Shown here: piece by piece, positions 1 to 20,213 of the stretch
How positions within the stretch are numbered: position 1 is the stretch's first letter
How the letters are laid out: every line of letters starts with the position of its first letter
NCBI GenBank assembly: GCA_000934665.2
Contig: JYFJ02001349.1
Coordinates: 62,001 to 82,213, forward strand
DNA length: 20,213 nt
DNA from: Catajapyx aquilonaris
Taxonomy: Eukaryota
Direction of reading: 5' to 3'
Notes under the pieces: generated by a model
Seen by the model: the letters and a program-made list of their open reading frames with translations, nothing else
Database searches by the model: none
Told to the model about the DNA's origin: nothing
Position numbers and translations under genes: made by a program

Positions 1-674
1 GTAGCGGCTTTGATGCCTGCTAACGACCGGCGAAAATATCATCATGACCCTATTGGTGGCCTGTTTATGAATAATAATGGACACATCCGATAGCTAGGGG
101 TTGGGCAGAAAAAAGCCGTAGTTTTCCCCTTTCTTGTGGCACGCACATCATTCACTCGCAAAACAGTGGGACTGCCGGCCTCAAAATTACCTCGCCGACC
201 TCAACTGGCTTCGAATTATATTCTCTCAATAGGGCAGCAGCACTGCAAACACATTACGCGTGAAAAATACTCTGCCACTCTCTGCTGCTGGGAACTTTGG
301 GGGTTTCCACCTATACTCCCTATGTTTCATTGGCATAGAAAATTCTTCACGCTGCGTTGGTTGCATACGTTACACAGACTCATCCAGGTTTTCCACTTGG
401 GAGGAGGCCACATTATCATATGCATTCATTTATCCCCATCCTACTACTCTTTCAAGCAGTGGAAAATACCCCCTATGCGCTCATTTTACATACTATTTCT
501 GTGTTGTGCTGCTCATACCTAAATGTTCAGTTTCAGCACTGTTATGTCTGGCACAAGCGAGCAAGAGTCATACACAATCATATTGCTCATTCATTCACCT
601 TGTTTTTGTTTAAAAAGCTGTCACGATAGTTATAACTTCATACAATTGGGATTCACAAAATCATTTTGCGATTA

Positions 675-1022
675 CAGGAAGCCCCCTGTCTATACGAAGG
701 GGGTTACGTTCCTGAAAATGTCCATAGGTCGGATTTGTACGTAACTCGGATCACTCAGGAACAGCGCATAATTACAGCGTAAAGATGCTGCTCCGCTTAC
801 GTCATGTGTGTTTGTTTATATATGCGCGGGAGTACGTAGTTTCCCAATTATTTATTAATTATACAGTATTATGTTGAACTTTGTATCGGTCAACATACGC
901 AGAAGTGATTGATAGTGGAGGGATAATAATTATAAATTATTATCCTTCTGGGGAGCCTTGGGAGCCCGTTCGTAAGTACGGATCGCCATAAGTCGGGTCC
1001 TTCGTAAACTGGGGACTACCTG
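675..1022. mobile_element. Tigger/pogo-type (Tc1/mariner superfamily) non-autonomous MITE, family A copy 1
   Basis: TA at 673-674 and 1023-1024. Imperfect TIRs CAGGAAGCCCCC.../...GGGGACTACCTG. Colinear, highly similar copy at 1959-2319. No coding capacity. Confidence 0.88.
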
Positions 1023-1101
1023 TACATACAACTCGCAAAACTATTGTGCGAATCAGCCTTTATTGAGTGCATTTTTCAAAGGAAAATAATATTATACGAG
1101 T

Positions 1102-1102
<1 letters not shown>

Positions 1103-1141
<39 letters not shown>
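1103..1141. repeat. (TAT)n microsatellite
   Basis: About 13 uninterrupted TAT units. Confidence 0.95.
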
Positions 1142-1322
1142 GGTGTAAAATAGGCCTGCAGGACACCAAAAAGTATAAGACAAGAGAGGAGGATCCGTTT
1201 TCAAACCTTCATCTTTAAGCCGTTTGCGTGACCTATGGTAAATCCATAGCAAATAGTAGAGCCCATCATGTTATTCATATAGGATTAATTACGGTACTTG
1301 TTATTAGTTGACCATCGATCAC

Positions 1323-1549
1323 CGAAGCAGGTTGGCAAGGTGGATAAGGCGTCCGACTGCTAATTGGGAGGTCATGTGTTCGAATCCCGGGGCCGACGAT
1401 CCTGAGCGTGGTTTTCTGTGGGTTTCCACGGTCTTCCTAGGATAATTCCGGGGTCACTTCCGTATAATAGGCCACAGCCGCTTCCTTCCTTCCCTATCCT
1501 TGGAGGTTGAAAGGCAATGCTGGGCCAACCTCCTTAATATCAATTATAA
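1323..1549 (+). mobile_element. tRNA-derived SINE (SINE-1), core resembling the invertebrate Inv-type domain
   Basis: A box-like TGGCAAGGTGG and B box GTTCGAATCC. Core GGTTTTCTGTGGGTTTCC...AGGCCACAGCCGCTTCCTTCC. Perfect 17-bp TSD AGTTGACCATCGATCAC at 1306-1322 and 1550-1566. 3' stem GGAGGTTG/CAACCTCC. The Inv-domain label is recalled, not aligned. Confidence 0.9.
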
Positions 1550-1958
1550 AGTTGACCATCGATCACGCAACTGGCCCTTAATGCTTCCTGAGGATCCAAT
1601 ACAGTCATGCTCATTATAAAAGCTAACGGTGCGCAAAAATAGCGGATTCCAACACCATCCAATTCCTTCATATCATACGTTTGTGCAAATATTTCAGCAT
1701 TGCCCAATATGGAACTCTAATTGTACGGTACTGCATTTAAAGTCTGCAAATTAATTAGATTGCTGTAAAAACCTTTTCAAGTGTCAAATTGAGTTTTAAA
1801 GTTACTGTATCCATGGTTTGTTCTCAATCTAAATGCAAGCTGAGGTGCAGTTCTAGTCTCCTAAGAGAGGACTAGGCAGATTGTTTTCACGTGAAAAGGG
1901 TGCAAAAGGGGATCTGGCCGATACAAATTGGCTGCCTTTGTTGCTGAGTAGGGTAGTA

Positions 1959-2319
1959 CAGGTAGTCCCCGGTCTACAAACTGGGTTACGTTCCTCAAAA
2001 AATGTCCATAAGTCGGATTTGTACGTTACTCGGATCCATGAGGAACAGCGCATAATATGTACAGCGTAAAGATGCTGCTCCAATGAACCGCTTACGTCAT
2101 GTGTGTGTGTTTACATGCGCGAAGAACGTGCTGCAGTTTACCAATTATACCGTATATTAATTATACGGTATTTATGTTAAACTTGGTATCAGTCAACGTA
2201 CTCGGAAGCGATTGAAATCGGAGGAATAATTATACATTTTACTTTCGGGGAGCCTTGGGAGCCCGTTCGTAAGTACGGATCGCCGTAAGTCGGGTCGTTC
2301 GTAAACCGGGGACTTCCTG
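1959..2319. mobile_element. Tigger/pogo-type MITE, family A copy 2
   Basis: TA at 1957-1958 and 2320-2321. TIRs CAGGTAGTCCCCGG.../...CCGGGGACTTCCTG. Same orientation as, and alignable to, 675-1022. Confidence 0.9.
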
Positions 2320-3040
2320 TACTTATCTTTTTCGCATCATCATCAACGTATCAGCACTACTAAAATGTAGTAGGTCAACATTCATTTTTCTTTTTAACTG
2401 CCAATTTGTCCACTACCATGGAATGACATCGAACTATACGTCAGTAGAAAAGTAAGGCAACCTAAAATGCATAAATCGGGCAAGTAATTGTGTCAGGTAA
2501 AATGAAATTTGACTATCGGCTAGTTCAGTGCAGCTTGGTGGCCTGGTAGACTGTCGATGCCAGCCTGAAGAGCCCACAGGAGTGTCGGCTTCCTGTTTCA
2601 TGCAATGTATCTCTCTTATCTGAGAGACTCGACATTCCATCTGATAGTAACGAACGTTTATCCAGGAAACCCTGGTGTCTGACACGCATCACTTCTGCAA
2701 CTCCCTCTTCATCTGCTGGCTGTCTCCATTATGTATGTACACAAAACGGGCCCTCATGGCGTTGATCAACTATACATGAATGCAACTAAGCAACGAGGTA
2801 AATAACTTCAGGATATGCCTTTGATTCATCCATTATAATGAACAAGTCACACGTACTGTATTAGATGTATTTGTACAGTGTCAGAGATATCGGACCCTTT
2901 AAGGCCCTGCGTCAGCTCATCATCCACTCCTATTTATTTAAGCAACAGAACTATATGTTCAATTTAATAGTTGAACTACACTGAAACTGTACTTTACTCA
3001 GTTTTATGCGATGAAGGTAAGTTAACTAAATTCGATTTGA

Positions 3041-3143
3041 ACAATTAATTATTACAATTAAATACAATTAATTATTAATTACAATTAATTATTACAATTA
3101 AATACAATTAATTATTAATTACAATTAATTATTACAATTAAAT
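3041..3143. repeat. AT-rich 40-bp minisatellite, about 2.6 copies
   Basis: Unit ACAATTAATTATTACAATTAAATACAATTAATTATTAATT repeats exactly at 3041 and 3081, and partially at 3121. Confidence 0.92.
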
Positions 3144-3327
3144 GGCTTTCTAACATAAAAAAGGTTGGGCAAGTTAATCCTTTAGAGATGAATCAAGATG
3201 TATTTGTATCTACAGAAGGGACTTTCATTTTGTTCTCTATGCAGGCTTGTTTAGGTCTAATAAATATAAGAAAAAATATTCTCTATGGGAAAGAGTTAAC
3301 TTACTGAACCCCATTGTAGAAAGTATT

Positions 3328-3616
3328 TTTTATATATATTATTTTTATTTATTTTACCTCGTGATAGGGGCGGAGCTCTCTTTTGGGGTGGCGTATCACC
3401 TTCAGTTTTCTTCGATTTTTCTGACTCTTACTTCACACATGGGTGGCGCCAAGGATAGGGACGGAAGGAAGCGGCTGTGGCCTATTTTTACCGAAACGAC
3501 CCCGGAATTGTCCTGGGGGGACTGTGGAAAACCACAGAAAACCACAGTCAGAGTCGCCGACCCCGGGATTCGAACCCAGGACCTCCCGATTAGCCACTAC
3601 ACCAACCTGCTTCGGT
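3328..3616 (-). mobile_element. tRNA-derived SINE (SINE-2), same head and core as SINE-1 but a different tail
   Basis: Minus strand reads ACCGAAGCAGGTTGGTGTAGTGG...GGTTCGAATCCCGGGG...AGGCCACAGCCGCTTCCTTCC, then an A-rich tail. TSD CCATTGTAGAAA(G/A)TATT at 3311-3327 and 3617-3633. Confidence 0.9.
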
Positions 3617-5970
3617 CCATTGTAGAAAATATTGGCGGCATTCACAGATCTTTCCTTTATCTTGGTGCATGTAAAATATGTACCAACGAAAATGCCCGTA
3701 GTGGCTAGCTATTTTTGGCATCACACTGCTGATAATTATTAGAGTTACTTTGGAACAGTTACTGTTGGGTGCTATAAAAAATATAGCTAGTATTGGGTTG
3801 AATGAATAAATTCATTATTACGAGTGACCAATTTTGACCGTCTTGTACTTGAGGTCAGTGGTTGGACCAAGTATTAGTTTAGATGCACGCATCAGTTCGA
3901 TTTTATTTTAGCAGCTAACATATTAAATAACCTACAAGTAACTGATTAAAAATAAGCACCTGGGTGTGAGAAACTGCTAACCACTTCGTATCAATCAGTA
4001 TTGCGGTGGACTCGCATTCCTGAAGTACAAGGACAAAACATATAAGTAAGACGATTAAACATGGAATGATACCGTACATTAAAAGTTACAAGAAGTGTAG
4101 GCAACTGAAACTTGTGCCAAGCTAAAACTTGAAGCTACATCGCCTTTAGCAATAAAGCCACAAAATTCCCTTTGTATACATAACAAGCAGCACGGCCTTT
4201 AATCTGTGACGTGTTCTGTCTGTACAGATGCCCCGGCGTCCACTCTGCATGCCCAGGATTATGAAGCCTGCTCAATAACGGACCATACCAGAAACAACAA
4301 GTAGAGAGGAAACTTGTATTGATTTCCGCTCAAACAGTGTGCAATACATAGGATTTATCAAGCCAATCTCCTCTGTGAAGTGCGGTGCAGCTCAGTGACT
4401 ATTGCATGTCAAACCGACTTTGATGTTGTAGGAAGTTGGCAGGTCTCGCCATTTCAAAGGGCATTGGTCAATGGTCGGGGGCCAGGGGGTAATCATTATA
4501 CTGAGGGGGGGAAGGGGTGTGGAAGGTGGGGGGTCAAGGAAAATCATTGTCCGGGGGCAGCGCCGAGAGGACGGGGGATCAGGAGGGTAGTGGGGGGGGG
4601 GAGGGAGAAGAGGTCCGCTCGTCTGGCTCTTTTTTCTTATTTTCTCTCTTTTTCGAAAAGAAAGGAGAGACAGAGAAGGAGAGTTGGGCCCCGTGGACTG
4701 ATTTTCTTGGCGGACCCCAACCAGCTCGGATTGGGAGAATTGATCTGGACAAGGATGGAGCACAAGCTGTGGATCTCTTCTCCCGTGGGAAATAACCCCG
4801 AATCATTCGGGTCCAATTTCCCAAAGCCAAATTTCCTTCGGCCTTTCCCTTATTAAAAAGAGCAGTCTCCCGCCAACTTGCTGCACATCTTTCCACGTGT
4901 TATACCGGATTTCCCCAGGCTTCGCCCTCTTTCATTTCATCGAGCATGCACTTGTTCATGAAAGCCAGCCTAATGTGCTGCGTTTCTACATCAACTCCTA
5001 ATCACATTACTGGCATTCCTACAATACTGTTTCAGCTTCGCCTCTATCTCGGGAATTATGCCGGTACTCATCTTGTCTTTAGGCCAGCCTAAGCATATTA
5101 GTATCGCACCTTGGGAATTTTATTTGCGGTATACCGTATATCAACAATGTCACCCATAACTTATACAGAAATTTTTAGTGTAAGCTTACAAATTACTTAC
5201 AGTAAATAACATGTAGTTATTTACCCGTGTGGCCACATTCAGTAGCCTAAATGTCAGAAAAAAATATTTACATCGGCGCATTATTGCCTGTTGTAATCAC
5301 TCACTTTAAGCCTAGCCTTCAACCTGATTTGGTTTCGACCAGAAAAATTGTGTCCAGCGAAGTGGAACCTGCATAATAAACGGTAGTCCATACAACATCG
5401 TTGACATACGTTATCTACTGTTAACTACTCGCAGACATGGAGCTAACATGGCAGTTCGGCGCAGCAAATCCGCCACAATAATTAATACACTACACTGCGC
5501 TACACTGACTACAGGATTTTAAACCACGCGTTTGTCATGGAGGACTGTGACACACTCTGTTTCGCTTTTTGCACCTATAGCGCAGTCGCATCGGATAGGT
5601 ATAAGATTCACTATCAGACCCGCAAAATTAGCTTTAACATCTGTTGGATATTTTAATGAGACATGAACATGTACGTTACATACGGTATTTGAAGGCAATT
5701 ATCAAATTCTACAAGCATCGGTTAACTTTGGTTAACTTCAGCCAAATTTCATCCCAAATGCACAGAACTTTGCCAAAGGAGCAATTTTGACGTGATGGAG
5801 CTGTAGCGGCACTGCGCTTCTGAAATAGTCATATGGTTGAGAGAGGCCATTAGAAAAGTACAGTACTGTACGTTTCGACTTCCCCACTCCCATCACACAC
5901 ACACACCACACACCGCTTGTCCGCTTTATTTAGTTATATCCGTACCTCCTGTCCCCCTTCTCTTCCCCAG

Positions 5971-6110
5971 TTCTGCCTGATTTCTACGAAAAACTGAGGT
6001 AACAAAATACCTGGATGCGAGCAAAGGAAAATGCGTTGACTAACCTCTTTTCCCGTTTCAGGGCGACGACTACGAGAAATGTAAACAGAAATTATTTTAT
6101 GCGTCTCTGA
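5971..6110 (+). other. Candidate 28-nt micro-exon (5971-5998), 63-nt intron and following exon (from 6062)
   Basis: Polypyrimidine tract ending CCCCAG at 5970. GAG|GTAACA donor. Branch point TGACTAAC plus CTCTTTTCCCGTTTCAG acceptor ending 6061. The only open spliced frame reads LPDFYEKLRATTTRNVNRNYFMRL*. No homology recognised. Confidence 0.4.
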
Positions 6111-6173
6111 ACTGCCAACAGAGCTTTTGACTGTCTACCAAAAAGGACGGATAAACCGAGCATTAATGTACTC

Positions 6174-6268
6174 TATCGCTCAAAAACATAGAGACGATTT
6201 GGCATTTGATTGAAGTGCAAGTTGCACTTAAGTCAAATGCCAAATCGTCTCTATGTTTTTGAGCGATA
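6174..6268. repeat. 95-bp near-perfect palindrome, probably a tiny MITE
   Basis: Two 47-bp inverted arms with 2 mismatches and a 1-nt spacer (TATCGCTCAAAAACATAGAGACG.../...CGTCTCTATGTTTTTGAGCGATA). Confidence 0.9.
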
Positions 6269-6441
6269 TATACGTCTGGTTCACAACTTTGTTTCTTGAG
6301 ATTAATGCTCAACGAGTGAATTAAAATTCCAAGTTATGGGATGTAAAATACATAGATGCCTATTTCCCTCTATAAATGACCAATATTGGGCCTCTGATTA
6401 GCTTCAATTAGCCCTTAGCATATCACCATAACACTATAGCC

Positions 6442-7002
6442 CTACACTATATGAGGCAGCATTCGCAAATTTTCCGAATACAGTAATTGTTTTGATCGAT
6501 ATGATGGACAGGCAATAAATATATAATAATTTCCATGCAGAATCGAATCATTTAATGCAGAAATACGCAGGCCTGTCGCTCTAAAATATAGGCCTATCCT
6601 CACAAAGGGGTAAGATAAGTCGAAGATTAGAGAACGTATAGCTACTGTAGCTGATAAGGAAACTAATAGCCCGATTTGTCTATCAAATGGGGGCCTCAAC
6701 GTGATGTTTCGTTCAAAAGCTTGGAGACTATAAAAAAGGCAATCCAATGGAGTATAGGCATGTAGTATAGCAGAGGGAGTGATTTGGATTCTGTCTTCTG
6801 CTAATAATATACCGTAGTGCAGGTGAGTCAAAATGAACTCTTTCAGCATGACGAGGATGGTTTCCAGCATGGCTTGACCACTTGACCACATAACATCGCT
6901 GTACGAGGATACCACTTGAACTGCATTAAGACTTGAGCGGAAACCTTTCCTCGTGGCCTGGATGAAAATCTTGCAGTGCCGAAAGTGTCGGATGCCCCTC
7001 AT
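6442..7002 (-). other. 186-codon ORF of unknown status in unique sequence
   Basis: Longest ORF in the window outside recognisable repeats. Preceded by a possible acceptor (CTGCTGTTTGCAG, about 7013). No domain recognised. Confidence 0.2.
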
Positions 7003-7426
7003 TTAGTGCGCACTGCAAACAGCAGGGCGCTTAAAAACACTGTAAGCTGTGTTTACGTTCCACTGTTGACCTTCTGAAACCGACGGCCCAGTCCACTCAT
7101 TCCTATTTCGCCGTGGGAACATTTTTGCCCCGGATTACGGTCATCAATGTTTGCAGCAATCATTAGCACAAGTATGATTACCAGCTTTAACAAATCAATA
7201 GATTTCCACATGCATGCATGCATCCTGCCTGGAATAATTAGCTTCCCTTCCACCCTCCTACCCCCTACTCAGACTATGACTCGACCTGATTGGGTCGCAA
7301 CCCTTTTGCGGCTACACATTCGAGGCTATCATATAACTCCCTCAGTGGGAGAAAGTGCATGTGTGCCACTCACATCTATTTGGAGTCAACTAGGTGTGCA
7401 AGGAAGGCTATTGGGGGGTTCGCCGT

Positions 7427-7494
7427 GGGGAGAGGGAGGAGAGGGAGGAGGGGGAGGGAGAGAGAGAGAGGGAGGGAGAGAGAGGGAGAGAGAG
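7427..7494. repeat. GA/GGA-rich polypurine simple repeat
   Basis: GGGAGAGGGAGGAGAGGGAGG...(GA)n tract. Confidence 0.9.
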
Positions 7495-7985
7495 TTGTGG
7501 ACTGCTGGGAATGGGGTTTCAAGTGTAATAGAGCTACTGCTGCATAGGTAGACTATCCGGTTACCGAGTGTCAACGTCAGGAAGGAGAGGAACTTCCGAA
7601 AGAGCCACGGTCAATGGTTCAAGGGAATTCCAATTGCCCAAGGTATGGTCAACTCTTCTCTGTACGACACGAGTAAATCAAATTCATGCCCTTTCGAATC
7701 TAAATAATTCAGCTAAACAAGGTGCCCAATAGAATTGACCCATTTCGTCTCAATTGTTGAACATGACTCATGAAAAGAAAAGTGTTTCTGCAGTAACACT
7801 CTTGTGGGGACAATAATTACTGTGATGTTTGGAAGCCTATGCAATCCAATGAAGTGATATATGGAGGGATACAACGAAAAGGAACAATTTGGTGTCTTTT
7901 ATAGGCACCTTTTCTTCGCTTCACATGCGAAACGGGACTAGTCCTACTGGCAGAAAATAACAAGCAATCTGAAATGGCATTTTAC

Positions 7986-8215
7986 AGAGCCTGGCAGAGC
8001 ACACAGGCAGGATTGTCGTGTGTCTGACTTGATATTCGGCGGAAATTAAACCTGTGTTCGCTGCTACGCATGAAAAATGCAAGTTTTGCTGCTGCCTCTC
8101 CTGGTGCAGATGGGAGTGGGTTTTCTGGAGAGGGGAGCTTTAATGTGCTCGATGTATGAGATAAAAGGAAACTCAATTCCAAATGAATTCTTCAAGAAAA
8201 TCTTCACGCACTGCT
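7986..8215 (-). pseudogene. Candidate exon of a decayed minus-strand gene or lncRNA (3' boundary uncertain)
   Basis: Acceptor TCTTTTAAACAG ends at 8216. Phase 1 is compatible with exon 10604-10460 and reads EQCVKIFLKNSFGIEFPFISYIEHIKAP... Removing the Chapaev insertion leaves an 87-nt intron. The donor (GTAAAA at 7985) is weak. Confidence 0.35.
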
Positions 8216-8523
8216 CTGTTTAAAAGATTTCTTTTTAATGTTATCTTTAAGAGTGACTTCATATATGATTAAAATAACACTGGCCAACAAAAAAAATGTT
8301 GTTGCATGTGATTTTTCAATTCATTCTGAGTATTTTTTTCAACGCTGATTTCAAATCTGAAATAGGTTTTCCTCTGCATGCTCTAGTTTTCATGCAATTT
8401 GAAACTTGTGACTTTTGCGAAAAAGGACAACCATTGCTATTTTCCACTAGGGATAGCTTGAGAATTAGGCAGCCTCAAATGTGTTCTCTTGCACAGATGG
8501 CAATGTTTATGGTGTGGTTCCAG

Positions 8524-9350
8524 TTGGTCACTGAGTATAATTTGCGAGAGGAGCATACAAGTATTGACATAAAAGTGGTCATTGACTTACTCCAATATCA
8601 TAAGCACAACTGGATCATTTGTGTGGACCTGAAAATGGGTAACTTCCTCCTCAATGAGAAAGGCGTCACAAAGTTTCCATGCTGTCCCTGCATGTGGGAC
8701 AGTCGAGCTTGAGAGAAACACTGGACCCAGAAGGAGTGGTCCATCGGTGAAACTCTAGAAGCAGGCATGCCAAACATTGTGAATGACCCAGTCGTCAGCG
8801 TTATTTTCCCCCCACTCCATATCAAGCTTGGCTTGATGAAACAGTTGTTCGTGAAGGCATTAAGTACTGATGGTGAAGGTCTTCAACACATACAGTAGTT
8901 TCTGCTTTTCCTGCTTTGTCTTTCGAGATGATCAAAGCAGATGTGTTCGAAGGATCTCAAATTCGTGCTCCTGTCCGTGATGAGGAATTTGTCAGGAAGA
9001 TGAATGACAAGGAGAAGGCAACGTAGCATGCTGTCTCTCGTGGCAGTTATACAGAAATTTCTCGGTAACAAAAAGGCACAAAATTACATGAGGTTCTCGT
9101 TACTAAAATGCTGTTGAATTTTCGCGATATTCGGTGCAATATGAGTGTCAAGCTGCAATTCCTGAATAGTCACCTTGAGAAATTCCCCGAAAACCTTGGG
9201 GCTGTTAGTGATGAGCAGGGAGAACGCTATCAAGGGAGATGGGACAAAATTACTATGATGGCAGACAACATACTGCTGGAGCATCAAACGAGATTTCCCT
9301 GAGAAGTCCACAAACGTCAGAGATACAAGCGCAAATTCTTGCCTGAATAT
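8524..9350 (+). pseudogene. Chapaev3-type transposase pseudogene (C-terminal portion only)
   Basis: Fragments in shifting frames: YHKHNWIICVDLKM..FLL, TKFPCCPCMWDSRA*EKHW, PPLHIKLGLMKQ.FVKAL, FPALSFEMIKADVFEGSQIR, FLGNKK, CNMSVKLQFLNSHLEKFPENLGAVSDEQGERYQGRW, MMAD. Contains stops, frameshifts and deletions. Confidence 0.88.
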
Positions 9351-9406
9351 GATCTATCTGAACTGTGCATTTCATCCTTATCAGTTGTTCTGAATCACCT
9401 ACCATC

Positions 9407-9735
9407 GGGGAAGGTGCGGTGGCCAAGATAGTAACGTCTCGGCTTGCTGTGCGAAAGGTCCCTGGTTCTAATCCCCGCCCGGGAGTTACCTGTCGCCTGC
9501 GTCAGTGGGTCTCTGGCCAGCGCCTTAGGAGGCGTCTTGGCAACTGGCCTCCTGCGGGACTGCACATGACCCTTTTCAGACATTGTACTTGCACCTGTGC
9601 CCCCTCCCAAATACCCCCATCCTTACCCTACTTCCCTAATTGTCCTTTCACGGAGTCCGAAGAAAAACAGAAAATTATTCAAAATGGTGGTAACCCTAAA
9701 AGGGCCTTGTCCCCTCCAATGGGGTAAACAAAAAA
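9407..9735 (+). mobile_element. tRNA-derived SINE (SINE-3) nested in the Chapaev element
   Basis: A box TGGCCAAGATAG and B box GGTTCTAATCC. Tail CCCTAAAAGGGCC...GGGGTAAAC(A)n. Degenerate 14-bp TSD AATCACCTACCATC (9393-9406) vs AATCACATTTCATC (9736-9749). Confidence 0.8.
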
Positions 9736-9947
9736 AATCACATTTCATCTTGATGTCTATAGACATCAAGATCATACGTGTATACACGTATATTATATTA
9801 CCGGTAATTTAAAGTAAAAAAGCGACACATTTTACTCCACACAAGTGATAAGTTATTTTTTTACTTTTTTCGAACTTTAATTCAAAGCCATATTGTGATG
9901 CACTTACGACTTTTTGTGAATGATTAAGCCTAATAATTTTAAGATCC

Positions 9948-10223
9948 TTATTTATTTTATTTTATTGGATACCCCGTGATAGGCCCCTTGGGCCTCTTAG
10001 GGGATCATCTTTTGAATACCCGACTTTAATCATTTGCCTGTAATGTGATGGATTTTGATTGCGGGAGGAAACGGGAGAACCCCGAGAAAACCCACGCGAA
10101 TACGGAGAGAACCCATCGAAACTCTATCCACATAAGTATCCTCCGTCCGACCCGGGGATCGAACTCGGGACCTTAGAGGTGGAAGGCTGCGGCGCTAACC
10201 ACTCCGCCACCGTGTCGCCCTCT
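9948..10223 (-). mobile_element. tRNA-derived SINE (SINE-4) with a V/Meta-like core, nested in the Chapaev element
   Basis: Minus strand reads GGGCGACACGGTGGCGGAGTGGTTAGCGCC...GAGTTCGATCCCCGG, core GCGTGGGTTTTCTCGGGGGTTCTCCCGTTTCCTCCC, then an (AATAA)n tail. TSD core TAATTTTAAGAT at 9934-9945 and 10224-10235. Confidence 0.88.
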
Positions 10224-10459
10224 TAATTTTAAGATTCTATAACCATAAATTCCTCAGAGAGATCATGTCATCATGAGACATGCGTCAAAATGTCACGAAA
10301 GGTATAAAAATTGTAGAAAATCTAGAGCTTGCTGAGAAAAACTAACATCGGATTTGAATTCAGCACACTCTAATTAAGTAAGAACAAGTGCTGGTATCAA
10401 TACAAAAAAAAAAGAAAAATGTTGTCCGGTGTAATCAATAACGGTGAGTACAGCCTTAC

Positions 10460-10604
10460 CTGCAAGAGGTTCAACTGAAATTCGTCACACAAACAAGACT
10501 TTACATTCCGATTCACCTGCCTCTATTTTTAGTGCATCTTTGAGGCCATTGCCTTGTATAATCTGATTCGTGACTTCATAAATAAGTTAAAGCCATTGAT
10601 AAAC
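10460..10604 (-). pseudogene. Candidate 145-nt exon of a decayed minus-strand gene or lncRNA
   Basis: Acceptor CTCTTTTCAG and donor CAG|GTAAGG. Phase-0 frame reads VYQWL*LIYEVTNQIIQGNGLKDALKIEAGESECKVLFV*RISVEPLA. Stops in all three frames. Confidence 0.5.
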
Positions 10605-10947
10605 CTGAAAAGAGTTTACAATGAAGCTCTTCTAATACTAAAACCTTGCAGGCAGCGAACAATTCAGGAAAAGAACGTCTTCATTTTCGAGAATCTTATG
10701 TTTTATTTGGGAGAACACTTAATAAGAATCTAAAACAACAAGGCATAAGAAATATTGAATACATTCCGCAATGACATCATATCTCACATTTGCCGATGGG
10801 AAAAGCAGTTCCAGTAGGTATTAAATCTAATATTTACAGAACTGCTCTAGGACTGATAAATCCGTGACACGCAATGCGTTCTCTCGGGAATTGTTGATCA
10901 TTTCTTATGCAAATGCAAATTATTGTTTTTTTTTCTGCCTCCTAGTT

Positions 10948-11270
10948 GTTTTTTAGATACCCCGCGCTAGGGCCTTTTGGCTCTCTCAGGGGGGTGGAAA
11001 TACCACCATCGTTTTTGGATATAATATGATATTATTTAATTGTTCCAAAGGTGAGTAGGAGGGGATGTGCAGAGTGCAAGTGAAATGTCGTTGCTTGGTC
11101 ATTTTGCGAACTCCCCCGGGTGGATTAGTCTAGCGGAAATCTCCACCCGAGACGAAGCCAGAGATGGCCCAACTCTGCAGGAGATGAAGGGGGGAACCCC
11201 GGGTTGGGTTCGAACCCGGGACCTTAACATCCGTGGGCGCGTGCGTTACCGCGGCACCACTCCGCCTCCC
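10948..11270 (-). mobile_element. tRNA-derived SINE (SINE-5)
   Basis: Minus strand reads GGGAGGCGGAGTGGTGCCGCGGTAACGC...GGTTCGAACCC. Tail CCCCCTGAGAGAGCCAAAAGGCCCTAGCGCGGGGTATCT(A)n. TSD TCTGCCT(C/T)CTAGTT at 10934-10947 and 11271-11284. Confidence 0.88.
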
Positions 11271-11644
11271 TCTGCCTTCTAGTTTTAAAAGGCGGAATTC
11301 GAAAGTGAGATTTTACCGTTTTGTAAGTTAGTCAGTATATTAAATCCTACAAAGTTTGTCCAGTTATGTTACTTTCAGTATCATCGATCATGCCCTAACC
11401 CCCCTTCAATGAAACGGGCATGGTTTGCAGTAAATAAATTGACTGGTGTGGTGGGAAAAGGTGATAACCCACACAAGTGTATTTTTTTCATCAGAAAGGA
11501 TTTAAGTTTACACTCTCTTCACAACTAGTCAAAAATGACACCTTTCCGCCTTCTTCTTGCGATAAAAAACTACACACTGATGATAGGGAACCAAGTCGCA
11601 TATAACTATGTAACGTAGATTTAAAGAGGCTTTCTAACGATATA

Positions 11645-12215
11645 CAGGGTGTTTCAGAGTCACGGGTCAAGCGCGCGCGAGGGGGTGGGGAAAAATCGTA
11701 GGTGGCGACAACCCCGGTCGGTTTTATAAAACAATTAGAAATACGGCAGTAATCAATTTATTTATTACGGCAGTACGGCGTGACGTCACATCCTTCCTGT
11801 ATTCGAATTGACCGGCGCGGACTGGCAGGCGTACAGTGGGTTGAACCTGGTTGAGAGGCTTTTTAGCATTGCGGGTTGCACTGAAATAGGCGCTCTCCTG
11901 CTATACCGGTGGGGTACTGTACAAAGTAGTGTGTGTACAGTACCCTACTGGTATTATAAGCATGAGAGCGCCTTTTTCAGTGCAACCCGCAAGGCTAAAA
12001 GCCGTTAAACCAGGTTCAACACATGCTGCACTAACCAGTCCGCCCCGGTCAATTCGAATACAGAAAGGATGTGACGCCACGCCGTACGGCCGTAATAAAT
12101 AAATTGATTACTGCCGTATTTCTAATTGTTTTATAAAACCGACCGGAGTAGTCTCCACCTACGATTTTTCCCCACCCCCTCGCCCGCGCTTGACCTGTGA
12201 CTCTGATACACCCTG
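11645..12215. mobile_element. Fold-back (fully palindromic) Tc1/mariner-type MITE
   Basis: TA on both sides. Termini CAGGGTGTTTCAGAGTCAC.../...GTGACTCTGATACACCCTG. Inverted arms of about 280 bp pair up to a short centre near 11922-11935. Confidence 0.92.
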
Positions 12216-13391
12216 TAACTATAACATTAATTTTTGGATCAATTTCCTGGGAGTGTTTTCGAGTCAAATACAGGGGCCTATGTTAAATAAACGGATAGTA
12301 GTAGATCAAAACCAGCATTTCCTATGTAACGGGGCAACATGATTTTTTTCTGACACTTCCCGGACGCCAAAAATCTTGTCTAGTCTAGTCAAATGTAACA
12401 TACTCGGTAACATACGTGTATTATTTCACGTTTGATATAGAAATCTTAATTCTTAAGGCATGAGGCAGGAAGGTTTCTTCTACTGCTGGTGAATAACGCT
12501 CATGATTTTTTTTAAATATTACGATCATCGAATTTATGCAGTCTCTCGCCGAGTCGTGTAGCTCTCATTCTCCTTTGAGTACAACAATTTCAGCCGATTT
12601 CAGCATGTCCCGTTTTCTTCACTCAAATAGGCTTCCATTGCATTGAAAAATATTACAGATAAATACAGTAAATTCAGTTGGTTTAATTTTGCTCAATAAT
12701 ATTACTCCCTAAACAATATATTTCCAGTTATTTGTAGCCCTATGATGATAAATAATAAAACAGGACTTACTATAATAGGTTCCAAATTGCTGTAGCTGTT
12801 TGTAGTGGGGAGCGAGGATAAAAGACATCTCTCTTTCCCAAAATGAATAATTACAGTGCTGATTATTTTCTATAAGCTTAACAATTATTTGTTCAGGTGA
12901 TCATAAAATATAAACAAAAATAGTAGGTGCGTTTGAATTGGTTTGGCAGTAAAAATAATATTCATTTCTTCAATGCTTCAAGACAATAATTCAGTACTGT
13001 GGGTAAATCACTCCAAAATCTTGGCAGCAAAAATGAATGTTCTCCTCCAGGGCGCTTATGGTGATACTTATCATTCCCAACCGTCGGACCTTCCACTCAC
13101 AAATACAGTGAAAGTTAAAAAAATTATGCAGATAGCGGCAATTGGCAGTTGGCCCCTTCGCACAAAGACATAAGTTTCGCAACATTTAGCCGTTGCATCT
13201 TTGTTGGTGTACGGCAAGTTCTTCTTGTCGAAGACTGCTTTTCCCGTGCGAATCTTAAATTATTCTCATTGATCATGAGTCAAGTTTACTTCTCATTTCA
13301 CAGAAAACAATGACTGCAGTATGGCTAAAAAATGCCGTACCTCTAACTTGATGACGCTCAATTATTGACTTTTTCGAGTAGATGGCCTTAC

Positions 13392-14084
13392 CTCCTCAAA
13401 TAAATTGCTCAAATTATTATTCAAATTAGAAGGTTCTGCTGTAGTGACAGAACTGGATGAAACAGGCTCAATTTTCATATATCGGAGGTGTATGACTCAT
13501 AGAAGTGTGTTTGTATTCAAGGCATAAAATGGAGCACATAACATTTCATTGATGTTCACATGCTCAATATTTCTAAGGGAAGTATAACTGTGCAAAGGAC
13601 AATGTCTCCAAATCATAGCAATTGGATAGCGTTAGTAAAGGAAGAGTTTATATTGGATAGCTGGACTTCGTCAATAGAAAATAAGGAACGGACCGAATCA
13701 CAATACGTTTGCTCGTCAAATGGACAGGATGATTTGCTGAAACGTAACGCTGACCGAAACATGTAGGGTTTAAGTCCAGGTATAATAACTGTGGTTGGAA
13801 GACTGCTAAGTTCGCGTGGTCCTCCTGGATTGTATTGTCAATATGATTGTGTTTGAATTAGGGACCCATAAGGGATTCCTCTAATTTCCTCTAATGGGGT
13901 AGCTTCGAAAGAGTTTCTGATCAACAAAATTTTGGGAACTTGGACCACCCAGTTGGATCCTTCTCACCTTAGTTTGCAAATCGTAAATGTGATTTTCTGG
14001 TCAATCTGTCACGCGGTAAATGTTAGAGGCTTAGAAGATATTTTAACAGGCATTTGACAATTTTGACCTCAAAAGGTCGTCTCC
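13392..14084 (-). pseudogene. Candidate 693-nt exon of a decayed minus-strand gene or lncRNA
   Basis: Acceptor TTTTATTTGGAAACAG and donor GAG|GTAAGG. Long low-stop stretches switch frame (...GPRELSSLPTTVIIPGLKPYMFRSALRF...; ...YMKIEPVSSSSVTTAEPSNLNNNLSNLFEE). No recognised homology. Confidence 0.45.
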
Positions 14085-16217
14085 CTGTTTCCAAATAAAA
14101 TATACAGTATAATACAGAATATTGCACAGTAGAAATATCAGCATCTGGAATAACTTAATAGTAGCAACAAAAACAACAAAGTGTCAAGATCAATATATTT
14201 CGGCGTAACATGCCCTCACCTAGACCTGTAATCTTCCTTTGTTACATACGGTACATATTATGCTTTTTCGCACTTGGTGCAATTGCACGTACAGCTACAG
14301 CCGATCAATACGAATAATATAGACCTATATACTGTACAGTTACAGTGTATCTTTTCTTTGTAGGCGTGCATCAGTAAATCATGCTATGCACTGAGTAGTC
14401 CCTCTGAAGTTATTATTAGGTTTTTAGGTAACTATTATTACACACAGTCTACTTTCGATTTTTATTGGGGCACTACGGTAGTGATATTCTCTTATGAAAG
14501 GATGATAGTCGTAAAAGATTTATTTTTCCGTAATACTGTACCCGTACTGTACTCAACTTTGCAGGCAATCTCTTAGGCGGGAAGGTGTAGAATGAAACAC
14601 TTCGTTATTAATTTCCCACGAACCTTCGCTCTCCATGCTTAATTTTGCTTTCCTTTTGATGTTGTTCAGTGCTACATTGTTGAAGTCAATGTATGCAGAA
14701 GCTGGAGCAAGATGAGTGTCCAAGCTACGGCCCAGTTTGGCCGTATCGCTAATAAATTTATGGTGTCTTTGAATTTGATATGAACCTTGGACACAGCGGA
14801 AAGTTGTCTATTGCAGAAATTGTGGACCCGGCAGCATGAAAGGATTTCCTATGGATTTTTTAATGATATAGCCGAACCTGTTTTACGCCTATCTTGGTAT
14901 GGAAAACCCTGTGTATATACAGTACAGCGGAATTAGTACTGCATTAGAACTCACAAATCTGCCGAACCAAGAACGGAGAGAAGCTTGGGATGAAGCATCG
15001 CAAGGGTTTAAGGAACATCGACCTATCAGGTAAAAAGGCGAAGGCGAGTCCCACAAATTCGTCGTTAGAAAGCTTACAGCCTGCGGATTTGTGTTGAAAG
15101 GAGGACCATGACAGAACGAGGAGATACAATTTCGTGAAAAAATGATGCTTTCTCAATGGCCCGTCCTGCATTACATCCGGGTGAAATTAGTCGTTTCTCA
15201 AGGGTTGTTTATGTGCTTGTATGGTATGTCTCCCCATCTCTCAAACACAGCCAGATGTGCAAGATAGGCCACATTTCGTTAGTCACTCCTACATGCAGAT
15301 AAGATGACATGGAGCTGAGAAGGCAAGTTATACGAGTACTAGTTTCAGGAATTAATAATTTCCTGTGGAAGCGATAGGAAATGAAGGCATAAAATGCTGA
15401 GTCTTGATGCAGGCGTATATGGGGAGCTTCTTTTGCAACAGGAGTTCTTGCGAGGAAAAAGAGGCATCTCCATCCGCTTCAGGCTAAAAGGAAAGCACGC
15501 AAAATGCGGATATTCTATCCCGGGCAGAGAACAAACGGAGGGGGAAAAAGGAAGCAGACGAGGATTACGGTAGATAGGAGTCGCCTGCAGGTACGGATAT
15601 AATAAACTTGGCCCCTTTGACTGCCAACAGATTAATCGAGTTGGTGAGTACACACTGCCTGCATCCCGTCAAGGATTGATTGCATCTGATGAATAGAGCC
15701 TACACTACATAGTAATGGGCCTGTTCGTCGTTGCTAGGTCACGACTTCTTGGAAAGAAGGTATAGGTATACAAAGTATATCGAGTAATTCGTACGCAAAG
15801 TATCTCGTTGTACGGTAAGCCAAGAAAGTTTCGGCCAAATGTATCCAGGAGCACCCGCAAACTCGGCAATGTGAAAGTATCGTTTTTCCTGCTGACCTTT
15901 TCCTTGCACGAGTGCTGGCGATTGTATAGCGCCAGACCCTATGTTCGATACTATCTCAGTTCTCCATATTCACATGTGGTGCTCATGTTGGATGTGAATA
16001 TTAGTTATGCCTAAACCCACTGTTAAATTTAAATGTCAGAAGTGAGGGAAAACATTACTTGACAATATTTCCCCGAATTAAAAAAAAGTAGATTTCAATG
16101 TAATTATGGAAATTCAGGAGTTAAGGTAATAACTTATGAGTCTAGTGCGAGAAATCAGTTCGGGGGAAAACCATTGGATATTCATTAAGTTCTTGACCAA
16201 AGTAGGTCTACGGTATA

Positions 16218-16560
16218 CAGTATAACCCCGGTTATCCGTCACCAACGGGACCGGGGCATGGTCGGATAACAGAAAAGGGCGGATAATCCGAGAAGTAAAA
16301 AACTTTAATGAAACACAACAAAAACATATAAAGACAAGAAATAATGTACAATATTATGGTTTCCTAAGAAATAGTGAAGTATTTATCTTTTACTGGCACT
16401 CTACTGTACTGTATTTACTATTTAACTAAGGCAGAACAAACAAATGCGTAGAATATTACAGTAAGTTATTTCAGGAGAAAACAGAATTATTTCCGGAGCG
16501 GGACGGTCGGATAAACCGAGGAATCGGATAATCCAAGGTCGGATAATCGGGGTTCTACTG
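16218..16560. mobile_element. Tigger/pogo-type MITE, family C
   Basis: TA on both sides. TIRs CAGTATAACCCCGGTTATCCG.../...CGGATAATCGGGGTTCTACTG. Repeated subterminal CGGATAA motifs. Confidence 0.9.
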
Positions 16561-16925
16561 TACTTGATACACTATAGGTACGGTATCATAATTTCAATTT
16601 GCTATTTGACAACAAAATTTGTACTGTACGAGTTTTACTATGTATCACATTAATGGCCTTTTCAAAATTATATTTAAAAACATGAAATTAGAAAATAACA
16701 AAAAATCTAAACATCGCTGCAACACCTCTGAGTCCAAACACACTGTAATCCTGTGGTTTTTTTAGTGGTGCCTTGTGGCACTTGTGGCTTTTGTGTGGTC
16801 AGTGAACCACATTTTCCTTGCGTTTTCACTTATTTTCATGAAATTCGGTATATCCGTAGTACCCATGGAAAAATCCTGGTAAAACTGTTTCGCCAGATAA
16901 TAATTATAATTGGTTGTCTACTTAC

Positions 16926-16946
16926 ATGAACCGATAATGTCGCCAT
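16926..16946 (-). other. Candidate first-exon end: AAAATGGCG start/YY1-like motif followed by a consensus donor
   Basis: Minus strand reads AAAAA ATG GCG ACA TTA TCG GTT CAT|GTAAGT (MATLSVH, phase 0). Confidence 0.35.
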
Positions 16947-17545
16947 TTTTTGCAGGACCTGATTTGGATCCCGAAATGACCCTGTAAATCCTGCTGGAAA
17001 TAGGAAAGCGACACATGATTTTAAAATATACGGTATATTTCGATTTTGAATAGTTCTCAAAAATCAACCTCAATATTTATTTCCAAACTCAAGGTTTTGA
17101 AGCTGTTTAATTGGGACACTTTAAATTGTTGTTCATTAGAATTAAAAATGGTATTTAACACCCCCAGAAAGGGTGGACCGACATACAGTTTGGCGACACA
17201 AAAGAGAGGTAAATAACAACATTCCAAAATATTTCTAAGCCTTGAGAATGCTAAATACGAGTATTTTACCCGGCAGGTATTCACGCAATTCGATTGATAT
17301 TTTCTAACGCACTTCTCTTCCTTCTGAAGTAGCCTACCTGTAGTTTTGAAGTTATACATTAATTTGAGTTAGATTTATGAGACTTAAAAGGATGGTCATC
17401 GCACCCTAATATTAGCAGCTAATGCTTCTGATAACCACCAAAAGCAAAAATTAAAAACTACTGCAATAACTTCTTAGAGCCGAAGAATCGCTGTCTCAAT
17501 GGGGCATTTCAGCTGGCACACCACGTATTTTAAAATGTCTGAAAA

Positions 17546-18369
17546 CAAGGGGGTAATCACTCGACTGAAAAGTGTACACTGGAGTACCAAATTCAAGGAA
17601 TACCAGGGAGTAATAAAGAGTGGGGTGTGGGTCATTTCACCGACACCCACCCGGCCGACAAGCCAGTTCACCGACAGACATTTCACCGACATACCCATTC
17701 CACCGACAAGCCATTTCTGCATTTCACCGACAAGAAGGTTCCCCGACAGGGCGTTTCACCGACAGTCATTTGATCGACAAATTTACCCACACAATTCCGA
17801 TATGAAAACCATCCAGTCACTGGAGAGACGGGGTCCAGATCGCACCTCATTTTCGCAGCGCCCCTTATGGAAGGAACCACCTGACAGATGTATCCCATTT
17901 CTATCAAATATAAACGGAGCATACATTTCCAATTACATTGCATGAATGAAATACTTGTAGTCAGACACCCGGACAACAACTGATGCTTACCGGGGAAGCT
18001 GTAGGTGACGACCTGATTCGCTAAAAGATATTCTCGTGGGAAACATGAAAATGAGGTGTGATCTGGACCCCGTCTCTCCAGTGACTGGATGGTTTTCATA
18101 TCGGAATTGTGTGGGTAAATTTGTCGATCAAATGACTGTCGGTGAAACGCCCTGTCGGGGAACTCCTTGTCGGTGAAATGGCTTGTCGGTGGAATGAGTA
18201 TGTCGGTGAAATGGCTTGTCGGTGAAATGGCCTGTCGGTGGAATGGGTATGTCGGTGAAATGTCTGTCGGTGAAATGACCCGCTCCGTAAAGAGTGAGGT
18301 ACCTGAGGAGTACCAGGGAGTACCACTCGCAGTTGTATACACCGGAGTACCGAAGTGATTAGCCCCTTG
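17546..18369. mobile_element. Small hAT-like MITE (about 150 bp of own sequence) interrupted by a MULE
   Basis: TIRs CAAGGGGGTAATCACT/AGTGATTAGCCCCTTG. 8-bp TSD TCTGAAAA (17538-17545) vs TCTGAAAT (18370-18377). Internal repeated GGAGTACC motif on both sides of the nested element. Confidence 0.75.
17623..18287. mobile_element. Non-autonomous Mutator-like element (MULE) with long, tandem-repeat-containing TIRs
   Basis: Perfect 9-bp TSD TAAAGAGTG at 17614-17622 and 18288-18296. Inverted arms of about 230-240 bp (17623-17854 and 18047-18287) whose outer parts are arrays of CATTTCACCGACA-type units. Confidence 0.88.
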
Positions 18370-19709
18370 TCTGAAATTGCCCCTTATAACGGTAACCGCC
18401 ACCCGATCGGCAAAGGACGGACCTCGAGGAGCTTCTTTCCATGCCAATTTTTGAGTGTTTGGGTTTTTCCATATAAGGACAAACACTCAGACAACAGACC
18501 GGAATCTCACTGTGAAGTCCGTTGTGATGTCATACAATCCGAGTGACCTGAGAAGCAGGGCTAAGCACAGTAAATGAAATGTGGTAATGCAACGTAACAT
18601 GCGACTGCAAACTGTCTCCAGCAGGCATGATGGGAGCCATGTTGAATTATTACTGGCAGCCACCAAATCACGAGAAATTGGCTGAGTAACGACTAACCAG
18701 TAACTAATAACGTATAATATTAACGACTCCTGCGTAGTAGCAACAGCAGTAATAACGGTTCCTCACTAATAACGCATAAGCCCATCACTCTCATGAAGGT
18801 GGAAAATTATCCATAAAAGGGATGGGAGGGAGGGTAGGAGTGGAGAGGAATACTCTCGCCACGTTATTTCTACTGCAGGATCCGCGAATATGATTTACAC
18901 CGACATAAAAGCAGCTACTGATCATAGAACCAATTAATAACAAGCTAATATGTTGTAGTGTTGCACATTGATGTGCAATACTTTGGTCTGCCCGGTCATA
19001 GTCACTCACTCTATATGCCCGAATATACTGCCCACAAATCATCACCGTCACAGCCAAATTGACTGCTGCTTAAAGTGCTGCGTAATACCGGGTGATAAAT
19101 CTAGTCTTCCACAGGGAAAAGGGTGATATTATTTTTCACCGCTCATTTCTCATTCAAAATTATGTTAACATGAACTACATTATTTGTTCATGCAGAGGAA
19201 ATGGGATGCTCTTGTAATGCCTAATATTTAGAAAACGCTGTTAGTATTAGAATATTGCCACCGGTTTTTGCTAACCGGTTACATCGCTGCGGACAGGGGA
19301 ATCTGCATTATACTGTTCATGCCGCCCCTATTTGTATTCGGCTCTTCCGTGATGCTTCTGCTTTCCAAACTATGCTAATGCACTGGTGAACATGCATATT
19401 TTACATCTGGGCTTGCTCTCTTATTCTTTGCTACTTGTACAGGAAGTTAGCTGAGCTAACTACCTGTACAGCAGCTCATACAGTAGCCTACACACTGCAT
19501 GTTCCCGTAGAAATGTTTATTAAAAGTACGTGTTTCTAATGTCAGCTCAAATCCGTGTGGGTGGAAATCTTGCGGACCATTAAGCAAACAAAGGTGAGGA
19601 GTTGTACTATACAGTGTGTTTTTAATTAAATCTGTAAAGTGTTTATCATCAGCAGTAAGTTATTACTTTAGAACAGACGCTTCTAGCAGTTATCATATTA
19701 CAATATTAC

Positions 19710-19898
19710 CTGCTAATATTAGGTTTAATGCCAGCATTAATTCTTGCCCGAGTGTAAGCCATTGCGAGTGACCCTTACTGATCCACTGGCATCTGAGGTC
19801 AAATGTTGGATTCCTTACACCCTTCACTATTAATATTAGAAAGATAGCCCTACTCAATGTAATACTAGCAACTAATATTTTAAACAATCCATAAAACT
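19710..19898 (-). other. Candidate 189-nt exon
   Basis: Acceptor CTTACTTTGAAACAG with an upstream CACTAAT branch-like site, and donor CAG|GTAATA. One frame is open throughout (FYGLFKILVASITLSRAIFL...NLILA). No homology recognised. Confidence 0.35.
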
Positions 19899-20213
19899 CT
19901 GTTTCAAAGTAAGTGCGTAAAAATCAGCAGATTAGTGAAAAAAATTTGCCAACCACGACGGACAATAATTATTCAGTTAGAACACAATGCTGTAGATTAG
20001 GTTCATTTCATGGACTTTCCAACATAGTACAATACAGTTGAAGGTGTAAGGGACTTCCACAAACAATGATCTGTGCATCGGGTATAGTCACTGAAGGATC
20101 GTGAAGGATATTCCTTATACTTGCTCTGATCTGAAAATATTGGGACACCCCCAAAAAATGGAGTGGTGGGGTTATACACAGGATGTGATAAAAAGTTTCC
20201 ATTAAGATTATCT

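What the first reader, a model, noticed from the sequence alone, without database searches (positions are those of the whole stretch)
862..19485. Window-wide excess of TA-CNG-TA heptamers that look like a fossil record of transposon excisions
Seen: a manual count finds at least 30 copies of four heptamers. TACAGTA occurs at e.g. 5198, 5859, 6479, 8891, 12664, 14103, 14918, 19479. TACTGTA occurs at 1803, 2854, 5864, 6643, 14330, 14534, 14545, 16402, 16407, 16622. TACGGTA occurs at 1290, 1724, 2164, 5681, 14247, 14474, 15811, 16209, 16579, 17029. TACCGTA occurs at 2148, 4070, 5132, 6810. A rough expectation at about 40% GC is only 6-7. Known: Tc1/mariner excision (e.g. Sleeping Beauty) leaves TA-CAG-TA or TA-CTG-TA. 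Inference: insertion-excision cycles may be a major source of 5-bp insertions in this genome, at more than one per kb here.
Basis: partly seen in the sequence, partly recalled or inferred. Interest (0 to 1): 0.72.

Follow-up and report, generated by a model that had tools for sequence, protein, structure and literature searches.

The report
Transposon excision scars at TA sites
Four seven-letter words are about ten times too common in this stretch of animal DNA, and most of the surplus is likely made of 5-letter scars left where cut-and-paste jumping genes cut themselves out, a known kind of mutation that this genome seems to carry roughly a hundred thousand times.

Summary
Observation confirmed: 39 copies against 3.9 in shuffles. 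In 160 sampled 10-kb stretches the words are also enriched (3.3x and 2.0-2.4x), but at 0.57/kb, not the window's 1.93/kb. Nine of the 39 are ends or inherited parts of MITEs. Two are derived 5-bp insertions at TA (8891; 2148, which has a local inverted template). The other 28 could not be polarised. Elsewhere, repeat copies carry derived CAG, CTG, CGG, CCG, GCC, AGT, GGCC and CCGG inserts at TA, sometimes stacked. Candidate parents exist: a TA|CAGTA pogo element with a 508-codon transposase frame, and a TA|CCG-ended MITE family (418 ends). Flanks match the elements' purine-TA-pyrimidine target preference. There is no 5-bp peak in the insertion spectrum, and only 2-3 of 23 five-base insertions are of the four types, so 'major source' and 'more than one per kb' are overstated for the genome. 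The mechanism is the textbook Tc1/mariner/pogo footprint. The scan reported the same phenomenon before on other pieces of this genome and in a placozoan.

The parts
862..19485 (.). 39 TA-CNG-TA heptamers (12 CAG, 12 CTG, 11 CGG, 4 CCG)
8891..8897 (+). Derived 5-bp insertion (CAGTA, 8893-8897) at a TA inside a decayed repeat; one homolog is empty there, another carries four stacked units (GCCTA, CCGTA, TA, GCCTA) at the same place
   Evidence: window, L251, L252
2148..2154 (+). Derived 5-bp insertion (CCGTA) in a MITE copy; it forms a perfect 10-bp inverted repeat with the site at 2164, so local templating is not excluded
   Evidence: (21 of 30 alignments show a 5-bp gap)
16462..16468 (+). Derived 5-bp insertion (AGTTA) making TAAGTTA, directly after the inherited TACAGTA at 16457; shared with one other copy (L222)
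673..1024 (+). TA-flanked MITE with CAGG ends (family A, copy 1); the motif at 862 is family consensus
1957..2321 (+). Family A MITE, copy 2; the motif at 2164 is an A-to-G change of the consensus TACAGTA, not an insertion
11643..12217 (+). TA-flanked fold-back MITE with CAGGG ends (family E); motifs at 11915 and 11936 belong to its shared central spacer
16216..16562 (+). TA-flanked MITE with CAGT ends (family B); 16216 and 16556 are TA plus terminus, 16402, 16407 and 16457 are consensus
5859..5870 (+). Stacked pair TA-CAG-TA-CTG-TA in single-copy DNA; not polarised
14534..14551 (+). Stack TA-CTG-TA-CCCG-TA-CTG-TA in single-copy DNA; not polarised
16209..16215 (+). TACGGTA directly abutting the left TA of the family B MITE; not polarised
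19479..19490 (+). Stacked pair TA-CAG-TA-GCC-TA; not polarised
1290..17035 (.). Remaining stand-alone heptamers with no usable homolog (1290, 1724, 1803, 2854, 4070, 5132, 5198, 5681, 6479, 6643, 6810, 12664, 14103, 14247, 14330, 14474, 14918, 15566, 15811, 16579, 16622, 17029)
   Evidence: 1290, 1724 and 1803 were not searched separately, only covered by the sample BLAST

Best explanation
The four heptamers are strongly over-represented, and most of the surplus is likely made of excision footprints of TA-targeting cut-and-paste transposons of the Tc1/mariner/pogo group. Inferred from Sleeping Beauty (SB) biochemistry: an element inserts at TA and duplicates it; on leaving, the transposase cuts three bases inside one strand at each end; the two 3' overhangs pair around a central mismatch and end-joining fixes TA-CAG-TA or TA-CTG-TA for CAG-ended elements, and TA-CCG-TA or TA-CGG-TA for CCG-ended ones. 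Shown here: the enrichment, derived insertions of these units at TA in repeat copies, reuse of one TA by different units, candidate parents with matching ends, matching flank preference, and depletion in long open frames. Not shown: any one site both filled and excised, the cut positions of these transposases, or the origin of 28 of the 39 window sites. About a quarter of the window's sites (9 of 39) are element ends or inherited MITE sequence and about 4-6 are chance.
For: Enrichment 3.3x and 2.0-2.4x, top two of 32 control pairs. Polarised insertions: window 8891 with an empty homolog and a homolog carrying stacked units; 2 exact of 23 five-base insertions against a null of 0.07-0.18% per event, and 4 of 11 six-base insertions TA-NNNN-TA against 1.7-1.9%. 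Genome-wide anchored searches: CGG, GTC, GGCC and AGT units at one SINE TA, 2 of its 3 five-base insertions being TA-NNN-TA; CAG and GGCC at one MITE GTAC site, 2 of 4 matches; CCGG; CAG; none of 10 at a CTAA site with roughly 3,000 empty copies. Parents: L292 has TA|CAGTA ends, 2,078 bp with both TAs, and a 508-codon frame with CENP-B_N, HTH_Tnp_Tc5 and DDE_1; CAG is the commonest start of TA-flanked inverted repeats, 72 of 604 (set enriched for families A and B); TACCGTATTACYTC occurs 418 times against 9 in the control, often in inward-facing pairs, with differing outer flanks. Flanks: purine before TA at 82-85% of CAG-element ends, 70% before and 65% pyrimidine after TACAGTA against 53% background, 43 of 60 flank positions at the window's 30 non-MITE sites against 54%, p=0.0035. 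Only 55 of 916 sample sites look like element ends and 20 like shared internal sequence. Stacks 53 against 22 expected, 46 of 53 with non-identical units. In stop-free frames of 300 codons or more: 2.8 against 7.4 CWG and 0 against 1.67 CSG per 1000 TA. SB's commonest footprints are TACAGTA and TACTGTA, repaired mainly by NHEJ (10.1101/659086, passages).
Against: No 5-bp peak in the insertion spectrum (7 of 117 insertions were 5 bp, 2 footprint-like). 14 of 23 five-base insertions are unrelated and 4 are duplications. The rate in aligned repeats (3 five-base events plus 2 longer ones holding one of the four words in 91 kb) is several-fold below the genome surplus of about 0.35/kb, though those copies are TA-poor SINEs or best-scoring hits. 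Both exact events have a local template (2148 inverted, 10 bp; L003 direct, 7 bp). Four anchored searches gave no clean case of the four words, and one search was dominated by tail duplications (56 matches, 2 footprint-like). No transposase was found for the CCG family (252 bp between L303 and L304 unread). No parent was found for the GGC/GCC or AGT/ACT units. The open-frame control is confounded by stop-codon avoidance. Why this window is 3.4-fold denser is unexplained; CpG content correlates only weakly with CSG density (rho 0.17).
Confidence: 0.78

Rival explanations
1. The surplus is mostly the surviving ends and inherited internal sequence of CAGTA- and CCGTA-ended MITEs, many decayed beyond recognition, with few true excision scars.
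For: Accounts for 9 of 39 window sites. Many families start with CAGTA and one with CCGTA. The clustering test misses rare families.
Against: Only 75 of 916 sample sites have a recognisable shared neighbour sequence. Both flanks, not only the outer one, show the target preference. It cannot explain polarised insertions.
Confidence: 0.1
2. The inserts are locally templated repair products (template switching, polymerase-theta-type insertions, quasi-palindrome correction) or slippage, not transposon ends.
For: 2148 forms a perfect 10-bp inverted repeat with 2164; L003 has a 7-bp direct template. One AGT insert mirrors its neighbour (C4446). Tandem identical units such as 16402/16407 could be slippage.
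Against: A locally templated null gives the exact words in only 0.18% of 5-bp insertions. Seven of the nine footprint-like 5-6 bp events had no template within 30 bases by the script (one of them, L006, has a near-match by eye). 46 of 53 stacks have different units. It does not predict that the top words match the ends of resident elements.
Confidence: 0.08
3. The words are kept by selection, for example as quasi-palindromic binding sites of a dimeric protein.
For: They are seven-base quasi-palindromes and are depleted from long open frames.
Against: They arise as whole 5-bp insertions inside dead repeats; one-mismatch neighbours show the surplus expected from neutral decay; median O/E of other quasi-palindromes is 1.02.
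Confidence: 0.04

Closest known systems
Canonical Sleeping Beauty (Tc1/mariner) footprints TACAGTA and TACTGTA (10.1101/659086, passages; PMC8151067, passages)
   Same: Same words, TA duplication, three bases from the element end, net 5-bp insertion; shorter SB forms (TACATA, TATGTA, TACGTA, TAGTA) also appear as polarised inserts.
   Different: Natural fossil record rather than an assay; the candidate parents here are pogo/Tigger-type (DDE_1); further units (CCG/CGG, GGC/GCC, AGT/ACT, GGCC, CCGG, TCGA) come with it.
Stowaway footprints and repeated reuse of one TA in Triticeae beta-amylase intron 4 (PMC1925063, passages)
   Same: Several distinct footprints at one TA and re-insertion next to an older footprint, as at window 8891 / L251.
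   Different: One plant locus polarised on a phylogeny; here a genome-wide word surplus in an animal without an outgroup.
Genome-wide excision survey of Asian and African rice (PMC4423477, passages)
   Same: Concludes that DNA-transposon excision is a notable source of small variation.
   Different: There only 8 of 94 excisions were clean and most caused deletions or filler; here only the stereotyped clean scars are visible, so excisions may be undercounted.
Passer, an active pogo element (PMC9976928, passages)
   Same: pogo-group element leaving short footprints.
   Different: Reported as 0-4 bp; the footprint sequences are in a figure I could not see, so a CAG-type 3-base footprint for pogo is not confirmed from that paper.

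Membership tests
Tc1/mariner/pogo excision footprint | Derived insertion of a short unit plus a duplicated TA relative to an empty site | tested here: met
   Window 8891 and 2148; other loci. Shown for 2 of 39 window sites only.
Tc1/mariner/pogo excision footprint | Unit equals the terminal bases of a TA-flanked inverted-repeat element in the same genome | tested here: met
   CAG ends, CCG ends. Not met for the additional GGC/GCC and AGT/ACT units.
Tc1/mariner/pogo excision footprint | A matching DDE transposase exists | tested here: inconclusive
   Met for CAG (L292); none found for the CCG family in six loci.
Tc1/mariner/pogo excision footprint | Scar sites share the elements' target preference on both sides | tested here: met
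   Purine before and pyrimidine after; none at a CTAA site.
Tc1/mariner/pogo excision footprint | Same locus seen filled with the element and, in another allele, with the scar | not testable with these tools
   Only four runs of one sample, as contigs; no relatives held.
Tc1/mariner/pogo excision footprint | Transposase cuts three bases inside the non-transferred strand | not testable with these tools
   Established for SB; inferred for these families.
   27/23/11 insertions at 4/5/6 bp; 2 exact and 1 near of 23.
MITE terminus or inherited MITE sequence | Word shared by family copies at the end or inside | tested here: met
   9 of 39 window sites; 75 of 916 sample sites.

The most novel reading that the evidence does not exclude
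The TA-flanked word spectrum of this genome is a readable ledger of past transposon excision that follows one rule for joining two 3-base overhangs. Ends whose first and third bases pair give 5-bp scars (CAG/CTG, CCG/CGG, GGC/GCC, AGT/ACT); ends whose last two bases are self-complementary give 6-bp palindromic scars (CCGG, GGCC, TCGA). Scars ending in G-TA create better targets and stack. About 100,000 intact scars, several per surviving element, would give a direct genome-wide excision rate per family and point to GGC- and AGT/ACT-ended families that have otherwise vanished.
Probability: 0.3. Interest if true: 0.65.

Novelty: new member of a known kind. Interest (0 to 1): 0.4.

Why it matters
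Excision is the hard-to-measure half of DNA-transposon dynamics, because it normally needs outgroups or population data. If stereotyped scars can be counted from one assembly and assigned to end types, excision load, target preference and rough age become measurable in any genome, and a small but distinct class of frameshifting insertions gets an explanation. The mechanism itself is textbook, and the share of 5-bp insertions it explains in repeats is modest (2-5 of 23, depending on which units are counted), so the impact is moderate.

Tried and rejected
Read data: four runs of one sample exist only as contigs; none of the 12 indels shown (36 more were hidden) was a 5-bp change at a motif, which says nothing either way. 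Homolog searches for window 12300-16205, 3630-6160, 2335-3040 and 6275-7400 found nothing covering a motif; the repeat next to 16622 starts beyond the motif. A 1.5-kb repeat fetched as an old substrate proved to be a C2H2 zinc-finger gene array and was left out of the insertion counts (loci L191-L220), as were duplicates of the window (L001, L007, L221). All-versus-all BLAST polarisation was underpowered. De novo clustering of TA-flanked termini was noisy and its output was cut. A candidate GGC-ended family (372 matches) is internal sequence of a longer inverted repeat. TGCTGCA inserts seen twice in family A are not counted as scars; the word is not enriched (O/E 1.02). CpG decay of CCG scars into CWG words can explain at most about 50 of 520 surplus sites, judged from TACCATA. 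No host gene was identified: 22 window ORFs gave no Pfam hit above cut-off. Ten literature searches listed no genome-wide survey of such words in an animal; the library lacks most subscription papers and I opened no supplements.
Full report
Observation. The window holds 39 copies of the four words (12, 12, 11, 4). Base composition predicts 6.4 and an order-2 model 6.5; 300 dinucleotide shuffles give mean 3.9 and maximum 9. The window lies in a 286-Mb assembly (G000:C579). It is non-coding as far as tested (22 ORFs without a Pfam hit above cut-off) and rich in SINE-like and inverted-repeat elements. The repeat content suggests an animal; I did not determine the taxon.

Genome background. I sampled 160 stretches of 10 kb from different contigs. 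After masking microsatellites (1.587 Mb), TACAGTA/TACTGTA occurs 750 times against 227-228 expected and TACCGTA/TACGGTA 168 times against 69-85. They are the top two of 32 TA-NNN-TA pairs and of 128 quasi-palindromic heptamers. The next words are TAGCCTA/TAGGCTA (2.1x) and TAACTTA/TAAGTTA (1.6x); among eight-base words TAGGCCTA (8.9x), TACCGGTA (6.0x) and TATCGATA (3.1x) stand out (order 3). Mean density is 0.57/kb, so the window (1.93/kb) sits at the extreme tail; the densest sampled 10 kb has 20 sites and the window halves have 17 and 22. The surplus is 520-548 CWG and 87-104 CSG sites; 55 of 916 sites look like element ends and 20 like shared internal sequence. That leaves about 0.35/kb, or roughly 100,000 sites if extrapolated. 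One-mismatch neighbours of CWG show a surplus of 228-341, which implies about 7-9% decay since formation (my inference), similar to the 9% divergence of the repeat copies.

The 39 window sites. Nine are not scars at the level of this copy: 862 is consensus of MITE family A and 2164 an A-to-G change of it; 11915 and 11936 are shared spacer of family E; 16216 and 16556 are TA plus terminus of family B, and 16402, 16407 and 16457 its consensus. The inherited ones may be older scars in founder copies; that was not testable. Two are derived insertions. At 8891 the window has CAGTA after a TA, one homolog is empty and the other carries GCCTA, CCGTA, TA and GCCTA stacked at the same place. At 2148 CCGTA is inserted, but it makes a perfect 10-bp inverted repeat with 2164, so a templated origin is possible. 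A further derived unit, AGTTA, lies at 16464-16468. The other 28 have no usable homolog (1290, 1724, 1803 and 19479 were not searched separately). Across the 30 non-MITE sites, 43 of 60 flank positions follow purine-TA-pyrimidine against 54% background (p=0.0035).

Insertion spectrum. In 19 repeat families, 91,103 aligned bases, distinct insertions of length 1-7 numbered 157, 97, 56, 27, 23, 11, 15, and deletions 120, 75, 18, 18, 16, 12, 14. There is no 5-bp peak. Of the 23 five-base insertions, 2 make one of the four words exactly, 1 with one mismatch, 2 make TAAGTTA or TAGCCTA, 4 are duplications and 14 are unrelated (one of these is a mutated copy of the TAAGTTA event). Random or locally templated nulls give the exact words in 0.07% and 0.18% of cases. 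Four of 11 six-base insertions are TA-NNNN-TA against 1.7-1.9%. These copies are biased towards best-scoring hits and TA-poor SINEs.

Anchored genome-wide searches at single TA sites (141 matches in ten searches). At a SINE GATAC site, 31 matches included one each of CGG, GTC, GGCC and TA-AGT units and eight TA duplications; 2 of 3 five-base insertions were TA-NNN-TA, on roughly 900 empty copies (5 in the sample). At a family A GTAC site, 2 of 4 matches were CAG and GGCC units and 2 were unrelated sequence. Single cases of CCGG (otherwise tail duplications), CAG (the latter with an adjacent template), CCG and CCA in diverged copies, GGGC, a degraded AGT and CGGG were seen. At a CTAA site with roughly 3,000 empty copies, none of 10 insertions was a scar.

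Candidate parents. PF03184 has 54 matches, many in long open frames. Of 8 loci examined, L292 and L293 have TA|CAGTA termini; L292 spans 2,078 bp with a 508-codon frame holding CENP-B_N, HTH_Tnp_Tc5 and DDE_1. A three-copy cluster starting TA|CCGTATTAC led to 418 exact matches against 9 in the control, many in inward-facing pairs 0.5-3.3 kb apart, with unrelated outer flanks; no transposase was seen in six loci. TA|TCG and TA|CGAG families also exist, matching the surplus of TATCGATA, TACGAGTA and TACGTA. I found no GGC or AGT/ACT parent. CAG-element ends have a purine before TA in 82-85% of cases; TACAGTA has 70% purine before and 65% pyrimidine after, against 53%.

Other signatures. Directly stacked units number 53 against 22 expected (40 against 23 when matched for the G-TA context), and 46 of 53 have different units. 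In stop-free frames of 300 codons or more the words fall to about chance level (6 CWG and 0 CSG per 2,139 TA), though such frames also avoid stop codons.

Mechanism. SB excision leaves 3-base overhangs that are joined mainly by NHEJ into TACAGTA or TACTGTA (10.1101/659086, passages; PMC8151067, passages). Applying this to the resident CAG and CCG ends gives the four words. My extension, an inference not tested biochemically, is that ends whose last two bases are self-complementary can also join through a 2-base overlap, giving CCGG, GGCC and TCGA; both predicted forms are enriched for CCG and GGC, and TCGA for the TCG families. With 134 recognisable CAG ends in the unbiased sample (a lower bound that may include some internal sites) and about 460-490 surplus CWG sites that are not ends, scars may outnumber surviving elements several-fold; this ratio is an upper estimate. 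Local templating and decayed ends are real minor contributors.

Known and new. Footprints, reuse of one TA (PMC1925063, passages) and excision as a source of variation (PMC4423477, passages) are known. Ten searches listed no genome-wide word-level survey in an animal, which is weak evidence of absence. The scan's own notes describe the same phenomenon on other pieces of this genome and in a placozoan; I read them after forming my view and they are not independent support.

Noticed in passing
window 19438-19468: A 31-bp TA-flanked hairpin whose ends match family A termini (CAGG...CCTG); looks like a two-ends-only remnant, 10 bases before a stacked scar pair.
   Followed up: no
window 6174-6268: TA-flanked fold-back element with TCG ends, member of a family; candidate parent type for TATCGATA.
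   Followed up: partly
window 17614-18296: Fold-back element with 16-bp internal repeats, flanked by a 9-bp direct repeat at 17614-17622 and 18288-18296 and skipped in other contigs; a 9-bp duplication suggests a Mutator-like element (recalled, not tested).
   Followed up: partly
window 8270-9360: Decayed transposase-like repeat (label recalled; no Pfam hit) with many short internally deleted relatives and several small insertions besides 8891.
   Followed up: partly
window 1321-1503 and 3449-3616; 9407-9737; 9950-10229; 10949-11273: Copies of four tRNA-like SINE families, two in inverted orientation.
   Followed up: partly
window 3041-3143: Perfect 40-bp AT-rich tandem repeat, 2.6 copies.
   Followed up: no
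L086:7548-9038 and L191-L220: Clustered multi-copy repeat; the L086 copy encodes a C2H2 zinc-finger array in a 480-codon open frame.
   Followed up: partly
L050 and L172, MITE_J position 190: Same TA carries a CGAG unit in one copy and a GCC unit in another: a second reused site.
   Followed up: partly
L080, L182, L091, L088, L157 and the window: Stretches rich in CCG/CGG words tend also to be rich in AGT/ACT words, but the overall correlation is not significant (rho 0.13, p=0.1).
   Followed up: partly
G000, PF03184 hits: Many of the 54 pogo-type transposase matches lie in open frames of 400-660 codons without stops; some may be active or domesticated.
   Followed up: partly
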